A stretch of 64,000 nt of DNA from an uncultured Bacteroidota bacterium (GCA_902557655.1 CACEAZ010000001.1:7699-71698); one strand, 5' to 3'; numbered from the stretch's first letter, positions 1 through 64,000 are shown. The notes: generated by a model from the sequence alone, not told the origin. Numbers and translations: made by a program.

Positions 1-853
1 CAAAAAAACCTTCAGAGGCATTATAAATTTCATAATAATGCATCGAATTATTATTTAAAATATTATTGTATTGATTTAGGTATGGTTTAAAACTTACACC
101 TCCGTGAAAATACACCTCTAAATTTGGCCATATTTCTGAAATATATTTTTTATCACTTCTTTCAATAATCTTATTTAGTAGTACCAGCATCCAAGATGGA
201 ACTCCAGCAAGACTGGTAACATTCTCATTGATTGTTTCATTTATAATGGCTTCAATTTTATAATTCCAATCATCCATTAATGATGTTTTATTACTGGGAG
301 TACTACTAAATTCAGCCCAAAAAGGCATATTATCAATTAGTATTGCTGAAAGATCACCATAAAAAGTTCCATTTTTTTCATAAGGGGTTTTGCTTCCTCC
401 AAGCCTTAAGCTTTTTCCTGTAAAAAGCTGAGAATCAGAATTATTATTTAAGTACATACAAAGTAAATCTTTCCCTGCCGCATAATGGCAATCCTCCAAG
501 GACTCATCACTAACTGGAATAAATTTGCTTTTTGAATTTGTTGTCCCACTTGATTTGGCAAACCATTTAATTTTAGTTGGCCAAAATATATTGTTCTCAC
601 CCTTTCTTGCTAATTCAATTTTATTTGAAAAGTTTTCATAGCTAAATACGGGAACTTTTTTTGAAAAGTCCTCATAACTTTTTATTGATGAGAATCCAAA
701 ATCTCTTCCAATAATTGTATTTTTTGCTTTGTCAACTAAATTTAATAAAACATCATTTTGAACCTCAGCTGGATATTTTTCAAATAATTCAATTTGATGC
801 ATTCTCTTTTTTAAGAACCAGGAAGCAATTGAATTTATTATGGGTATTGGCAC
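1..853 (-). CDS. GH3 (auxin-responsive promoter / JAR1-like) family adenylate-forming protein, N-terminal part only; the C-terminus lies left of the window
   Basis: Absent from the ORF track because it is open at the window edge. My manual minus-strand translation runs without a stop from 853 to 2: (V)PIPIINSIASWFLKKRMHQIELFEKYPAEVQ...FAKSSGTTNSKSKFIPVS...SLAGVPSW...FHGGVSF...YEIYNASEGFF. These are motifs I associate with bacteroidetal GH3-family proteins. GTG 853 is preferred over ATG 802 because SIASWFLKKR looks like part of the conserved N-terminus. Confidence 0.75.
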   Translation of the reverse strand, partial: MPIPIINSIASWFLKKRMHQIELFEKYPAEVQNDVLLNLVDKAKNTIIGRDFGFSSIKSYEDFSKKVPVFSYENFSNKIELARKGENNIFWPTKIKWFAKSSGTTNSKSKFIPVSDESLEDCHYAAGKDLLCMYLNNNSDSQLFTGKSLRLGGSKTPYEKNGTFYGDLSAILIDNMPFWAEFSSTPSNKTSLMDDWNYKIEAIINETINENVTSLAGVPSWMLVLLNKIIERSDKKYISEIWPNLEVYFHGGVSFKPYLNQYNNILNNNSMHYYEIYNASEGFF

Positions 854-921
854 GTTTTTTTTGTATTTTAAGACCCTTTAATTTAATAAATTTTATGCAT
901 TTTAAAGGCGTTGTAAAAAAA

Positions 922-1692
922 ATGACTACAGAATTTAATTCGACAATAAATTATTTTGTCGAATTTGAGAATAGCTATATTCATTTAAATCAATTTTTAG
1001 ATCATGAAATATCAATTAATTGTTTTGGATATAATTGCCTTTCCTGTTCCTCAGCTCAACCTATATTCAGACAAGGTTTTTGTAAAAGCTGTTTTTTTGA
1101 AAGCCCTCTTGCTGGAGAATGGATTATTAAACCAGAGTTAAGTAAAGCACATTTAAATATACCTGATAGAGATTTAGATTACGAAAAAAAAATTCAATTA
1201 CAACCTCACGTAGTTTATCTTTCAAACACCGGATCAGTTAAAGTTGGAATAACCAGAAAATCACAAGTGCCATATAGGTGGATTGATCAGGGAGCCCATG
1301 AGGCAATTGAAATTATTGAAACCCCAAATAGATTTTTAGCTGGTACAGCTGAGGTTGCTTTAAAGAAGTATATGAGTGATAAAACAAATTGGAGAAAAAT
1401 GCTAAAAAACGAAATTGATAATGTAAATCTTTTAAATTTTAAGGAACAGGCAAAAACATATATTCCGAGTAATCTTGAACATTATTTTAACGATAATAGT
1501 AAAGTTGTTAAAATTAATTTTCCCGTTTTAAAATACCCTGATAAACCCAAGTCGGTTAAAATAACCAAAGATGTTGAGTTTTCAGGAAGGTTAAAAGGAA
1601 TCAAAGGGCAATACCTAATTTTTGAAAATAACAATGTTTTAAATTTTAGAGCTCATGAAGGTCATTTATTTAATATTTCTATTAAATCTTAG
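922..1692 (+). CDS. DUF2797-like protein with a Cys-cluster (zinc-ribbon-like), function unknown
   Basis: ORF-track frame 715..1692 trimmed to ATG 922 (MTTEFNST...), because the upstream part overlaps the divergent GH3-family gene. It has a Cys cluster CFGYNCLSC...CKSCFFESP and a VKVGITRKSQVPYRWIDQGA motif, as I recall for DUF2797. Confidence 0.55.
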   Translation: MTTEFNSTINYFVEFENSYIHLNQFLDHEISINCFGYNCLSCSSAQPIFRQGFCKSCFFESPLAGEWIIKPELSKAHLNIPDRDLDYEKKIQLQPHVVYLSNTGSVKVGITRKSQVPYRWIDQGAHEAIEIIETPNRFLAGTAEVALKKYMSDKTNWRKMLKNEIDNVNLLNFKEQAKTYIPSNLEHYFNDNSKVVKINFPVLKYPDKPKSVKITKDVEFSGRLKGIKGQYLIFENNNVLNFRAHEGHLFNISIKS

Positions 1693-2411
1693 TCAATATC
1701 TAACTCTTCGTTAATTTTAAGATTAAATTTTTTCCTAAATATATATACACCTAAGTATAAAAATGGAGTATCTACAAGTGCTATAAATACTTTGAAAATA
1801 AAGCCAGAAATAAGTAATCCTAAAAACTGATCCCATTCTAAAATATCGGTTAAACAAAGAAGAAAGATAATTGTAAAAGTATCAACAAATTGAGAGAAAA
1901 AAGTGGAAAAATTATTTCTTAGCCATAACATTTTACCCTTCGTTAAATTTTTCCAAAAATGATAAATATGTATATCTATGTACTGTGCAAATAAGTAACT
2001 AAGCATACTTGAAAGTACCGCAATAATAGTACTTCCAAATACTTTTTTAAATAATATGTCATCCACTGGTGAATTATCCATAGCAGGAACTGCATCAGCA
2101 ACGTAAATAATTAAAGTTGAAAAAACCGCAGCAAATATTCCAACCGTTACAACCTGATTGGCTTTCTTTTTTCCGTAAATTTCACTAATTAAGTCAGTGA
2201 TTAAAAAGGTTATAGGGTAAGGCAAAATACCAACAGACAAGTAAAAAAGTTTCTCGCCGAATATTTCAAAATTTATTGGATGCCAGTAAAAAAATTTTTG
2301 AAATATTAAATTTGAAACAACTAAAGATGTGATAAATAGCGAAGCTAGGATCAGATAAAGTTTTTGGGCTAATAATTTTTTTTCTGAATTCACAATTTTG
2401 TCTTTAACCAA
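1689..2411 (-). CDS. yhhQ: Queuosine-precursor transporter (YhhQ / VUT family membrane protein)
   Basis: Multi-pass membrane protein with the characteristic GILPYPITFLITDLISEIYGKKKA motif. The only in-frame starts near the N-terminus are TTG 2411 or GTG six codons later. Its 3' end overlaps the convergent gene by 4 nt. Confidence 0.8.
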   Translation of the reverse strand: MVKDKIVNSEKKLLAQKLYLILASLFITSLVVSNLIFQKFFYWHPINFEIFGEKLFYLSVGILPYPITFLITDLISEIYGKKKANQVVTVGIFAAVFSTLIIYVADAVPAMDNSPVDDILFKKVFGSTIIAVLSSMLSYLFAQYIDIHIYHFWKNLTKGKMLWLRNNFSTFFSQFVDTFTIIFLLCLTDILEWDQFLGLLISGFIFKVFIALVDTPFLYLGVYIFRKKFNLKINEELDID

Positions 2412-2452
2412 ATATAGTAAATCAATTTCTTTTAACTAATTTGTTATTTCTT

Positions 2453-3577
2453 ATGGATTTGTATAAAAAATATCATGTTTCAATTGGCTCCAATATTGGA
2501 GATAGGCTTGAAAATATTCAATCATCATTGGATTTGATCCATTCTAGGATTGCTTCTTTAACAGAAATTTCATGCATATATGAGTCTGAGTCAATTGGAT
2601 TTGATGGAGATGATTTCTATAATATTTGTGCATCTTTTTTTTCTAATATAAGCCCACATTCAGTAATGCAGCAATTATTAGAAATTGAAAAAACATTAGG
2701 CCGTAATAGATCTGATGAAACTAAATATATTTCAAGAATCATTGATATAGACATTCTCTTAATTGAAGATTTAGTTATTGATTCTGAAGAATTAAAAGTA
2801 CCTCATCCAGAAATGTGTAATAGAAGATTTGTAATGGAACCTTTGATTGAGATTGATCCAAATTTGATTCATCCAGTTAGTAAGGTTTCGTTAAAGGAAA
2901 TTTATGAAGCATTTGATCAAAGTCAAAAGATTCAAAAAAAAGATTTGGTTTTAAATAATCCAGTAAATCTGCTGTCTATTAGAAATTACAATTACATTGC
3001 GATTGAGGGAAATATAGGCTCAGGAAAAACTAGTTTGTCCAAACAAATATCAGCTGACTTTAACACTAAGTTGATGTTAGAAAGATATATTGATAATCCT
3101 TTTTTAGCTAAATTTTATGAGAATCCTCTAGATTTTGCATTTAAATTGGAAATGTCGTTTTTAGCTGACAGGTATCAACAAACAAACGAAGATTTATCTC
3201 AATTAAATTTTTTTAATAAAAATATAATTAGTGATTATGACATTCATAAATCTTTAATTTTCTCTAAAATAAATCTAAATTTGGATGAGTTTAATTTATA
3301 CAGAAAACTATTCTATTCTCTATATAAAAGTATTGTAAAGCCTGATTTAATTATTTTTCTAAATCAAACTATAGAAAATTTAAAAGGTAATATTAAAAAA
3401 AGAGGAAGAGATTATGAATCATCTATTTCTGATGAATATTTAATAAGTATTAATAAAAGTTATTCAGAATTTTTCAAATCAAGACCTGATTTAAATGTTA
3501 AATTTATTGATGTTTCAGAGATAGATTTTGTAAAAAATAGATTAGATTATTTATCAATTATTAATCAAATTGACTAA
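2453..3577 (+). CDS. folK: Fusion protein: HPPK (2-amino-4-hydroxy-6-hydroxymethyldihydropteridine diphosphokinase, FolK) N-terminal domain plus deoxynucleoside kinase-like C-terminal domain
   Basis: One uninterrupted frame. The N-terminal half has HPPK motifs (VSIGSNIGDR, RIIDIDILL, VPHPEMCNRRFVMEPL). The C-terminal half has a dNK P-loop (IAIEGNIGSGKTS), LERYIDNPFLAKFY and a lid (KKRGRDYE). Start set at ATG 2453 rather than the track's TTG 2441. Confidence 0.8.
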   Translation: MDLYKKYHVSIGSNIGDRLENIQSSLDLIHSRIASLTEISCIYESESIGFDGDDFYNICASFFSNISPHSVMQQLLEIEKTLGRNRSDETKYISRIIDIDILLIEDLVIDSEELKVPHPEMCNRRFVMEPLIEIDPNLIHPVSKVSLKEIYEAFDQSQKIQKKDLVLNNPVNLLSIRNYNYIAIEGNIGSGKTSLSKQISADFNTKLMLERYIDNPFLAKFYENPLDFAFKLEMSFLADRYQQTNEDLSQLNFFNKNIISDYDIHKSLIFSKINLNLDEFNLYRKLFYSLYKSIVKPDLIIFLNQTIENLKGNIKKRGRDYESSISDEYLISINKSYSEFFKSRPDLNVKFIDVSEIDFVKNRLDYLSIINQID

Positions 3578-4103
3578 ATGATATTTTTGAAAAAACATCC
3601 CATATAACAATTCCAGCTGAAACGGAAACATTTAATGAATGCTTGGTTCCAAATTGAGGAATTTCAATGATATCATCACTAATATCGATTATCTTTTGAT
3701 CAATTCCCTTAATCTCATTTCCAAAAATGAAAGCATATTTTTCATTCTTTTTAGGACTAAATTTTTCTAGTTTTAACGACTTATCAGCCTGTTCAATAGA
3801 AATAATTTGAAAACCTTCTTTTTTCAAATTTAAAACCACCTCTTCAATATTATCAAAATATTTCCAATCTACAGATTCCGTGCTGCCTAATGCTGTTTTT
3901 CTGATTTCATTATTCGGTGGAGTGGCTGTTATTCCACATAATATAATCTCATTGATTAAAAATGCATCACATGTTCTAAATATACTACCAACATTATGTG
4001 CGCTTCTGATATTATCGAGTATGATTATAATCGGAGATTTTGATGCGTTTTTAAACTCACTTACAGATATTCTGTTTAGTTCACTATTTTTCAATTTTTT
4101 CAT
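3561..4103 (-). CDS. SpoU/TrmH-family RNA 2'-O-methyltransferase
   Basis: Motifs SAHNVGSIFRTCDAF, IFGNEIKGI and SLNVSVSAGIVIWD are typical of the SPOUT class. Its 3' end overlaps folK-dNK by 17 nt. Confidence 0.75.
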   Translation of the reverse strand: MKKLKNSELNRISVSEFKNASKSPIIIILDNIRSAHNVGSIFRTCDAFLINEIILCGITATPPNNEIRKTALGSTESVDWKYFDNIEEVVLNLKKEGFQIISIEQADKSLKLEKFSPKKNEKYAFIFGNEIKGIDQKIIDISDDIIEIPQFGTKHSLNVSVSAGIVIWDVFSKISFSQFD

Positions 4104-4194
4104 ATAATCAACTTAAACAATTGTTTTTTAAACAACTAAATAATAATTACTTTAGTAACGATGTAGTGGTAAAAATAGCATTTAACTTTTCGTT

Positions 4195-6780
4195 TTGAAA
4201 AAAGACACAAAAAAAATTACTCCTTTGATGCAGCAGTATAATGCAATAAAAGCAAAATACCCTGATGCTATGTTACTATTTAGAGTTGGAGACTTTTATG
4301 AAACTTTTGGAGAAGATGCAATTCAAGCTTCAAGAATATTAGATATTATTTTAACCAAAAGAGGCGCAGGAAGTCAAAGTGAAACAGAACTTGCTGGTTT
4401 CCCACATCACTCACTAAATTTATATCTTCCAAAGCTGGTGAAGGCAGGTCTTCGTGTTGCTATTTGTGATCAATTGGAAGATCCAAAAAAAACAAAAAAA
4501 ATTGTTAAGCGTGGAGTTACTGAGTTGATAACACCTGGTTTAGCCTCTGTCGATGGGGTATTGAATCCAAAATCAAATAATTTTTTAGCATCGGTTTTTA
4601 TTAGTAATAATATTGGTATTTCCCTTCTTGATATTTCAACAGGAGAATTTTTAATTTCTCAAGGAGATTCAGAATACATAGCAAAATTATTAGCTAATTT
4701 TAATCCCAGTGAAATTTTAATATCTAAGCAGCATAAGAAAAAATTTAAGGAAATTTTCGGAGAATTATATAATCTGTTTTTCTTAGAACAGTGGATATAC
4801 AATTCTGATTTCGCAAATGAATTAATTCTCAAACAATTTGAAACTAAATCCTTAAAAGGTTTTGGAATTGACGATTTAAATGATGGTATTATTTCAACGG
4901 CAGGAATTTTACATTATTTAAGTGAAACTCAACATCATAAATTAAATCACATTACGGGTATTAAAAGAATACCAAAAGAAGGTCATGTATGGCTAGACAG
5001 ATTTACAGTTAGAAATTTAGAAATTTTTTATCCCAATTCTATTGAAGGGAAATCACTTATCGATGTTATAGATAGAACCATTTCACCAATGGGAGGTAGA
5101 CTGTTAAAAAGATGGTTGGCATTACCATCAACAGAAAAAAAGTTGATTTTACAAAGACACAATATTGTTCAACATTTTATTGATAGTGATAAAGACAGAG
5201 AACTTTTAATTGAGGTTTTAAACTCCATAAGTGACCTCGAACGACTTGTTTCAAAAATATCAACAAAGAAGATAAGTCCTAGAGAACTATTTAATCTAAA
5301 CGAGTCACTAAAAACCATAAAACCAATAAGTAAAGAATTAATAAAAACAGATTGCTTAGAATTAAATGAGATTATAAAATCAATTCAAAATTGCGATAAA
5401 TTAATTAATGAAATAAGTAATACGCTTTCTGATTCACCTCCAGTTAATATTAATAAGGGCAATTCAATTTCATCAGAATTTTCAACGGAGTTAATGGAGT
5501 TAAGAAGCTTATCAAAAAATAACAAAGATTTTCTTGATCAAATGCTCAAAGAGCAATCTGAAGCAACTAATATTCCCTCTTTGAAAATTTCTTCAAATAA
5601 TGTATTTGGATACTATATTGAGGTTAGAAATACTCATAGAGAAAAAGTACCTGAAGATTGGATTAGAAAACAAACCTTGGTAAATGCTGAAAGATATATC
5701 ACCGAAGAATTAAAAGAATATGAGTCTAAAATATTAGGAGCTGAACAAAAAATAATGGAATTAGAATTGATGCTTTATGATCAGTTACTTGATTTTTGCC
5801 AATCATTTATTAGTGTTATACAGAACAACTCTAAATTAATAGCAGAATTAGATTGCTTATTGTCATTTTCTGTTCTTGCAATTTCAAAAAATTATGTAAA
5901 ACCAATAATTGACGATTCCTTAGATATTGAGATAATTAATGGAAAACACCCCGTCATTGAATCTCAATTACCAATTGACAAGCCTTTTATTCCTAATAGC
6001 ATTCATCTTAATTCAAAAAATCAACAAATTATTATGATCACTGGGCCGAACATGTCTGGTAAATCAGCTATTCTACGTCAAACAGCAATAATCTGTCTGC
6101 TTGCTCAAATCGGTTGTTTTGTGCCTGCTGAAAAATTAAGAATGGGAATTATTGATAAAATTTTTACTCGTGTTGGAGCTTCGGATAATATTAGCATGGG
6201 TGAGTCAACTTTTATGGTAGAAATGAATGAAACAGCTCTTATTCTAAATAACATCTCAGATCGCAGTTTAATTTTACTTGATGAAATTGGAAGAGGCACT
6301 AGTACTTACGACGGTATATCAATTGCATGGGCTATTACGGAATATTTACATGATCATAAATCAAAACCAAAAACCTTATTTGCTACTCACTATCATGAAT
6401 TGAATCAAATGGAAGAATCTTTTGATCGAATCAAAAATTTTAACGTTTCAATAAAAGAAGAAAATAATCAAATATTATTTTTACGAAATTTAGTTCCAGG
6501 AAGTAGTGAGCATAGTTTCGGAATTCATGTAGCAAAAATGGCAGGTATGCCAAAAAATGTTTTGGATAAAGCTAATGAAATGCTAAAGCAATTAGAGTTG
6601 TCTAGATCATCTAAAGAATTAGTGATTAATAAAATTTCCCCTCAATTAGATTTTTTTAATATTAGTGATCCTTTATTGGATGATTTAAAAAAAGAGATAG
6701 AGGAACTAAATTTAGATGAATTAACTCCCATTGAGGCCCTGCTTAAATTAAATGAACTTAAAAGAAAGATTAATAAATAA
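4195..6780 (+). CDS. mutS: DNA mismatch repair protein MutS
   Basis: 861 aa with TPLMQQYNAIKAKYPDAMLLFRVGDFYETFGEDA at the N-terminus, Walker A GPNMSGKS, and DEIGRGTSTYDGISIA. TTG start at 4195, because the conserved TPLMQQY lies upstream of the first ATG. Confidence 0.95.
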   Translation: MKKDTKKITPLMQQYNAIKAKYPDAMLLFRVGDFYETFGEDAIQASRILDIILTKRGAGSQSETELAGFPHHSLNLYLPKLVKAGLRVAICDQLEDPKKTKKIVKRGVTELITPGLASVDGVLNPKSNNFLASVFISNNIGISLLDISTGEFLISQGDSEYIAKLLANFNPSEILISKQHKKKFKEIFGELYNLFFLEQWIYNSDFANELILKQFETKSLKGFGIDDLNDGIISTAGILHYLSETQHHKLNHITGIKRIPKEGHVWLDRFTVRNLEIFYPNSIEGKSLIDVIDRTISPMGGRLLKRWLALPSTEKKLILQRHNIVQHFIDSDKDRELLIEVLNSISDLERLVSKISTKKISPRELFNLNESLKTIKPISKELIKTDCLELNEIIKSIQNCDKLINEISNTLSDSPPVNINKGNSISSEFSTELMELRSLSKNNKDFLDQMLKEQSEATNIPSLKISSNNVFGYYIEVRNTHREKVPEDWIRKQTLVNAERYITEELKEYESKILGAEQKIMELELMLYDQLLDFCQSFISVIQNNSKLIAELDCLLSFSVLAISKNYVKPIIDDSLDIEIINGKHPVIESQLPIDKPFIPNSIHLNSKNQQIIMITGPNMSGKSAILRQTAIICLLAQIGCFVPAEKLRMGIIDKIFTRVGASDNISMGESTFMVEMNETALILNNISDRSLILLDEIGRGTSTYDGISIAWAITEYLHDHKSKPKTLFATHYHELNQMEESFDRIKNFNVSIKEENNQILFLRNLVPGSSEHSFGIHVAKMAGMPKNVLDKANEMLKQLELSRSSKELVINKISPQLDFFNISDPLLDDLKKEIEELNLDELTPIEALLKLNELKRKINK

Positions 6781-6819
6781 CGTTTTTTACTTTTACTATA
6801 GATTTAAAAACAAGCCTAA

Positions 6820-8979
<2,160 letters not shown>

Positions 8980-9002
8980 GTTTCATATTTGAAAATTTAT
9001 CT

Positions 9003-9010
9003 TAAATTTG
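9003..9010 (+). promoter_or_regulatory. Candidate Bacteroidetes -7 box (TAAATTTG) for the tRNA pair
   Basis: Exact match to TAnnTTTG about 37 nt upstream of tRNA-Gly. A TTTG lies at 8988-8991, but the spacing looks short for a canonical -33 element. Confidence 0.35.
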
Positions 9011-9046
9011 CATCCGCACTTATGGTGCTAGGTTCTTTAAAATAAT

Positions 9047-9121
9047 GCGAAAGTAGCTCAGGGGTAGAGCATCACCTTGCCAAGGTGAGGGTCGCGGGTT
9101 CAAATCCCGTCTTTCGCTCCA
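9047..9121 (+). tRNA. tRNA-Gly (anticodon GCC), CCA encoded
   Basis: Hand-folded cloverleaf: acceptor GCGAAAG/CTTTCGC, D arm GCTC-AGGGGTA-GAGC, anticodon arm TCACC-TTGCCAA-GGTGA, T arm GCGGG-TTCAAAT-CCCGT, discriminator T, then CCA. Confidence 0.9.
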
Positions 9122-9136
9122 CAATATTAGTTTAAT

Positions 9137-9222
9137 GCTGAAGTGGTGGAATTGGTAGACACGTTGGACTTAAAATCCAATGGATAGTAATATCCGTGCG
9201 GGTTCAAGTCCCGCCTTCAGTA
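9137..9222 (+). tRNA. tRNA-Leu (anticodon TAA), long variable arm, no encoded CCA
   Basis: Acceptor GCTGAAG/CTTCAGT (G1-U72 wobble), anticodon arm TTGGA-CTTAAAA-TCCAA, long variable arm GGATA..TATCC, T arm GCGGG-TTCAAGT-CCCGC, discriminator A. Confidence 0.9.
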
Positions 9223-9247
9223 CATAATATCCTCAAGAATAATAATT

Positions 9248-9255
9248 TATTTTTG
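9248..9255 (+). promoter_or_regulatory. Candidate -7 box (TATTTTTG) in front of the FISUMP gene, possibly the promoter of the whole PUL
   Basis: Exact TAnnTTTG 28 nt upstream of ATG 9283. No comparable box exists in the 36-nt gap before SusC. Confidence 0.4.
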
Positions 9256-9282
9256 GGGATATTTTTTTTTATATTTAGTAAT

Positions 9283-10179
9283 ATGAAAAAAATTATTCTA
9301 TCATTCGTAATGATCCCTGCTTTGTGCTTTGCTCAAGGGGAAGATGCTGACATCCTATTAAATGGTACAGTAAGTGCTTTAAATAATCAAATCAAAGATG
9401 TTAACTATCCAACCGAAGCCCAAGATGCGGTAAACTTAGTTTTTTTGATGAATAAGTTATCTGACTTACAAGACCAGATTGATGTACTTATGTACTTATC
9501 TCTATCAGATGCTGGAACTGTTATGGATCAAGATGGTAATATTTATAGATATCTACTCTATGGAGATCAAATATGGACAGTGCAAAATGCAGCAGTAATC
9601 ACTTACCGAGATGGCACACCGATTCCTCAAGTAACTGATGATGCAGAGTGGGCTAATCTTGTGACCGGTGCATGGTGTTATTACAATAATGACCCTACAA
9701 AAGGAATTCTCTATAATTGGTATGCTGTAGCAGGAATACACGATACTGATCCAAATACTCCAAACAAAGAACTAGCTCCATTGGGATGGCATATTCCATC
9801 AGACCAAGAATGGTTAGAACTAGAATCATTTCTTATAACAAATGGATATAATTATGACGGTAGTAGTTCAGGAAACAACCTTCCCAAAGCTATAGCTTCA
9901 AAATATGGGTGGAATACCTCTGATACATTTGGCGTACCAGGGAATGATCAATATTTAAATAATTCAAGTGGTTTTAACGCCAAACCTACTGGGACAAGAT
10001 ATGGTTTTCAGTCAGGATCTTTTTCAGAGGCAGGTTCACTCGCAGTTTTCTGGACTAGCACCCCATCTTTTGATGATTATGCGTACTTTTATACACTTGG
10101 AAATGAAAGCGATAGCACACATCTCTATGGTGGTAATTTTATAAGCCAAGGTATGTCTGTTCGTTTTGTAAAGGATTAG
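9283..10179 (+). CDS. Secreted FISUMP-domain protein (Fibrobacter succinogenes major paralogous domain, TIGR02145-like)
   Basis: The track ORF starts at 9196 inside tRNA-Leu, so it is trimmed to ATG 9283 (MKKIILSFVMIPALCFAQ signal peptide). Domain hallmarks: DQDGNIYRYLLYGDQIWTVQN, GILYNWYAV, APLGWHIPSDQEWLELE, FNAKPTGTRY, FWTST, MSVRFVKD. Confidence 0.7.
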   Translation: MKKIILSFVMIPALCFAQGEDADILLNGTVSALNNQIKDVNYPTEAQDAVNLVFLMNKLSDLQDQIDVLMYLSLSDAGTVMDQDGNIYRYLLYGDQIWTVQNAAVITYRDGTPIPQVTDDAEWANLVTGAWCYYNNDPTKGILYNWYAVAGIHDTDPNTPNKELAPLGWHIPSDQEWLELESFLITNGYNYDGSSSGNNLPKAIASKYGWNTSDTFGVPGNDQYLNNSSGFNAKPTGTRYGFQSGSFSEAGSLAVFWTSTPSFDDYAYFYTLGNESDSTHLYGGNFISQGMSVRFVKD

Positions 10180-10215
10180 TCTTAAAACTAAATTTAATTA
10201 ACTAACTAACTAAAT

Positions 10216-13200
10216 ATGATGAGTGGGAGATTATATGTAATCTTTTTTCTTTTTTTTACATTCAGTTTAAATTCGTCAGCACAAAGTTTTTATTCAGGCA
10301 CTGTTATTGATGAAAATGATGCACCTATTTTTGGCGCATCTATAACATTAAAAAACAATTCCAATTTTGCCCTGTCAGATATTGACGGCAAATTCGTGAT
10401 AGAGGCAAAAAATAACGACATATTATTAATTAGTTATTCAGGATACAAAAATTTAGAATTTCAATTGTCAAATAATTATGAACTGAATAATATTATTTTA
10501 AAGGAAGATATCAGGTTACTTGACGAAGTAGTTGTTATCGGTTATGGAAATCAAAGAAAAGAAATATTAACCAGTTCTGTTAGTTTAGTTAAAGGAGACG
10601 ATTTAACCAATGAGCCTGTTTTGAATGCAACTCAAGCATTACAAGGAAAGGCAGCAGGTGTTCAGATAATATCGTCTGATGCTCCTGGAGTTGCTTCACA
10701 GGTAATTATTCGTGGTCTCGGAACAATACAAGCTGGACGTGAGCCACTTTATGTTGTTGATGGGATTTTGACCAACAATATTAATAATATAAATACAGCA
10801 GATATAGAAACTGTCACTGTTTTGAAAGATGCTGCTTCTTTAGCCATTTACGGAAATAGAGGAGCTAACGGGGTTATAATTGTTAACACAAAAAAGGGTG
10901 GAGAAGAAGAAATTAAAGTATCATATGATAATTTCATCGGAATCAGAGATATCAGTTATAGGCCTGTTATGGCTAACTCAAACTCATTTGTCACATATAG
11001 TAATGAGGCAATTCTATTCAATCTTCTTAACGATTCAAATCCTAACAATGACAATGATTTAAGTGCTTTTTTTCCATCAGAACAGTTATATAATACTAAT
11101 TGGATAAAAGAAATTAGTCAGTTAGCATTTCAAAGCAACCATAATATATCAGCTGCAGGTGGTAATGAAAATTTAAAAACTTTTTTTAGTGTTGGATTAA
11201 ATCAGGAGGAAGGGATTTTAAAAGGTAGTGAATTAGAGAGGGCTACGCTAAGAAGTAATTTGGATTATAAAATTTCTGAAAAAATTAAATATTCACATAA
11301 TATTAGCTTTCAACTCGCAAATTCACAACCCAAAAGTTTTGGTGTTTTTACAACAGCTTATAAGCAAGCTCCAATTGTTCCCGTGAGAGATGAAAATGGT
11401 AGATACGGTTCCTCTGTTGCTTTTAATAATGTAGGTAATCCAGTTGCACAGCTTAATCTACAAAATGAAAAACAACGTTTTTTAAAACTTCAAGGCTCGT
11501 TTAAAATAGATTATGAAATTATAGATAATCTAAATTTTACATCTCGTTTTTCTGTTGAAACAAACCACAATCGTTTTTATAATTTTGATAACAGACTTGC
11601 AACCTATCTTTCATTAGAACCTGGAAATACAATTGATAATTTTCAACCAACAGACCCAGAGGCTGAACAAATTCCAGAAACTGTTTTATATGTGGCTCAT
11701 AGTAATGATTATCGTTGGTTTTTCGATAATTATTTTACTTACAAGAAAACATTTAATGATTCTCATAATATTGATGTCACTTTGGGTTTAGTGGCTGAAG
11801 AAAACAAATATGAAACCCTTTACGGGTCAAGAATAAACGTTCCTGCTGATGAAAATTTAAATTTTAATTTGAATTTAGGAAATAATAACGATGGTACAGA
11901 AGGTTCTGGAGGAGGTTTCTCAGAAACTAGAAAACTGTACTCATATATATCTCGTTTAAATTATGATTTTGACAAAAAATATCTTTTTAATTTTTCATTT
12001 AGAAAAGATGCTTCAAATTTCTTTCAAGAAAAATATCGATATGGTAATTTCTATGCATTAAGTGCTGGTTGGTACCTTAGTAAAGAAAGTTTTATGGAAG
12101 AAAGTGGTTTTGATATACTCAAATCAAGAATTAGTTATGGAAAATTAGGTAATGCGCAGATCCCCAGTTTAAATATTGTTCGTTACAATCAAGGGTTTTC
12201 CTATCCATTTGGAGCTAATCAGGATGTCCAACAGGGTGGAACGGTAACCGCTACAGTACAAGAAGATTTGTCTTGGGAATCAACATACGAATTTAACTTT
12301 GGAATTGAATTCGCACTTTTAGATTTTAAACTTAACGGTGAAATAGATTTTTATGAAAGGATTAACAGCAATGCTATTTTGCCCTTACAACTACCCAACA
12401 CATTTGGATTTGACCCATTTCTATCACATGTTGGTGAAATTAAAAATATGGGAGTTGAGCTAAGCTTAGATTGGAAGGATAGAATAAATGATGACCTATC
12501 TTATTCGATTAATACAAATTTATCTTATAATAAAAATGAACTAAGTAAAATATCAAATCAATTTTTTACCAATCAAACAGGCGGAAATATTAATAATGGT
12601 CAGTACACCAAAAGAGTTTCAATTGGACAACCTTTAGGAAGCTTCTATTTATATGAAATAGCAGGAATTGATGATCGTGGTGAATTTGTTTATAAAGATC
12701 TAAATGATGACGGTGAGATAAATGAAAATGATAGAAGATTTTTTGGCACATATATTCCTTCTTTAGTATCCTCTTTTAACATAAAAGTTATTTATAAAAA
12801 CTTTGATATTAATATTGCAACTTATGGTAGTTTTGGCAATAAAGTTTATAACGGTAAAAAAGCACAAAGATTTGGTAATGAGAATATTGAGCAATTTGTT
12901 TTTAATAATCGTTGGACAAGTGGTAGACCAAGTACAAATACTCCGATAGCATCTAATAATGTACCTCTTTCTTCAAACTATTTTTTAGAGTCTGGAGATT
13001 ATTTTAGAATTAATAATTTTACAATAGGATACACATTTGAAAGAGAAAATTCAAAATTATTTAAGAATACTAGACTGTATTTTACGGCAAAAAATCCATT
13101 AATAATCAAGAAATTTTCAGGATACACACCTGAACTTCCTGGTGATCCAATGGGTTTAGCCGGAGTAGAGCTGGATGCATATCCTACGCTTAGCTCATTT

Positions 13201-13227
13201 TACCTAGGAATAAATATGTCGTTTTAA
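10216..13227 (+). CDS. SusC/RagA-family TonB-dependent outer-membrane transporter
   Basis: Signal peptide, CarboxypepD_reg-like N-terminus (GTVIDENDAPIFGASITLKN), plug (VVVIGYGNQRKEILTSSV, LQGKAAGVQI, PLYVVDGI, DIETVTVLKDAASLAIYGNRGANGVIIV), a large barrel and a C-terminal aromatic residue. There is no STN/anti-sigma signalling domain. Confidence 0.9.
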   Translation: MMSGRLYVIFFLFFTFSLNSSAQSFYSGTVIDENDAPIFGASITLKNNSNFALSDIDGKFVIEAKNNDILLISYSGYKNLEFQLSNNYELNNIILKEDIRLLDEVVVIGYGNQRKEILTSSVSLVKGDDLTNEPVLNATQALQGKAAGVQIISSDAPGVASQVIIRGLGTIQAGREPLYVVDGILTNNINNINTADIETVTVLKDAASLAIYGNRGANGVIIVNTKKGGEEEIKVSYDNFIGIRDISYRPVMANSNSFVTYSNEAILFNLLNDSNPNNDNDLSAFFPSEQLYNTNWIKEISQLAFQSNHNISAAGGNENLKTFFSVGLNQEEGILKGSELERATLRSNLDYKISEKIKYSHNISFQLANSQPKSFGVFTTAYKQAPIVPVRDENGRYGSSVAFNNVGNPVAQLNLQNEKQRFLKLQGSFKIDYEIIDNLNFTSRFSVETNHNRFYNFDNRLATYLSLEPGNTIDNFQPTDPEAEQIPETVLYVAHSNDYRWFFDNYFTYKKTFNDSHNIDVTLGLVAEENKYETLYGSRINVPADENLNFNLNLGNNNDGTEGSGGGFSETRKLYSYISRLNYDFDKKYLFNFSFRKDASNFFQEKYRYGNFYALSAGWYLSKESFMEESGFDILKSRISYGKLGNAQIPSLNIVRYNQGFSYPFGANQDVQQGGTVTATVQEDLSWESTYEFNFGIEFALLDFKLNGEIDFYERINSNAILPLQLPNTFGFDPFLSHVGEIKNMGVELSLDWKDRINDDLSYSINTNLSYNKNELSKISNQFFTNQTGGNINNGQYTKRVSIGQPLGSFYLYEIAGIDDRGEFVYKDLNDDGEINENDRRFFGTYIPSLVSSFNIKVIYKNFDINIATYGSFGNKVYNGKKAQRFGNENIEQFVFNNRWTSGRPSTNTPIASNNVPLSSNYFLESGDYFRINNFTIGYTFERENSKLFKNTRLYFTAKNPLIIKKFSGYTPELPGDPMGLAGVELDAYPTLSSFYLGINMSF

Positions 13228-13237
13228 TTAATTACTT

Positions 13238-14680
13238 ATGAAGAAAAATAATAGTAAATTAAAAATATTAATTGGGACATTTATAGTAGTAAACTTATTT
13301 ACCATATCCTGTTCTGAAGAGTTTTTAGAAATAGAAGCTAATCAAATTACTGCTAACTCTATAACTGAGGAACAAGCTGTTGAACTGGTAAACGGTATTT
13401 ATAATATTTTTTTAAGTTGGCAGGTAAGTTCATTTTCATGGAATGGTATTACAAGTATTGCTAGTGATGATGCTGATAAAGGAAGTGATCAAGGAGATAC
13501 CGGTTCAGATAAACATCTTTTGGATGCCTTAAACCATGATGCAACATCTATTTCTGTTGCTGAATTATGGGAAGGTCATTTCAATGGCATACAAAGAGCT
13601 AATCAAGCCATTAACAGAATACAACCATTCGATGATTTGGATAATGAATTAAAAACAAGACTTTTAGGAGAAGCAAAATTTTTACGAGCCTTATTATATT
13701 TTAGGTTGTTACAAACATTTGGTGAACTCCCACTTATTACAGAAACACCAGACATCAATTCCCCGCTTGAAGAATTATTAAGTAGAGCAACAATTGATGA
13801 AACTTTTTTATTTATTGAAGGTGATTTGATTCAAGCGATAGAATCGCTACCAAATAAGAATCAATACCCAAATATTGAATTAGGAAGAGCCACAAAGGGA
13901 GCAGCAAAAACACTTTTGGCTAAGGTATGTATGTATCAAGAAAAATGGGATAATGTCCTGGCTTTGACAAATGAAGTGATTGAATCAGGTGAATATAGTC
14001 TGACATCAAATTACGAAGATATTTGGAAAGAAATTGGTGAAAACAACGAAGAATCAATTTTTGAAATTCAAGCAAAAGGTGCAATTCCGTCAGTGGGGGT
14101 AGATAAATATAGCTTGACCCAAGGAGCAAGGGGTGAAGGCGGTTGGGGCTGGGGTTTTAATGTACCTAGTACTGACCTTCTAAATTCTTATGAGGAAAAT
14201 GATCTTAGAAGAGATGCTACTATAATTTTTAGAGGTGAGACTTTATACGATGGGAGATATGTTCCTGAATCAGTTGTCAATGAAATGTATAATCAGAAAG
14301 CCTACTCTAGTGCTTTTACAGAGTTTGAGCAAACTGGTAAAAATATCAGGATACTGAGATATGCTGAAGTTTTATTAATGAATGCTGAAGCGGCAATTCA
14401 TTTAGGAGGTGACGTTTCAGGTCCTATTAACCAATTAAGATCTAGAGCAGGATTAAATACTCTAAACAGCCCAACACAATTAGATGTTTGGAATGAGAGA
14501 AGATGGGAGTTAGCTTTTGAACATGACAGATACTTTGATTTGGTAAGACAAGGGAGGGCAGCTTCAGTTTTACAATCACTCGGCAAGCCATTTATTACCG
14601 GAAAGCACGAGTTATTTCCTATCCCACAACAGCAGATAGACCTAAGTAACGGTATTTTAACCCAAAACCCAGGATGGTAA
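13238..14680 (+). CDS. SusD/RagB-family glycan-binding outer-membrane lipoprotein
   Basis: Lies immediately downstream of SusC, with a lipobox (FTISC). Typical SusD motifs are present: RALLYFRLLQTFGELPL, LLAKVCMYQEKWD, RYAEVLLMNAEA, ERRWELAFEHDRYFDLVR, FPIPQQQID. Confidence 0.9.
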   Translation: MKKNNSKLKILIGTFIVVNLFTISCSEEFLEIEANQITANSITEEQAVELVNGIYNIFLSWQVSSFSWNGITSIASDDADKGSDQGDTGSDKHLLDALNHDATSISVAELWEGHFNGIQRANQAINRIQPFDDLDNELKTRLLGEAKFLRALLYFRLLQTFGELPLITETPDINSPLEELLSRATIDETFLFIEGDLIQAIESLPNKNQYPNIELGRATKGAAKTLLAKVCMYQEKWDNVLALTNEVIESGEYSLTSNYEDIWKEIGENNEESIFEIQAKGAIPSVGVDKYSLTQGARGEGGWGWGFNVPSTDLLNSYEENDLRRDATIIFRGETLYDGRYVPESVVNEMYNQKAYSSAFTEFEQTGKNIRILRYAEVLLMNAEAAIHLGGDVSGPINQLRSRAGLNTLNSPTQLDVWNERRWELAFEHDRYFDLVRQGRAASVLQSLGKPFITGKHELFPIPQQQIDLSNGILTQNPGW

Positions 14681-14690
14681 ATAAAGAATT

Positions 14691-16022
14691 ATGAAATTAA
14701 ATATTTTCTATAAAATTGGATTACTTACACTGTTTTTTGGGATTTTTTCCTGTACAAATCCAAATGATATTGATCCGCCGCCGCCAGATGTGGGCTTTAT
14801 TCCTGTTGATAATGTAGATGTAATTCCTTTTGAAGATTTGCTAACATTAACTCAACATCAAACTTTCAAATATTTTTGGGATTTTGCTGAACCTATTAGT
14901 GGTTTGGCCAGAGAGGATAGTGAAAGAACTAATATAATTACAACCGGGGGTTCAGGATTTGGTATTGCCTCATTTATAGTTGGTATTGAGAGAGGATGGG
15001 TGAGCCGTGATGATGTAATAAACCGTATGGAAACTGTTTTAACTTTTTTAGAAGGAGCTGACAAATATCATGGTGCTTTTTCCCATTGGTATAATAGCTC
15101 TGGGAATACAATTGAATTTGGCGATTTAGATGACGGTGGTGATATAGTAGAAACGGCACTGTTAATTCAGGGTTTGTTGATTGCAAGACAATATTTTTCA
15201 AATAATAATGAAGAGGAAATAGAGCTGAGAAATAGAATTACAAATATTTGGGAAGATGTTGAGTGGACATGGTATACGCAAGGACAAAATAAAATTACTT
15301 GGCATTGGTCTCCAAATCATGATTTTGCAATAAATTTAGATGTAAGAGGTTGGAATGAAGCTCTTATTGTGTATGTATTGGCTTCATCCTCACCAACATA
15401 CCCAATTAATTCTGATGTCTATAACGATGGTTGGACAAGAGAGGGTGCTTTTGTTAATTCTGGAACTTTTTACGATATATTTTTACCATTAGGTGAAAAT
15501 TTTGGAGGACCCCTATTTTATTCTCATTACTCGTTTGTAGGAATAGATCCAAGAAATTTAGAAGATCAATACACAAATTATTTTGATCAAAATAGAGCAC
15601 ACTCATTGATTAATTATGATCATTGTGTATCAAATCCAAATAACTATGGTGGTTACAGTGATGATAGTTGGGGTATTACTGCAAGTACTAACTATAATGG
15701 ATACTCGGCACATAGTCCAAATAATGATTTGGGTGTTATTTCACCAACAGCTGCTTTATCATCTTTTCCTTATACACCTTTAGAATCCAAAAAAGCACTT
15801 GAAAATTTTTATTATAATTTAAATGACGAATTATGGGGTGATTATGGGTTTTTTGATGCCTTTTCAATTCATTATAATTGGTATTCTGATAGATATCTAG
15901 CTATAGATCAAGGACCGATAATATTGATGATAGAAAATTATCGAACGCAATTATTATGGAATCTTTTCATGCAAGACCAAGAAATTATTGATGGATTAAA
16001 TAACTTGGGTTTTATTTTTTAA
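14691..16022 (+). CDS. Putative (alpha/alpha)6 glucoamylase-family (PF10091-like, GH144-like) beta-glucan hydrolase lipoprotein
   Basis: Lipobox (GIFSC). The segments FKYFWDFAEPISGLARE, GGSGFGIASFIVGIERGW, YHGAFSHWYN, DDGGDIVETALLIQGLLIARQYF and WEDVEWTWY match my recollection of proteins annotated as glucoamylase family protein in Bacteroidetes. The family call comes from memory only. Confidence 0.5.
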   Translation: MKLNIFYKIGLLTLFFGIFSCTNPNDIDPPPPDVGFIPVDNVDVIPFEDLLTLTQHQTFKYFWDFAEPISGLAREDSERTNIITTGGSGFGIASFIVGIERGWVSRDDVINRMETVLTFLEGADKYHGAFSHWYNSSGNTIEFGDLDDGGDIVETALLIQGLLIARQYFSNNNEEEIELRNRITNIWEDVEWTWYTQGQNKITWHWSPNHDFAINLDVRGWNEALIVYVLASSSPTYPINSDVYNDGWTREGAFVNSGTFYDIFLPLGENFGGPLFYSHYSFVGIDPRNLEDQYTNYFDQNRAHSLINYDHCVSNPNNYGGYSDDSWGITASTNYNGYSAHSPNNDLGVISPTAALSSFPYTPLESKKALENFYYNLNDELWGDYGFFDAFSIHYNWYSDRYLAIDQGPIILMIENYRTQLLWNLFMQDQEIIDGLNNLGFIF

Positions 16023-16089
16023 TCATCAAATATGAAAAAATATATAATTGAACTATGTTATATTTATAACTTCTAAAATCAAGAATTAA

Positions 16090-17295
16090 ATGAGAAAATT
16101 TATATTATTTATCACTTTGCTCTTAGGTTATTTTACCTTTGGTCAATGCTCTGACCCGGTTATTACAAATTTTGAATGTGGAGATGCTAGTCAAACTATT
16201 TTAGGCAATGGAATTATTACTGTCGCAAATACTTTTCAAACTGGAATTAACAAATCAGCCAATATTGGAGAATACTCCGATGATGGGACTAATGGATGGG
16301 ATAATTTATTAATAGACTTTGAAAGTGAAATAGATCTTTCCTCAAATCCTTACTTAAGTTTTAAGCTATATTCTTCCGCATCTATACAAGTTTTAGCTAA
16401 ACTTGAGGGAGGCTCAGAATTAGAGTTATGGTCTGACTATAGTTTAGAAAATACATGGGAAGAATTTAATTTTGATTTCAGTGATGCTGTATCAAACGGT
16501 AATACAAAACTAGTTTTGTTCTTTAATGCTGCTCAAGAATCAGGAACATCATCTGACATATATTATATTGATGATATTAGATTTACTAACTCGAGTAATA
16601 ATCTCCCGATGATTTCAGATTTTGAAAGCTTAAATCCATCAGTTCCTCTCTCAGGGAATATTCAAACTGTATCAAATCCATTCTATGATGGGATTAATAC
16701 ATCGACAAACGTTGGAGAATATATTGATGATGGAACCAATGGATGGGATAATTTATTAATAGACTTTGAAAGTGAAATAGATCTTTCTTCAAATCCTTAT
16801 CTAACTTTTAAACTATACTCTACATCCTCTATTCAAGTTTTAGCAAAATTAGAAGGAGATACAGACACTGAGGTTTGGTCAGATTATAGCCAAGAAAACA
16901 CTTGGGAGGAATTTAACTTTGATTTTAGCACTTCTGTCGGTAACGGTAATACTAAACTTATCTTATTCTTTAATGCTTCGCAAGAATCAGGAACATCGAC
17001 AGATATTTATCATATTGATGATATTCGTTTTACATCCTCTTTATCTTTAACTGAAGAAGGGATTTCTGAATTAATTCTGTATCCAAATCCAGTTTTTAAT
17101 ATTTTAAATATTAGATCCAATGATATTATCAATTCGTATAAGTTGTATGATGTTCATGGTAGACTTATTTTAAATGAAAATAATATAAATAGCAAAAATT
17201 TTGAGATTGATATTTCAAATCTTGATTCTGATATTTATATTCTAAATACATATTCTGAATCAAAACAGGAGTCTTTTAAGATATTAAAAAAATAA
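16090..17295 (+). CDS. T9SS-secreted surface protein with two tandem copies of an unassigned CBM-like module
   Basis: Signal peptide, module 1 (about aa 24-166), module 2 (about aa 174-316), then a C-terminal Por/T9SS sorting domain (ELILYPNPVFNILNIRSN...IYILNTYSE...FKILKK). Confidence 0.65.
   Translation: MRKFILFITLLLGYFTFGQCSDPVITNFECGDASQTILGNGIITVANTFQTGINKSANIGEYSDDGTNGWDNLLIDFESEIDLSSNPYLSFKLYSSASIQVLAKLEGGSELELWSDYSLENTWEEFNFDFSDAVSNGNTKLVLFFNAAQESGTSSDIYYIDDIRFTNSSNNLPMISDFESLNPSVPLSGNIQTVSNPFYDGINTSTNVGEYIDDGTNGWDNLLIDFESEIDLSSNPYLTFKLYSTSSIQVLAKLEGDTDTEVWSDYSQENTWEEFNFDFSTSVGNGNTKLILFFNASQESGTSTDIYHIDDIRFTSSLSLTEEGISELILYPNPVFNILNIRSNDIINSYKLYDVHGRLILNENNINSKNFEIDISNLDSDIYILNTYSESKQESFKILKK
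16159..17035 (+). repeat. Intragenic tandem duplication, period 447 bp (149 codons)
   Basis: 16291-16340 is identical to 16738-16787 (50 nt: aatggatgggataatttattaatagactttgaaagtgaaatagatctttc). Similarity is high but imperfect on both sides. Confidence 0.9.
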
Positions 17296-17322
17296 TTTTA
17301 AAAAATAAATCAAAAATCAATT

Positions 17323-18858
17323 ATGGACAGCCTAAATTTTTCTCTCAAAAGTTCCCTATTATTTTTGATTTTGATAGTTTTTTCGTCTTGTGAAGATGAT
17401 TTTCAAGACTTCCCTGTTATAAGCTACAATCCTTGTGATTTAGAGGGTGTAATTATTAACCCTGATATTATAACTGACTTCGAATGTCAGTCAAATTTCA
17501 TATTAGACAATGTAGAAACTGTTCGAAATCCTTCTGAAACTCCTTTGAATACCAGTAATTTTGTTGGTTTATACACAGACACACAAGAACCAACAGATTT
17601 TATTGAAATTGACTATGGATCTCCCATTGATTTATCAACTAATACAGTTTTTAAAATTAAAGTCAAGACCGAAATTTCAGGTGAATTAAGGGTTATGATG
17701 GACGGAGGCTTATCCGAACCGGTTGTTCAGTCACAAAATGTTAATGGCGATAATGCATGGGGAATTTATATTTTTGATTTTAGTTGGAGGCAATATGAAA
17801 ATCATACCAAATTAAAAGTTTTTTTTAATTATGGGGTTGAGGTAATTGGTAGTACACCAAACTTATATTACATAGACGATTTGTTTTTTGATACTTTTGT
17901 TGATCCATGTGAAAATTTTACTGAAAATAATAATATTTTAAGTGATTTTGAATGTCAGCAGAATTATGAATTATCAAGTGTTAATAATGAAATTCAACTG
18001 GTAAACAACCCATATCCTAATGAAATTAATAATAGTATTTTTGTTGGCCAATATATTGATGATGGTTCAGACGGGTCAGATGCATTAACAATTAATTTTA
18101 ACAACCCTATAAATCTTACAGAAAACCCTCAATTACATATAAAAATTCATTCATCCTTAAGCTCACCACTATTGGCAAGACTCGAAGGTGGAGAATCACC
18201 CATAGAAATAAACAACAACATAAATTTGACAAACGAATGGGTTAATTATGTATTTGATTTTAGTTTATCAGCGAATGATCAAACACAACTAAAAATTTTC
18301 TTCAATCACAATATAACAAACGGAACCTTAACCGATATGTATTATATTGATGATTTGATGTTTCTACCTGCACCATGTGATGAGCCTGTAATTGAAAACT
18401 GTTCAAATGTTGTACAAGATTATAATATAATTAGTGATTGGAATTGTCAACAGAATTATGGGATTGAAACTACTGTTCCAAGTGTATTAAATCCGTTAAT
18501 TAGCTGTGATAACAGAAGTGAGAATGTCGGTCAATATACTGATGATGGAACAGAGGCATATGATGCTTTTATATTAAATTATGGTTCAATTATTAATTTA
18601 AATACACACAACAGATTAAAATTTAAGCTTTACTCTAATTCATCAATTCAAGTTTTAGCAAAACTTGAAGGAGGATCCGCAATTGAAAAATGGTCAGACT
18701 TTAGTACGGTTAATACATGGCAAGAATTTTCTTATGATTTTAGCGACTCAATTGATAACGAAAACACTACACTTGTTTTGTTTTTCAATGCCGGTCAAAA
18801 TAATGGGAACCCAGAGGATATTTATTATATTGATGAACTCCGATGGGAAGAAAATTAG
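17323..18858 (+). CDS. Surface lipoprotein with three copies of the same CBM-like module
   Basis: Lipoprotein signal (LILIVFSSC). Modules lie at about aa 48-189, 205-347 and 368-509. The third is closest to the modules of the preceding gene (KFKLYSNSSIQVLAKLEGGS...NTWQEFSYDFSD...LVLFFNAGQ...DIYYIDELRW). Confidence 0.65.
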   Translation: MDSLNFSLKSSLLFLILIVFSSCEDDFQDFPVISYNPCDLEGVIINPDIITDFECQSNFILDNVETVRNPSETPLNTSNFVGLYTDTQEPTDFIEIDYGSPIDLSTNTVFKIKVKTEISGELRVMMDGGLSEPVVQSQNVNGDNAWGIYIFDFSWRQYENHTKLKVFFNYGVEVIGSTPNLYYIDDLFFDTFVDPCENFTENNNILSDFECQQNYELSSVNNEIQLVNNPYPNEINNSIFVGQYIDDGSDGSDALTINFNNPINLTENPQLHIKIHSSLSSPLLARLEGGESPIEINNNINLTNEWVNYVFDFSLSANDQTQLKIFFNHNITNGTLTDMYYIDDLMFLPAPCDEPVIENCSNVVQDYNIISDWNCQQNYGIETTVPSVLNPLISCDNRSENVGQYTDDGTEAYDAFILNYGSIINLNTHNRLKFKLYSNSSIQVLAKLEGGSAIEKWSDFSTVNTWQEFSYDFSDSIDNENTTLVLFFNAGQNNGNPEDIYYIDELRWEEN

Positions 18859-18879
18859 AAATTGAATAATTATCAAATC

Positions 18880-21123
18880 ATGAAAAAAATTTCAATAGCT
18901 ACAATTGTTTTGTCAATATTTAGTCACTGCCTTTATTTAGGCGCAAATAATTATAATCCAGAAACAGATATCTATAGAAAAGTGGATTCTTTAATGAGTC
19001 TGATGACATTAGATGAAAAAATTGGACAAACAATTATGTATAGTGGTGATTGGAACAATACAGGACCATATGTAAATTCAGATAATATGAGATTCCTTAA
19101 AGAAGGTAATCTAGGCTCAATGTTAAATGTATATACATCGAAAGGGACCAGAGAATTACAAAAAATTGCTGTTGAGGAGACTCGTTTAGGTATTCCTTTG
19201 CTTTTTGGTTATGACGTCATACATGGTTTTAAAACAATTTTTCCAATAAACTTAGGAATTGCGTCAGGTTGGGATCTTGAAGATGTGGAGGAGGTAGCCA
19301 GAATATCAGCTGATGAAGCTTCGGCCGCAGGAGTACATTGGACATTTGCTCCGATGATTGATATCGCTAGAGATCCTCGTTGGGGGCGTGTATCTGAAGG
19401 ATCTGGTGAAGATGTTTATTTAACTAGCGAAATTGCTAAAGCGTATGTAAAAGGGTTTCAAGGTAATAGTCTCACTAATGAAAATACAATTTTAGCATGT
19501 GCAAAACATTTTGTTGGATATGGAGCTGCTCAAGCAGGTAGAGATTATCATACTGTTAGTATGGGTGATAATGAGCTTAGAAATGTATATATGCCTCCGT
19601 TTAAAGCAGCAATTGATTCGGGTGTTGAAACATTTATGACTGCTTTTAATGAGCTTAATGGTGTACCTGCAACAGCAAACAAATATATATTTAAGGACAT
19701 TCTTAGAGATGAATGGGGATTTAACGGATTTGTAGTTACAGATTACACAGCGATTAACGAGTTGGTAAATCATGGATATGCTGAAAATGAAAAACATGCT
19801 ACTGAATTAGCTATTAACTCAGGTATTGATATGGATATGATGAGTGGTGCATATAGGCGTTTTTTAAAAGAATTGATAATTGAAGGTAAAGTTGAGGAAA
19901 CATTGATAAATGAAGCGTGTAGAAAAATTCTTATTGCCAAATTTAAATTAGGTTTATTTGATGACCCTTATAAGTATTGTAACGAACAAAGAGAAGAAGA
20001 AACCATCTATCGCCCTAAATTTTTAGAATTTGCAAGAAAAATAGCATCTAAATCGTCCGTTTTACTTAAAAATATTGATAAAACTCTTCCTATAAACAAT
20101 AAACTAACTGTTGCATTGATAGGTCCACTCGCAAAGGATAAAAAAAACATCATAGGTAGCTGGGCAGCTGCAGGGGATAGAAACGGAAAAGCAATTAGCA
20201 TATATCAAGGAATAAAAGAATATTTAGATGATTCGAACATTATGTTTGCTAGGGGCTGTGATATTGAAAGTAATGATTATAGTGGATTCGATAAAGCCAT
20301 TAACATAGCCAAAAAAGCAGATAAAATAATAATGGTTTTGGGTGAAGATTATAATATGAGTGGGGAAGCTGCAAGTAGAACCAATATTAAACTTCCTGGA
20401 ATTCAAACACAGTTGATTAAAACTATAAGGGATGAATTACCCAACAAACAAATTATTTTAGTATTAATGAATGGTCGCCCTCTGGATCTGACAATCGAAG
20501 ATTCTCTAGCTGATGCTATATTAGAGGTTTGGTATCCAGGAACTAGTGGAGGGCTTGGCGTTGCAGATATTTTATTTGGAAAATATAATCCATCTGCAAA
20601 ACTACCTATTACTTTTCCAAGAAATCTTGGTCAAGTACCAATTTATTATAATCAAAAAAATACTGGGAGACCAATTTCAAAAGAAAACCCAACCGAAGAT
20701 TATAAATCAAATTATATAGATTCGCCAAACACTCCATTATATCCATTTGGTCACGGTCTTAGCTATACAACTTTTAAATACTCTGAAATTAAATTATCCA
20801 ATGATAAGCTTAAAGAATCCGAAATATTAAAAGCAAGCTCAACAATTACCAATACAGGGGATTATGACGGACATGAGGTAGTTCAATTATATATTCGTGA
20901 TAAAGTTGGAAGTATTACAAGGCCTATCAAAGAATTAAAAGGTTTTAAAAAAATATTTCTTAAAAAAGGAGAGAGTAAAACAGTTGTTTTTGAGATTTCA
21001 AGTGAGGACTTAAAATTTTACAATAACAAAAAATTAATTCTTGAATCTGGTGAATTTGAAATAGCCATAAGTCCCAGTTCAGATTTTGAGTTCAATAAAT
21101 TATTCAACCTGATTTTAAATTAA
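18880..21123 (+). CDS. bglX: Glycoside hydrolase family 3 beta-glucosidase (BglX-like), exported
   Basis: The track start TTG 18862 is trimmed to ATG 18880 (MKKISIATIVLSIF). GH3 motifs: LDEKIGQ, GIPLLFGYDVIHG, APMIDIARDPRWGRVSEG, KHFVGYG, GFVVTDY (nucleophile Asp context), and a C-terminal FnIII-like domain. Confidence 0.9.
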   Translation: MKKISIATIVLSIFSHCLYLGANNYNPETDIYRKVDSLMSLMTLDEKIGQTIMYSGDWNNTGPYVNSDNMRFLKEGNLGSMLNVYTSKGTRELQKIAVEETRLGIPLLFGYDVIHGFKTIFPINLGIASGWDLEDVEEVARISADEASAAGVHWTFAPMIDIARDPRWGRVSEGSGEDVYLTSEIAKAYVKGFQGNSLTNENTILACAKHFVGYGAAQAGRDYHTVSMGDNELRNVYMPPFKAAIDSGVETFMTAFNELNGVPATANKYIFKDILRDEWGFNGFVVTDYTAINELVNHGYAENEKHATELAINSGIDMDMMSGAYRRFLKELIIEGKVEETLINEACRKILIAKFKLGLFDDPYKYCNEQREEETIYRPKFLEFARKIASKSSVLLKNIDKTLPINNKLTVALIGPLAKDKKNIIGSWAAAGDRNGKAISIYQGIKEYLDDSNIMFARGCDIESNDYSGFDKAINIAKKADKIIMVLGEDYNMSGEAASRTNIKLPGIQTQLIKTIRDELPNKQIILVLMNGRPLDLTIEDSLADAILEVWYPGTSGGLGVADILFGKYNPSAKLPITFPRNLGQVPIYYNQKNTGRPISKENPTEDYKSNYIDSPNTPLYPFGHGLSYTTFKYSEIKLSNDKLKESEILKASSTITNTGDYDGHEVVQLYIRDKVGSITRPIKELKGFKKIFLKKGESKTVVFEISSEDLKFYNNKKLILESGEFEIAISPSSDFEFNKLFNLILN

Positions 21124-21166
21124 AAACAGCATTTACAAATTGAAGGAATTTTTTAAAAACCCAATT

Positions 21167-22894
21167 TTATCTAAATCTTGATTTTTTCTTTTTTCTCTTT
21201 CTTGATGAATTTCTAGAATCGGATCTTTTACCACGATTTCTTCTATCCCCTCTATCTCTTCTTCTTTTAGGAGGATTTTGATCAAGATTGGATGACTCTG
21301 TTAAAACCAAATCATTACCCTTAAAATCGATTTTTTTAATATTTTTTATAAAATCGTCCTTATAGTCTTTATCAATCTCAAAAAATGTTTGATACCTACC
21401 TAATTCAATTTTACCAATTTCAATACTGTTAGATTTTAATGCCCTATTTACAATAGAAATAATGTCTAATGGAGTTGCTCTGTGTTTTCTTCCAATATTA
21501 ATAGAAAATGCTGTTAATGATTTTCCATTTCTATCACCTCTTTTAGAGCTTCTTTTGTCTTTTGACCTTTTGGAAGGCAGTTTATTGGATTCTTTATAAT
21601 ATTTTAAAAATCTATTAAATTCAGCAGATACAAATCTTTTTATTAATTCTTCTCGGCTTAGCCACTCAAGTTTTTTGTATATGTTATCTAAAAACGGTTT
21701 GATTTGCTCCTCATCAACATCAACATTTTCAATTTTATCTATCAGCTTAAATAACTGATTTGAACATATTTCGCTTCCTGTTGGGACCTCTTTTGGAATG
21801 AATTTTATAGCTCCCTTTTTTTCAATAGATTTTATTTTTCTTCTTTCGCTTTCATTTGAAATAGCGATTGAAATTCCGCTTTTTCCAGCTCTAGCGGTTC
21901 TACCACTTCTATGAACATAAACCTCAGGGTCGTCAGGAAGTGAATAATTAATTACGTGTGTAATATCATCAACATCTAGACCTCTCGCTGCAACATCAGT
22001 AGCGATTAATATTTGTAAAGACCTATCTCTAAACCTCTGCATCACTTCATCTCTTTGATTTTGAGAAAGATCTCCATGAATTGCATCAGCATTATAGCCT
22101 TCAGCCATGAACTTATTAGCTATTTCTTTGGTATGTCTTTTTGTTCTGCAGAAAACTATTCCATAAATATTTGGATTAAAATCAGCAATTCTTTTTAATG
22201 CCTCATATTTATTTCTTGAGCTTACATTATAAATATGATGTTCAATGTTTTTTGCGGTTGAATTTATTTTGGAAACGGTAATTTCTTTAGCATCTCTCAT
22301 ATATTTTTTTGAGATACTTTTAACTTCTTTAGATATTGTTGCTGAAAACAACATTGTTTGCCTATTTGATGAGGTTTTATCTAAAATAAAATCTAAATCA
22401 TCCTTGAATCCCATGCTAAGCATTTCATCTGCCTCATCAAGAATTACCTTGTTAACTAGTTCAAGTTTTAGATTTTTTCTTTTTAATAAATCTTTGGTTC
22501 TTCCAGGTGTTCCAACTACAATCTGAACTCCTTTTTTCAAAGATTTAATTTGTCTTTCAATGTTTGTGCCCCCGTAAACAGATAAAAGCTTAATACCTTT
22601 AACGTATTTTGAATAGGATTCTAAATCTTTACAAATCTGAACGCACAATTCACGAGTTGGACAAAGAATTATTACTTGAACATTTTTATTTTCTACATCA
22701 ACTTGTTGAATGGCAGGCAAGCCAAAAGCAGCTGTTTTACCTGTACCTGTTTGAGCAAGTGCGATTAGGTCCTCATTTTCCGTAAGTAAAAAAGGGATTG
22801 ATTCTTTTTGAACTTCTGTTGGTTTTTTAAAACCCAGTTCCTCGATTGCCTTGCACAATTCTTTATTAACTCCTAATTCTTTAAACTTTGTCAT
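21167..22894 (-). CDS. deaD: DEAD-box ATP-dependent RNA helicase (DeaD/CsdA-like) with a DbpA-type RNA-binding domain and an Arg/Lys-rich tail
   Basis: Q-motif region, AQTGTGKTAAF, PTRELC, DEAD, SAT, ATDVAARGLD and HRSGRTARAG. The C-terminal tail is PPKRRRDRGDRRNRGKR...RKRKKKKSRFR. Confidence 0.9.
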   Translation of the reverse strand: MTKFKELGVNKELCKAIEELGFKKPTEVQKESIPFLLTENEDLIALAQTGTGKTAAFGLPAIQQVDVENKNVQVIILCPTRELCVQICKDLESYSKYVKGIKLLSVYGGTNIERQIKSLKKGVQIVVGTPGRTKDLLKRKNLKLELVNKVILDEADEMLSMGFKDDLDFILDKTSSNRQTMLFSATISKEVKSISKKYMRDAKEITVSKINSTAKNIEHHIYNVSSRNKYEALKRIADFNPNIYGIVFCRTKRHTKEIANKFMAEGYNADAIHGDLSQNQRDEVMQRFRDRSLQILIATDVAARGLDVDDITHVINYSLPDDPEVYVHRSGRTARAGKSGISIAISNESERRKIKSIEKKGAIKFIPKEVPTGSEICSNQLFKLIDKIENVDVDEEQIKPFLDNIYKKLEWLSREELIKRFVSAEFNRFLKYYKESNKLPSKRSKDKRSSKRGDRNGKSLTAFSINIGRKHRATPLDIISIVNRALKSNSIEIGKIELGRYQTFFEIDKDYKDDFIKNIKKIDFKGNDLVLTESSNLDQNPPKRRRDRGDRRNRGKRSDSRNSSRKRKKKKSRFR

Positions 22895-22932
22895 TAAATT
22901 ATTTAATCGTGCAAATGTCGACTATTTAATCG

Positions 22933-22978
22933 GGTATTCAATCAAAAAAAATAAATTAAAAAATTTTTTGTGAATACC
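22933..22978. repeat. Imperfect long inverted repeat (GGTATTCA...TGAATACC clamps around an A/T core) upstream of deaD
   Basis: GGTATTCA at 22933-22940 and TGAATACC at 22971-22978 are exact reverse complements. The inner A8/T6 runs extend the pairing. It sits 39-84 nt upstream of the deaD start codon. Confidence 0.5.
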
Positions 22979-23014
22979 TTTTCAATAAATAAATAGATCA
23001 TTATATTTATACTA

Positions 23015-23071
23015 ATGAAAAAATTATTTTCAAATAAATGGTGGTGGTCACATGATATTAACGTTTCATGA
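23015..23071 (+). CDS. Candidate 18-aa mini-ORF MKKLFSNKWWWSHDINVS (three consecutive Trp codons); leader-peptide-like or part of a small RNA
   Basis: ATG 23015 to TGA 23071, with TGG TGG TGG at 23039-23047. A strong plus-strand terminator hairpin follows 26 nt later. No plus-strand gene lies downstream. Confidence 0.3.
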   Translation: MKKLFSNKWWWSHDINVS

Positions 23072-23096
23072 GGTAATCGCTGTATAACAATATTTC

Positions 23097-23129
23097 AAAA
23101 GCTTATCATCATGATAAGCTTTTTTTTTT
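23097..23129. terminator. Intrinsic terminator hairpin (AAAAGCTTATCAT-C-ATGATAAGCTTTT) with a long T run on the plus strand
   Basis: An 11-13 bp perfect palindromic stem, A4 upstream, and about 10 T on the plus strand when the T residues closing the stem are counted. This geometry favours plus-strand termination but could act bidirectionally. Confidence 0.6.
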
Positions 23130-23160
23130 ATAATTAGTTTAGTTAGTTTGTTTATGTTAA

Positions 23161-23195
23161 AAGGGGGGTAGTACATCCCCCTTTTTTTATTTTTT
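23161..23195. terminator. GC-clamped hairpin (GGGGGG-TAGTACAT-CCCCC) flanked by T runs; terminator for waaA and/or plus-strand transcripts
   Basis: G6/C5 stem. On the plus strand it is followed by TTTTTTTATTTTTT. On the minus strand it is followed by TTTT, directly after the waaA stop codon. Confidence 0.6.
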
Positions 23196-24429
23196 ATTCG
23201 TTTTTTATATGATTTAAAATTAGATTGATAGCTCCTTTTTGCTTTTTGAAATAGTCAGAATTACTATTTGACATTCTATTTAATTCATCTTTATCACTTA
23301 ATGCTTTTTCAAATGAATTATAAAACTCTTTATAGTTGTTAGATACACTGATCATTCCTCCATTTTTAATCATCATCCTAGCTTCGTCAAATGTTTTGTA
23401 ATTTTTACCAATTATAATGGGTTTTCCAAATGAAGCTGGCTCCAAGGTATTATGCAGTCCTGCTTTTCCCATACCTCCACCAACATATGCTAATGTGCAG
23501 TAAGAATATAATGAAGATAGCATCCCAATATTATCAATTATTAAACATGAAAAATCACCCTTAGATTGATTTGATTTTATTTCTGAAAAAAGAATAGATC
23601 TTTTTTTAATTTTTTGTTTTATTCTATTACAGTTTTCACCTATTTCGTGCGGAGCAATTATATATTTTAAATCTCTTTCAGATTCATTTATATATTTTAA
23701 AATTAATATCTCGTCTTCTTCCCATGTACTTCCAAAAACAATACATCTTTTACCGTCTATGAATTCAGAAATAATTCCTGCATGTTCTTCAGGTAGATCA
23801 GGAATTACATTATCATATCTTAAATCACCACAAATGAATACATTTTTATTTCCATAGTGTTCTATTAAATTCTTCGAATTTTCATTGACAACAAAAACTT
23901 TATCTAATTTTTTTATCGCAGAACTGAAATATGATGTTCTTTTTTTAAAAAAGTTATTTTGAAAGTTTCCTCCTACAGAATATACTTTAGACCCATAAAT
24001 TTTAGCGTAATTAATATAACCAGGCCATATTTCATTTTTAATGAATAATGTAATTTTTGGAGATATTAACCCGTAAAACTTTTTCAAATTTTTATTTGAA
24101 GCAAGAGGTAAATATATTACGCAATCAAATAAACTTTTATTTGCATTTTCATAACCAGATGGTGAGATAAAAGAGAGGAGAAATTTATAATCAGTAAAAT
24201 TCTTTTTCAAATTAGCAGTTAGCTCTTCTGACATTAGGTATTCACCATAAGATGAACAATGTATATGGATTATTTTATCATTCTTAGAAAATGATGTTTT
24301 TATCTTATCAAAGCTTTTTTTTCTACCTTCTACTCCTTTCGCTATTTTTTTTAAAAAAAGAGAGTAGAAGCTTAATAAAACTTCAAGAAATGTGTGAATT
24401 AATGAATTAATAATATTCGTTTTAAACAA
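23194..24429 (-). CDS. waaA: 3-deoxy-D-manno-octulosonic acid (Kdo) transferase
   Basis: IHIHCSSYGE, GSTWEEDE, IIAPHE and VGGGMGKAGLHNTLEPASFGKPIIIG are typical WaaA/KdtA motifs. TTG start, with no ATG in the first 65 codons. Confidence 0.85.
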   Translation of the reverse strand: MFKTNIINSLIHTFLEVLLSFYSLFLKKIAKGVEGRKKSFDKIKTSFSKNDKIIHIHCSSYGEYLMSEELTANLKKNFTDYKFLLSFISPSGYENANKSLFDCVIYLPLASNKNLKKFYGLISPKITLFIKNEIWPGYINYAKIYGSKVYSVGGNFQNNFFKKRTSYFSSAIKKLDKVFVVNENSKNLIEHYGNKNVFICGDLRYDNVIPDLPEEHAGIISEFIDGKRCIVFGSTWEEDEILILKYINESERDLKYIIAPHEIGENCNRIKQKIKKRSILFSEIKSNQSKGDFSCLIIDNIGMLSSLYSYCTLAYVGGGMGKAGLHNTLEPASFGKPIIIGKNYKTFDEARMMIKNGGMISVSNNYKEFYNSFEKALSDKDELNRMSNSNSDYFKKQKGAINLILNHIKNE

Positions 24430-24479
24430 AAGTAACTAAAAATAAATATTATATTAGTTAGTCCTAAATCTACATCATT

Positions 24480-25754
24480 ATGAAGAATTTATTGTTTTTA
24501 ATCTTAATATTTTGCTCAACCTCAAATGCACAAGATTATTACATCCATGCAGGAAAGCTATTTGACTCAGAAAAAGGAGAAATGACTACTAATATGACGG
24601 TGATAGTTTCTGATAAAAAAATTAAAGAAGTAAGAAAAGGGTTTAAAACTCCAAAAAAAGATGATGATATAGTAATTGACCTAAAGGATTCTACTGTAAT
24701 GCCTGGATTTATTGATTTACATGTTCATATTGAAAGTGAATACAATCGAGAAAAATACATGAACGCATTTACTGCTGAAGAATCTCAAATTGCATTTAGT
24801 TCATTAAAATTTGCAAAACGTACGCTGATGGCAGGTTTTACTACGGTTAGGGATCTTGGTGGGTCTGGAGTAAATATTTCGTTAAGAAATGCGATCAATA
24901 AAGGAGAAGTAATTGGACCTCGAATCTTTACAGCTGGAAAAGCTATCGGGACAACCGGCGGACATGCAGATCCAACAAATGGATGGAAAAAAAGTCTTGC
25001 AGGCGATCCAGGACCTCGTCAGGGAGTCATCAACGGAGTTGATGAAGCAAGAAAAGCTGTTCGTCAGAGATATAAAGACGGAGCAGATGTTATTAAAATT
25101 ACTGCTACAGGTGGAGTAATGAGTATTGCTAAAAACGGAGAAAACCCACAATTTACACTCGAGGAAATAAAAGCCATCTGTGAAACGGCTAAAGATTATG
25201 ATATGATTGTTGCTGCGCATGCTCATGGTGATGAGGGAATTCAAAGAGCGGTTAGAGGAGGTGTAAAGACTATTGAGCATGGAACCTTATTAAGTGAAGA
25301 ATCAATGCGTCTAATGATAGAATATGGAACCTATTTGGTTCCAACAATGACAGCTGGTAAAGAAGTTGCAGCAAAGGCAAAAATTCCTGGATATTATAAT
25401 GAACTAGTAGTGCCAAAAGCTTTGGCTATAGGTCCCAAGATTCAAAATACGACAGCTAAGGCTTACAGGGCTGGAGTTAATATAGCATTTGGGTCAGATG
25501 CTGGAGTTTTTTCTCACGGAAAAAATGCTAAAGAGTTCAGGTATATGTATGAAGCAGGTATTCCAGTTATCGAATGCCTTCAAGCAGCAACGATTGTAAA
25601 TTCAAAAATACTTTCCGTTGACGATGAAATAGGACAAATTAAAGAAGGTTTCACTGCTGATATTATTGCAACTAGGTTAGACCCAACAAAAGATGTCAAA
25701 ACTCTCGAAAATGTAATTTTTGTAATGAAGGATGGAGTGGTTTATAAAAATTAG
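24480..25754 (+). CDS. Secreted metal-dependent amidohydrolase (imidazolonepropionase/Xaa-Pro dipeptidase-like superfamily)
   Basis: Signal peptide. PGFIDLHVHI (HxH), IKITATGG, AAHAHG, TIEHG and FGSDAG are classic amidohydrolase metal-ligand motifs. Confidence 0.8.
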   Translation: MKNLLFLILIFCSTSNAQDYYIHAGKLFDSEKGEMTTNMTVIVSDKKIKEVRKGFKTPKKDDDIVIDLKDSTVMPGFIDLHVHIESEYNREKYMNAFTAEESQIAFSSLKFAKRTLMAGFTTVRDLGGSGVNISLRNAINKGEVIGPRIFTAGKAIGTTGGHADPTNGWKKSLAGDPGPRQGVINGVDEARKAVRQRYKDGADVIKITATGGVMSIAKNGENPQFTLEEIKAICETAKDYDMIVAAHAHGDEGIQRAVRGGVKTIEHGTLLSEESMRLMIEYGTYLVPTMTAGKEVAAKAKIPGYYNELVVPKALAIGPKIQNTTAKAYRAGVNIAFGSDAGVFSHGKNAKEFRYMYEAGIPVIECLQAATIVNSKILSVDDEIGQIKEGFTADIIATRLDPTKDVKTLENVIFVMKDGVVYKN

Positions 25755-26239
25755 GACTTTCTCTTAAAGCTTGATATTAGTATTAAAATCATTCCAGTTG
25801 TAACCGAGAGGTCAGCAATATTAAAAATCCCAGTTTTAAATATTCCACCTAAATTTAAGTACAAAAAATCTGTTACAGACCCGAATACAATTCTATCAAA
25901 AATATTTGCAATACCCCCACCAATGATCAATGAAAAACCTATAATTGATAACTTATCCAACGATTTATCAATGTACGTGTACAAGGTTATTGATATTAAA
26001 ACAATAACAGGTAATATAATTAATAATAAAATCCTAGGAATTTCTGAAAGTTCACTACCCATTCCTAGAAATGCACCGGTATTTTCAACTTTTATTAAAG
26101 TAAATACATCACCTATAATGCTTTTCTCAGAATAACTTTCAAAATTATTTCTAACCCATATTTTCGAAATTTGATCAAATGCAATACTTAAGAAAACAAG
26201 TATCGTTATTAACAAATACCTTGATTTTTTATTCAACAT
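25751..26239 (-). CDS. lspA: Lipoprotein signal peptidase (signal peptidase II)
   Basis: Four-TM protein of 162 aa with NTGAFLG and IFNIADLSVTTG motifs. Confidence 0.85.
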   Translation of the reverse strand: MLNKKSRYLLITILVFLSIAFDQISKIWVRNNFESYSEKSIIGDVFTLIKVENTGAFLGMGSELSEIPRILLLIILPVIVLISITLYTYIDKSLDKLSIIGFSLIIGGGIANIFDRIVFGSVTDFLYLNLGGIFKTGIFNIADLSVTTGMILILISSFKRKS

Positions 26240-27122
26240 CTTTCAAATTTAACGAACTACATTCAATATCTCTATTTATTTTTCTAACCAATCCTTGTAA
26301 AACTTTACCAGGTCCCACCTCAATAAATTCAGACGCACCATCTTTTATCATTTTGTCAACCGAATGAGTCCATTTAACCGGGCTGGTAAGTTGTAAGATT
26401 AAATTATTTTTTATTTCCTCTTCTGAGGAAAACGGTAGTCCATTAACATTTTGATAAATTGGACAAACTGGAGCAGAAAATACAGTTTTATGAATTGCGT
26501 CTTCCAACTCTTTTTTTGCTTCTTCCATAAGAGGTGAATGAAATGCACCTCCAACAGGTAATACTAATGCACGTCTGGCTCCATTTTCTTTTAATTTTTC
26601 GCAGGCTGATTCAATTGATTTTATTTCACCTGAAATAACCAATTGACCAGGACAATTATAATTTGCCGCGACAACTATTCCTTCAACTTTTTGACATACC
26701 TTTTCTACTATTTCATTTTCAAGTCCTAAAACAGCTGCCATAGTTCCTGGATTATTTTCACAGGCTTTTTGCATTGCATTTGCTCTAATTGAAACTAGTT
26801 TTAAACCGTCTTCAAAGGATATGGATTTATTAACCACAAGAGCTGAGAACTCGCCTAATGAATGGCCAGCAACCATTTTGGGTATCACGCTTTCTCCTTT
26901 ACTAATTGCAAGGATAACAGAATGAAGAAAAATTGCTGGTTGTGTAACCGATGTTTGTCTTAAATCTTCCGCAGAACCATCAAACATGATATCACTTATT
27001 TTAAATCCTAGAATTTCATCTGCTTCGTTAAAATATTTTGCAGCAATTTTTGAAGATTCAAATAAATCTTTACCCATACCTGGATATTGTGCCCCTTGAC
27101 CTGGAAAAATATATGCCTTCAT
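26229..27122 (-). CDS. fabD: Malonyl-CoA:ACP transacylase
   Basis: FPGQGAQYPGMG, GHSLGEFSAL (active-site Ser) and GGAFHSPLM. Confidence 0.93.
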   Translation of the reverse strand: MKAYIFPGQGAQYPGMGKDLFESSKIAAKYFNEADEILGFKISDIMFDGSAEDLRQTSVTQPAIFLHSVILAISKGESVIPKMVAGHSLGEFSALVVNKSISFEDGLKLVSIRANAMQKACENNPGTMAAVLGLENEIVEKVCQKVEGIVVAANYNCPGQLVISGEIKSIESACEKLKENGARRALVLPVGGAFHSPLMEEAKKELEDAIHKTVFSAPVCPIYQNVNGLPFSSEEEIKNNLILQLTSPVKWTHSVDKMIKDGASEFIEVGPGKVLQGLVRKINRDIECSSLNLKDVE

Positions 27123-27622
27123 TAATTATTTTTTATATAAGTTTTATATGTGTATGAAAAATCATGTCGTTCGTCTTTTTCGTGTTTTTCCGAATTTATT
27201 AATTTCCATTTATCCGTATCAATTTTTGAAAAAAAAGTATCCGCCTCAAAATTTTCATGAACCCTGGTTAATTCAATTCTGTCACTTAAATTCATTGCAA
27301 GTTTATAAATTTGTCCCCCACCGATAATAAACGGGTTTTTGTCATCTCCTGTTTTTTTTAACGCATCTTCAATACTTTTAACAACAACAACATTATCAGG
27401 AAAAGAAGCGGATGGTTTTTTTGAAATGACAATATGTTTTCTGTTTGGCAATAGCCCTGGGAATGAATCAAATGTTTTTCTGCCCATAATGATACAATGA
27501 CCTGAAGTTAGTTTTTTAAATCTTTTTAAATCATTAGGCAAACTCCATATAAGATCATTGTTCTTTCCAATTGCATCATTTTCAGCAGCAGCAACAATAA
27601 TGGTGATGGTTTTTTCTTTCAT
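27122..27622 (-). CDS. folA: Dihydrofolate reductase
   Basis: IVAAAENDAIGKNNDLIW, LPNDLKRFKKLTSGH.IIMGRKTF and IIGGGQIY. Its stop overlaps the fabD start by 1 nt (TAATG). Confidence 0.9.
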   Translation of the reverse strand: MKEKTITIIVAAAENDAIGKNNDLIWSLPNDLKRFKKLTSGHCIIMGRKTFDSFPGLLPNRKHIVISKKPSASFPDNVVVVKSIEDALKKTGDDKNPFIIGGGQIYKLAMNLSDRIELTRVHENFEADTFFSKIDTDKWKLINSEKHEKDERHDFSYTYKTYIKNN

Positions 27623-27631
27623 TAAAATAAA

Positions 27632-28456
27632 TTAAACGGCAACTTTTCCTTTGATATGAGGGTGAGGATCGTAATTTTCTAAAGTGAAGTCTTCGAATTT
27701 AAAATCAAAAATATTATTAACCTCACTGTTTATTTTAATAGTTGGTAAATTCCTTGGTTCTCTGGCTAGTTGTAATTTCATCTGTTCAAAATGATTACTA
27801 TAAATATGAGCATCTCCAAAGGTGTGAATGAAATCACCAGCTTCTAAATTACATACTTGAGCAATCATTAAAGTCAACAAAGAATATGATGCAATATTAA
27901 AAGGGACACCAAGAAAAATATCAGCACTTCTTTGATATAATTGACATGAAAGCTTTCCGTTAATAACATGAAATTGAAAAAATGCATGACAAGGCGGTAA
28001 TGCTGCTTTTCCGTTGGCAACATTTGTTTCAAAAGACTTAGAGGTATCAGGTAAAACAGACGGATTCCAAGCAGAAATTAAATGCCTTCTACTACTTGGA
28101 TTATTTTTCAAATCATTAATCAAGTTTGATATTTGGTCTATTCCATCGTTATTCCAATTTCTCCATTGAAATCCATAAACTGGACCTAGGTCGCCATTTG
28201 AATCAGCCCATGCATTCCAAATATTTACTCCGTTATCTTTTAAATATTTTATGTTTGTATCCCCTTCTAGGAACCATAAAAGCTCATAAATTATAGATTT
28301 TAAATGGAGTTTTTTGGTTGTTACCATTGGAAACCCTTCACTTAGATCAAATCTCATTTGATATCCAAAAACACTTTTGGTACCTGTTCCTGTACGATCA
28401 GCTTTAAGTTCTCCTTTTTCAAGCACATGTTTAACTAAGTCTAAATATTGTTTCAT
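27632..28456 (-). CDS. thyA: Thymidylate synthase (ThyA type)
   Basis: [36 protein letters not shown] (catalytic Cys) and [12 protein letters not shown]. Confidence 0.95.
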
Positions 28457-28526
28457 AAGATCAGTTGGTAAAAATAAATAATAGTCCTAATTTAAGTTAA
28501 TAAGCAAATTAAAAGTTATTAACTTT

Positions 28527-29930
28527 TTAGCCGATAATCATTCCTGCAATTGTAGCAGATAGAAGAGAAGCTAGTGTACCACCAATCAATGCTTTGAACC
28601 CAAGCTTAGATAAGTTTGTTCGTTGTTTTGGTTCAAGAGCACCGATACCACCAATTTGAATTCCTATGGAAGCAAAATTTGCAAAACCACATAACATATA
28701 GGTAGCTATAATTATCGATTTTTGGTAATTCAAGTGAATCAGGTTAGATGCATCTTTTAAACTGGATAACTGAATGTATCCTATAAACTCACTGGCCGCA
28801 AGTTTAATTCCCAATAGTTGCCCCATTAATGTAATATCTTCTTTAGCTACTCCGATTAACCACATGATTGGGGAAAATAAATATCCTAAAATTAGTTCAA
28901 GAGATAATTCATTATAAACAGTATTATCTTTTATGAAATCATTTATATTTAAAACACTTCCTGCGCCACTAAGCAGATAGTTTATTAAAGCTATAAATGC
29001 TATAAATACTAAAAGCATTGCTGCAATATTAGCAGCTAATTTTAATCCTTCAGAAGTACCAATTGATATTGCATCTAAAAAATTAGTACCGATTTTTTTT
29101 TGTGAAATTTTCACATCAGAATTGATTTTTTCGGTTTCTGGGTAAAGAATTTTCGATATTACAATTGCACCAGGTGCAGCCATAACTGACGCTGTTAACA
29201 GATGTTTGGCATAGAAAACTTTTAATTCTGGATCATCTCCACCAAGAAAACCTATATAAGCAGCAAGAACCCCGCCTGCTACGGTTGCCATTCCTCCAAC
29301 CATTACCAAAAGTATTTCAGATTTTGACATTTTTTCTAAGTAGGCCTTAATCATTAAAGGCGATTCTGTTTGACCAAGAAATATATTTCCAGCAACACTC
29401 AGACTTTCAGGGCCAGATACGCCTAAGATTTTAGAAAGTAATAGAGCCATTACCCTTACTATTTTTTGAATTATGCCTAGGTAAAATAATATTGAGGTTA
29501 ATGCTGCAAAAAATATAACTGTTGGAAGAATCGAGAAAATAAAAACATTTCCAAAATTATCTGGGCTTACCAAATCGCCAAATAAAAATTTTGTTCCCTC
29601 CATTGTGAAATCCAGAATCTTAACAAATATTTTACCAGCATTTTCAAAAACAGTTTTTATCCAGGATACTTTTAAAACCCCAATTGCCAAGACAAGTTGA
29701 AGGATGAGTCCAAATCCTGCAGTTTTCCAATTAATTGCTTTTTTATTATTGCTAAGTAGATACGTAGTAAAAATTAAAAAAATTATTCCTAAAACCCCTC
29801 TCAAAAAACTTTCTGTACCAAAACCTTGGCTGGGAATAATTTCTTGATTTTGTGAAAAAGTAAGGTTACTAATTAGAGTAAAAACTATAAAAAATAGTAG
29901 TGTTTTTTTGTTATCTGTTAGAAATTTCAT
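28527..29930 (-). CDS. nupC: NupC/CNT-family concentrative nucleoside transporter
   Basis: Polytopic membrane protein with GNIFLGQTESPLMIKAY, GGMATVAGGVLAAY and CGFANFASIGIQIGG motifs. Confidence 0.85.
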   Translation of the reverse strand: MKFLTDNKKTLLFFIVFTLISNLTFSQNQEIIPSQGFGTESFLRGVLGIIFLIFTTYLLSNNKKAINWKTAGFGLILQLVLAIGVLKVSWIKTVFENAGKIFVKILDFTMEGTKFLFGDLVSPDNFGNVFIFSILPTVIFFAALTSILFYLGIIQKIVRVMALLLSKILGVSGPESLSVAGNIFLGQTESPLMIKAYLEKMSKSEILLVMVGGMATVAGGVLAAYIGFLGGDDPELKVFYAKHLLTASVMAAPGAIVISKILYPETEKINSDVKISQKKIGTNFLDAISIGTSEGLKLAANIAAMLLVFIAFIALINYLLSGAGSVLNINDFIKDNTVYNELSLELILGYLFSPIMWLIGVAKEDITLMGQLLGIKLAASEFIGYIQLSSLKDASNLIHLNYQKSIIIATYMLCGFANFASIGIQIGGIGALEPKQRTNLSKLGFKALIGGTLASLLSATIAGMIIG

Positions 29931-30507
29931 CTCTTATTTTTGCTGCGGATTCATAATTTTCATTTTGAATTGCAATTTTTAACAATTCTTCTAATTCCTT
30001 AGTTGATTTATCTTGAAGATCTGGACTTTCAATATATGTATCATCTTCAGAAAACAATTCCTTAAGTAAAGATTTCTCATCAAAATCTTTTTCGACTTGT
30101 ATTACAACTCCCGCTTTTTCTAGTATCGTTTCATAAGTGTAAATAGGGGCTTCAAATCGAATAGCTAGTGCTATGGCATCACTGGATCTGGAGTCAATTA
30201 TCTCTTCAATTCCATCCCTTTCACAAATAACACTTGAATAAAAAATACCATCAACTAATTTGTGAATGATTACTTTTTTAATTTTAATATCAAATCTTTC
30301 ACAAAAGTTTTTAAATAAATCATGAGTTAAGGGCCTTGGTGGTTTAATTTCTTTTTCGATTGCTATTGCTATAGATTGTGCTTCATTAGTGCCAATGACA
30401 ATCGGAAGTTTTCTCTCCCCTTCAATTTCACTAAGAATTAATGCGTAGGCACCGTTTTGTGTTTGACTATAAGAAATTCCGTTTATTAGTAACTCAATAA
30501 GGTTCAT
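29911..30507 (-). CDS. Bifunctional nuclease (BFN/DUF151) family protein with a C-terminal UVR motif
   Basis: LPIVIGTNEAQSIAIAIE, PRPLTHDL and a C-terminal ELEELLKIAIQNENYESAAKIRDEI (UVR-like). Its 3' end overlaps the nupC start by 20 nt. Confidence 0.75.
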   Translation of the reverse strand: MNLIELLINGISYSQTQNGAYALILSEIEGERKLPIVIGTNEAQSIAIAIEKEIKPPRPLTHDLFKNFCERFDIKIKKVIIHKLVDGIFYSSVICERDGIEEIIDSRSSDAIALAIRFEAPIYTYETILEKAGVVIQVEKDFDEKSLLKELFSEDDTYIESPDLQDKSTKELEELLKIAIQNENYESAAKIRDEISNR

Positions 30508-30551
30508 AATGTAAATCTAATCTTAAGTTTTTATTTATAAAAAAATTGGGC

Positions 30552-31514
30552 CTAATTATTTGTTGACTTAAAATCTTTTAGTTTCTGTATTAATTTTGGC
30601 ACCACATCAAAAGCATCTCCTACAATTCCATAGTCAGCCGCTTTGAAAAAAGGAGCATCAGGATCGGTATTAATTACTACTTTGGTTTTTGAAGAATTAA
30701 CCCCAGCCAAATGTTGTATGGCCCCAGAAATTCCAATGGCAATATAAAGATTTGAAGAAACAGGCTTACCGGTTTGACCAACATGTTCGCTGTGCGGCCT
30801 CCATCCTAAATCTGAAACTGGTTTAGAACATGCAGTTGCAGCACCTAATACTTCTGCTAAATCTTCGATTAAATTCCAATTTTCTGGACCTTTTAACCCC
30901 CTGCCACCAGAAACAACAATATCAGCATCTGCAATGGTAACTTTATTGGACATTTTTTCAATAGAGGTTACCTTGTTTGCAGCTGAATCAATATCAAATT
31001 TTTTATCCTCGATATCTGATCTGACATTGTTTTCCTTTAATCCAAATGAATTTTTAGAAAGCCCTATAATTGAGTTTTCCGTTAATATATTTACGTTTTC
31101 AAATGCTTTATTTGTAAATGTATTTCTCTTTAAGCAAAGGCCATTTGAAAAAGATGGCTTTGAAATTACATTTGTTGCATAACCAGCATTCAATTTAATT
31201 GCTAAAACCCCACCTAGATATTTAGAATTTGAGCTTGAGCTCAGAATTAAAATATTTGAATTTTCCGAAGCGAAGGTTTCAGAAATACAATCAGAGTATA
31301 TTGTTACATCAAAATCTTTTAGTTCCTCGTTTGAACAATTTATTATTTTGTTTACACCATAATTGGATAGGCTCTCGGGGTTTACGGCATTGAAACAAAT
31401 AGCCGTCACGGATGAGCCTTTTTCTGATGCTATTTCATATGCATATGATGCTAATTCGTATGAATCTTTTTTAAATTCCCCTTTGTATGTTTCTGCAAAT
31501 ATTAATATTCCCAT
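30552..31514 (-). CDS. etfA: Electron transfer flavoprotein alpha subunit
   Basis: The C-terminal FAD-binding block VVSGGRG, GQTGK.V.. .LYIAIGISGAIQHLAG and INTDPDAPFF. Confidence 0.9.
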   Translation of the reverse strand: MGILIFAETYKGEFKKDSYELASYAYEIASEKGSSVTAICFNAVNPESLSNYGVNKIINCSNEELKDFDVTIYSDCISETFASENSNILILSSSSNSKYLGGVLAIKLNAGYATNVISKPSFSNGLCLKRNTFTNKAFENVNILTENSIIGLSKNSFGLKENNVRSDIEDKKFDIDSAANKVTSIEKMSNKVTIADADIVVSGGRGLKGPENWNLIEDLAEVLGAATACSKPVSDLGWRPHSEHVGQTGKPVSSNLYIAIGISGAIQHLAGVNSSKTKVVINTDPDAPFFKAADYGIVGDAFDVVPKLIQKLKDFKSTNN

Positions 31515-32261
31515 TTAAATTGCTTTTGCTTCGTTATTTAATAATTCTATAAGTTTTTCAACTTCATCAGGTGATACCAATGTCACCTCTCCTTTTGGTT
31601 CCGGTTTTTCAAAATTATCTGTTTCTAGAGTATCGGAATAATCGCCTGGATCCAAAACTAATAGCTCTTTTTTTCTAGCCATCATGATCCCTCTCATATT
31701 AGGAATTTTTAAATCATTTTCTTCAACCAGCCCCTTCTGACCTCCAATTATTAAAGGCAATGAAGTAGAAATATTCTCCATACCCCCGTCAATTTCTCTA
31801 GAGGCTAACACCGAATTTTCAGAAATATTTAAATCAATGCATTTATCAATAAAATTAATTTTTGTTAATGCTGAAATCATTCCCGGAACCATACCGCCAT
31901 TATAGTCAATAGATTCTCTTCCTGCGATTATTAAATCATAATTATTATCTGAAATATAATCTGAAATAGATTTTGCAACAACTGAACTATCTGTTGGCTC
32001 GATATTTATTCTTATGGCCTTGTCTGCACCTATCGCTAGGGCTTTTCTTAATGTGGGTTCGGTCTCTTGTAATCCAACATTTATCACATCGACACTCGCA
32101 TTATTTTTTTCTTTGAACCAAATAGCTCTTGTTAATCCAAATTCATCATTAGGGTTAATGATAAATTGAACACCATTTTTATCAAACTTTGAATTATTTT
32201 CGGTAAAATTAATTTTTGATGTAGTATCAGGAACATGACTTATACAAACCAATATTTTCAT
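31515..32261 (-). CDS. etfB: Electron transfer flavoprotein beta subunit
   Basis: MKILVCISHVPDTTSKI, NPNDEFGLT and DLIIAGRESIDYNGG. It abuts etfA with no spacer. Confidence 0.9.
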   Translation of the reverse strand: MKILVCISHVPDTTSKINFTENNSKFDKNGVQFIINPNDEFGLTRAIWFKEKNNASVDVINVGLQETEPTLRKALAIGADKAIRINIEPTDSSVVAKSISDYISDNNYDLIIAGRESIDYNGGMVPGMISALTKINFIDKCIDLNISENSVLASREIDGGMENISTSLPLIIGGQKGLVEENDLKIPNMRGIMMARKKELLVLDPGDYSDTLETDNFEKPEPKGEVTLVSPDEVEKLIELLNNEAKAI

Positions 32262-32288
32262 AAAAATTTTGCGTTAAAGTTCTTTAAA

Positions 32289-32296
32289 CAAAGTTA
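32289..32296 (-). promoter_or_regulatory. Candidate -7 box (TAACTTTG on the minus strand) for the etfBA cluster
   Basis: Exact TAnnTTTG 28 nt upstream of the etfB ATG. Confidence 0.4.
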
Positions 32297-32370
32297 CGAA
32301 TTTGACAAATAAAAAAACTTTACAATGAAAATATTTTTAAGTTATTAATGATTAATTTTATGTGCTTTAT

Positions 32371-32378
32371 TATTTTTG
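32371..32378 (+). promoter_or_regulatory. Candidate -7 box (TATTTTTG) for pdhB
   Basis: Exact TAnnTTTG 16 nt upstream of ATG 32394, implying a very short 5' UTR. Confidence 0.4.
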
Positions 32379-32393
32379 TGAAAAATTTATTTT

Positions 32394-33371
32394 ATGAGGA
32401 CTATTCAATTTAGAGAAGCTGTTTGTGAAGCGATGAGCGAAGAGATGAGAAATGACGAAAGTATATTTCTAATGGGAGAAGAAGTTGCTGAATACAACGG
32501 TGCATATAAAGCATCCAAAGGAATGCTTGATGAATTCGGTCCTAAAAGAGTAATTGATACCCCAATTTCAGAACTTGGTTTTGCAGGAGTTGCTATTGGT
32601 TCAACTATGACCGGAAATAGGCCAATTGTTGAATATATGACTTTTAATTTCTCCCTCGTTGGTATTGATCAGATAATCAATAACGCTGCAAAGATTAGAC
32701 AGATGTCTGGTGGACAATTTCACTGTCCTATTGTATTTAGAGGGCCCACTGCTTCAGCAGGTCAATTGGCTGCAACACATTCTCAAGCTTTTGAAAATTG
32801 GTTTGCGAATACCCCTGGTCTTAAGGTAATTGTTCCGTCAAATCCTTATGATGCGAAGGGCTTATTAAAATCAGCAATACGAGATGATGATCCTGTAATT
32901 TTTATGGAAAGCGAACAAATGTATGGGGACAAAGGGGAAGTTCCAGAAGGTGAATACACTATACCTATTGGTGTCGCTGATATTAAAAGAGAAGGAAGTG
33001 ACGTAACCATAGTTTCTTTTGGAAAAATAATCAAGGAAGCATATAAAGCAGCAGATGAATTGGCAAAGGAAAATATTTCATGCGAAATTATTGACTTAAG
33101 GACGGTTAGACCTTTAGATACCGAGACAATTTTAAAATCTGTTAAAAAGACAAACAGACTTGTTATATTAGAAGAAGCTTGGCCTTTTGGAAATGTTGCT
33201 ACAGAAATCACATTTCAGGTTCAATCCAAAGCATTTGATTATTTAGATGCACCAATTGAAAAAATTAATACAGCTGATACGCCAGCACCATATTCACCAG
33301 TTTTACTAAAAGAATGGTTGCCTAACAGTGAAGATGTTATCAACTCTGTAAAAAAGGTACTTTACAAATAA
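32394..33371 (+). CDS. pdhB: Pyruvate/2-oxoacid dehydrogenase E1 component beta subunit
   Basis: REA..EAM.EEM..D..IFLMGEEVA.YNGAYK, VIDTPISE.GFAG.AIG and DPVIFME. No E1-alpha gene is adjacent. Confidence 0.85.
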   Translation: MRTIQFREAVCEAMSEEMRNDESIFLMGEEVAEYNGAYKASKGMLDEFGPKRVIDTPISELGFAGVAIGSTMTGNRPIVEYMTFNFSLVGIDQIINNAAKIRQMSGGQFHCPIVFRGPTASAGQLAATHSQAFENWFANTPGLKVIVPSNPYDAKGLLKSAIRDDDPVIFMESEQMYGDKGEVPEGEYTIPIGVADIKREGSDVTIVSFGKIIKEAYKAADELAKENISCEIIDLRTVRPLDTETILKSVKKTNRLVILEEAWPFGNVATEITFQVQSKAFDYLDAPIEKINTADTPAPYSPVLLKEWLPNSEDVINSVKKVLYK

Positions 33372-33404
33372 TCAAAGAGTTTTTCGTAATTAACTCTATT
33401 TCAC

Positions 33405-33412
33405 TATTTTTG
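33405..33412 (+). promoter_or_regulatory. Candidate -7 box (TATTTTTG) for hppA
   Basis: Exact TAnnTTTG 24 nt upstream of ATG 33436. Confidence 0.4.
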
Positions 33413-33435
33413 CCAACTAAATTAAAAAATTAACT

Positions 33436-36063
33436 ATGGATTCAATGATGATATACATGCCAATAATAATGTCAGTTTTAGGCCTTGCTTATGTTTTTGT
33501 AAGAAGGTCTTGGGTAATGAAACAAGATGCCGGAGATGGAAAAATGAAAGAAATTTCTGATCATATTTATGAAGGAGCTTTAGCTTTTTTAAATGCTGAA
33601 TATCGTTTATTATCGGTTTTTGTACTTATTGTAAGTGCAGTTTTAGCAGGAATCTCATTTATAGTCCCTACAACTCACATTCTAATTGTTGTATCATTTA
33701 TTTTTGGAGCATTTTTCTCTGCCTATGCTGGAAATATAGGAATGAAAATAGCTACAAAAACAAATGTAAGAACTACTCAAGCTGCTAAAACATCACTACC
33801 AAATGCATTAAAAATTTCCTTTGCAGGTGGAACAGTTATGGGCTTAGGTGTTGCAGGTTTAGCAGTTTTAGGTTTAACAGCCTTTTTTATAATATTTTTC
33901 AACCACTTTATGGGTGGTGTGTGGTCCGCTACAGATTACGGATCTGCCAGTGATACCATGACAATTGTTTTAGAAACATTAGCTGGATTTTCATTAGGTG
34001 CTGAATCTATTGCATTGTTTGCCAGAGTAGGTGGTGGAATTTATACAAAAGCTGCTGATGTAGGAGCTGACTTGGTAGGAAAAGTTGAAGCTGGAATTCC
34101 TGAAGATGATCCTAGAAATCCTGCTACAATTGCAGATAATGTGGGAGATAATGTAGGGGATGTTGCAGGTATGGGAGCTGATTTGTTTGGTTCATACGTA
34201 GCAACTGTATTGGCTGCAATGGTTCTTGGAAATTATGTAATAGTAGATATGGGCGGTTCAATCGAAGATGCTTTTGGAGGAATCGGACCAATTTTATTGC
34301 CTATGGCTATTGCAGGTGTTGGTATCATCATTTCATTAATCGGTACATTGTTTGTAAAAATTAATTCCAATGATGCAAAAGAAGCTGAGGTTATGGGAGC
34401 CTTAAACAAAGGAAACGGTATCTCAATAATCTTAGTTGCAATATCTTGTTTTTTTCTTGTAGATTATATGCTTCCAGGTACTTTGAATATGGAATTTTTT
34501 GGTGAAGGATTAAAAGAAATTCCTTCTATGAATGTATTCTATGCTACCTTAACAGGTTTAATTGTTGGATGGTTTATTTCAGCAATCACCGAATATTATA
34601 CGGGATTGGGTAAAAAACCTGTTCTTGAAATTGTTCAGAAATCTAGTACTGGGGCAGCGACCAATATTATTGCTGGTTTGGCAACGGGTATGATTTCTAC
34701 TTTTGGTTCTGTTATCCTATTTGCTGCTGCAATTTGGGCTGCATATGCATTTGCTGGATTTTATGGTGTTGCATTATCTGCATCTGCTATGATGGCAACA
34801 ACTGGAATGCAGCTAGCTATTGATGCATTTGGGCCAATTTCTGATAATGCTGGAGGTGTTGCTGAAATGAGTGGTCAAGACCCAATTGTTAGAGAAAGAA
34901 CAGACATATTGGATTCAGTTGGTAATACTACTGCTGCTACTGGAAAAGGTTTTGCAATTGCTTCAGCTGCATTGACTTCACTTGCATTATTTGCAGCTTA
35001 TGTAACATTTACTGGAATTGAGGGAATTAATATTTTCAAAGCTCCAGTTTTAGCAATGTTATTTGTAGGAGGGATGGTACCTGTGGTATTTTCAGCTCTA
35101 GCTATGAATGCTGTTGGAAAGGCTGCCATGGAAATGGTATATGAAGTAAGAAGACAGTTTAAAGAAATCCCTGGAATTATGAAAGGGAAAGCAAAGCCCG
35201 AATATGATAAATGTGTTGATATTTCAACAAAGGCATCTCTAAGAGAAATGATGCTTCCAGGAATTTTAACGATTGGAACACCGATCATAATTACTGTGCT
35301 TCCAATGCTTTTTGGATTAGACAATCAATTAATTGCAGAGATGTTAGGAGGATACATGGCTGGTGTTACTGTTAGTGGTGTTTTATGGGCAATTTTCCAA
35401 AATAATGCTGGTGGTGCTTGGGATAATGCAAAAAAATCTTTTGAAGCAGGTGTTGAAATTAATGGAGAAATGACATTTAAAGGATCTGATGCTCACAAAG
35501 CATCTGTTACCGGAGATACTGTTGGTGATCCTTTTAAGGACACCTCTGGTCCGTCAATGAATATTCTTATCAAATTAACTTGCCTTATTGGTTTAGTTAT
35601 CGCCCCAATATTAGGTGGGCATGGAACACATCATACTGATGAGGCTGCAACAAACTATATTTATGATGCAACGTACTTAGACTCTTTTGAAATAGGCAAT
35701 GATGCAAAAGTATTACTTGTTCAAGGAATGGTTAGAGATTTAATTGCCAAAGACTACGCTAAGGTTGCTGAATATTTATCAGATGATGTTGTTTTTAATC
35801 TTTCTGACGGTTCTTCAGTTGAAGGTAAAGAAGAAGCAATGAAATTTATTTCAGACACTTATTCAGGAGTTGATATTAAAGATTATAATGTAGCAGTAAA
35901 TTTTGCTGTTACCGGAGATAATGGAGATGAGTGGGTACTTTTATGGGACAATGGAAAAGTTGTTGCCGATGGAAATGTCACTAGTTTAAACTGGATGGAA
36001 TCATTCAGATTTGACGGTGATAAGATTGCTTTTATTAACCAATTTTCTAAATCAAGAAATTAA
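33436..36063 (+). CDS. hppA: Membrane-bound ion-translocating pyrophosphatase (K+-dependent type) with an extra C-terminal NTF2/SnoaL-like domain of about 145 aa
   Basis: [51 protein letters not shown] (the Ala at the K+-dependence position) and [21 protein letters not shown]. After the last TM helix (about aa 728) the frame continues with a soluble domain showing an NTF2-like pattern. Confidence 0.9.
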
Positions 36064-36067
36064 AAAT

Positions 36068-36096
36068 AAAAAAGGCCTCAATTGAGGCCTTTTTTT
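36068..36096. terminator. Bidirectional intrinsic terminator between hppA and the convergent dNK gene
   Basis: A-run, GGCCTC-AATT-GAGGCC, T-run. The T run contains the complement of the dNK stop codon. Confidence 0.75.
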
Positions 36097-36700
36097 ATTT
36101 TATCTTTTTATCAATTAAAGATATTATTTTTTTAAAATCATCTTTGTTTTCAACAAAGTCTAGATCATCAATATCGATAATAAGAAGTTCCCCCTTTTTG
36201 TACTTGTGAATCCATGCTTCATACCTTTCATTTAGTCTGCTCAAGTAGTCAATACTAATCGAATTTTCGTATTCTCTTCCTCTTTTATGAATTTGAGAAA
36301 CGAGATTAGGAATTGAGCTTCTTAGATAAATTAACAAATCTGGTGCAGAAACATTTTCCTCCATTAAATCAAAAAGAGATTTATAATTTTCAAAATCCCG
36401 ATTAGTCATTAATCCCATAGCGTGAAGATTGGGTGCAAAAATATTAGCATCTTCATATATCGTTCTGTCTTGGATTACATTTTTATTTTTTGCGTGAATT
36501 TCCTTTACCTGTCTAAAACGACTATTCAAAAAATAGACTTGAAGATTAAAACTCCATCTCTCCATCTGATTATAAAAATCGTCTAGGTAAGGGTTTTTTA
36601 CAACGTCCTCAAGTTCTTTATTGAATTTGTAATGCTTGGCAAGATATTTCGTTAATGTCGTTTTACCTGCGCCTATATTCCCAGCTATAGCTATATGCAT
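36095..36700 (-). CDS. Deoxynucleoside kinase (stand-alone paralogue)
   Basis: IAIAGNIGAGKTT P-loop, NPYLDDFY, a canonical DRT (DRS/ERS-type) motif in VIQDRTIYED, and the lid HKRGREYE. Confidence 0.85.
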   Translation of the reverse strand: MHIAIAGNIGAGKTTLTKYLAKHYKFNKELEDVVKNPYLDDFYNQMERWSFNLQVYFLNSRFRQVKEIHAKNKNVIQDRTIYEDANIFAPNLHAMGLMTNRDFENYKSLFDLMEENVSAPDLLIYLRSSIPNLVSQIHKRGREYENSISIDYLSRLNERYEAWIHKYKKGELLIIDIDDLDFVENKDDFKKIISLIDKKIK

Positions 36701-36701
36701 G

Positions 36702-37493
36702 TTAATTTGTTAAAATTAAATATTTATTTAAAAAATCCTCATTATAAATATACAAGGTTTCATTGATTACGAAAAAATCTTTTATAAATAATTTTTCTGA
36801 ATTTATTTTTTGAAATGTAAAATCTCTAATATTAAATAAAAAAATATTATTTGATCCGGTAAGCAATAAATTTTTTTTTAAAAAATTAACCTTATTAAAT
36901 CCTAAATTTTTTGATTCGCTAATAATAGTCCCATTGTAATTTATCATATAGAAATTATTTTTCGTCAAAACCCATAAGAAATTATAATTACTTTTCATAT
37001 CAATAATATTTTCCTTGAGAAGCACTTCAACTCCCTTTACAAAACTATTTTCTATATAATCAAATTTTTTAATTTTCATTGATAGTTGATCAAAGACCCA
37101 CATTGTGTTTTCATTAGAGGAGGAAACATGAGAGATTTCATTTAGATCATTTAAATTATTGAAATTTACCCTAACTATTTCGTTTAAAAAGTTGTCTAAT
37201 ACAACCATGGTGTTATAGTCCTTGTACCATACCTTTAATTTTAAAGGGTTAAATAAATCAACAATGGAGATATCACCCAAGGAGAAGTCAGAAAAAAATA
37301 ATTTTTTGTTTTTCGAAAGCTCGGATCCTGACAAATAATATATATTATTCATCATGTCTACATGTATTTTTTTTTCTGTATAAATAATTTTTTCTGAACT
37401 TATCTTATCTAGTAATAGGCTGTTTTGAGAAAAAATTAAGTTTGTAAAAACAAAAAGGAATAAAAATTGCACCCTCATAAGATCAATGTACAA
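36702..37493 (-). CDS. Hypothetical secreted protein (the real start is possibly ATG 37478: MRVQFLFLFVFTNLIFSQ)
   Basis: Signal peptide and Asn/Lys-rich sequence with no motif I recognise. Its stop is 1 nt from the dNK start, so the two are probably co-transcribed. Confidence 0.5.
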   Translation of the reverse strand: MYIDLMRVQFLFLFVFTNLIFSQNSLLLDKISSEKIIYTEKKIHVDMMNNIYYLSGSELSKNKKLFFSDFSLGDISIVDLFNPLKLKVWYKDYNTMVVLDNFLNEIVRVNFNNLNDLNEISHVSSSNENTMWVFDQLSMKIKKFDYIENSFVKGVEVLLKENIIDMKSNYNFLWVLTKNNFYMINYNGTIISESKNLGFNKVNFLKKNLLLTGSNNIFLFNIRDFTFQKINSEKLFIKDFFVINETLYIYNEDFLNKYLILTN

Positions 37494-37568
37494 AAATATT
37501 ATGATTAATTTAACTAGAAATTAACAGCTGTAAAACAGCCTTTTAAATAATTTTAAAAAAAGTTTTCC

Positions 37569-38459
37569 ATGAAAAATATTATTACACTACTGCTAATCTG
37601 TTTATTAAGTATTTCTTTTATTGCACAAGATTTTCAAGGTCAAGCTTTTTATAAAACACAGACTGCTATGGATTTAGGATCATGGGGGGATCGTATGTCT
37701 GCTGAACAAAAGAAAGCGATGAAAGAAAGGATGAAGCCTTATTTAGAACCTGTTTACATATTAACCTTTGATAAGACCAAATCCATTTATAAACAAGAAG
37801 AAAGATTAGATGCACCAGGTAGTGGTGGCGGAAGAGGATGGGGAAGAATGATGGCAGCAACTGGTGGACCTGTTTACAAGGATGTGGCTTCAAAAAAATC
37901 TCTTCAAAGTACCGAGTTTATGGGAAAAAAGTTCTTGATATCTAATGATCAAGATAATATCAAATGGGTCATGCAAAATGAACAAAAAATGATCGGAAAC
38001 TACTTATGTTTTAAGGCAACAGCTCAGGTTAAAAAACCAAAAACAATGACTAGTGTATGGAGGAATGCAGAAAAGAACACAAAAGAAGCTAAAGATGATA
38101 GTGCTAAAAAGGAAAATTCAGATAACCAAATGAACAAGAAAGTAGAAAAGCTAGACGAAGTTGTTGTTACTGCAGAAGTTGAAACCATTACGGCTTGGTA
38201 TACCCCTCAAATACCGGTAAGTCATGGTCCAGCTGAGTATGGTGGTCTTCCAGGGCTAATTTTAGAATTAACAAATGATAGAACCGTGATGCTATGCACT
38301 AAAGTCGTTATGAATCCTGAAAAAAGAATTGAAATATCTGAACCCACTAAGGGTGAATTTGTTACTAAGGGTGAATTTGAAAATATTGTTGAGGTAAAAG
38401 TCAAAGAAATGAGAGATATGTGGAGAGGACAACGTGGTAAATCATCCAGAAGAAACTAA
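37569..38459 (+). CDS. GLPGLI-family protein (TIGR01200-like), secreted
   Basis: Signal peptide, the eponymous motif GGLPGLILEL, and an internal Lys/Glu-rich low-complexity insert. Confidence 0.7.
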   Translation: MKNIITLLLICLLSISFIAQDFQGQAFYKTQTAMDLGSWGDRMSAEQKKAMKERMKPYLEPVYILTFDKTKSIYKQEERLDAPGSGGGRGWGRMMAATGGPVYKDVASKKSLQSTEFMGKKFLISNDQDNIKWVMQNEQKMIGNYLCFKATAQVKKPKTMTSVWRNAEKNTKEAKDDSAKKENSDNQMNKKVEKLDEVVVTAEVETITAWYTPQIPVSHGPAEYGGLPGLILELTNDRTVMLCTKVVMNPEKRIEISEPTKGEFVTKGEFENIVEVKVKEMRDMWRGQRGKSSRRN

Positions 38460-38462
38460 TAT

Positions 38463-39560
38463 ATGAAACTTAATGGCTTAAAATTATTTGATGGTTTTCT
38501 TTTTAGCGATCTAAAATATTTAATGGCTTACTCAATCCCGTTAACCGCAATTTTTGGATTTTACATGGGTGGATATTGGTTATTAACTACACCTATTTAT
38601 ATTTTTTTAATAATACCAATAATTGAACATTTATTAACTTTTCTAAAAATCGATGACTTGGAAAAAGGTAGGATAAATAAATCTACTCACTGGATTTTTG
38701 ATCTTATGCTTTACATCAATATACCCCTTGTTTATGGTATTTTAATTTATGCCTTAATTTTTCTGAAAAACAAGGACATATTTTCTATTGAATATATTAT
38801 CGGAATTTTAGCCGTTGGATTAGTGGTTGTTTCAAACGGTATTAATGTTGCTCATGAATTATGTCATAGAAGTAAAAAGTATGAAAAATTCTTAGGAAAA
38901 TTTTTACTTATCCCTTCTTTATACATGCATTTTTATTTAGAACATAATTTTGGTCATCACTTAAAGGTTGCCACTAATGAAGATCCCGTAACGGCCAAAT
39001 TTAATCAACCACTTTATTCCTTTTGGATTAGCGCTATAAAAGGTGAAATTTTATCAGCAATAGAAATTCAAAGTAAGAGATTAGATAAAAACAATCTTTC
39101 TTTTTTCTCTATTTATAATGATATGTTCTGGTACGCAATTATACAATTTTTATATATTCTAATTGTGTTTACTTTTTTTACACTTCAAGGTTTAATTTTT
39201 GTTTTATCAGTTGCACTGTTTTCAATTTTGATGTTTGAATGCGTTAATTATATCGAGCACTATGGATTATTAAGAAAAAAATTATCAAACGGAAGATATG
39301 AAAGAGTTACTGATATGCATTCTTGGAACTCAAACCATATTTTAGGAAGAATTGTTCTTTATGAACTGACAAGACACAGTGACCATCATAGAATTTCTGT
39401 CACAAAATATCAAAATTTAAAATCCATAGACAAATCCCCTCAATTACCATTTGGATATCCAACAAGTATCTTATTATCCTTTATTCCCGTTTTATGGTTT
39501 AAAATAATGAATCCAAGAGTTCCAAAACAAATGTTTCAGATAGAAACTAACAATAATTAA
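38463..39560 (+). CDS. alkB: Alkane 1-monooxygenase (AlkB-type integral-membrane di-iron hydroxylase)
   Basis: All diagnostic boxes are present: HELCHR (Hist-1), LEHNFGHHLKVATNEDPVTA (Hist-2), NYIEHYGL (HYG box) and LTRHSDHH (Hist-3). The N-terminus is polytopic. Confidence 0.8.
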   Translation: MKLNGLKLFDGFLFSDLKYLMAYSIPLTAIFGFYMGGYWLLTTPIYIFLIIPIIEHLLTFLKIDDLEKGRINKSTHWIFDLMLYINIPLVYGILIYALIFLKNKDIFSIEYIIGILAVGLVVVSNGINVAHELCHRSKKYEKFLGKFLLIPSLYMHFYLEHNFGHHLKVATNEDPVTAKFNQPLYSFWISAIKGEILSAIEIQSKRLDKNNLSFFSIYNDMFWYAIIQFLYILIVFTFFTLQGLIFVLSVALFSILMFECVNYIEHYGLLRKKLSNGRYERVTDMHSWNSNHILGRIVLYELTRHSDHHRISVTKYQNLKSIDKSPQLPFGYPTSILLSFIPVLWFKIMNPRVPKQMFQIETNNN

Positions 39561-39561
39561 G

Positions 39562-42312
39562 ATGAAAAAAAACTTATTTCTACTGTTTATTTTTACAAAT
39601 TCTGTAATTTTTTCACAGATAAAAATGACGGGAAAAGTCACTGACAGTATTGGCACACCCTTAGAATTAGCCAACGTTATATTAATTAATTCTGAATCTA
39701 ACTCATTAGAAACATTTGCTATGTCAGATGATAACGGAAATTATAAATTATCCCTTAAGAAAAATACATCTTATAATTTACAAATAAGTTATATAGGTAT
39801 GTTTACTTTTTCACAAATGTTGATGACGAAAGATGATGACATATTTAAAAACTTTTCTCTTCAGTCTAATAATCAATTAGATGCCGTTGAATTGACTTAT
39901 GAAATGCCAGTTGTAATTAGTGGTGATACATTAGTTTATGATGCAGATTCTTTTAAAACTGGCACCGAAAGAAAATTAGAGGATGTTTTAAAAAATTTAC
40001 CAGGCGTTGAAATTAATGATGATGGAGAAATAGAGGTAGAAGGAAAAGCGGTTACTAAGGTCATGGTAGAGGGAAAGGATTTCTTTGATGGAGACTCTAA
40101 AATTGCATCAAAAAATATACCCTCAAATGCTGTTGATAAGGTTCAAATACTTAAAAATTATGCCGAGGTTGGACAATTAAGCTCGGTTCAAAATAACCAA
40201 GACAATATTGCAATTAATATAAAATTAAAAAAGGGTAAAGATAAATTTTGGTTCGGTAATATTTTAGCAGGTTCAGGCGAATCACCCAACTACACTCAAA
40301 ACCAAGATTTAGACTTATATATTTTTCAGCCAAAACTATTTTTCTACAGCCCAACATACAGCATCAATGTAATTGGCGATTTAAATAATATTGGTGAACA
40401 AGCATTTACAAGAAGGGATTATTGGAATTTTTCTGGTGGATTTAAAAGGCCTAGCGGAAAAAGCGGAACAAATATTTCTTTGGGTAACAACAATCTTGGT
40501 TTTTTACAACTACAAAATAATAGAGCCAAAGACATAAACACCGAATTTATCGCGATTAACTCAAGTTTTTCTCCGTCAAAGAAATTAGACTATTCAGCTT
40601 TTTTAATTTTAACAAATAGTGAAACAGAAATTCAGCAAAATAACAGTACACAATATGTTGGATTGATTGACGATATTCCCGATGAAAATACTCAAACTAA
40701 TACTTCGCAAACAAGTGAATTAGGAATTGGTAAATTCTCGTTAAAATTTAATCCTAATGTTAATAATCAAGTTGATTACGAAGTTTTAGGAAGGGTTACA
40801 AACGAATCTCAGGATCAAAACTATCTTTCATCCGTTATTGGTTCAATCGAGCAGTTAGACGAAGCTGAAACTTTTAGCATAAATCAAAACTTAAATTATT
40901 ATTATACATTAAATGAGAAAAATATTTTTGCTCTAGAGGCTCAACATCAATTAAAAGATGAGGATCCGTTTTATAATGCTTTATTGGAAAATAATGATAA
41001 TTACCAGACCACGGCGATTGGTCTTGGGTTAGACAATTCTTTTCCCTTTTATAATATTGCACAGGATAAAAGAGTAAAGTCAAATCAATTAGACGCAAAA
41101 GTTGATTATTGGAATATTTTAAATAAGAAAAGTGATTTAAACCTAACCCTTGGTACAATTTATAGCAAGCAAGATTTTGATTCGGAAATATTTCAATATC
41201 TATCCGAGTATGATGAAAACATTTACAATCCTACATCCCTAGTTAATGATGGTTTTGACTCTAATGATGTTAGCTATTTATTTAATGATCTGTATTTGGG
41301 ACTGCATTACAGATTAAAAACAGGGAAATTTACCATCAGTCCTGGATTTACGGCACATTCATATAATTCTGAAAATAATCAGAGTGGATCTGTTGATTCT
41401 AATTTTTCTTATAAAAAATCTTTTTTTAAAATTCTTCCAGATTTTAATATGATTATTCAATTAAAGGATAGTGAGTCACTTATATTAAATTATGCAATGA
41501 GAACTCAATTTACCGATATAACCAAGATTGCAAGAGGTTTAGTTCTGAATAATTATAATTCACTTTTTATCGGAACCCAAGATTTGCAAAATGCTGTTTC
41601 TCATAACATTAGTTTAAATTATTACAGTTTTAATTTATTTAACTATACAAATGTTTACGCAGGAATTAATTATAATAAGTCAATTGATCAAATAAGAAAC
41701 TTAACAAGTTTTGAAAGTGTCATAGCCACCAGTAATCCTTTCAATTCTTCTTTTGCTGATGAAAATTTATCGGTATATGGTAGATATCAAAGATCATATG
41801 GCAAAATTAGAGGTACCTTAGGAACAAGCTTAAGCTTATCAAAATTTAATCAATTCATTAGGGATACTTCAGCACCAAGTCTCAATGAAACATTTTCACA
41901 AAGTTATAATAGCTCAATAAGAACCCTTTTTAAAAATGCTCCTAATATCGAGGCAGGAATTAAGTACTCTGTCAGTGAAACTAATATAGGCTCCCTAGAA
42001 ACAAAATATTTTACAGAGAGTCCATTTGTTGAGCTTGATGCTTTGATTTTAAAATCTTTTACCTTTAGAACAAACTACTCAACAACTAAATTTAAAGATC
42101 AAAACACGGTTTTGAATAATTATAAATTTTTTGATGCATCATTATCATACAGAACAGATAAAGAGAGCAAGTGGGAGTTTGAAATCAAAGCAACAAACCT
42201 TTTGGATACAAAGTCACAAAGTCAATCAAGTGTGTCAAATATTTCTGTAAGCACCTCTGAATATTTTATTCAGCCCAGATTTATTACTTTAAGACTGATA
42301 TATACTCTGTAA
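39562..42312 (+). CDS. Outer-membrane beta-barrel / TonB-dependent-receptor-like protein with a CarboxypepD_reg N-terminal domain
   Basis: Signal peptide, GKVTDSIGTPLELANVILIN and GDTLVYDADSFKTGTERKLEDVLKNLPGVEINDDGEIEVEGKAVTKVMVEGKDFF (plug-like). A long beta-rich region ends in an aromatic-rich C-terminus (RLIYTL). Confidence 0.7.
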   Translation: MKKNLFLLFIFTNSVIFSQIKMTGKVTDSIGTPLELANVILINSESNSLETFAMSDDNGNYKLSLKKNTSYNLQISYIGMFTFSQMLMTKDDDIFKNFSLQSNNQLDAVELTYEMPVVISGDTLVYDADSFKTGTERKLEDVLKNLPGVEINDDGEIEVEGKAVTKVMVEGKDFFDGDSKIASKNIPSNAVDKVQILKNYAEVGQLSSVQNNQDNIAINIKLKKGKDKFWFGNILAGSGESPNYTQNQDLDLYIFQPKLFFYSPTYSINVIGDLNNIGEQAFTRRDYWNFSGGFKRPSGKSGTNISLGNNNLGFLQLQNNRAKDINTEFIAINSSFSPSKKLDYSAFLILTNSETEIQQNNSTQYVGLIDDIPDENTQTNTSQTSELGIGKFSLKFNPNVNNQVDYEVLGRVTNESQDQNYLSSVIGSIEQLDEAETFSINQNLNYYYTLNEKNIFALEAQHQLKDEDPFYNALLENNDNYQTTAIGLGLDNSFPFYNIAQDKRVKSNQLDAKVDYWNILNKKSDLNLTLGTIYSKQDFDSEIFQYLSEYDENIYNPTSLVNDGFDSNDVSYLFNDLYLGLHYRLKTGKFTISPGFTAHSYNSENNQSGSVDSNFSYKKSFFKILPDFNMIIQLKDSESLILNYAMRTQFTDITKIARGLVLNNYNSLFIGTQDLQNAVSHNISLNYYSFNLFNYTNVYAGINYNKSIDQIRNLTSFESVIATSNPFNSSFADENLSVYGRYQRSYGKIRGTLGTSLSLSKFNQFIRDTSAPSLNETFSQSYNSSIRTLFKNAPNIEAGIKYSVSETNIGSLETKYFTESPFVELDALILKSFTFRTNYSTTKFKDQNTVLNNYKFFDASLSYRTDKESKWEFEIKATNLLDTKSQSQSSVSNISVSTSEYFIQPRFITLRLIYTL

Positions 42313-42421
42313 ATTTATTTAAGAATTCTTTTTTTAGTTGAAGAAAAAGTTTTTCTTTATAAAGTAGATTAGCTCCAGATATAATTTTATTGGATATAAT
42401 TTACTTTTTTTATTACAAAAA

Positions 42422-44104
42422 ATGAAAAAATTAAATAAATATAGTCGTGTGATTACAAAGGATAATTCACAACCTGCAGCTCAGGCTATGCTTTACGCTA
42501 TTGGTTTTTCAGACGAAGATTTTGAAAAGCCTCTAATAGGAATTGCGAGTACTGGTTATGAAGGAAACCCGTGTAATATGCATCTAAACAAGTTGGCTCT
42601 TGACGTAAAGTCTGGGGTAGAGTCAATTGATTATGTTGGTTTGATATTCAATACAATAGGTGTAAGTGATGGAATCTCAATGGGAACTCCTGGAATGAGA
42701 TACTCTTTACCGTCAAGAGATATAATTGCTGACTCTGTCGAAACCGTGGTTCAAGCAATGAGTTATGATGGATTAATAACGGTTGTCGGATGTGACAAAA
42801 ATATGCCTGGTGCATTAATGGGTATGATTCGTTTAAATAGACCTTCAATTTTATTGTATGGAGGAACCATCGACTCAGGATGTCATAAAAATAAGAAACT
42901 TGATATTGTTTCAGCATTTGAAGCCTGGGGTAGCAATGTTTCTGGAAAAATGGATAATAATGAATACAGGAGTATTATAAAAAAATCTTGTCCAGGATCA
43001 GGAGCATGCGGTGGGATGTACACTGCTAATACTATGGCATCTGCAATAGAGGCCTTAGGCATGTCAATGCCCTATTCTTCTTCGATTCCTGCAAATGATG
43101 ATCAAAGGAAAAATATTTCCAAAGAAGCTGGAAAAGCTATTAAGTTAATAATTGAGCAGGATATTAAACCATTGGATATTATCAACAAAAAATCAATCGA
43201 AAATGCAGTAACTACTGTTGTTGCATTGGGAGGGTCAACAAATGCTGTATTACATTTTTTGGCAATTGCAAGAGCTGCAAAAATTGATTTTACTTTGGAT
43301 GATTTCCAAAGAATTAGCGATAAAACTCCCTTCATTGCTGACTTGAAGCCAAGTGGTAAATATCTTATGGAGGATTTACATGAAATTGGTGGAATCCCAA
43401 TTGTGCTAAAATATTTATTAGACTCTGGCTTTTTACACGGGGAGTGTTTAACGGTTACCGGAAAATCTTTAAAAGAAAATCTTAACGATGTAGATGTCCT
43501 TAAATTTGACCAGGATGTTATAAGATCAATTGAAAAACCAATTAAACCTACCGGTCATATTAGGATTTTGTATGGAAACCTTGCCGAAGAAGGTAGTGTA
43601 GCAAAAATAACTGGAAAAGAAGGCTTGCAATTTACTGGCCCTGCCAAAGTCTATGATTCAGAGGAAGACGCTAATAACGGAATTAAGAACGGTCAAGTAG
43701 AAAGAGGTGATGTTGTTGTAATAAGATATGTTGGTCCAAAAGGTGGGCCGGGTATGCCAGAAATGTTAAAGCCAACAGCTGGTATAATGGGAGCAGGTTT
43801 AGGTAAACATGTTGCTCTAATAACAGATGGAAGATTTTCAGGTGGAACCCATGGTTTTGTGGTTGGTCACATTACGCCCGAAGCACAAGTTGGAGGAACA
43901 ATTGCATTAATAAAGAATGGTGATGAGATTTCTATTGATGCCAGTGAAAACAAGATTAATTTACACATAAGTAAGCAAGAAATAATTGACAGAAAAAAAA
44001 GTTGGATACAACCAAAAATAAAGGCGAGTAGTGGTTCTCTTTTTAAATATGCAAACGTTGTCTCATCTGCTTCAAAAGGTTGTGTAACAGATGAATTTAA
44101 TTAA
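42422..44104 (+). CDS. ilvD: Dihydroxy-acid dehydratase
   Basis: [45 protein letters not shown] and [14 protein letters not shown]. Confidence 0.95.
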
Positions 44105-44110
44105 TATATT

Positions 44111-45799
44111 ATGTCTAAAATTTCAGGTAGTGAAGCTGTAATAAAATGTCTTTTAGAAGAAGGTGTCGATATAATTTATGGGTATCCAGGAGGAGCAATA
44201 ATGCCTGTATATGATGAGTTATATAAATACCAAGATAAAATTCAACACGTTCTAACAAGACATGAACAAGGAGCAACTCATTCTGCTCAGGGATTTGCGA
44301 GAATTTCAGGAAGGGTAGGTGTGGCTATTGCTACTTCAGGCCCTGGAGCTACAAATCTTGTAACTGGGATAGCAGATGCTCAAATTGATTCAACTCCCAT
44401 GGTTTGTATAACTGGGCAGGTTGGCTCACATTTATTAGGAAGTGATGCATTTCAAGAAACAGATATCATAGGTATCTCTACCCCAATAACAAAATGGAAT
44501 TATCAAATAACTAAAGCTTCAGAAATTCCTGAAATTTTTGCCAAGGCATTTTATATAGCTAAAAGTGGAAGACCTGGACCCGTATTAATCGACATTACCA
44601 AAGACGCACAATTTGAAGAATTTAATTTTTCGTACAAGAGGATTAACGGAATGAGAAGCTATAAACCGACACCCACCATTAATATGGACAAAATTCAACA
44701 AGCAGCTGATTTAATTAATAGGGCTAAAAAGCCATTGATAGTTTGGGGTCAAGGGGTAATATTAGGTAATGCTGAAAAAGAATTTACAGATTTAATAGAA
44801 AAATCTGGAATACCAGCTGCGTGGACAATATTGGGTGCATCAGCTATTCCTACTGATCATAGTCTTAACGTCGGTATGTTAGGAATGCATGGTAATTATG
44901 CCCCAAATGTTTTAACTAACCAGTGTGATGTTCTAATTGCAATAGGTATGAGGTTTGATGACAGAGTCACTGGTGATGTTAATAGGTATGCTAAACAGGC
45001 TAAAATAATTCATTTTGAAATTGATCCTGCTGAAGTAAATAAGAATATTGAGGTTGATATTCCTGTTCTTGGTGACGCAAAGGAAACTCTTTCTAAAATA
45101 ATTCCATTAATTGATAAAAAATCACATAAAAATTGGTTGAATGAATTTAAAAAGCTTTATCAAATTGAATATGATAAAGTGATTCATGGTGAATTAAATC
45201 CTTCAAAAAAGGGGTTAACTATGGGTGAGGTTATTAAAGAAATTAATTTCCAAACAAAGGGGAATGCAGCTATCGTTTCTGATGTCGGTCAACATCAGAT
45301 GGTTGCATGCAGATATGCAAATTTCAATAAATCAAAAAGTAACATAACCTCAGGTGGATTAGGAACAATGGGGTTTGCTTTGCCTGCTGCAATTGGAGCT
45401 AAAATGGCATCTCCAGAAAGGGAAGTGGTCGCAGTGATTGGTGATGGAGGTTATCAAATGACTATTCAAGAGCTTGGGACTGTTTTTCAGACTAAAGCCG
45501 CTGTTAAAATAGTTGTTTTAAATAATGATTTTTTAGGAATGGTAAGACAATGGCAACAATTATTTTTTGATAAAAGATATGCTTCAACAGAAATGGTAAA
45601 TCCAGATTTTGTTAAAATTGCTGAGGGATATTATTTAAAGGCAAAAAGAGTGACGGATCGCAAAGACCTCGCAAATGCTGTTGAAGAAATGATTAAATCC
45701 AATGAACCTTATTTTTTGGAGGTTGTAGTTGAAAAAGAAGGTAATGTATTTCCTATGATACCTACTGGCTCTTCTGTTTCAGAAATTAGATTAAGTTAA
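44111..45799 (+). CDS. ilvB: Acetolactate synthase large (catalytic) subunit
   Basis: GYPGGAIMPVYDEL, TRHEQGA.H.A.G.AR, SGPGATNLVTG, GQHQMW-like GQHQMV and the ThDP motif GDGGYQM...LNN. Confidence 0.93.
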   Translation: MSKISGSEAVIKCLLEEGVDIIYGYPGGAIMPVYDELYKYQDKIQHVLTRHEQGATHSAQGFARISGRVGVAIATSGPGATNLVTGIADAQIDSTPMVCITGQVGSHLLGSDAFQETDIIGISTPITKWNYQITKASEIPEIFAKAFYIAKSGRPGPVLIDITKDAQFEEFNFSYKRINGMRSYKPTPTINMDKIQQAADLINRAKKPLIVWGQGVILGNAEKEFTDLIEKSGIPAAWTILGASAIPTDHSLNVGMLGMHGNYAPNVLTNQCDVLIAIGMRFDDRVTGDVNRYAKQAKIIHFEIDPAEVNKNIEVDIPVLGDAKETLSKIIPLIDKKSHKNWLNEFKKLYQIEYDKVIHGELNPSKKGLTMGEVIKEINFQTKGNAAIVSDVGQHQMVACRYANFNKSKSNITSGGLGTMGFALPAAIGAKMASPEREVVAVIGDGGYQMTIQELGTVFQTKAAVKIVVLNNDFLGMVRQWQQLFFDKRYASTEMVNPDFVKIAEGYYLKAKRVTDRKDLANAVEEMIKSNEPYFLEVVVEKEGNVFPMIPTGSSVSEIRLS

Positions 45800-45803
45800 T
45801 GAT

Positions 45804-46346
45804 ATGAGTAAAAAAACAAATAAATATACAGTTTCTGTTTACACGGAAGACAGTGTCGGTTTATTAAACCGAATTTCTGCAATTTTTCAACGTCGTCATA
45901 TTAATATAGAAAGTTTTAATTCCTCAATGACAGAAATTGAAAGTGTTCAAAGATGGACAATTCTTATTTTAACGACCGAAGTTCAAATTAAAAAAATTGT
46001 TGGTCAGATAAATAAGCAAATTGAAGTTATTAAAGCATACTATCACACTGACGAAGAAACCATCTATCAAGAATCTTGTCTTTTTAAAATCAAATCATCT
46101 TTACTTTTTGATGACAGGCAAATTCAAAATATTATTAAAGAAAGTAATGCAGTAATTGTCACAGTTAACCCGGAATTTTTTGTAATAGAGAAATCCGGAA
46201 GAACTCATGAATTAGATGGGCTTTATGAAAAACTAAGTAATTACGGAATTTTACAATATGTAAGATCTGCAAGAATTGCTGTAACAAAAGCTCCATTAAT
46301 GATCTCAGAAATATTAACAGATTTTAAAAAAAATAAAAATGAATAA
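45804..46346 (+). CDS. ilvN: Acetolactate synthase small (regulatory) subunit
   Basis: ACT domain [29 protein letters not shown]. It lies directly after ilvB. Confidence 0.85.
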
Positions 46347-47808
46347 TTATTTTAATTCATTGACTGAATCAGAAAAAACTGATCAATTATCAAAATGTAG
46401 ATTTATGAATTTAGACGAGTTTAAAAATAAAAACTCGCTTCTAAAAAACAAAAAAATTGTAATTGTTGGTTGTGGAGCACAAGGATTAAACCAAGGTTTA
46501 AACATGAAAGATTCTGGTTTAGATATTTCGTACGCATTACGTGAATCATCAATTGCTTCTAAAAGACCATCTTTTATTAACGCAACTTCTAATGGATTTA
46601 ACGTAGGAACATTTGAAAAGTTAATCCCTAATGCAGATGTTGTTATCAATTTAACCCCAGATAAAAATCATACTCAAGTGGTAAAATCAGTAATGCCGCT
46701 GATGAAAAAAAATAGTGTTTTATCTTATTCACATGGATTTAATATTGTTGAAGAAGGGGTTAAGATAAGAGAAGATATTACAGTTATAATGGTTGCTCCA
46801 AAATGTCCTGGAACTGAAGTAAGAGAAGAATTTAAAAGAGGATTTGGGGTGCCAACACTAATTGCAGTTCATTATGCAAATGACCCTAAGGGTTTAGGAT
46901 TAGAACTAGCAAAAGCTTATGCCTATTCGTTAGGTTCACACAGAGCAGGTGTATTAGAGTCATCTTTTGTTGCTGAAGTAAAAAGCGACTTAATGGGTGA
47001 ACAAACAATATTATGTGGTGTTTTACAAACAGCTTCAATTTTATTGTTTGACAAGATGGTTTCTTTGGGTATTGATAAAAATTATGCATCGAAGTTACTT
47101 CAAAACGGATGGGAAGTAATTACGGAATCTTTAAAGCATGGAGGTATAACCAAAATGATGGATCAATTATCTGATCACTCTAAAGTTAAAGCTTGTGAGC
47201 TCTCGGATAATTTAAAATCAATTATGAAGCCTTTATTTGAAAAACACATGGATGATATAATTTCAGGAGAATTTTCACTTGGAATGATGAAAGATTGGGG
47301 TAATGATGATGTAAAATTATTAAACTGGAGAGAAGAAACTGGAAATACAAATTTTGAAAAGACCATTTCATCTGCTGAAGATATTTCTACATCAGAATAT
47401 TTTGAAAAAGGAATTGTAATGATTGCTTTTGTAAAGTCTGGGGTTGAGCTGGCATTTGAAACTATGGTTTCAGCGGGTATAATTGATGAATCTGCTTATT
47501 ATGAATCCTTACATGAATTACCATTAATTGCGAATTTAGTTTCTAGAAAAAAACTTTATGAAATGAACAGTATTATTTCAGATACTGCAGAGTATGGATG
47601 TTATTTATTTTCTAATGAAGCAAAACCATTATTAGAAAATTTTATTGACATGTTGGACTCTACTCATATTGGAGTGGGGATTAATAATCCAGTACAAATT
47701 GAGCAAGACTTACTTAAAAAAATTAACTTTGAAATAAATAATCATCCGGTAGAAAAGATCGGCTTAGAATTAAGAAAGTCTATGACCGCGATGAAAAATT
47801 TATTTTAG
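46339..47808 (+). CDS. ilvC: Ketol-acid reductoisomerase, long (class II) form
   Basis: [12 protein letters not shown] Rossmann motif, [13 protein letters not shown] and a duplicated knotted domain (489 aa). It overlaps ilvN by 8 nt. Confidence 0.93.
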
Positions 47809-48815
47809 TGAATAAATTTATTGAATTAAGGAAAATACAAACTGCTCACAAAAATCTTTCTAGTGTAGCTATTAATACATCTTTTCACGAAGTCAAAACT
47901 TATTCTAAGATATATAATTCTAAAATTTTTTTTAAGAGAGAGGATCTTCAAAAAATTAGATCATTTAAAATTCGGGGAGCTTATAATAAAATAATTAGTT
48001 TAAGTGCTCAGGAGGTTGAGAACGGAATTGTATGTGCAAGTGCGGGTAACCATGCTCAAGGTTTTGCTGTAAGTTGTGAAATGTTGGGTTATCGCGGGAA
48101 GGTTTTTATGCCTGTTACTACTCCAAATCAAAAAATTAAACAGGTAAAAAAATTTGGTAAAGACAATATCGAGGTAGTTCTTTTTGGCAATAATTTTACA
48201 CAGGCCTATAAAAAAGCGTTAGAGGATTGTAAAACTAACGGCAAGACTTTTATTCATCCTTTTGATGACATTAAAGTTATTGAGGGTCAAGCAACAGTTT
48301 TTCTTGAAATTTTAAATCAGTTTAAAAATAAAATTGATTATATATTTATTCCCATAGGAGGAGGAGGATTAATTTCTGGCGCAATTAACGTTTTTAAACA
48401 ACTTAGCCCTTCAACTAAAATAGTTGGGATTGAGCCTATGGGGGCTCCCTCAATGCTTAAATCACTTGAGCAAAATAAATTAGTAACTCTTGAAAAAATC
48501 AATGGTTTTGTGGACGGAGCTGCAGTAAAAAAAGTTGGTAATTTTAGTTTTGATTACTGTAAAGATTTTATAGATGATATTATATTAATTGATGAAGGAG
48601 AAATATGTAAATCTATATTAGATTTGAATAAAATTGAGGGGATAATAGCCGAACCAGCAGGAGCAATGTCAGCCGCTGCTTTAAGACAATACAAAGACAA
48701 GATAATTAATAAGAATGTTGTTTGTATAATTTGTGGCGGTAATAATGATGAGAAGAGAATGCCTGAAATAAACAAAAGAGCAAAAACATGGATGATTAAT
48801 AATCCAAGTTGCTAA
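47808..48815 (+). CDS. ilvA: Threonine ammonia-lyase (threonine dehydratase) consisting of the PLP catalytic domain only
   Basis: FKREDLQKIRSFKIRGA (PLP Lys), ASAGNHAQG and GGGGLISG. The frame stops about 25 aa after the GGNND block, so no ACT-like regulatory domain is encoded. GTG start overlaps the ilvC stop by 1 nt. Confidence 0.85.
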   Translation: MNKFIELRKIQTAHKNLSSVAINTSFHEVKTYSKIYNSKIFFKREDLQKIRSFKIRGAYNKIISLSAQEVENGIVCASAGNHAQGFAVSCEMLGYRGKVFMPVTTPNQKIKQVKKFGKDNIEVVLFGNNFTQAYKKALEDCKTNGKTFIHPFDDIKVIEGQATVFLEILNQFKNKIDYIFIPIGGGGLISGAINVFKQLSPSTKIVGIEPMGAPSMLKSLEQNKLVTLEKINGFVDGAAVKKVGNFSFDYCKDFIDDIILIDEGEICKSILDLNKIEGIIAEPAGAMSAAALRQYKDKIINKNVVCIICGGNNDEKRMPEINKRAKTWMINNPSC

Positions 48816-49761
48816 ATTCTTTTATTTGATTCGTGTAATAAAAATACTTTTTCAAAACTAATAAGGAAATTATATCTTCTCTTTCTTTATTTTTAAATTG
48901 ATAAACATATTTATTTGCGTTCTTAATTATTTCTAAACATTTATTTAAGTTATTCAAATAATAATTTAATTTTTCTTCTAAATCTGAATAATCTTTTTTT
49001 ATTTCTATATAATGAAAATCCGGTATTAATGTTTTTTCCATGAACCAGGATTCTATCTCTGGCTTTGGCATTACTGCAATAGAATTTGAAGACATTACCC
49101 ATTTTAAATTTGTGGCTACATCAACTCCTTCAACACACATTACAAATTTATATTTTAAGTGATTTTCAATAGAGATTTTATTCTTCAACCATTCGTCATG
49201 AACTCCATTTTTATTTATTTTGCCCAAATCGCATAAATTATTATTGAAGTATTTTTTAAAAAATTCTATCCTTTTTTTATGCTTTTTAGTTATTGCCGAT
49301 CTCCCAATAAGCATATTTTTTTTTTCTTTGAAATTGTTCTTATCACGAGTGTAAGTGAAATGTCTAACCTTATTTAACTTTAATAAAATAGAATTTTCGT
49401 TTTTATTAGAAATGGGTCTACTTTTAACAATTGAGGGCAATTCGGGAATATGAACTATGTCCCCAAAGAGCATATTTATTTTGAAATTTTTTTTAAAAAA
49501 TCTACTGTATTCATATGTGTCAAAAAAGTAGGTTCTGTGGTAGTTTTTAATCTTGAAAGATCTTAGGCTCTTAATTTCTTTTGGTAAATCTATTTTTTTT
49601 TTGAGCTTATTGTAATAATTCACTCTTAATTTTACATGATCGTAATCATAATTTGTTATGTTTTTTAATTTAATATTTAACCTTATTCTGAAAAATAAAT
49701 CAGGAATAATTAGTTTCAGATAATTTAATATGTAATATTTCTGCTTGTTGTTTCTATGCAT
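48796..49761 (-). CDS. Glycosyltransferase family 90 / CAP10-like (LPS-modifying) protein
   Basis: LKYKFVMCVEGVDVATNLKWVMSSNSIAVMP resembles the Glyco_transf_90 core (KY.I.IDG....L.W.L.SNS). The gene looks very Lys/Asn-rich and more AT-rich than its neighbours. Its 3' end overlaps ilvA by 20 nt. Confidence 0.55.
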   Translation of the reverse strand: MHRNNKQKYYILNYLKLIIPDLFFRIRLNIKLKNITNYDYDHVKLRVNYYNKLKKKIDLPKEIKSLRSFKIKNYHRTYFFDTYEYSRFFKKNFKINMLFGDIVHIPELPSIVKSRPISNKNENSILLKLNKVRHFTYTRDKNNFKEKKNMLIGRSAITKKHKKRIEFFKKYFNNNLCDLGKINKNGVHDEWLKNKISIENHLKYKFVMCVEGVDVATNLKWVMSSNSIAVMPKPEIESWFMEKTLIPDFHYIEIKKDYSDLEEKLNYYLNNLNKCLEIIKNANKYVYQFKNKEREDIISLLVLKKYFYYTNQIKEFSNLDY

Positions 49762-49855
49762 TGTAATAGAAAACTTTTAAATTAAAATTTGGTTCTATAA
49801 ACATAATGATTTATTTTTTTGGAATAGAAATTGATTAAGTAATATTTTTATAACT

Positions 49856-51448
49856 ATGGAGTTTAAATTTTCACCTATACCAAATCATTTTGAAATCAAA
49901 GAAACAGTTACACAAGACAATTATCTTGTTAATGGAAAACTTGTTTCTTGGAAAGGGGATTTTTCACCCGTCTATTCTACAATTTCTTCTGATGAAAAAT
50001 ATAAACCTACGCTTCTAGGTAAGATCCCTAGTTTAGGTAAAGATCAAGCTATAGAGGCATTAGACTCCGCCTGTCAAGCTTTTGATAATGGAAAGGGACT
50101 TTGGCCTACCATGAAAGTCGTTGATAGAATAAAGGCAATGGAAAGTTTCGTTGAAGAAATGAAGGGTAAAAGAGAAGAAGTTGTAAATCTGTTAATGTGG
50201 GAAATTGGTAAAAACCACAACGATTCAAAAAAAGAGTTTGATAGAACAGTTGATTATATATATGACACCATAGAGGCATATAAGCAAATCGATAGAGACT
50301 CTGCTAAGTTTCAAAAAAACAGTGGAATAAATGCTCATATAAGAAGAGGACCATTAGGAGTGGTTCTTTGTCTTGGACCATATAATTACCCATTAAATGA
50401 AACCTTTTGTTTATTAATCCCAGCTCTTATGATGGGAAATACGGTTATTTTTAAACCTGCTAAGCATGGGGTTTTATTAATATCTCCGTTAATGGAGGCA
50501 TTTCAAAAACATTTCCCACCTGGAGTGGTAAATGTATTATTTGGAAGGGGTAGAGTTTTAGCTACACCAATTATGGAGTCAGGAAAAATTAATGTTTTGG
50601 CGTTAATTGGTCATAGTTCATCTGCAAATGCTCTTCAAGAATCTCATCCTAAGAAAAATAGACTAAGATTGGTATTGGGTTTAGAAGCAAAAAACCCTGC
50701 TATTATCATGCCTGATGCTGATTTAGATTTAACTATTAAAGAATGTATAAACGGATCCCTATCCTTCAACGGTCAAAGATGTACTGCACTTAAAATAATT
50801 TATGTACATGAAGACGTTAAGGATGTTTTTATTGAAAGATTTTCAAATGAAGTTGATAAATTAAAGTATGGGAATCCATGGGATGAAAATGTAAATCTTA
50901 CCCCATTGCCTGAACCAAGTAAACCAAAGTATATCCAAGAATTAATTTCTGATGCTCAGTCTAAAGGAGCCAAAATCATCAATAAAAATGGAGGTAAGAG
51001 CTGTGAAAATTATGTTTTCCCAGCTATTCTTTTTCCTGTTTCTAAGGATATGGATGTGTATAAGGATGAGCAATTTGGTCCGGTAGTACCAATTATTTCC
51101 TTCAAAGATATTGATACACCTCTTGAGGATATGGCTGAATCAAATTATGGTCAGCAAGTAAGTGTTTTTGGAAAAAACACAAAAACACTAGGACCATTAA
51201 TAGATACTTTGGTTAACCTTGTATGTAGAGTAAACATAAACAGTTCTTGTCAAAGAGGCCCTGATATTTATCCTTTTACAGGAAGAAAAGATTCTGCTTT
51301 TAGCACTTTAAGTGTACATGATGCATTAAGATCGTTTTCGATTAGAACTTTTGTTGCTTCAAAAGATAATAAAGAAAATAATAAAATTATTAAGGACTTA
51401 TTAGGATCAGATAATTCTAATTTTGTTTCTACTGATTATATTCTTTAA
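49856..51448 (+). CDS. Aldehyde dehydrogenase family protein, GapN-like (non-phosphorylating NADP-dependent glyceraldehyde-3-phosphate dehydrogenase type)
   Basis: ALDH catalytic blocks [11 protein letters not shown] (Glu) and [10 protein letters not shown] (Cys), plus EQFGPV. The N-terminal extension is as I recall for bacteroidetal GapN-like enzymes. Confidence 0.7.
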
Positions 51449-51505
51449 TCAAACTTTCTTTTTTTAATTAAAAATATTATTTACATTAGTCCAAGATATA
51501 TTTAT

Positions 51506-51565
51506 ATGAATTTTTACAACTATTTTTTAGACTTTTATTTTTTCTTTTATTTTCAAAGGAATTAG
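51506..51565 (+). CDS. Phe/Tyr-rich leader peptide MNFYNYFLDFYFFFYFQRN (19 aa) of the aromatic amino-acid operon
   Basis: ATG 51506 to TAG 51563-51565. 8 Phe and 5 Tyr among 19 codons. It lies 35 nt upstream of a terminator hairpin that abuts the pheA start. Confidence 0.65.
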   Translation: MNFYNYFLDFYFFFYFQRN

Positions 51566-51599
51566 AGGCTGTTTAATAGAATTAAATTAACTAAATGTG

Positions 51600-51627
51600 G
51601 TCTCGAATATTTCGGGACTTTTTTTTT
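51600..51627 (+). terminator. Attenuator-type intrinsic terminator immediately upstream of pheA
   Basis: GTCTCGAA-TAT-TTCGGGAC (8 bp including one G-U) followed by nine T (51619-51627). The pheA ATG is at 51628. Confidence 0.7.
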
Positions 51628-52455
51628 ATGAAAAAGAAAATTGGCATTCAAGGAATTAGGGGCTCATTTCACCACATCGCTGTTGAAAATTACTTTGATA
51701 TAGAAATAAAACTTTGTGAATATCTCTCCTTCGAAGATATGATTTTCTCTCTGTCTAAAAATGAGATACAATATGCTTTAATGGCTATTGAAAATTCAAC
51801 AGCCGGATCAATAATTCCTAACTATGCACTGATTGATGAATATAATATAAATATTGTCGGAGAACATTATTTAGAGATATCACATAATTTAATGGCTTTG
51901 AAAGGTCAGTCTCTTGATGATATACAAGAGATTCATTCTCATCCCATGGCACTTCTACAATGCAGAGATTTTTTGAAAGAAAACCCGAGTATTAAACTAG
52001 TAGAAGAAAAGGATACTGCCAATGTTGCAAAGAAAATATCTAAAACAAAAACTATGGGAATTGGAGCCATTGCAAGTAAATTGGCGGCTAAAATTTATGA
52101 TCTTAATTTAATCAAAGAAGATATTCAATCAATTAAAAAAAATCAAACCCGTTTTGTTGTCCTAAAAAAAGACAATAGTTTAGACAAATTGCAAATAAAT
52201 AAAGCATCATTAAAATTTGAATTAGACCATAAAAGAGGAAGTTTAGCAGCCATCTTGAATGTACTTAGTGACTGTAAATTAAACCTGACAAAAATTCAAT
52301 CTATGCCAAAAATAGAAACTCCCTGGAGATATTCTTTTTTTGTAGACGTTACTTTTCAAAATCTTGATAATTACTTAAAAGCAAAGTCAATTATTCAAAT
52401 TATGGCTAAGGAATTTAAGGTTTTGGGTGAGTATAAAAATTCAAAAGATGATTAA
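51628..52455 (+). CDS. pheA: Prephenate dehydratase (PDT plus ACT domains)
   Basis: The track start 51595 is trimmed to ATG 51628 (MKKKIGIQGIRGSFHH), because the upstream codons lie in the terminator hairpin and T-run. Motifs: IENSTAGSI, TRFVVL, and an ACT domain with GSLAAILNVL. Confidence 0.9.
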   Translation: MKKKIGIQGIRGSFHHIAVENYFDIEIKLCEYLSFEDMIFSLSKNEIQYALMAIENSTAGSIIPNYALIDEYNINIVGEHYLEISHNLMALKGQSLDDIQEIHSHPMALLQCRDFLKENPSIKLVEEKDTANVAKKISKTKTMGIGAIASKLAAKIYDLNLIKEDIQSIKKNQTRFVVLKKDNSLDKLQINKASLKFELDHKRGSLAAILNVLSDCKLNLTKIQSMPKIETPWRYSFFVDVTFQNLDNYLKAKSIIQIMAKEFKVLGEYKNSKDD

Positions 52456-53590
52456 GCACTCTGAAAGATTAGATAGAATAACGGAATATTACTTTTCAAA
52501 AAAATCAAGAGAGGTAAGATCCTTAATAGATCAAGGACAAGATATTATTAATCTTGGAATTGGCAGCCCTGATTTGAAGCCTCCAAAATCTTCATTAGAA
52601 AACTTAACAAAAGCATTAAATGATAAAAACGCAAATAAATATCAAAGTTATAATGGGATCGAATTATTTCGAAGAGAAATTTCTAATTTCTACCAATCTT
52701 ATTTCAATGTTAAATTAAATCCTAAAAATGAAATCCTTCCATTAATTGGTAGTAAAGAAGGTATTTTTCATATTTCAATGTCTTTTTTAGAAAAAAATGA
52801 TAAGGTTTTGGTTCCTAATCCTGGATACCCAACTTATTCTTCAATTTCAAATTTATTAGGAAATGATATCATATACTATGATCTGTCTGAAAAAAACAAT
52901 TGGCTTCCAAATGTAAATGAGTTAAGTAAAATTGATTTAACTGATGTTAAAATAATGTGGATTAATTATCCTCATATGCCTACGGGAGCAAACGCATCAA
53001 TTTCATTTTTTGAAGAGCTTATTGATTTCGCAAAGGCAAATAATATATTATTAATTAATGATAATCCATATAGTTTCATTTTAAATGATAATCCAATAAG
53101 TTTATTAAGTGTAAAAGGAGCAAAGGAAACATGTATAGAATTAAATTCTCTGAGCAAAAGTTTTAATATGGCCGGGTGGAGATTAGGCTTTGCAATTTCG
53201 AATAATAAATATATTTCAAATATTTTAAAGGTAAAAAGTAATATAGATTCTGGAATGTTCTATCCATTACAAATTGGAGCCATTTCTGCACTAAATCAGT
53301 CTTCAAATTGGTTTTCGTCCCAAAATAAAATATATTCTGAAAGAAGAATATTAATATGGAAATTAGCTGATAAGCTAAATTGTACATATTCAAAAAATTC
53401 ATCTGGATTATTTGTTTGGGCAAAGATTAAAAAAGATATGTCCTCTGTCGATTTTATTGATGACTTGTTATATAATCATCAGATTTTTATAGCACCTGGA
53501 AGTATTTTTGGATCAAATGGTGAAGGTTATGTTCGTTTTTCACTATGTAATTCAAAGGAAAATATAATTAAAGCCATTAGAAGATTATGA
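52448..53590 (+). CDS. Class I/II PLP-dependent aminotransferase (aromatic/prephenate aminotransferase candidate)
   Basis: LGIGSPD, NPGYPTY, NNP.NPTG-like INYPHMPTG, and SLSKSFNMAGWRLGF (PLP Lys). ATG 52448 overlaps the pheA stop (ATGATTAA). Confidence 0.85.
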   Translation: MIKHSERLDRITEYYFSKKSREVRSLIDQGQDIINLGIGSPDLKPPKSSLENLTKALNDKNANKYQSYNGIELFRREISNFYQSYFNVKLNPKNEILPLIGSKEGIFHISMSFLEKNDKVLVPNPGYPTYSSISNLLGNDIIYYDLSEKNNWLPNVNELSKIDLTDVKIMWINYPHMPTGANASISFFEELIDFAKANNILLINDNPYSFILNDNPISLLSVKGAKETCIELNSLSKSFNMAGWRLGFAISNNKYISNILKVKSNIDSGMFYPLQIGAISALNQSSNWFSSQNKIYSERRILIWKLADKLNCTYSKNSSGLFVWAKIKKDMSSVDFIDDLLYNHQIFIAPGSIFGSNGEGYVRFSLCNSKENIIKAIRRL

Positions 53591-54441
53591 GTCGAAAAAT
53601 ATACATAATTGGAGTTGGTTTAATCGGGGGTAGTTTTGCTTTAGAAATAAAAAAAATTTTCCCAGATTCTAATATAATAGGAATAGATAATTCGAAAGAA
53701 AATTTAGATCAAGCTATCAATTTGGGAATAATTGATGCAATAGGATCTATTGATGATATCACAAGCCCTTTTATGATATTACTTGCAATTCCTGTAAAGT
53801 CAATAATAAACATACTTCCAAATGTTCTTGGTAAATCTACTCAAGATACCATAGTTATTGATTTTGGCTCTACAAAAAATTCAATCTGTAAATCCGTAAT
53901 GAATCATAAAAATAGATCAAATTTTGTTGCAGCTCATCCTATTGCTGGTACCGAATTTTCAGGACCAAATGCAGCTCATTATGGACTTTTCGACAATAAG
54001 AATATAATTATTTGTGAACATGAAAAATCAAATGACAACATCATTAATACTGCTTTAGAAATTTTTTCAAAAATGAAGATGATTGTTAGTTATATGGATT
54101 CTATTTCTCATGATAAGCACATTGCCTATGTTTCTCATCTTTCACATTTAAGTTCATTTATGTTAGGAAAAACTGTTATGGATGAAGAAGAAAGTGAAAA
54201 AAATATTTTTGACATGGCAGGAAGTGGTTTTGAGTCAACTGTTCGATTAGCAAAAAGTTCTCCTAAAATGTGGACTGATATTTTTGATGATAACAAAGCA
54301 AATGTTTTAAAATCTCTTTCAGACTACATTAATAATTTAGAGCTTATTAAAGATTTAATAGAATCAAATAAATTTGAAGAGTTAGAGACACAATTAAAGA
54401 AAACTAATTACATTAAAAAGATATTAAAAGGAATTAATTAA
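53587..54441 (+). CDS. tyrA: Prephenate dehydrogenase
   Basis: IIGVGLIGGSFA Rossmann motif, DFGSTK, and HPIAGTEFSGP. The ATGA overlaps the upstream gene. Confidence 0.88.
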   Translation: MSRKIYIIGVGLIGGSFALEIKKIFPDSNIIGIDNSKENLDQAINLGIIDAIGSIDDITSPFMILLAIPVKSIINILPNVLGKSTQDTIVIDFGSTKNSICKSVMNHKNRSNFVAAHPIAGTEFSGPNAAHYGLFDNKNIIICEHEKSNDNIINTALEIFSKMKMIVSYMDSISHDKHIAYVSHLSHLSSFMLGKTVMDEEESEKNIFDMAGSGFESTVRLAKSSPKMWTDIFDDNKANVLKSLSDYINNLELIKDLIESNKFEELETQLKKTNYIKKILKGIN

Positions 54442-54443
54442 TT

Positions 54444-55535
54444 ATGAAAAATAGCAGAAGTTTAAGAAAATGGTTAGATGATATGAATCTATCACACCCA
54501 CTTTTAATAGCAGGACCATGTAGTGCAGAAACAGAAGTTCAAGTATTAGATATCGCAAATCAATTAAAAGACTCAGATGTTACAATATACAGAGCCGGTA
54601 TATGGAAACCCAGAACCAGACCAGGTAATTTTGAAGGAGTTGGAGCATTGGCATTAGAGTGGTTGAAAAAAGTGAAAAAAGAAACAGGTATATTAACTAC
54701 TACCGAAGTTGCAAATGCTAATCATGTTGATCTTGCTTTGAAAAATGAAATAGATATTTTATGGATCGGGGCCAGAACAACTGTAAGCCCTTTTATCGTT
54801 CAAGAAATTGCGGAGGCACTTAGAGGGACAAATAAAATAGTTTTGATAAAAAATCCTGTTAACCCAGATTTGTCCTTATGGATGGGTGCAATTGAAAGAT
54901 TTTATTCTTCAAATATTAAAAATATCGGAGCAATTCACAGAGGATTTTCTACATATGAAAAAACAAAATACAGAAACAATCCAGAATGGCAAATAGCAAT
55001 TGATTTACAAAGAAAATTACCCGATTTACCTTTAATACTAGACCCTTCTCACATAGCTGGGAGAAGAGATTTAATTTTTGATTTGTGTCAAACAGCTTTA
55101 GATTTAAACTACGATGGATTAATGATAGAATCTCATAATGACCCAGATAATGCTTGGAGCGATGCAAAGCAGCAAATTACTCCAAAAGAATTAAAACTAC
55201 TGACAAAAAATCTGATAATTAGAGGTGCTACTACTGATAATGAGGACTATAATGATAAACTTAAAAATTTAAGAACTCAGATAAATTTATATGATAATCA
55301 ATTAATTAATATCTTAGGTAATAGAATGGATGTTGCTGAAAAAATTGGGTTGTTAAAAAAGAAAAATAACGTTGCCGTTTTACAATCTAAGAGATGGAAT
55401 GAAATTTTGGGAAAGATGATACTTGAAGGTGATGAAAAAAATTTAAGTGAGGAATTTATTTTGAAGGTTTTCAAAGCAATTCATCAAGAATCGATTAATC
55501 ATCAGGAGATGATCTTAAAAACAGATAATAATTGA
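54444..55535 (+). CDS. Bifunctional 3-deoxy-7-phosphoheptulonate (DAHP) synthase (type I-beta) / chorismate mutase
   Basis: IAGPCSAE, YRAGIWKPRT.PG.FEG, WIGARTT and DPSH in the N-terminal two-thirds. The C-terminal roughly 90 aa are CM type II-like (LRTQINLYDNQLINILGNRMDVAEKIG). Confidence 0.88.
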   Translation: MKNSRSLRKWLDDMNLSHPLLIAGPCSAETEVQVLDIANQLKDSDVTIYRAGIWKPRTRPGNFEGVGALALEWLKKVKKETGILTTTEVANANHVDLALKNEIDILWIGARTTVSPFIVQEIAEALRGTNKIVLIKNPVNPDLSLWMGAIERFYSSNIKNIGAIHRGFSTYEKTKYRNNPEWQIAIDLQRKLPDLPLILDPSHIAGRRDLIFDLCQTALDLNYDGLMIESHNDPDNAWSDAKQQITPKELKLLTKNLIIRGATTDNEDYNDKLKNLRTQINLYDNQLINILGNRMDVAEKIGLLKKKNNVAVLQSKRWNEILGKMILEGDEKNLSEEFILKVFKAIHQESINHQEMILKTDNN

Positions 55536-56461
55536 TAGGAACAGTTTACAAATCAACTGGCTCATGGTACTCTGTCAAAACGGATGAGGGAAGGTTTTAT
55601 CAATGCAAAATAAAAGGAAAACTAAGACTTGAGAATTTTAAAAGTACAAATCCAGTAGCCGTTGGGGACAGAGTTAATTTTTCTTTGGAACATAATGAAG
55701 CAGAAAATTTAGGTATAATCCAAAATATTCTAGAAAGAAAGAATTATATAGTAAGAAAGTCCGTTAATTTATCTAAGCAATCACATATTTTAGCCTCCAA
55801 TATTGATTTATTGGTCATGGTTATCACAATTAAAGATCCGATAACTACAACCAGTTTCATAGATAGATTTTTGGTTAACTCAGAAGCTTATTCAATTGAA
55901 ACATTATTGGTATTTAACAAATATGATATTTATGACAAAGAGGAGCGAAACAAGATTGACAATCTAGTTGAAATTTATTCAAATATTGGATATAAATGCC
56001 TTTTAACCTCAACTATTAATAATTTTAATATTTCAAAATTAAAAGAAGAAGTAACCAAAAAAACAATTATGTTTGGAGGTCATTCTGGTGTTGGTAAAAC
56101 ATCATTAATAAATGCTATAGATGCTTCATTAGAATTGAAAGTAGGAGATATATCATCTCAGCATTTACAAGGTAAACATACAACTACGTATGCTGAGTTA
56201 TTTGATTTGGATAGCAATACAAAGCTTATCGACACACCTGGAATTAAAGGTTTTGGTCTTGTTAATTTTAAAAAAGAAGAGATTTCAGATTTTTTCCCTG
56301 AGTTTTTAAAAGAAAAAAACAAATGTAAGTTTAGTAATTGTCTTCATTTAAACGAACCAAATTGTCGGATTAAAGAAATGGTTAAAAAAAATATAATTTC
56401 AGGTTCTAGATATGAAAACTATATTCAGATTTTGAATGATGAAAATTTAAAACACAGGTAA
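55532..56461 (+). CDS. rsgA: Ribosome small-subunit-dependent GTPase A
   Basis: GTVYKSTGSWY OB-fold N-terminus, NKYDI, GHSGVGKTSLIN, DTPG, and the zinc knuckle CKFSNCLHLNEPNC. TTG start overlaps the upstream stop (TTGA). Confidence 0.9.
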   Translation: MIGTVYKSTGSWYSVKTDEGRFYQCKIKGKLRLENFKSTNPVAVGDRVNFSLEHNEAENLGIIQNILERKNYIVRKSVNLSKQSHILASNIDLLVMVITIKDPITTTSFIDRFLVNSEAYSIETLLVFNKYDIYDKEERNKIDNLVEIYSNIGYKCLLTSTINNFNISKLKEEVTKKTIMFGGHSGVGKTSLINAIDASLELKVGDISSQHLQGKHTTTYAELFDLDSNTKLIDTPGIKGFGLVNFKKEEISDFFPEFLKEKNKCKFSNCLHLNEPNCRIKEMVKKNIISGSRYENYIQILNDENLKHR

Positions 56462-56905
56462 TTGAAATTAGTAGTCCAAAGGGTAAAAAAATCAAATTTA
56501 AAAATCAAGAATCAATTATATTCTTCGATTAATACTGGGATGGTAATTTTGATTGGAATCTCAAAAAATGATAATTATGAAATGGCTAAAGAATTGGCCA
56601 ACAAAATCATAAAACTTAGAATTTTTAATGATGATAACGGAAAAATGAATAAAAACATAATGCAAATAAAAGGTGAGGTTTTAGTTGTTAGCCAATTTAC
56701 TTTGTATGCTGATACAAATAAGGGTAATAGACCAAGTTTCATCAATGCAGCAAAACCAGAATTAGCTATCTCACTTTATAACCACTTTATAGATGAATTA
56801 CAAAAATTAATTTCATCAAAAGTTAGAACAGGAAAATTTGGTACCGAAATGAAGATTGAACTCATCAATGATGGCCCCGTTACTATAATATTAGAAAAAA
56901 ATTGA
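56462..56905 (+). CDS. dtd: D-aminoacyl-tRNA (D-Tyr-tRNA) deacylase
   Basis: MKLVVQRVK, SQFTLYADTNKGNRPSF and NDGPVTI. TTG start directly follows the rsgA stop. Confidence 0.9.
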   Translation: MKLVVQRVKKSNLKIKNQLYSSINTGMVILIGISKNDNYEMAKELANKIIKLRIFNDDNGKMNKNIMQIKGEVLVVSQFTLYADTNKGNRPSFINAAKPELAISLYNHFIDELQKLISSKVRTGKFGTEMKIELINDGPVTIILEKN

Positions 56906-56911
56906 TAAACT

Positions 56912-57238
56912 ATGGAAATTAAAAAATTGCAATTAAAGGTAGACGATTGGATTAAAAGTCACGGAGTCAGATACTTTAATGAATTAACAAATATGGCCCA
57001 ATTAACTGAAGAGGTTGGAGAAGTTGCTAGAATTATTTCAAGAAAATACGGAGAGCAAAGCTTTAAAAATTCAGACAAAAAAGTTGATTTAGCCGGTGAA
57101 TTATCAGATGTTTTATTTGTTTTGTTATGTTTAGCAAATCAAACAGGTGTTGACCTTCAAAATTCATTTGACGATAGACTTAAAATGAAAGCCGAAAGAG
57201 ATCATGACAGGCATCATACAAATGAAAAGTTAAGCTAA
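56912..57238 (+). CDS. MazG-like nucleotide pyrophosphohydrolase (small, single-domain)
   Basis: The EExGExxR-type motif LTEEVGEVARII and a second acidic helix ELSDVLFVLLCLAN. Confidence 0.8.
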   Translation: MEIKKLQLKVDDWIKSHGVRYFNELTNMAQLTEEVGEVARIISRKYGEQSFKNSDKKVDLAGELSDVLFVLLCLANQTGVDLQNSFDDRLKMKAERDHDRHHTNEKLS

Positions 57239-58453
57239 ATGAATTCTTTATTAGTTAATTCTAATTTAAAATACAGTAAACTTTCTATTAATGGCTCTAA
57301 AAGTGAATCCAACAGATTATTAATATTAAAGAGTCTTTATAAAAATTTATCTATAATTAACATTTCAGATTGCGATGACACTAACTTTTTAGAAAATGCG
57401 CTCCAGGGAAGCTCAAGTATTGTAGATATTGGTCACGCTGGAACTGCTATGAGATTTTTAACATCTTTTTTTTCGATTCAAGCAGACTCTCCAAAAACTT
57501 TAACAGGTTCTTCAAGAATGAAGCAAAGACCAATTAAAATTTTGGTTGATGCCTTGAGAAATTTAGGAGCAGAGATCGCTTATTTAGAAAAAGATGGGTT
57601 TCCACCTTTATTAATTAAACCATCAGTTTTAATAGGGGGTGAGATAAATATAGATTCATCTATTAGTAGCCAGTACATATCATCATTACTACTAATTGCC
57701 CCAAAAATAAAAGGAGGCTTGAAAATCAACTTAGATGGAAAGGAAACCTCTTTGCCATATATTAAAATGACAATAAATTTATTAGAGCAGATTGGGGTTA
57801 CGGTAATTTGTAATAAAAATAGTATCGAAGTAAAAGAATTAAATGAAACTATACCAAAAGAAATTTTTGTTGAGTCAGATTGGTCTTCAGCATCTTATTT
57901 TTATTCTATAGTAGCAATGGCTCCAATTGGATTTAAAATTTGTTTAAATAGTTTTAAAAAAGATAGTATTCAAGGAGATAGTCTGGTTAAAGATTTTTTT
58001 CAAATTTTTGGAGTACAAACAACTTTTTTAAACGACTCAATTATAATTGAGAAAGTTACAGAGGCAAAAAAAACCATTTCCTTAGATTTATCATCAAACC
58101 CGGATTTGGCCCAAACAATTTGTGTTACTTGTCTTGGCTTAAAAGTTTCCTGTAATTTAAACGGATTGCATACTTTAAAAATTAAAGAAACTGATAGATT
58201 AAATGCCCTAAAAAATGAATTAAGCAAGTTTGGATTAAATGTAAAAATTACTTCAGATTCCATTAAATTTAATTCTGATGTAGATTTAATTCCGAATGTA
58301 GAAATTGAAACATATGATGATCACAGAATGGCCATGGCATTTGCATGTTTATCTGTAAAAACAAATATTAAAATTTTAAATTCGCAAGTAGTTTCTAAAT
58401 CCTACCCCTCTTTTTGGTCAGATTTATCTAAAATAGGAATTGTTTCAAAATAA
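57239..58453 (+). CDS. aroA: 3-phosphoshikimate 1-carboxyvinyltransferase (EPSP synthase)
   Basis: GSKSESNRLLIL, GHAGTAMRFLT, RMKQRPI, SSQYISSLLL and DDHRMAMAF. Confidence 0.92.
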   Translation: MNSLLVNSNLKYSKLSINGSKSESNRLLILKSLYKNLSIINISDCDDTNFLENALQGSSSIVDIGHAGTAMRFLTSFFSIQADSPKTLTGSSRMKQRPIKILVDALRNLGAEIAYLEKDGFPPLLIKPSVLIGGEINIDSSISSQYISSLLLIAPKIKGGLKINLDGKETSLPYIKMTINLLEQIGVTVICNKNSIEVKELNETIPKEIFVESDWSSASYFYSIVAMAPIGFKICLNSFKKDSIQGDSLVKDFFQIFGVQTTFLNDSIIIEKVTEAKKTISLDLSSNPDLAQTICVTCLGLKVSCNLNGLHTLKIKETDRLNALKNELSKFGLNVKITSDSIKFNSDVDLIPNVEIETYDDHRMAMAFACLSVKTNIKILNSQVVSKSYPSFWSDLSKIGIVSK

Positions 58454-58492
58454 AATAATACTATTTACTTGACAACCCCTATCTCGAGATTG

Positions 58493-58500
58493 TATATTTG
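58493..58500 (+). promoter_or_regulatory. Candidate -7 box (TATATTTG) for queA-rlmN
   Basis: Exact TAnnTTTG 21 nt upstream of ATG 58521. Confidence 0.45.
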
Positions 58501-58520
58501 CAACTTTTAATACCTCCATT

Positions 58521-59576
58521 ATGAAAATGAAACTTTCAGATTTTAGTTATGAGTTGCCAGAAAAACTGGTTGCTGACTATCCAAATAAAAATAGAGATGA
58601 ATCAAAACTTATGGTTATAGACCGTAAGGATTATTCTATTCAACATAGACAATTCAAGGATATGATAGAATATTTTGACGAGGATGATGTCGTTGTACTA
58701 AATAACACGAAAGTTTTTCCTGCAAGATTATATGGAAACAAAGAAAAAACTGGTGCGAGAATTGAAGTTTTTTTGTTAAGAGAGCTAAATGCTGAACAAA
58801 GACTTTGGGATGTTTTAGTTGACCCAGCTAGAAAGATTAGAATTGGAAATAAACTTTATTTTGGCAATGACGACAAACTTGTTGCGGAGGTAATTGATAA
58901 TACCACTTCGAGAGGAAGAACATTAAGATTTTTATGTGATGTTGGTTATGAGGATTTTAGAAAATTATTAATTGATTTAGGGGAAACACCTCTGCCAAAA
59001 TATATTAATAGAGAAGTTGAGCCTGAAGATAAAGATAGGTATCAAACTATTTATGCCAAACACGAAGGTGCTGTTGCTGCTCCAACTGCTGGATTACATT
59101 TTTCAAAACATTTAATGAAAAGATTAGAAATTAAAGGAATTAAGTTCTCTGAAATTACTCTTCATGTTGGTCTAGGCTCATTTAACCCTGTTGAGGTTGA
59201 AGATCTTTCAAAACATAAAATGGATAGCGAAAGAGTAATTATAGAGCAATCCTCTGCAAATATGATTAATGAAGGATTGGCTAATAAAAGAAGAATATGC
59301 GCCGTAGGTACCACCGTAATGAGAGCTATTGAAAGCTCAGTTTCATCAATGGGAACACTAAATGAATTTAATGGATGGACAAATAAATTTATATTTCCAC
59401 CTTATGAATTTAATATTGCAAATTCCATGATCACTAATTTTCATATGCCTAAGTCAACTTTACTAATGATGAGCTCTGCATTTTTAGGAAATGATTTTAT
59501 TAAAAAGGCATATGAAGAGGCTATGAAAGAAAAATACAACTTTCTCAGCTACGGGGATTCAATGCTAATTATATAA
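58521..59576 (+). CDS. queA: S-adenosylmethionine:tRNA ribosyltransferase-isomerase
   Basis: [54 protein letters not shown], and a C-terminal SYGDSMLI. Confidence 0.93.
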
Positions 59577-59582
59577 GTAATT

Positions 59583-60626
59583 TTGATTTCCAAAAAGGAT
59601 ATTCGATCTCTTACCGAGCAGGAATTTAAGGAAATATTAATCTCAAATTCATTTAAGCCATACAGGGCCAAACAGGTTTTTCACTGGCTATGGACTAAAT
59701 CTATTTATAGTTTTTCTGAGATGAATAATTTGCCAGATGAACTGATAAATTTTCTAAACAACAATTTTGTAATAAACAATATCAAGGTTCATAAAATGCA
59801 AAAAAGTTCTGATGGAACGATTAAAAATGCAATTGAGTTATTTGATGGATTTGTTGTTGAATGTGTATTAATTCCCACTAAAGATAGAATAACTGCTTGT
59901 GTTTCTTCTCAAGTTGGTTGTAGTTTAAATTGTAAGTTTTGTGCTACTGCAAGACTAAAGAGAATGAGAAACTTAAATCCAGATGAGATATATGATCAAG
60001 TAGTTTTAATTAGTAGACAAGCAAAGGAATTTTTTAATAGACCACTCACTAATATTGTTTTCATGGGTATGGGGGAGCCTCTGATGAATTATAACAATGT
60101 GTTAAAATCAATTGATAAGATTACCTCTAAATCGGGTCTAGGAATGTCACCCAGAAGAATAGTTGTTTCAACATCTGGAGTACCAAAAATGATTAAAAAA
60201 ATGGCTGATGATAATGTAAAATTTAAACTAGCTGTTTCGTTACATTCTGCGATAAATGAAACCAGAACTTCAATCATGCCGTTTAATGAAAAAATGAATT
60301 TAGATGAGCTCGCAGATTCTTTACAATATTGGTATAATAAAACAAAAAAAATAATCACATATGAATATGTAGTTTGGGAAGGAGTAAATGACAAAATAGA
60401 AGATATTAATGCCCTTGTAAAGTTTTGTAAAAAAACTCCGAGTAAGGTTAATTTAATTCAATATAATAGCATCGATGACCCAAGTTTTGTTCAAGCACCA
60501 AAAGATGTTTTAGATCATTATATGCAATTATTAGAGTCTAACAAAATAAAGGCAACTATACGTAGATCAAGAGGGCAAGATATTGATGCTGCATGTGGTC
60601 AACTTGCTAATAAAAATGCCAGATAA
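59583..60626 (+). CDS. rlmN: 23S rRNA/tRNA (adenine-C2)-methyltransferase, radical SAM
   Basis: YRAKQVFHWLW, the radical-SAM cluster motif GCSLNCKFCAT, MGMGEPL, and the C-terminal GQDIDAACGQL. TTG start. Confidence 0.92.
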   Translation: MISKKDIRSLTEQEFKEILISNSFKPYRAKQVFHWLWTKSIYSFSEMNNLPDELINFLNNNFVINNIKVHKMQKSSDGTIKNAIELFDGFVVECVLIPTKDRITACVSSQVGCSLNCKFCATARLKRMRNLNPDEIYDQVVLISRQAKEFFNRPLTNIVFMGMGEPLMNYNNVLKSIDKITSKSGLGMSPRRIVVSTSGVPKMIKKMADDNVKFKLAVSLHSAINETRTSIMPFNEKMNLDELADSLQYWYNKTKKIITYEYVVWEGVNDKIEDINALVKFCKKTPSKVNLIQYNSIDDPSFVQAPKDVLDHYMQLLESNKIKATIRRSRGQDIDAACGQLANKNAR

Positions 60627-60650
60627 AATACTTTATCTGGCATTCTTTTT
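60615..60650 (+). terminator. Intrinsic terminator of queA-rlmN, overlapping the rlmN stop codon
   Basis: AATGCCAGATAAA-ATAC-TTTATCTGGCATT (13-bp perfect stem) followed by CTTTTT. Confidence 0.75.
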
Positions 60651-60780
60651 ATTAAATAAGATCTAATAAATTCATAATAAAAATTTAAAATTAAAATTAG
60701 AAATACTAATGTCCATTATATATTGAATGAAAAAATGGGGAATTATCATTATTAATTTATTAAATTACATAGCTATTTAA

Positions 60781-62739
60781 TTGAAGTATTTGATTTCAAA
60801 AAACACCATACAAAAAGTATTTGAAACTGCCCTTGTAGAGGAGGTTATCGGTGATTTTGTTCAGTTAAAAAAATCAGGATCAAACTTTAAAGGTTTAAGC
60901 CCTTTTAGCGAAGAAAGAACACCAAGTTTTATGGTTTCACCTGCCAAGCAAATTTGGAAAGATTTTTCAAGTGGAAAGGGAGGTACTGTAATAACTTTTT
61001 TAATGGAGCATGAACAATATACTTATCCAGAGGCGATTAAATATATTGCTAATAAATACAATATAGAAGTTGAAGAAACGCAAAAAACAGCTGAGCAAAT
61101 TACTGAAGACAATGAAAAAGAAAGTCTTTTTCTAATTTCTGATTATGCTAAAAACCATTTTAAGAAAAAATTAAATTCAGAAGAAGGAAAGACAATTGCC
61201 TTATCGTATCTAAAAGAAAGAGGTTTTAATGATAAAACTATTGAAAAATTTGAAATTGGATATTCATTAAAAAAAATAGATGACTTTTCATCTTCTGCAA
61301 GCAAATCTGGATATAAAACAAATTATTTAGAGAAAACAGGACTTACAATTGTTAAAGAATCTAATAATATAGACAGGTTCAGAGGAAGAATTATTTTCCC
61401 TATTAGGAGCATGTCTGGAAGAGTTTTGGGTTTTGGAGGAAGAATATTAGGAACTTCAAAAAATATTGCTAAGTACATAAATTCCCCTGAATCTTTAATT
61501 TATCAAAAAAGTAAAGTCCTGTATGGAATATTCGAAAGTAAGCAATCAATTGTTAAAGAAGATAAATGTTACTTAGTTGAGGGATATACGGATGTAATTA
61601 AAATGCATCAGAGTGGCATCACAAATGTTGTGGCATCATCTGGAACTGCACTTACAGAAAGTCAAATTAGATTGATTAATAGACTAACAAAAAATATAAC
61701 TGTTCTTTTTGACGGAGATGAAGCAGGCTCAAGAGCAACTTTAAGAGGTATCGATTTAATACTTGAGCAAGGAATGAACGTTAAGATATGTAATTTACCA
61801 AAAAACGAAGACCCTGATTCTTTTGTAAGCGATAAAAACTTAGATGAAGTAAAATTATACTTTGAACAAAATTCTAAAGATTTTATAGTTTATAAAGCAT
61901 CATTATTATTAAACGAATCAAATAATGATCCTGTAAAAAAAGCAGGTGTCATTCGAGATATGGTTGAGAGTATTGCAAAAATCTCTGATCAAATAAAGCG
62001 AGAAATTTATGTGAAGGAATGTTCCTCAATAATGGATATAAGTGAGCAAGTGTTATACAGTACATTGGCTCAGATTAGAAAGCAAGATTTTAATTCTCAA
62101 AAGAAGAAACCAAAAAAAATATTTGAACCCATTTCTATTGTTAAAGGGGATAAAAATAAAAGAGAAGTTAATGCACTGTATGAGTTAGAAAAAAAAATTA
62201 TTGAAATTTTACTGTTATACGGAAATGAATCAATTGATTTTGAAGAAGAGGTTTTTTCACAAAATGAACAAGGTATTTCAGAAACAAATATATCAAAGAG
62301 ATCATTAAAAGTTTTTGAAAAAGTTTATATGGACTTACATGTTGATGAAATGGAATTTTCAAATGATGATTTTAAAAATATATATTTCAATATTATTGAG
62401 TGCTTTAACGAAAATAAAGAGATAAGTATAGACAAGTTTATGAATAAATTATCTGAAAATCAACAGCTTGAAGTCACCAATATAATAATGGATAATGAAA
62501 AATATTTTCTTCATAATTGGGAAAAAAACAATATATACCCCAAGTCAAAAAAAAATTCACTCTCTCAACTTACGATTGAAACTATTTTGAATTTGAGATG
62601 TTTTTTAATAGATAAAAAGGTAAATGGATTTAAAGACGAAAGTTTAAAAAAGAATATTACTGACTCTGTTTTAGAAGAAGTTGTAAATTATTCAAATCTT
62701 AAAAAGCTACTTTCAGAAAAATTAAATAGGGTATTATAA
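60781..62739 (+). CDS. dnaG: DNA primase DnaG (the zinc-binding-domain fold is retained but all four Zn ligands are substituted)
   Basis: ZBD-like N-terminus, RNA polymerase core, and TOPRIM motifs (YLVEGYTDV, LFDGDEAG). The start is TTG 60781, or TTG 60790 (MISKNTIQ...), which fits my memory of flavobacterial DnaG N-termini better. Confidence 0.9.
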   Translation: MKYLISKNTIQKVFETALVEEVIGDFVQLKKSGSNFKGLSPFSEERTPSFMVSPAKQIWKDFSSGKGGTVITFLMEHEQYTYPEAIKYIANKYNIEVEETQKTAEQITEDNEKESLFLISDYAKNHFKKKLNSEEGKTIALSYLKERGFNDKTIEKFEIGYSLKKIDDFSSSASKSGYKTNYLEKTGLTIVKESNNIDRFRGRIIFPIRSMSGRVLGFGGRILGTSKNIAKYINSPESLIYQKSKVLYGIFESKQSIVKEDKCYLVEGYTDVIKMHQSGITNVVASSGTALTESQIRLINRLTKNITVLFDGDEAGSRATLRGIDLILEQGMNVKICNLPKNEDPDSFVSDKNLDEVKLYFEQNSKDFIVYKASLLLNESNNDPVKKAGVIRDMVESIAKISDQIKREIYVKECSSIMDISEQVLYSTLAQIRKQDFNSQKKKPKKIFEPISIVKGDKNKREVNALYELEKKIIEILLLYGNESIDFEEEVFSQNEQGISETNISKRSLKVFEKVYMDLHVDEMEFSNDDFKNIYFNIIECFNENKEISIDKFMNKLSENQQLEVTNIIMDNEKYFLHNWEKNNIYPKSKKNSLSQLTIETILNLRCFLIDKKVNGFKDESLKKNITDSVLEEVVNYSNLKKLLSEKLNRVL

Positions 62740-63519
62740 TTTTAATTTACTAGGAATTTTACAGACCGGAATTTCTACCATCTTGTGTTTGTTGCTTTTA
62801 TGATGACCCATATAAACTTCATAAAAACTTTTAATTTTAACATCAAATTTTTTAGGGTCTTCACCATTTTCTAATCTTTTCATTATATTTTCAAGATCTT
62901 CATAAGAAACTCCAATTTGATCTTCATCACTTCTGTCATCATCCCATAAACCGTCTGTGGGGGGTGCATTTAATATGCTATTACTAATTTCTAAATACTT
63001 TGATAATTCGTATACTTCACTTTTCATTAGGTCAGCAATGGGGCTTATATCAACCCCTCCGTCACCATACTTAGTATAAAATCCTATTCCAAAATCTTCA
63101 ACTTTATTTCCAGTACCAACAACAATTGAATTACTAATTCCTGCATAATAGTATAGTGTTAGCATTCTCATTCTAGATCTAGAATTAGCCAGACCTAATT
63201 TGCTTTTATCAAAACTTGTATCAACCGTTGATTCAAATTTCTCAAAAAAAGGTGTCAGATCAATATTTACAGAATTTACATTTTCAAATTTATTTTTTAG
63301 CCATGAGATATGCTTAGCTGCTCTGTCGAATTGTTCCTTTTTCTGTCTTATGGGCATATTCAAGCACAATGTATTTAAACCCGTTAAAGCACATAACGTA
63401 GATGTTAGTGCAGAATCAATTCCACCTGAAACACCTATAACCAATCCCTTAATTTTATTTTTACTTTGGTAATCTTTGATCCAATCAACGATATGATCTA
63501 TAGTTTCTGATTCTTTCAT
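62734..63519 (-). CDS. nadE: NH3-dependent NAD+ synthetase
   Basis: The PP-loop GVSGGIDSA, plus GTGNKVEDFGIGFYTKYGDGG. Its 3' end overlaps dnaG by 6 nt (TTATAA contains both stop codons). Confidence 0.9.
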   Translation of the reverse strand: MKESETIDHIVDWIKDYQSKNKIKGLVIGVSGGIDSALTSTLCALTGLNTLCLNMPIRQKKEQFDRAAKHISWLKNKFENVNSVNIDLTPFFEKFESTVDTSFDKSKLGLANSRSRMRMLTLYYYAGISNSIVVGTGNKVEDFGIGFYTKYGDGGVDISPIADLMKSEVYELSKYLEISNSILNAPPTDGLWDDDRSDEDQIGVSYEDLENIMKRLENGEDPKKFDVKIKSFYEVYMGHHKSNKHKMVEIPVCKIPSKLKL

Positions 63520-63545
63520 TTTTTATTAAAAGGTAAAAAGTATAT

Positions 63546-63553
63546 TATATTTG
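63546..63553 (+). promoter_or_regulatory. Candidate -7 box (TATATTTG) for gldB
   Basis: Exact TAnnTTTG 19 nt upstream of ATG 63572. Confidence 0.45.
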
Positions 63554-63571
63554 TAATGCTAAAATAAACTA

Positions 63572-64000
63572 ATGTCAATCTTTTTGCCAAACTACATTAA
63601 CAAAAGTATAATTTTTTTAATTATACTTTTTATCGTGTCATGTGCTGAAACAAAAGATCCATCAAAAAATTTATTAAAAATTGAAAGATTTGAAAAAGTT
63701 TTTTATGAATCTGATACAAGCTCAATTGATCAGGTTAAAGAAATATACCCTTTCTTTTTTCCAAGTAATTTTTCAGATGAAATTTGGTTTAGAAGATTAA
63801 ATGATCCAATTCAGAGAGAAATTTATAATGAAATTTTATATCAATATGATGACATTTCATCTTTACAAATCCAAATAACAAAATTCTTTAAAAACAATGA
63901 TAAGTATTTTGACTCTATCCGAAAACCAAGACTAATAACAGTTAATACAGATGTTGATTATAGAAACCGAATTATTCTTGCTGACTCGATTTTACTAATT
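63572..64000 (+). CDS. gldB: Gliding-motility/T9SS-associated lipoprotein GldB, N-terminal 143 codons (runs off the right edge)
   Basis: Absent from the ORF track because it is open-ended. Manual translation: MSIFLPNYINKSIIFLIILFIVSCAETKDPS...IERFEKVFYESD...IYPFFFPSNFSDEIWFRRLNDP...PRLITVNTDVDYRNRIILADSILLI. Lipobox Cys plus the RFD/E..F, YPFFFP and VDY motifs as I recall for GldB. I remember nadE being adjacent to gldB in Flavobacterium johnsoniae, but I cannot verify that here. Confidence 0.7.
   Translation, partial: MSIFLPNYINKSIIFLIILFIVSCAETKDPSKNLLKIERFEKVFYESDTSSIDQVKEIYPFFFPSNFSDEIWFRRLNDPIQREIYNEILYQYDDISSLQIQITKFFKNNDKYFDSIRKPRLITVNTDVDYRNRIILADSILLI

Follow-up and report, generated by a model that had tools for sequence, protein, structure and literature searches.

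GH144 PULs of marine Bacteroidota were already reported in 2019, 2021, 2022, and 2026, and in their canonical form combine a SusC–SusD pair, two or three GH144 genes, and a BglX-type GH3 gene on one strand (PMC6499787; Wolter et al. 2021, PMC8072126; 10.64898/2026.01.10.698779). The marine representatives often include an added sulfatase, from which an unknown marine polysaccharide was inferred as the target (Lapebie et al. 2019, PMC6499787); a Maribacter locus, for instance, comprises GH3, two GH144, susCD, and sulfatase genes. The founding member of the family is CpSGL (Cpin_6279) of Chitinophaga pinensis, an endo-beta-1,2-glucanase (Abe et al. 2017, as cited in PMC12102758) in which E211 acts as general acid and E142 as candidate base, mutation of D135 or D139 abolishes activity, and E211, F268, and Y330 define the SGL clan (PMC12102758). 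In other Flavobacteriaceae, GH144 and laminarin PULs, including the Formosa agariphila laminarin PUL, are flanked by BguR, a membrane-spanning one-component activator (10.64898/2026.01.10.698779). Among surface glycan-binding proteins (SGBPs), the closest described relative is the laminarin-binding CBM X584/CBMxx protein of Christiangramia forsetii, a SusE-positioned protein of repeated beta-sandwich modules (8qx6; preprint 10.1101/2023.09.07.556657).

Here, we analyzed a 64,000-nt window (the whole stretch of DNA under study, in whose coordinates all positions are given) from an uncultured Bacteroidota bacterium (GCA_902557655.1 CACEAZ010000001.1:7699-71698), a streamlined, tiny-genome ocean flavobacterium whose assembly is 81.7% (~82%) complete. 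We consider it rather probable that the block running from SusC to GH3 represents a reduced GH144-type PUL, likely directed at linear or cyclic beta-1,2-glucan, devoid of a dedicated regulator and variable among strains. It shares the one-strand SusC–SusD, GH144, and BglX-type GH3 arrangement with the canonical loci, and with those of Flavobacteriaceae also the CBM-like surface proteins, but has a single GH144 gene, carries no BguR, tandem TACTACATCA repeat, LamG-type SGBP, sulfatase, esterase, MFS_2, or GH94, and forms an 11-kb present/absent cassette in a small-genome genus. The first-pass annotation had called this substrate rarely considered in pelagic Flavobacteriia, which was overstated in view of the published GH144 PULs of marine Bacteroidota.

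Layout and strain variability of the locus

The ORF calls together with Pfam and NCBIfam assignments revealed neighboring SusC and SusD genes and CAZyme genes of the same orientation, in the plus-strand order FISUMP, SusC, SusD, 443-aa PF10091 lipoprotein, 401-aa protein, 511-aa protein, and GH3, separated by gaps of 36, 10, 10, 67, 27, and 3-21 nt. The features are as follows.

9047-9121, plus strand: tRNA-Gly(GCC), upstream edge of the variable site (ARAGORN)
9137-9223, plus strand: tRNA-Leu(TAA), upstream edge of the variable site (ARAGORN)
9228-9262, plus strand: hairpin ATATCCTCAAG...TTGGGGATAT with -7 box TATTTTTG at 9248-9255 (sequence inspection)
9283-10179, plus strand: FISUMP-domain secreted protein, 298 aa (Pfam Fib_succ_major; NCBIfam)
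10171-10198, unstranded: left imperfect direct repeat AAGGATTAGTCTTAAAACTAAATTTAAT (junction alignment against the PUL-less site of G013)
10216-13227, plus strand: SusC-type TonB-dependent transporter, 1003 aa (Pfam CarbopepD_reg_2 and Plug, no STN)
13238-14680, plus strand: SusD-family lipoprotein, 480 aa (Pfam SusD_RagB, SusD-like_3; N-terminus ...ISCSEE)
14691-16022, plus strand: GH144 lipoprotein, 443 aa, predicted endo-beta-1,2-glucanase (PF10091, E 2e-71)
16090-17295, plus strand: 401-aa protein with two CBM-like modules and Por_Secre_tail, the T9SS C-terminal sorting domain (Pfam, NCBIfam)
17323-18858, plus strand: 511-aa lipoprotein with three CBM-like beta-sandwich modules (weak Pfam CBM_4_9; ortholog alignment; AlphaFold)
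18880-21123, plus strand: GH3 BglX-type exo-beta-glucosidase, 747 aa from ATG (Pfam GH3 N, C, and Fn3-like)
21143-21170, unstranded: right imperfect direct repeat AAGGAATTTTTTAAAAACCCAATTTTAT, overlapping the deaD stop codon

SusC scored 761 bits against NCBIfam TIGR04056 (cut-off 368). The GH3 start is likely the ATG at 18880 rather than 18862, and that of FISUMP was set at the ATG at 9283 because a longer ORF from 9196 overlaps tRNA-Leu. Several proposals of the first-pass annotation held at this level: the PUL is closely spaced on one strand (gaps of 3-67 nt from SusC to GH3), SusC is devoid of an STN domain, and Pfam detected no GH16, GH17, or GH30, nor GH149 or GH158, in any of the seven locus genes. 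Its locus start at 9248, by contrast, falls on a TAnnTTTG promoter-like box where no gene begins. The locus is flanked upstream by mutS, GH97, tRNA-Gly, and tRNA-Leu and downstream by the convergent deaD. The GH97 gene was considered as a functional partner and set aside, its adjacency being regarded as coincidental because no more than 2 of the 47 related loci have a GH97 within 10 kb, two tRNA genes intervene, and the RNA depth differs.

The block from SusC to GH3 (10216-21123, ~11 kb) adjoins tRNA genes and varies between strains as a cassette, present in some close relatives and missing from others. Copies of an imperfect direct repeat of 28 bp bound it on either side. The tRNA-Leu/deaD site occurs empty, with FISUMP only, or with both FISUMP and the PUL: deaD directly follows tRNA-Gly/tRNA-Leu in six congeners, and alignment of both window junctions with genome G013 revealed FISUMP without the PUL and the repeat in single copy. 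In G019 and G020 the site is empty and a GH144 gene lies on a different contig. The genomes of this genus comprise ~1.0-1.5 Mb of assembled sequence and are 56-86% complete. FISUMP, which the first-pass annotation had counted as part of the locus, is better regarded as a neighbor, and its role as first PUL cistron was rejected: besides its PUL-less occurrence in G013, it is absent from five PUL loci (L003, L004, L005, L018, and L026), one RNA contig skips it by running from 9269 straight on to 10213, and its RNA depth was 0 in four runs. A FISUMP paralogue (52%) is located on contig C14.

Regulation and transcription

The first-pass annotation had described the locus as regulator-less, and this was corroborated: Pfam domains and BguR tblastn searches revealed no regulator in the seven locus genes or the flanks. 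The search was extended to the source genome (82% complete), in which neither GerE nor Y_Y_Y domains were found and BguR queries produced no tblastn match. The BguR sensor was detected in none of the 21 genomes of the genus but in 81 of the 121 family genomes that served as positive control, and no regulator is adjacent to the locus in any of six close relatives. Thus, the adjacent ~940-aa sensor-TM-GerE one-component regulator gene that characterizes BguR systems is missing from locus, genome, and genus. The window locus shares the beta-glucan target class and SusCD with the BguR-controlled PULs but differs from them in this respect, although many of its related loci carry BguR.

The cis-acting sequences were examined likewise. 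A tandem TACTACATCA motif, which was derived here from related loci and may differ from the published logo, is found in similar form upstream of susC in four BguR-linked loci (L008, L009, L010, and L011). No such repeat occurs upstream of the window susC or FISUMP, so that this motif gave no sign of a relic BguR operator. Control by the genome's own LacI was rejected, since CGAAAACGTTTTCG, the perfect palindrome, is confined to C23:1522, where it accompanies a probable susC, and nothing similar lies near the locus. No promoter-like element other than the Bacteroidetes-type -7 box TATTTTTG precedes the locus. In L005 and L006, susC likewise follows a homologous hairpin and box, and TAATTTTG is located ~30 nt before susC in L003, L004, and L018. 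Given that the genus has no BguR and the locus neither the TACTACATCA repeat nor the LacI palindrome, expression is probably low and largely constitutive from this plain promoter. The unassembled DNA of this 82% complete genome could, however, encode a regulator acting in trans, a transporter, or a phosphorylase.

Near-identical metatranscriptome contigs span all six PUL genes from SusC to GH3 at a depth of ~2-6, similar to mutS and waaA and compared with 30-90 for deaD; these RNA contigs derive from mixed populations in four metatranscriptomes, and their depth is a poor measure of expression. The low depth of the PUL is compatible both with repression and with constitutive expression at a weak level.

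Features of the encoded proteins

The sequence search of the 443-aa protein against PDB returned 4gl3 (E 3e-144) and CpSGL (5gzh/5gzk, E 2e-139) as the closest solved structures, together with BDI_3064 and XcSGL, and no GH162 chain was among the matches at E <= 0.01. Its identity to CpSGL is 52% across 395 aligned residues, and all seven functional residues are kept, D147, D151, E154, E223, F276, Y338, and D406 corresponding to CpSGL D135, D139, E142, E211, F268, Y330, and D400. These include the equivalents of the general acid (E223), the candidate base (E154), and the two essential Asp residues (D147, D151), as well as the clan residues E223, F276, and Y338. We assign the protein to GH144 on this homology; the first-pass annotation had named a position outside PF10091/GH144 as decisive against its reading, and the protein falls inside. 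Unlike CpSGL, it is a lipoprotein (lipobox FSC at Cys21) from a marine PUL, with a predicted activity. It is the sole PF10091 gene of the 82% complete source genome, no second GH144 being found in this assembly, and is orthologous to copies in Algibacter, Snuella, Aurantibacter, and Christiangramia at 58-67% identity.

The GH3 enzyme scored 816 bits against the NCBIfam BglX equivalog (cut-off 666) and matched 3u48, 5tf0, BT_3567 of B. thetaiotaomicron (719 bits), and Lin1840 of Listeria innocua (575 bits) among PDB relatives; with its signal peptide, it is probably periplasmic. BT_3567 and Lin1840 have been tied to beta-1,2-glucan and belong to the same BglX-type subfamily, which is not restricted to beta-1,2 loci. 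The source genome encodes on C14 a GH3 paralogue beside a GH16, 48% identical to the window enzyme, which scored 704 bits against BT_3567 and nests among GH144-linked GH3s in the GH3 phylogeny, and characterized relatives cleave sophorose and laminaribiose at comparable rates (PMC12369401). The GH3 was therefore discarded as evidence of sophorose specificity, and the argument of the first-pass annotation from a sophorose-preferring GH3 proved non-discriminating.

Of all parts of the locus, the two CBM-repeat proteins are understood least. Their modules are 37-45% identical between the 401-aa and 511-aa proteins. Homologous modules are encoded in the GH16 cluster of the same genome, and the N-terminus of an L026 GH16 is homologous as well. 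The 401-aa protein is conserved in flavobacterial GH144 loci, and the 511-aa protein has a lipoprotein Cys23 followed by EDD; both are probably surface glycan-binding proteins. A module of the latter, in an AlphaFold model with a pLDDT of only 61, matched the CBM X584 structure 8qx6 by Foldseek (TM 0.69, 21% identity), and phmmer aligned one module with the 8qx6 chain at E 0.0016. Both are surface proteins at the SusE position with repeated beta-sandwich modules; the window modules may resemble CBM X584 in a fold that is drawn from a model, and differ in being located in a GH144 rather than a GH16/17/30 locus. When the 511-aa model was searched whole with Foldseek, unrelated multi-domain proteins rich in beta-sandwiches (reelin, Cry/Vip toxins) prevailed among the matches; these were disregarded, only the single-domain 8qx6 match being informative.

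Substrate and competing explanations

The majority of the 47 related loci, which come from Flavobacteriaceae, Cytophagia, Chitinophagia, and Bacteroidales, follow the order SusC–SusD–GH144(–GH144)–GH3, so the arrangement is far beyond chance. In locus L010 of Snuella, the same CBM-like proteins are followed by MFS_2 and a SOGP_N/GH94 gene, the latter for a 1,2-beta-oligoglucan phosphorylase. The GH144 identity, the kept residues, the synteny, and this phosphorylase link make beta-1,2-glucan the best-supported candidate substrate, as the first-pass annotation had suggested, with homology and gene context as the grounds.

Another glucan would come into question if the locus were an accessory PUL for laminarin or a mixed beta-1,3/1,6-glucan, its CBMs binding laminarin, SusCD importing it, and GH3 degrading it, with GH144 drifted or acting on a minor linkage. 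The likeness of the modules to CBM X584 by fold, and weakly by sequence, agrees with this, as do their kinship with GH16-linked proteins, the use of the same GH3 subfamily by the GH16 cluster and its comparable activity on laminaribiose, and the L026 locus, in which a GH144 PUL adjoins a GH16 and a BguR gene. We nevertheless consider it improbable, given that the locus has none of the five laminarin-related families sought, that the GH144 residues are intact in a protein 52% identical to a characterized beta-1,2-glucanase, that the orthologous L010 is linked to the phosphorylase, and that the BguR of GH144 PULs forms a clade apart from that of laminarin PULs. Moreover, the genome already owns a separate cluster on C14, consisting of its only GH16, a GH3, and a terminal LacI gene, which is predicted to serve laminarin-type glucan and with which the probable susC on C23 is grouped. 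Similarly improbable is a decorated marine target, be it a polymer or a glycoconjugate, that contains beta-1,2-glucosyl linkages, such as a sulfated analogue or substituted osmoregulated periplasmic glucans. The sulfatases of marine GH144 PULs (Lapebie et al. 2019, PMC6499787), including the Maribacter example, and the esterase, GH43, or GH2 genes that other related loci add would fit such a target, but Pfam revealed no sulfatase, esterase, or other decoration-removing enzyme in the cassette, so that processing would be confined to glucans, or stretches of them, that bear no decoration.

With respect to control, an unseen factor might regulate the locus, be it a regulator in the unassembled 18%, the LacI from the GH16 cluster as a trans-acting factor, or an RNA element of the leader that works in cis. 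The incomplete assembly, the LacI gene itself, the conserved upstream hairpin, and a transcript depth compatible with repression leave some room for this, but we hold it unlikely considering that the only perfect LacI-type palindrome lies on another contig and that BguR is absent throughout the genus, as is any adjacent regulator in the six relatives' loci.

Many Gram-negative bacteria produce beta-1,2-glucans. If the preferred reading of a beta-1,2-glucan PUL is true, dedicated uptake in abundant small-genome flavobacteria would add a bacteria-to-bacteria carbon loop beside the better-known algal laminarin route. The added value is narrower because GH144 PULs are already recognized, and lies in a minimal retained gene set (SusCD, one GH144, two CBM proteins, and one GH3), in the persistence of a GH144 PUL without its usual accompanying regulator, and in a strain variability that should be borne in mind wherever MAGs are used to infer glycan niches. 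More tentatively, we can conceive that the whole streamlined pelagic Flavobacteriaceae genus dropped BguR while keeping beta-glucan PULs, that the GH144 locus became a promoter-only 11-kb cassette gained and lost at tRNA-adjacent sites, and that its CBM X584-like modules were retuned from binding beta-1,3- to binding beta-1,2-glucan. In that case, individual strains in the open ocean would be set apart by a niche of weak, constitutive scavenging of bacterial beta-1,2-glucans, that is, of periplasmic or cyclic glucans from necromass.

Judging from the protein families, linear or cyclic beta-1,2-glucan that other bacteria release would be captured at the cell surface by the three-module CBM-like lipoprotein, the two-module T9SS-anchored protein, and SusD. 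The GH144 lipoprotein, whether surface-exposed or periplasmic, would then cut it endolytically to sophoro-oligosaccharides, which SusC would import as chains and the periplasmic GH3 would trim to glucose, to be taken up by a transporter presumably encoded elsewhere. In the 82% complete source genome, SOGP had no match and MFS a weak match only. The cytoplasmic branch of larger genomes is composed of an MFS_2 transporter and a GH94 1,2-beta-oligoglucan phosphorylase, the genes for which are present in L010, L014, and others.

Gene content and the GH144 enzyme

ORF calling combined with Pfam searches resolved seven ORFs in the region, all on the + strand and with an intergenic spacing of 3-67 nt, in the following layout:

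Upstream flank: mutS, GH97 (6832-8979), then tRNA-Gly (9047-9121) and tRNA-Leu (9137-9223)
ATG 9283, + strand: FISUMP-domain protein
+ strand: SusC-type transporter, CarbopepD_reg_2 and Plug domains, without STN
+ strand: SusD
+ strand: 443-aa PF10091 'glucoamylase' protein (E 2e-71)
+ strand: 401-aa protein with a T9SS C-terminal sorting domain
+ strand: 511-aa protein with a weak CBM_4_9 match only
Likely start ATG 18880, + strand: three-domain GH3
Downstream flank: deaD (21167-22894), convergent

The one-strand order from SusC to GH3 agrees with the first-pass annotation, and the locus start it had set at 9248 corresponds to a TAnnTTTG box where no gene begins. The FISUMP start was assigned to ATG 9283 because a longer ORF from 9196 overlaps tRNA-Leu. 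No regulator domain, GH16, GH17 or GH30 was detected by Pfam in the genes of the block or in the adjoining genes, which, along with the STN-less SusC, bears out the earlier description.

The 443-aa protein, encoded by the only PF10091 gene in the assembly (1.39 Mb, 82% complete), carries a lipoprotein signal (…FSC, Cys21). Its best matches among solved structures in the PDB search were all GH144, namely 4gl3 (E 3e-144) and the Chitinophaga pinensis endo-beta-1,2-glucanase CpSGL (5gzh/5gzk, E 2e-139, 52% identity overall), with further matches to 3eu8, 4qt9, the sophorose-releasing BDI_3064 and XcSGL 8xul; no GH162 chain was found among the structure matches at E <= 0.01. In CpSGL, E211 is the general acid and E142 the candidate base, mutation of D135 or D139 abolishes activity, D400 is also functionally implicated, and E211/F268/Y330 are the clan-defining residues (Nakajima et al. 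2025, PMC12102758). When these positions were transferred via the printed pairwise alignment, all seven functionally implicated residues were found to be kept (window D147, D151, E154, E223, F276, Y338 and D406). The family match, the structures and the residues together confirm the proposed PF10091/GH144 membership.

Gene context and the substrate

A scan of species-representative genomes, with gene content mapped by tblastn, yielded 47 loci, most of which show the arrangement SusC-SusD-GH144(-GH144)-GH3 across Flavobacteriaceae, Cytophagia, Chitinophagia and Bacteroidales; GH144 also lies beside GH3 in some Proteobacteria. The closest relatives (92-96% identity) come from single-cell genomes bearing the label 'uncultured Bacteroidetes', followed by a 'Formosa sp.' MAG (75%), and both CBM-like proteins are kept across the flavobacterial loci. 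The corresponding locus of Snuella lapsa (L010) runs on into an MFS_2 sugar transporter and a SOGP_N/GH94-supersandwich gene, a 1,2-beta-oligoglucan phosphorylase, and this linkage connects this type of PUL with beta-1,2-glucan without recourse to the GH144 annotation. The window's genome gave no match to the phosphorylase and only a weak match to the transporter.

The locus could also, with low probability, be read as an accessory laminarin or mixed beta-1,3/1,6-glucan PUL, a reading whose main support comes from the CBM-like modules. The 511-aa protein, a lipoprotein by its Cys23 (next residues EDD), carries three repeats, and the 401-aa protein is T9SS-anchored with two. An AlphaFold model of the former, built from eight orthologues (pLDDT 61, with beta-sandwich cores at 70-87), had as its only informative Foldseek match 8qx6, the 'novel laminarin-binding CBM X584' (TM 0.69, 21% identity; phmmer match to the same chain, E 0.0016), and related modules occur in the GH16 cluster of this genome and at the GH16 N-terminus in L026, a single-cell genome locus. 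They are predicted members of a beta-glucan-binding CBM superfamily, for which either linkage type is possible.

The GH3 scores 816 bits against the NCBI BglX equivalog (cut-off 666), and its closest structures include BT_3567 and Lin1840, the pair of GH3s associated with the metabolism of beta-1,2-glucan. Its sophorose pairing, however, was dropped as a substrate marker: a second GH3 on contig C14, 48% identical, lies directly 3' of the genome's only GH16, scores nearly equally against the same structures (704 versus 719 bits for BT_3567) and falls within the GH144-linked GH3s in the tree, and Lin1840 and BT_3567 hydrolyze laminaribiose about as fast as sophorose (PMC12369401). The GH3 thus does not discriminate between substrates, and the beta-1,2-glucan call therefore rests on GH144 and gene context.

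Family memberships, conserved catalytic residues, synteny and the SOGP linkage in an orthologous locus are direct observations, around which we infer a course of degradation. The glucan would be captured at the surface by the CBM proteins and SusD and cleaved endolytically by GH144, its products would be imported via SusC, and GH3 would release glucose in the periplasm for uptake by a transporter encoded elsewhere.

The suggestion that this substrate is rarely considered for pelagic Flavobacteriia is overstated, as GH144 PULs of marine organisms were pointed out in 2019 (PMC6499787) and are described in Maribacter and Zobellia (PMC8072126), in the NS5 marine group (PMC9122927) and in North Sea Flavobacteriia (10.64898/2026.01.10.698779). 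Such PULs rank among the abundant types, and the locus is an ordinary, reduced representative; specific to it are that the whole genus has lost the regulator BguR, that the gene set is minimal and that the block behaves as a cassette.

Several side observations concern gene content. A conserved 680-aa MFS_2 transporter occurs in larger-genome GH144 PULs (L010:18339-21296, also L008, L014, L025, L046 and L047), joined by the SOGP/GH94 phosphorylase in L010 and L014, and GH43+F5/8-type-C proteins, an esterase, a PhyH dioxygenase or LamG-repeat lipoproteins are present in others; the accessory content of the type thus differs widely. The 401-aa gene contains an internal tandem duplication of 447 bp (16291-16787), within which one metatranscriptome contig (run X29) 'goes back 447', which probably reflects either how the repeat was assembled or a variant copy number.

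Regulation

BguR is a ~940-aa one-component activator comprising a sensor, a transmembrane segment and a GerE domain (10.64898/2026.01.10.698779). Proteins of ~900 aa with a C-terminal GerE domain adjoin susC in L007, L008 and L011, and tblastn with these proteins found further matches in L009, L010 and more than 12 other loci. Unlike these canonical GH144 PULs, the reduced locus of the window has no BguR beside it, nor do those of its five closest relatives; the window's genome harbors no GerE domain and no Y_Y_Y match above the Pfam cut-off, and returned no tblastn match to BguR queries. The sensor domain was detected in 0 of the 21 genomes of the genus versus 81 of 121 in the family, some of the latter 1.5-1.9 Mb in size, and the absence is therefore genus-wide rather than an assembly gap.

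A tandem TACTACATCA-like repeat 5' of susC is common to BguR-linked loci and was not found upstream of the window's locus, whose sole upstream signal is a hairpin with a TAnnTTTG box (9228-9262), also present in L005 and L006; TAATTTTG lies immediately 5' of susC in L003, L004 and L018. The genome's other beta-glucan cluster (C14:1-6193) encodes a CBM-like protein, a lipoprotein, GH16, GH3 and a closing LacI-family regulator. At its probable start (C23:1-1600), where susC runs off the contig end, a perfect 14-bp palindrome, CGAAAACGTTTTCG, lies ~230 nt upstream; this is its single perfect occurrence in the genome, and it is absent from the window's locus. A cytoplasmic LacI repressor may control the laminarin-type PUL of this BguR-less genus. 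Separately, L026:1-5257 (single-cell genome AH-326-E05, GH144 78% identical) has a T9SS-sorted GH16, a further T9SS protein and the N-terminal portion of a gene resembling BguR next to its GH144 PUL in divergent orientation, and a single regulator may serve this combined beta-1,3/beta-1,2-glucan region.

Cassette polymorphism and transcription in situ

Five of the genus's 21 genomes encode a GH144. Searching the genus with the GH97-tRNA segment revealed an empty site, with tRNA-Leu directly followed by deaD, in G006, G009, G010, G016, G019 and G020, a FISUMP-only site in G013 (flank 98% identical to the window) and FISUMP together with the PUL in the window and G007. The GH144 gene of G019 and G020 lies on another contig, and in L004 and L005 the PUL follows a different tRNA cluster. 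Alignment of both window junctions with the G013 site, which has one copy, showed the SusC-to-GH3 block to lie between two copies of a 28-bp imperfect direct repeat (10171-10198 and 21143-21170).

The FISUMP gene, which the first-pass annotation had counted within the locus, proved a mere neighbor. In run X26, an RNA contig passes straight from the post-tRNA-Leu hairpin to susC (9269 to 10213), with 18 other bases replacing the 943-nt FISUMP segment; the site therefore also exists in natural populations with the PUL but no FISUMP. Since FISUMP depth was, in addition, zero in four metatranscriptome runs, the gene is not the first cistron. A FISUMP paralogue (52% identical) lies at C14:25326-26258, and the G013 allele at the same site is only 56% identical to the window's despite the 98% flank, a sequence pattern that suggests allele replacement.

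Like the absent BguR and the cassette polymorphism, transcription in situ was observed directly: four marine metatranscriptomes contained near-identical contigs for the six PUL genes, from SusC through GH3. By summed contig depth, a weak expression measure in mixed populations, the locus is transcribed at a low level (~2-6, like mutS and waaA; GH97 13-43, deaD 30-90). The GH97 gene adjoining mutS has 5-10x the depth of the PUL genes; it scores 268 bits against the NCBIfam 'retaining alpha-galactosidase', far under the cut-off of 800, and although the Algibacter locus (L008) ends in a 41% homologue, GH97 lies near GH144 in only 2 of the 47 loci. Apart from the tRNA segment, deaD has the deepest coverage in the region, compared with 2-6 for its protein-coding neighbors.

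Follow-up and report, generated by a model that had tools for sequence, protein, structure and literature searches.

Tandem modules related to the laminarin-binding X584/CBMxx family in a GH144-containing SusC/D locus of an uncultured Bacteroidota bacterium: a distinct clade with beta-1,2-glucan as candidate ligand

Organization of the locus

The window analyzed here is a stretch of 64,000 nucleotides from an uncultured Bacteroidota bacterium, an ocean flavobacterium (GCA_902557655.1 CACEAZ010000001.1:7699-71698). From ORF calls and Pfam/NCBIfam scans, the gene order is SusC, SusD, GH144, A, B, GH3 (Table 1). Genes A and B lie downstream of SusC/SusD, between a gene with a PF10091 domain and the GH3 gene, where the first-pass annotation had placed two genes consisting almost entirely of copies of one module. 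The PF10091 gene, which had been read as glucoamylase-family, turned out to encode a homolog of GH144 endo-beta-1,2-glucanases, with matches to the PDB entries 5gzh (annotated as "Endo-beta-1,2-glucanase", E 1.8e-139) and 4gl3 (E 3.2e-144). The GH3 enzyme, with PDB relatives including 5xxl (E 5.9e-215) and 4zoa (E 2.2e-171), is predicted from its signal peptide to be periplasmic.

Table 1. Features of the locus (positions counted from the first nucleotide of the window; aa, amino acids)
Feature	Coordinates	Strand	Description
GH97 SusB-like alpha-glucosidase	6832..8979	+	Pfam GH97; 8wg0 E 1.7e-285
SusC-like TonB-dependent transporter	10216..13227	+	TIGR04056 761 bits; Plug and CarbopepD_reg_2 domains
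SusD-like protein	13238..14680	+	PF07980 E 7.6e-30; PF14322 E 5.9e-22
GH144-family endo-beta-1,2-glucanase homolog	14691..16022	+	PF10091 E 2.3e-71; lipoprotein-type N-terminus GIFSC
Protein A	16090..17295	+	401 aa; Sec signal peptide, modules A1 and A2, T9SS type A C-terminal domain
Signal peptide of A, MRKFILFITLLLGYFTFGQ	16090..16146	+	by inspection; hydrophobic leader ends FGQ
Module A1	16147..16596	+	aa 20-169; Cys pair C20/C30; strict X584 HMM 78.6 bits, E 1.4e-25, HMM positions 7-160
Module A2	16597..17040	+	aa 170-317; 73% identity to A1; neither Cys retained; strict X584 HMM 81.0 bits, E 2.6e-26
T9SS type A C-terminal sorting domain	17077..17292	+	aa 330-401; PF18962 and TIGR04183
Protein B	17323..18858	+	511 aa; lipoprotein, modules B1, B2, B3
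Lipoprotein signal peptide of B	17323..17391	+	LILIVFSSC, lipobox VFSSC (C23), then EDDFQD; by inspection
Module B1	17434..17907	+	aa 38-195; most diverged copy; strict X584 HMM 36.6 bits, E 1.2e-12
Module B2	17908..18375	+	aa 196-351; strict X584 HMM 59.3 bits, E 1.2e-19
Module B3	18376..18855	+	aa 352-511; four Cys; strict X584 HMM 62.8 bits; modelled module
GH3 BglX-type beta-glucosidase	18862..21123	+	NF011678 815.7 bits, cutoff 666

The layout SusC/SusD-GH144-module gene-GH3 is kept in two related loci (L001 and L002) and in 23 metagenome loci counted as complete (flanked by 4.5 kb or more on each side); the SusC-like gene, too, keeps its place ahead of the module genes in related loci. 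A GH97 gene is found next to the GH144 locus in 7 of 78 metagenome loci; that of the window is a possible accessory neighbor of uncertain membership in the locus. The membership of a Fib_succ_major gene was likewise left as possible.

When the LuxR-type C-terminal portion of the gene upstream in L002 was used as a tblastn query, no BguR-type regulator was found in the 64-kb window (best E 0.068), whereas relatives carry one upstream. In 14 metagenome loci that are more distant, the same query has a match upstream of SusC.

Two proteins with different export signals share one module

Alignment bears out five copies of the module, two in the T9SS protein and three in the lipoprotein; they span 148-160 aa, are 35-73% identical to the first copy and share 27 invariant columns. 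The motifs listed in the first-pass annotation are all present, save for exceptions that it had itself given; B1 carries RVMMDGG and TDTQ, and A2 has DIYHIDD and LEGD. An HMM of the module family scores its own modules at 140-225 bits, far beyond chance.

The N-terminal Cys pair described earlier is found in four of the five copies, A2 lacking both residues. In a set of 456 modules taken from 120 homologs, 433 have both Cys, 11 have neither and 11 have only one, a co-conservation that points to a putative disulfide. Last-position modules keep a second Cys pair, as in B3, whose four Cys are putatively engaged in two disulfides, C360-C375 and C352-C395.

Modules at the same position are 58-60% identical across genera, compared with 44-55% between positions; therefore, the copies are not interchangeable. 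B1, with a mean identity of 47% to position-1 modules versus 37-40% to other positions, is by sequence comparison orthologous to position 1 of the four-module homologs.

The export signals of the two proteins differ, as had been claimed. In protein A, the sorting domain scores above the cutoffs of both PF18962 (45.1 bits, cutoff 27, E 1.3e-11) and TIGR04183 (41.1 bits, cutoff 23, E 1.3e-10). Cleavage before Gln is the rule for such leaders in Bacteroidetes (the "Q-rule"), and mature protein A thus probably starts at Gln; the leaders of the T9SS-partner homologs also end in GQC or SQC. Protein B combines a lipobox with acidic residues, the lipoprotein export signal of Bacteroidetes, and on this basis we predict that it is flipped to the outside of the cell. 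At least two acidic residues within the five residues after the first Cys are present in 96 of 120 homologs, whereas protein A lacks such a signal. An exact look-up of protein B returned no record, and nearly all of its 347 homologs are annotated as "hypothetical".

It had been suggested that both proteins together form a dual-anchored capture layer. Of the complete related loci, all 23 encode the lipoprotein and only 7 the T9SS partner; dual anchoring is thus no constant trait of the system. We propose that protein B is the core surface glycan-binding protein (SGBP) of the locus, and that protein A, a shorter paralog exported by the type IX secretion system, is a lineage-specific accessory that either returns to the surface or is set free.

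The modules form an outlying clade of the X584/CBMxx family

A Pfam search, one of the checks that had been recommended, yielded no Pfam or NCBIfam model above threshold on the module. CBM_4_9 (PF02018) reaches 22.2 bits on protein B (cutoff 25.9), covering only profile positions 94-130, which correspond to the last strand, and does not match protein A; within the family, 16 of 48 modules reach E<=0.01. Short sub-threshold Pfam matches to SoxZ, Polysacc_lyase, CBM60 and BppA domain 1 were dismissed as chance or superfamily noise.

The AF2 model of B3 is a beta-sandwich (pLDDT 94, pTM 0.88), and its top Foldseek match is chain A of 8qx6, "Novel laminarin-binding CBM X584" (TM 0.69/0.67, E 1.9e-7, probability 1.00). 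Matches to CBM4, CBM8, CBM61 and CBM11 follow, the next independent CBM folds having TM values of 0.47-0.61. The expected likeness to CBM4/9/22-type beta-sandwiches is thus borne out (CBM4, CBM11 and CBM61 at TM approximately 0.5), but the closest solved relative is a characterized laminarin-binding CBM, and the module is hence no orphan. We propose that each module of approximately 150 aa is a type-B-like beta-sandwich CBM.

Sequence comparison leads to the same relative. The module profile matches 8qx6 at E 2.7e-13, although identity to 8QX6 is only 21-23%; a homolog search with a 100-aa fragment of 8qx6 gave no match. We built a strict X584 HMM (length 162) from 92 modules of loci L003-L036, close relatives of the Christiangramia forsetii SGBP (Cf-SGBP); the Cf-SGBP repeats are represented by proxies from relatives 88-89% identical, C. 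forsetii itself being absent from the genome-scan matches. Modules of loci L057 and L061, whose proteins mix both module types, were kept out of the strict HMM, as a broad HMM including them gave inflated cross-scores. With the strict HMM, each of the five window modules is matched over almost its whole length (positions ~7-160 of 162; E 1e-12 to 3e-26), as are 453 of the 456 modules of the window-type family at unspecified coverage. The module, which had been considered unplaceable in any CBM family, can therefore be placed. However, the window modules score at 37-81 bits, far below the 134-236 bits seen within the X584 family, which marks them as an outlying clade.

In X584/CBMxx, laminarin is bound in a cleft of the concave sheet, and four repeats occur in a lipoprotein SGBP of C. 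forsetii (Zuhlke et al., bioRxiv 10.1101/2023.09.07.556657). Two expansive loops that carry aromatic residues wall the deep, narrow cleft, and for CBMxx_III a shallow cleft or weak binding was reported (bioRxiv 10.1101/2023.09.07.556657). Like these proteins, those of the window clade consist of homologous beta-sandwiches of ~150-160 aa with the motifs NP..sG.N.S..VG, a (K)LE.G strand, W.E..F.F and Y.DD. The genomic setting is also shared: tandem repeats in a gene for a non-catalytic lipoprotein right after SusC/SusD in marine Flavobacteriaceae, a GH3 gene nearby and a copy number that varies among species. In contrast to X584/CBMxx, the window clade reaches cross-HMM scores of about one third of the within-family scores, has the conserved N-terminal Cys pair and an FFN motif, lacks N-terminal Ig-like modules, and is linked to GH144 rather than to GH16, GH17 or GH30; some window-type lineages also add the T9SS-exported paralog. 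In a joint alignment, a loop of ~18 residues that follows the F.F strand in X584 is absent from all window-type modules; it may be one of the two cleft loops. By analogy with CBMxx_III, this loss could make the window modules shallow-clefted or weak binders.

The CBM4/CBM9/CBM22 modules (PF02018; 1gui, 3p6b) share the jelly-roll superfold with N-terminal DFE-like and C-terminal Y.DD strands, but the window proteins stay below the Pfam threshold, and the Foldseek TM of 0.47-0.55 compares with 0.67-0.69 for 8QX6. Of these, 1gui, from Thermotoga Lam16A, is a CBM4 that binds beta-glucans. SGBP-B proteins in SusE/SusF position are likewise non-catalytic PUL lipoproteins with tandem beta-sandwich domains, and the xyloglucan SGBP-B 7k44 is among the fold matches; however, there is no sequence kinship, the window gene follows an endo-glucanase gene rather than directly following susD, and the second window copy has, in place of a lipid anchor, a T9SS signal.

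Judged from sequence, then, the modules and the laminarin-binding X584/CBMxx (8QX6) belong to one family, within which the modules form a distinct, GH144-linked clade. The family itself was already described, and the diverged clade is what is added here. We take X584/CBMxx (8QX6) to be the family published as CBM102. A 2026 preprint on a different Formosa protein mentions CBM103.

The module subtype segregates with GH144

A GH144 gene is present in L001, L002 and all 23 of the complete metagenome loci. Among the X584-type loci only L057 and L061 have one, and none of the 58 others fetched does, the close Cf-SGBP-type loci included. The modules of L057 and L061 are also the only X584-locus modules that score as window type (142 and 141 bits). 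The window locus and its relatives have GH144 and GH3 only, and no laminarinase of GH16, GH17 or GH30 type was seen in the locus or in L001 and L002. The transport genes point the same way: the window SusD is 52-95% identical to those of related GH144 loci versus 29-33% to those of X584/laminarin-type loci, and both SusC and SusD are ~30% identical to their X584-locus counterparts. On one scaffold of Gillisia sp. JM1, an X584 SGBP locus (L010) and a window-type protein (P0118) are found together, which argues for separate roles. Cultured carriers, besides Gillisia sp. JM1, are Dokdonia sinensis and Psychroserpens sp. Hel_I_66.

The enzyme pair and SusC/D of the window are those of known GH144/GH3 gene sets for beta-1,2-glucan degradation, such as that with SGL of Chitinophaga pinensis (5gzh) and the marine GH144 PULs. 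In marine Bacteroidota, GH144 PULs have been interpreted as putative beta-1,2-glucan loci; the BguR regulators of these PULs likewise fall into two clades, one for laminarin and one for beta-1,2-glucan (bioRxiv 10.64898/2026.01.10.698779). As natural beta-1,2-glucans are considered scarce and no marine source is established, the substrate of the marine GH144 loci is itself assigned by inference. The paper on CBMxx and its supplement (bioRxiv 10.1101/2023.09.07.556657) do not mention GH144, and we found no description of CBM proteins of GH144 loci in the accessible literature on these loci.

Proposed role and alternative readings

The module subtype always adjoins a beta-1,2-glucanase gene and therefore probably captures beta-1,2-glucan; a ligand that had been called unknown thus has, through the GH144 neighbor, a prime candidate. 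We lean toward the view that A and B are non-catalytic proteins that capture glycan for a GH144/GH3 SusC/D locus, the most likely target being beta-1,2-glucan, whether linear or cyclic, together with its sophoro-oligosaccharide products. The SGBP-like role that had been assigned to the proteins finds support in the gene context, and glycan binding, beta-1,2 specificity and surface location are all inferred. In such a system the tandem modules would bind the glucan multivalently, the GH144 lipoprotein would cut the bound glucan, SusC/D would import the resulting oligosaccharides, and the periplasmic GH3 would release glucose.

The only characterized relative of the clade, X584, binds beta-1,3-glucan, and the modules could accordingly do the same, in a variant laminarin or beta-glucan PUL where GH144 serves a minor linkage. 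No other marine beta-glucan comes near laminarin in abundance, and the GH3 encoded in X584 loci shares 47-50% identity with the window GH3. We nevertheless regard laminarin binding as unlikely in view of the missing GH16, GH17 or GH30-type laminarinase, the strict segregation of the module subtype with GH144, the coexistence of both module types in Gillisia sp. JM1, the low SusC/SusD identity, and the absence of a loop that is a candidate for one wall of the cleft.

Structural or protein-docking modules, acting as membrane spacers or as assembly parts of a GH144/SusCD "utilisome" with little or no glycan affinity, would fit the positional orthology of the copies across genera and the strong divergence of B1, and the multimodular Cf-SGBP also has non-binding Ig-like modules. 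However, all copies keep the family-wide motifs common to a proven CBM, proteins made of tandem CBMs only are the commonest architecture in the related family and do bind glycan, and the T9SS paralog has no obvious docking partner, so that such a role appears improbable to us. That the modules constitute a wholly new CBM family, without any relative to which they could be assigned, could be read from the sub-threshold Pfam and NCBIfam results and the "hypothetical" annotation of the homologs; it is contradicted by full-length matches to the X584/CBMxx HMM at E values down to 3e-26, by the first rank of 8QX6 in both sequence and fold, and by the mixture of both module types in the L057 and L061 proteins, and we give it little credence.

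Building on capture of beta-1,2-glucan, a bolder reading, which we advance tentatively, is that the clade represents the first beta-1,2-glucan CBM lineage, possibly for the cyclic form, which would have arisen from laminarin-binding ancestors that lost a cleft loop and acquired a disulfide. The two-module T9SS paralog could then be a released scavenger that returns glucan to the cell rather than a second anchored layer.

Significance

Beta-1,2-glucans are bacterial periplasmic or secreted glucans and are thought to be rare. In the literature accessible to our search we found no CBM dedicated to beta-1,2-glucan; CBM92 binds the terminal glucose of sophorose, but only weakly. If the modules bind laminarin, they would add one more subfamily to a described family. 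If they bind beta-1,2-glucan, they would provide a specific probe for a glycan whose natural occurrence is difficult to detect, a clean natural case of a specificity switch from beta-1,3 to beta-1,2 within one CBM family and, together with GH144, a marker for beta-1,2-glucan turnover in ocean metagenomes. Should the clade indeed be the first beta-1,2-glucan CBM lineage, its abundance in open-ocean Flavobacteriaceae would imply regular harvesting of beta-1,2-glucans as a carbon source in the sea. The closest protein cluster comprises 683 member sequences from marine surveys.

A GH144-linked clade of the X584 family

The five CBM-like modules of the window are carried by two adjacent proteins, A (modules A1 and A2) and B (modules B1 to B3), and the first-pass annotation held that they could not be placed in a named CBM family. 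For the general domain collections this stands: none of the Pfam and NCBIfam models scored above threshold on the module, and the CBM_4_9 match (22.2 bits against a threshold of 25.9) covers the last strand only. It does not stand against solved structures. A profile of the module placed 8qx6 far ahead (E 7e-10 with five sequences, 2.7e-13 with 48), with CBM70 and CBM4 following at E around 1e-3. The AF2 model of B3 is a beta-sandwich (pLDDT 94, pTM 0.88), for which Foldseek against the PDB also returned 8qx6 first (TM 0.69/0.67, 21-23% identity), ahead of CBM4, CBM8, CBM61, CBM11 and an uncharacterised module of a GH50 agarase. The 8qx6 entry, titled 'Novel laminarin-binding CBM X584', agrees with the description of CBMxx_IV, the C-terminal repeat of a Christiangramia forsetii SGBP (Cf-SGBP) that was crystallised with laminaritriose and whose parent is a laminarin-binding lipoprotein containing four repeats of this kind (Zuhlke et al., bioRxiv 10.1101/2023.09.07.556657).

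Scanning genomes with the 8qx6 fragment yielded 60 X584 loci, and a strict HMM was made from 92 modules of close Cf-SGBP relatives only (loci L003-L036). This HMM covers almost the full length of each of the five window modules (E 3e-26 to 1e-12; A2 81, A1 79, B3 63, B2 59 and B1 37 bits) and matches 453 of the 456 modules of their own family, so that, judged by sequence, homology to the X584/CBMxx family (presumably the one published as CBM102) is not in doubt. Cross-scores are nevertheless about one third of own-member scores, which are 134-236 bits for X584 and 140-225 bits for our type. In a joint alignment both types share NP..sG.N.S..VG, the (K)LE.G strand, W.E..F.F and Y.DD, whereas our type has an N-terminal Cys pair, shows FFN where X584 has F.D, and lacks a loop of about 18 residues that follows the F.F strand in X584. 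As the deep CBMxx cleft is walled by two long loops, and an altered loop makes CBMxx_III shallow (bioRxiv 10.1101/2023.09.07.556657), the missing loop may have changed the binding site. The window module represents a distinct, GH144-linked clade of this laminarin-binding family.

The linkage follows from the neighbouring gene, which had been read as a glucoamylase and is instead a close homolog of the GH144 endo-beta-1,2-glucanase (5gzh, E 1.8e-139). Dokdonia sinensis and Psychroserpens sp. Hel_I_66 share the gene order SusC, SusD, GH144, GH3, T9SS module protein and lipoprotein module protein. A metagenome scan yielded 78 loci, of which 23 extend 4.5 kb or more in both directions from the modules; GH144 is present in every one of these 23, and each locus without it is cut off upstream. 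Among the X584-scan loci, GH144 occurs only in L057 (a Saprospiraceae MAG, with two GH144 paralogs) and L061 (a Chitinophagales MAG), exactly those with modules of our type, and in none of the other 58. The two types also occur at separate places of one scaffold in Gillisia sp. JM1 (NZ_KE384218.1; X584 locus L010, our-type protein P0118) and of a 3,599,660-bp MAG contig (X584-type SGBP locus L043, GH144-linked module protein P0086).

Features of the locus and of related loci (window coordinates unless a locus is named)
Feature	Position	Length	Description
GH97, SusB-like alpha-glucosidase	6832-8979		8wg0, E 1.7e-285; adjoins GH144 locus
Fibrobacter succinogenes major paralogous domain protein	9196-10179	327 aa	PF09603, E 3.4e-31; directly upstream of SusC
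Lipoprotein-type signal of GH144 protein	14691-14770		…FFGIFSC; read from sequence
Protein A	16090..17295	401 aa	hydrophobic leader, two modules, T9SS C-terminal sorting domain
Protein B	17323..18858	511 aa	lipobox VFSSC then EDD at start, three modules
Cys residues of B3	18376-18510		C352, C360, C375, C395
Mixed T9SS protein	L057:7436-10681		our-type (142 bits, Cys pair present) and X584-type (103 bits) modules in one chain
Mixed T9SS protein	L061:2-2527		our-type (141 bits, Cys pair present) and X584-type (104 bits) modules in one chain

Module repeats and their homologs

Both ORFs lie exactly where the first-pass annotation had placed them, and its reading of A (signal peptide, two modules, T9SS sorting domain) and of B (lipoprotein signal, three modules) was borne out. 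A is predicted to be exported by T9SS, its C-terminal domain exceeding the curated thresholds of both sorting-domain models (PF18962, 45.1 against 27 bits; TIGR04183, 41.1 against 23 bits). Every motif of the proposed shared skeleton recurs in the alignment, where the modules (148-160 aa) share 27 invariant columns and are 35-73% identical to the first copy, and the Cys pair claimed for four copies is indeed found in four, A2 having lost both residues. A1 and A2 are 73% identical, which points to a recent duplication within this two-module paralog.

The family to which the window module belongs is large and has no name. With B as query, 347 proteins were retrieved, almost all of them from marine Flavobacteriaceae and almost all labelled 'hypothetical'; the best 120 of these have four modules (94 proteins), three (25) or five (one T9SS protein). 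Sequences from Tara, GOS and other marine metagenomes are the closest relatives (92-98% identity); among those with a name, uncultured 'Flavobacteriaceae bacterium' MAGs are nearest. Over the 456 family modules, both Cys are kept in 433 and missing in 11, with a single Cys in 11; they are spaced by 15-17 residues, except in the N-terminal modules of T9SS proteins, where the spacing is 10. Such joint retention or loss is compatible with a disulfide. In the lipoprotein, the last module carries a further conserved pair, of which one Cys precedes the usual first by about 8 residues and the other lies in 'SC.NRS' (kept in 110 of 120 homologs); this pair is position-specific and absent from middle modules. 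Since modules at the same position are 58-60% identical across species, against 44-55% between different positions, the repeats are old and not interchangeable. B1 is the counterpart of position 1 in the homologs.

Proposed role of the locus

The GH144 neighbour points to beta-1,2-glucan as the likely ligand, for which the modules would be glycan-binding. The downstream GH3 is BglX-like, and among its relatives of known structure are 5xxl and 4zoa, beta-glucosidases acting on beta-1,2-gluco-oligosaccharides. GH144 PULs of marine Bacteroidota are regarded as putative beta-1,2-glucan loci, and their BguR regulators form laminarin and beta-1,2-glucan clades (bioRxiv 10.64898/2026.01.10.698779), a division that parallels that of the binding modules. 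Our literature search returned no account of binding proteins of GH144 loci and no CBM dedicated to beta-1,2-glucan.

In the best-supported model, B, presumably exposed on the cell surface, would bind beta-1,2-glucan multivalently through its three non-identical modules; the glucan would be cut by the GH144 lipoprotein, whose N-terminal signal makes membrane anchoring probable; sophoro-oligosaccharides would be taken in by SusC/D, and glucose would be freed by the periplasmic GH3. The SGBP-like role suggested earlier is reasonable. Of the proposed display on two differently anchored proteins, both signals are present in the window, where A may either stay attached to the cell or be released. 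The pairing is not general: the lipoprotein occurs in 23 of 23 complete loci and the T9SS partner, with a copy number of two to five, in 7 of 23. A is an accessory of the locus.

Neighbouring genes

In many more distant relatives a regulator lies directly upstream of SusC (compared in L002:1-437 and loci L095, L106, L117, L120, L131, L133-L135, L137, L139 and L140). No BguR/LuxR-type regulator was found in the 64-kb window (best tblastn E 0.068), where the Fib_succ_major-domain gene, GH97 and mutS lie upstream of SusC instead. The GH97 is an alpha-glucosidase beside a putative beta-glucan locus, an arrangement also seen in 7 of the 78 metagenome loci (L090, L091, L093, L101, L120, L123 and L125). 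Elsewhere in the window and unrelated to the modules, an H+-pyrophosphatase (PF03030, E 6.7e-254) with a C-terminal SnoaL-like domain (PF12680, E 1.3e-7) is encoded at 33436-36063, in what looks like an unusual fusion.

Follow-up and report, generated by a model that had tools for sequence, protein, structure and literature searches.

A flavobacterial alkB gene inside a GLPGLI-barrel operon: probable relocation of a solitary gene into an older gene pair

In one genus of Flavobacteriaceae, an alkB gene is fixed inside an operon that otherwise encodes a GLPGLI-family protein and a TonB-receptor-like barrel protein. The locus described here lies in a 64,000-nt stretch of DNA from an uncultured member of that genus (the whole stretch is referred to below as the window). 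The reading that we favour, with a probability of roughly 0.6, is that a vertically inherited alkB was relocated a single time, at the base of the genus, into an older GLPGLI-barrel operon, and that the resulting adjacency was driven by genome compaction.

According to this reading, the relocated gene would be a solitary flavobacterial alkB, its host a genus of surface-ocean Flavobacteriaceae with streamlined genomes of 1.0-1.5 Mb, and its landing site the short gap within a far older operon, whose GLPGLI-barrel pair would keep a conserved function of its own, independent of alkB. AlkB would be active, hydroxylating aliphatic chains as a di-iron enzyme of the inner membrane, and, like most flavobacterial AlkBs, would take its electrons from a donor other than rubredoxin. 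Judging from the fold of the GLPGLI protein, the pair would most likely move a ligand that is hydrophobic or resembles a lipid between outer membrane and periplasm, the GLPGLI protein serving as its carrier. The adjacency is best explained by compaction of the genome in lineages where alkB relocates often, and it does not prove that a dedicated module for alkane import exists.

A large share of the alkB genes of the ocean belongs to marine Bacteroidota (PMC4021335). The comparisons reported below indicate that flavobacterial AlkB as a rule goes without rubredoxin and that, within streamlined genomes, alkB moves about as a single gene. The large GLPGLI family, for which no functional study turned up in a literature search on GLPGLI, PF09697 and TIGR01200, gains a testable hypothesis, namely that its members may be hydrophobic-ligand carriers that partner a plugged barrel; if the link with alkB is no more than positional, the locus is one more ordinary rearrangement of genes in a shrinking genome.

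Organization of the locus

The three closely spaced plus-strand genes reported in the initial annotation are recovered in the ORF list at 37569-38459, 38463-39560 and 39562-42312, with the same gaps of 3 nt and then 1 nt. The features of the locus are as follows.

36702-37493, minus strand: secreted beta-rich protein of 263 aa without a family, the divergent, conserved neighbour of the GLPGLI-barrel pair
37494-37568, plus strand: AT-rich spacer of 75 nt, presumed promoter of the three-gene unit
37569-38459, plus strand: GLPGLI-family protein, 296 aa (TIGR01200, PF09697, fold prediction)
38463-39560, plus strand: AlkB-type integral-membrane alkane 1-monooxygenase, 365 aa (PF00487, 8f6t, motifs)
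39562-42312, plus strand: protein of 916 aa with a CarboxypepD_reg domain, a plug-like segment and a large beta-barrel (Pfam, AF2, Foldseek)
42313-42421, plus strand: spacer of 109 nt between the three-gene unit and the ilvD operon (ORF list, Pfam)

Judging from their spacing, the three genes very probably form one transcript that begins in the spacer at 37494-37568, which is the sole sizeable non-coding gap 5' of them. The terminator scan found no plus-strand terminator-like hairpin in the interior of the unit or at 42313-42421, and a scan for sigma-70 promoters told little in this AT-rich DNA, with 44 promoter-like sites against 34 expected and Bacteroidota promoters outside its coverage. 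The coupling of the genes that had been proposed holds as far as packing goes, since the spacing is tight enough for co-transcription, and an overlap of 4 nt between the alkB stop and the barrel start is seen in deep-branching species of the genus.

The protein encoded at 36702-37493 matches no family in Pfam or NCBIfam and has an N-terminus that looks like a signal peptide. Its orthologue adjoins the pair throughout the genus of the window and in 10 or more other genera (tblastn), and because this divergent neighbour is conserved in other genera, the GLPGLI-barrel pair can be taken to occupy its ancestral place. The neighbours of alkB are thus the GLPGLI gene, the barrel gene, the gene for the 263-aa protein, dNK and ilvD; the neighbours expected in a canonical alk operon (alkBFGHJKL), namely genes for rubredoxin, alcohol and aldehyde dehydrogenases, acyl-CoA synthetase and AlkL, were not found around it, and the genome as a whole yielded no GMC oxidoreductase.

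The AlkB enzyme and its electron donor

The product of the middle gene matches PF00487 at 92 bits (NCBIfam offered no model for it or for the barrel), and its residues 33-355 align in one stretch with the solved AlkB structures 8f6t (E 2.1e-65) and 8sbb (E 8.3e-58). Assignment to the AlkB family calls for the motifs HELxHR/K, EHxxGHH, NYxEHYGL and LxRHSDHH in an FA_desaturase-type domain; the protein carries HELCHR (His box 1), EHNFGHH (box 2), NYIEHYGL (the HYG box) and LTRHSDHH (box 3), and all of its histidines are conserved across 103 flavobacterial AlkBs, which confirms the earlier description of an enzyme with every His box and the NYIEHYGL box intact. Strong hydrophobic segments in a hydropathy scan (approximately 36-63, 83-101, 106-130 and 232-250) fall at positions where transmembrane helices, of which an AlkB should have six, are expected. 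His box 1 reads HELCHR in the genus of the window and HELGHR in other genera, and in the AlkB tree the genus forms a monophyletic clade (support 1.0) nested within the AlkB of Flavobacteriaceae. This nesting, and a divergence of alkB (52-58%) akin to that of gltX (50%) and of the barrel (57-64%), led us to reject the idea that the gene had been acquired horizontally.

The gene is present as a single copy in the genome of the window, and no redox domain is fused to its product. A genome-wide search for rubredoxin (PF00301), as the initial annotation had proposed, found no such domain in the assembly (1.39 Mb, completeness 81.7%) or in another genome of the same genus, G076, so that the reported lack of a nearby electron-transfer partner or fusion stands. 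The lack is not, however, peculiar to this locus: only 6 of the 81 alkB-positive family genomes outside the genus contain a rubredoxin domain, and because the other 75 do without it, its absence is the norm of the family. The absence of rubredoxin and AlkT is a property of the system and not of the AlkB enzyme family, and a gap in the assembly is unlikely to be the whole reason for the missing rubredoxin, given the family-wide pattern. A 2Fe-2S ferredoxin or an FNR-type reductase that might serve as a dedicated partner was sought in the genome, and only NqrF and SdhB-like proteins turned up; the search for a dedicated ferredoxin reductase matched only NqrF and TrxB. The sole small soluble carrier found is a YfhL-type 2[4Fe-4S] ferredoxin (96.6 bits against a cut-off of 86).

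If the absence of rubredoxin, together with that of rubredoxin reductase or any dedicated ferredoxin reductase, meant that AlkB is a non-functional relic, then its arrangement with the pair would be meaningless. This is very improbable. The frame is intact and the metal-binding histidines are invariant in 22 AlkB sequences of the genus that span 60-98% identity, which implies purifying selection; the 75 genomes mentioned above retain alkB without rubredoxin; and in vitro, rubredoxin and its reductase can be replaced by ferredoxin and ferredoxin reductase (PMC4021335).

Gene order across the family

The initial annotation stated that GLPGLI genes usually pair with barrel genes of this kind and proposed that alkB had been inserted into such a pair. 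Both points are verified by the comparison with 28 other genera of Flavobacteriaceae: in 28 of 28 the two orthologues are direct neighbours, GLPGLI first and the barrel 10-110 nt downstream of it, with no alkB between them. The gene alkB lies elsewhere in 28 of 28 other genera, neither within the pair nor beside it, and usually in the order DUF4175 <- alkB -> gltX, with DUF4175 beside it in 27 of 28 and gltX in 24 of 28. In the genome of the window gltX adjoins ybeY-mnmG, without alkB, and other small-genome marine lineages place alkB in at least four further contexts. The pair is therefore ancestral and not dependent on alkB, and the arrangement GLPGLI-alkB-barrel is found only in the genus of the window. 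There it occurs in every species, at every locus with enough flanking sequence, even though identity within the genus falls to 60% for AlkB and to 55% for GLPGLI. Conservation of synteny, which had been put forward as a check on the proposed module, thus holds within the genus and fails at the level of the family, where alkB is elsewhere and the pair is adjacent without it, an outcome that had been named in advance as one that would refute the module.

That module has the barrel import alkanes or other long aliphatics and the GLPGLI protein shuttle them to the inner membrane, where AlkB would hydroxylate them, and its corollary is that the fusion of genes seen in this genus would reveal a general role of the pair in the uptake of hydrophobic substrates. 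The tight packing of the three genes in all species of the genus speaks for it, and the conservation of this order over a wide divergence, with overlapping or nearly overlapping stop and start codons, could reflect selection for co-expression, which counts against simple relocation. Barrel orthologues are also somewhat commoner in alkB-positive genomes (64 of 81, 79%) than in alkB-negative ones (73 of 118, 62%). The latter figure, however, means that the pair is kept in 73 genomes that have no alkB at all, and the very high conservation of the barrel (mean column identity 72%) holds with alkB as without it. Moreover, alkB often changes its neighbourhood in streamlined lineages, and where its neighbours in other lineages look catabolic the pair is not among them; alkB is accompanied there by an acyl-CoA dehydrogenase, or by a GMC oxidoreductase together with a small OMP beta-barrel. 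A second adjacency, found in one unrelated metagenome-assembled genome (L109) in which alkB adjoins a paralogous barrel-GLPGLI pair, would seem to favour the module over relocation, but about one chance adjacency is to be expected among roughly 84 loci, and as independent support for the module this case was set aside as compatible with chance. The stability of the three-gene order in the genus and its absence elsewhere thus hint at a hydrocarbon-uptake module without showing one, and we regard such a module as unlikely.

The setting of alkB in the rest of the family raises another possibility, which we consider still less likely, namely that AlkB acts on an endogenous envelope lipid, for example by omega-hydroxylating the tail of a lipid or pigment, so that its link with the pair would concern lipid remodelling or export. 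In most genera the gene is flanked by housekeeping genes (DUF4175, gltX), and neither an alcohol nor an aldehyde dehydrogenase stands next to it; it is also nearly a core gene, being present in 84 of 201 family genomes and in 21 of 21 genomes of the genus. A GMC (AlkJ-like) oxidoreductase is missing from the genome of the window, where the single acyl-CoA dehydrogenase is truncated, and there is therefore no evident route of alkane assimilation, although the assembly from which this follows is only 81.7% complete. The enzyme is nevertheless closely orthologous to genuine alkane hydroxylases, down to the AlkB-specific NYIEHYGL box; in other lineages the genes next to alkB, for a GMC oxidoreductase or for an acyl-CoA dehydrogenase, are those that alkane catabolism predicts; and alkB transcripts of marine Bacteroidota have been reported as a feature of the hydrocarbon cycle of the photic zone (PMC13488336).

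The GLPGLI protein and the barrel

The GLPGLI gene is single in the genome of the window, and its product matches TIGR01200 (156.4 bits, cut-off 50) and PF09697 (86.9 bits, cut-off 25), with the motif region G226-L232 invariant or nearly so in 39 orthologues. The protein carries an N-terminal signal peptide, in agreement with its earlier description as secreted, and has no conserved lipobox Cys; it is probably periplasmic. A PDB sequence or profile search returned nothing useful for it, only a weak match to 7zgn, whose depositors labelled the PNGase F-II-type chain "Glpgli family protein". The structure prediction that the initial annotation had suggested was more informative: the AF2 model (pLDDT 74) superposes in VIA on the N-domain of PNGase F-II (Z 16.5, rmsd 3.3 A over 172 residues) and on many LolA, VioE, ependymin and RseB chains (Z 8-11), and Foldseek agrees on the fold with probabilities of 0.9-1.0. 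A LolA-like fold is taken here as an unclosed antiparallel beta-barrel with helical elements that can be superposed on LolA, LolB or LprG, and this is what the model displays. The protein is accordingly predicted to adopt the half-barrel fold of LolA-like carriers of lipids and other hydrophobic ligands, with the PNGase F-II N-domain as its closest structural match, an assignment that is new here; a literature search for a link between PNGase F-II and LolA found nothing.

The third protein has the size and the CarboxypepD_reg domain (38.5 bits, at the N-terminus) given in the initial annotation, and it is not a plain barrel. Residues 123-201 match Plug (PF07715) below threshold (19 bits against a cut-off of 23.9, E 0.002) in a region where pLDDT is below 50, and the AF2 model (overall pLDDT 60) contains long beta-strands from 229 to 914, about 690 aa; together with the CarboxypepD_reg domain these features make the protein TonB-receptor-like. 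The best-ranked Foldseek matches are almost all TonB-dependent transporters (probability 1.0), with TM-scores that reach only 0.22-0.34 because the model is poor. Pfam gives no match to PF00593 or PF14905, although the nearest Atlas clusters are named TonB-dependent receptor or outer-membrane beta-barrel family and 12-26% of their members carry PF14905, and the protein resembles a TonB-dependent transporter related to PF14905. A conserved stretch of the barrel consensus after the CarboxypepD_reg domain, L-D-x-V-E-L-T-Y-E, resembles a SusC-type TonB box and is a candidate for one. A PDB sequence or profile search with the barrel gave nothing useful, only a match to the SusC N-terminal extension. 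Orthologues with 55-73% identity occur in most genera of Flavobacteriaceae.

These two proteins supply the structural case for an uptake module, and a LolA-like protein together with a plugged barrel would indeed suit the handling of hydrophobic substrates, which counts against a purely positional account. The predicted fold of the GLPGLI protein is that of lipid and acyl-chain carriers (LolA, LprG, LppX, ependymin), the barrel is similar to TonB-dependent transporters, and the topology would be coherent, leading from the outer membrane through the periplasm to the inner membrane. The channels that play for alkanes and fatty acids the role proposed for the barrel, however, are of another kind: FadL has 14 strands and AlkL 8, both small barrels that open laterally and do not depend on TonB, whereas the barrel of the window resembles the plugged, 22-strand TonB-dependent transporters. 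The broader proposition that GLPGLI proteins and TonB-receptor-like barrels form a widespread hydrophobic-aliphatic transport system of Bacteroidota, which in this abundant ocean genus would be wired directly to a rubredoxin-independent AlkB for the uptake and hydroxylation of phytoplankton alkanes, is likewise doubtful.

Comparison with known systems

The known enzymes closest to the AlkB studied here are the "cluster V" AlkBs of Bacteroidota, which solitary alkB genes encode in Flavobacteriaceae from the sea and from fresh water (Nie et al. 2014, PMC4021335). These are orthologous (50-58% identity to other genera), share the same His boxes, and likewise have no fused or adjacent rubredoxin; the difference lies in gene order, usually DUF4175 <- alkB -> gltX in cluster V and the interior of the GLPGLI-barrel operon in the window. 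The alkBFGHJKL/alkST system of Pseudomonas putida GPo1 has a homologous catalytic subunit with which all di-iron ligand motifs are shared, but the window contains no AlkG/AlkF rubredoxin, no AlkT, no nearby AlkJ, AlkH or AlkK, and no small channel of the AlkL type, its candidate outer-membrane partner being the 916-aa plugged barrel.

The GLPGLI protein has no detectable sequence similarity to LolA, from which its model also differs by additional helices and by an insert at 178-201 that is disordered. The model shares its predicted fold with the N-domain of PNGase F-II (PDB 4r4x/4r4z, 7zgn) and with LolA, LolB, LprG, LppX, RseB and ependymin, but unlike PNGase F-II the protein has no attached glycosidase domain. 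The pairs of a GLPGLI gene and a CarboxypepD_reg barrel (PF14905-like) gene in other Flavobacteriaceae, in which the barrel is annotated as a TonB-dependent receptor, have the same order and orientation as the pair of the window (42-50% identity for the GLPGLI orthologues, 57-73% for those of the barrel) and are interrupted by alkB in the genus of the window only. A second GLPGLI paralogue, absent from the genome of the window, lies upstream in most of the 28 other genera.

The three-gene locus

The source assembly comprises 1.39 Mb in 45 contigs (81.7% complete, ~30% G+C), and its ORF list reproduces exactly the coordinates, strand and gaps reported in the initial annotation, with 3 nt separating ORF1 from ORF2 and 1 nt separating ORF2 from ORF3:

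36702-37493, minus strand: secreted beta-rich 263-aa protein of no family, divergent from the GLPGLI-barrel operon
37569-38459, plus strand: ORF1, GLPGLI protein (TIGR01200 156 bits, PF09697 87 bits)
38463-39560, plus strand: ORF2, AlkB (PF00487; structures 8f6t and 8sbb)
39562-42312, plus strand: ORF3, barrel protein with a CarboxypepD_reg domain

The surroundings also include a deoxynucleoside kinase and ilvD with acetolactate synthase, and no redox gene is found among the annotated neighbours. A membrane pyrophosphatase at 33436-36063 on the plus strand (H_PPase 845 bits; sodium-translocating type by NCBIfam) carries at its C-terminus an unusual fusion to a SnoaL_2/NTF2-like domain (residues 762-865, E 1.3e-7).

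Gene order within the genus and across the family

In a survey of 200 Flavobacteriaceae genera, each represented by one genome, alkB is present in 84 and barrel orthologues in 163 of 201 genomes. At the 28 best alkB loci of other genera, GLPGLI and barrel are both absent within 1.5 kb, the usual flanks being a divergent DUF4175 gene (27/28) and downstream gltX (24/28). At the 28 best barrel loci of other genera, a GLPGLI orthologue (42-50% identity) lies 10-110 nt upstream of the barrel gene, often with a second GLPGLI paralogue farther upstream, and alkB is never found. Outside the genus, 64 of 81 alkB-positive and 73 of 118 alkB-negative genomes carry an orthologue of the barrel (E < 1e-150). 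Because the GLPGLI-barrel pair is common without alkB across the family, it predates the association with alkB and does not depend on it. The three-gene synteny on which the initial annotation built thus does not extend beyond the genus: at family level alkB lies elsewhere, and the pair is adjacent without it.

Within the genus the order proved stable. All 21 species-level genomes, which measure 1.0-1.5 Mb, contain alkB (identity 60-98%), and the GLPGLI-alkB-barrel order is present at every locus with sufficient flank, whereas it is missing from the 28 best loci of other genera; in deep-branching members the alkB stop and the barrel start overlap by 4 nt. A pattern scan of named public genomes found the arrangement in 20/20 close relatives (single-cell genomes AG-/AH-xxx and the MAGs MED-G13, NAT90 and MED649) and in 0/56 more distant loci.

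The divergent 263-aa neighbour, which may be functionally part of the GLPGLI-barrel system, lies beside the pair here and in ten or more further Flavobacteriaceae genera, so the pair occupies its ancestral place and alkB is the gene that moved in. In the source assembly gltX (in the region G000:C18:4000-15000) is directly divergent from ybeY-mnmG, without alkB, and tblastn detected in this 81.7%-complete assembly no DUF4175 gene, which in other genera separates ybeY-mnmG/gltX from alkB. In a tree of 103 flavobacterial AlkBs the genus forms a single clade (support 1.0) nested inside the family, which argues for vertical descent with one relocation and counts against horizontal acquisition. The reading that we favour, with a probability of roughly 0.6, is that a vertically inherited, functional, rubredoxin-independent alkB would have been relocated once, at the level of the genus, into a pre-existing GLPGLI/TonB-receptor-like operon, where it would now probably share a transcript with the GLPGLI and barrel genes; co-transcription, enzyme activity, electron donor and ligand binding at the locus are what we infer.

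Features of the encoded proteins

The sequence of ORF2 marks it as a genuine AlkB, with matches to the solved structures 8f6t (E 2e-65) and 8sbb (E 8e-58), hydrophobic segments at the expected positions of the transmembrane helices, and the motifs HELCHR, EHNFGHH, NYIEHYGL and LTRHSDHH. His box 1 (38853-38870) reads HELCHR in 22/22 AlkBs of the genus versus HELGHR in 78/81 other flavobacterial AlkBs, a genus-specific Gly-to-Cys change directly beside metal ligands. That alkB is a relic gene is a weaker alternative, which we regard as highly improbable.

ORF3 has a Plug match of 19 bits, below the 23.9 cut-off, and a long, beta-rich C-terminus. Its AlphaFold2 model is poor (pLDDT 60, below 50 in the plug region), with long strands across 229-914, and nearly all top-ranked Foldseek matches of this model are TonB-dependent transporters. 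Atlas neighbours are labelled TonB-dependent receptor or outer-membrane beta-barrel family, with PF14905 in 12-26% of members. Conservation is unusually high (mean column identity 72% across 34 orthologues).

ORF1 has a signal peptide, and a lipobox cysteine is not conserved. The structure prediction suggested by the initial annotation yielded an AlphaFold2 model (39 orthologues in the alignment, pLDDT 74) with a LolA-like half-barrel fold. It comes closest to the PNGase F-II N-terminal domain (VIA Z 16.5, with 172 residues aligned at rmsd 3.3 A; Foldseek E 3e-7), followed at Z 8-11 by many members of the LolA superfamily, namely LolA (that of P. gingivalis included), VioE, ependymin-related proteins and RseB/MucB. 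From these matches a half-barrel typical of carriers of acyl chains or other hydrophobic ligands is predicted. The depositors of PDB 7zgn named its chain 'Glpgli family protein'; a literature search found no paper on GLPGLI function. The proposal that the barrel imports alkane, with GLPGLI assisting, for hydroxylation by AlkB is topologically coherent, and the predicted LolA-like fold and a gene order kept throughout the genus lend it some support. As an account of what the pair does in general, it is contradicted by the pair's independence from alkB, and we consider it rather unlikely.

Electron transfer and downstream metabolism

A whole-genome search for rubredoxin, as the initial annotation had advised, found no such domain in the 81.7%-complete source assembly, nor in a second genome of the genus (G076). 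Nor is this lack peculiar to the locus: only 6/81 alkB-positive genomes outside the genus have the domain, so its absence is the norm for flavobacterial AlkB. The domain is rarer in these genomes than in alkB-negative ones (37/118). Where it does occur (43/201 family genomes), it nearly always sits within ORFs of ~480 aa and not in a free rubredoxin, the one exception being an 83-aa frame (G164). Candidate redox proteins in the source assembly are a YfhL-family 2[4Fe-4S] ferredoxin (96.6 bits; cut-off 86), NqrF and thioredoxin reductase, and no dedicated ferredoxin reductase was found there; in vitro, ferredoxin and ferredoxin reductase reportedly take the place of rubredoxin and rubredoxin reductase (PMC4021335).

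A route for alkane assimilation downstream of AlkB is not obvious in this assembly, which contains four aldehyde dehydrogenases, three AMP-binding enzymes and a single acyl-CoA dehydrogenase, cut short by the end of its contig, and in which no GMC oxidoreductase was detected. Action of AlkB on an endogenous lipid is another weaker alternative, to which we give little credence.

Other alkB contexts in small-genome lineages

Relocation of alkB is frequent in small-genome marine flavobacteria, with at least four contexts besides that of the genus and the usual order. Arcticimaribacter-like MAGs have a co-directional EamA-family transporter, alkB and acyl-CoA dehydrogenase (L122:3094-6445 and about 17-23 loci). 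In MS024-2A-like MAGs (L149:3068-6781 and seven similar loci), alkB lies between a divergent small OMP beta-barrel gene (219 aa, PF13505-like, sub-threshold match) and a convergent GMC (AlkJ-like) oxidoreductase gene, a layout nearer to AlkL/AlkB/AlkJ than the window arrangement is. Two further contexts have unrelated neighbours. In one uncultured Flavobacteriaceae MAG (L109:186-8459), alkB adjoins a convergent paralogous barrel-GLPGLI pair (barrel 31% identity; GLPGLI 26% identity, PF09697 54 bits) that replaces gltX, with DUF4175 kept; a single adjacency of this type in ~84 loci is compatible with chance.
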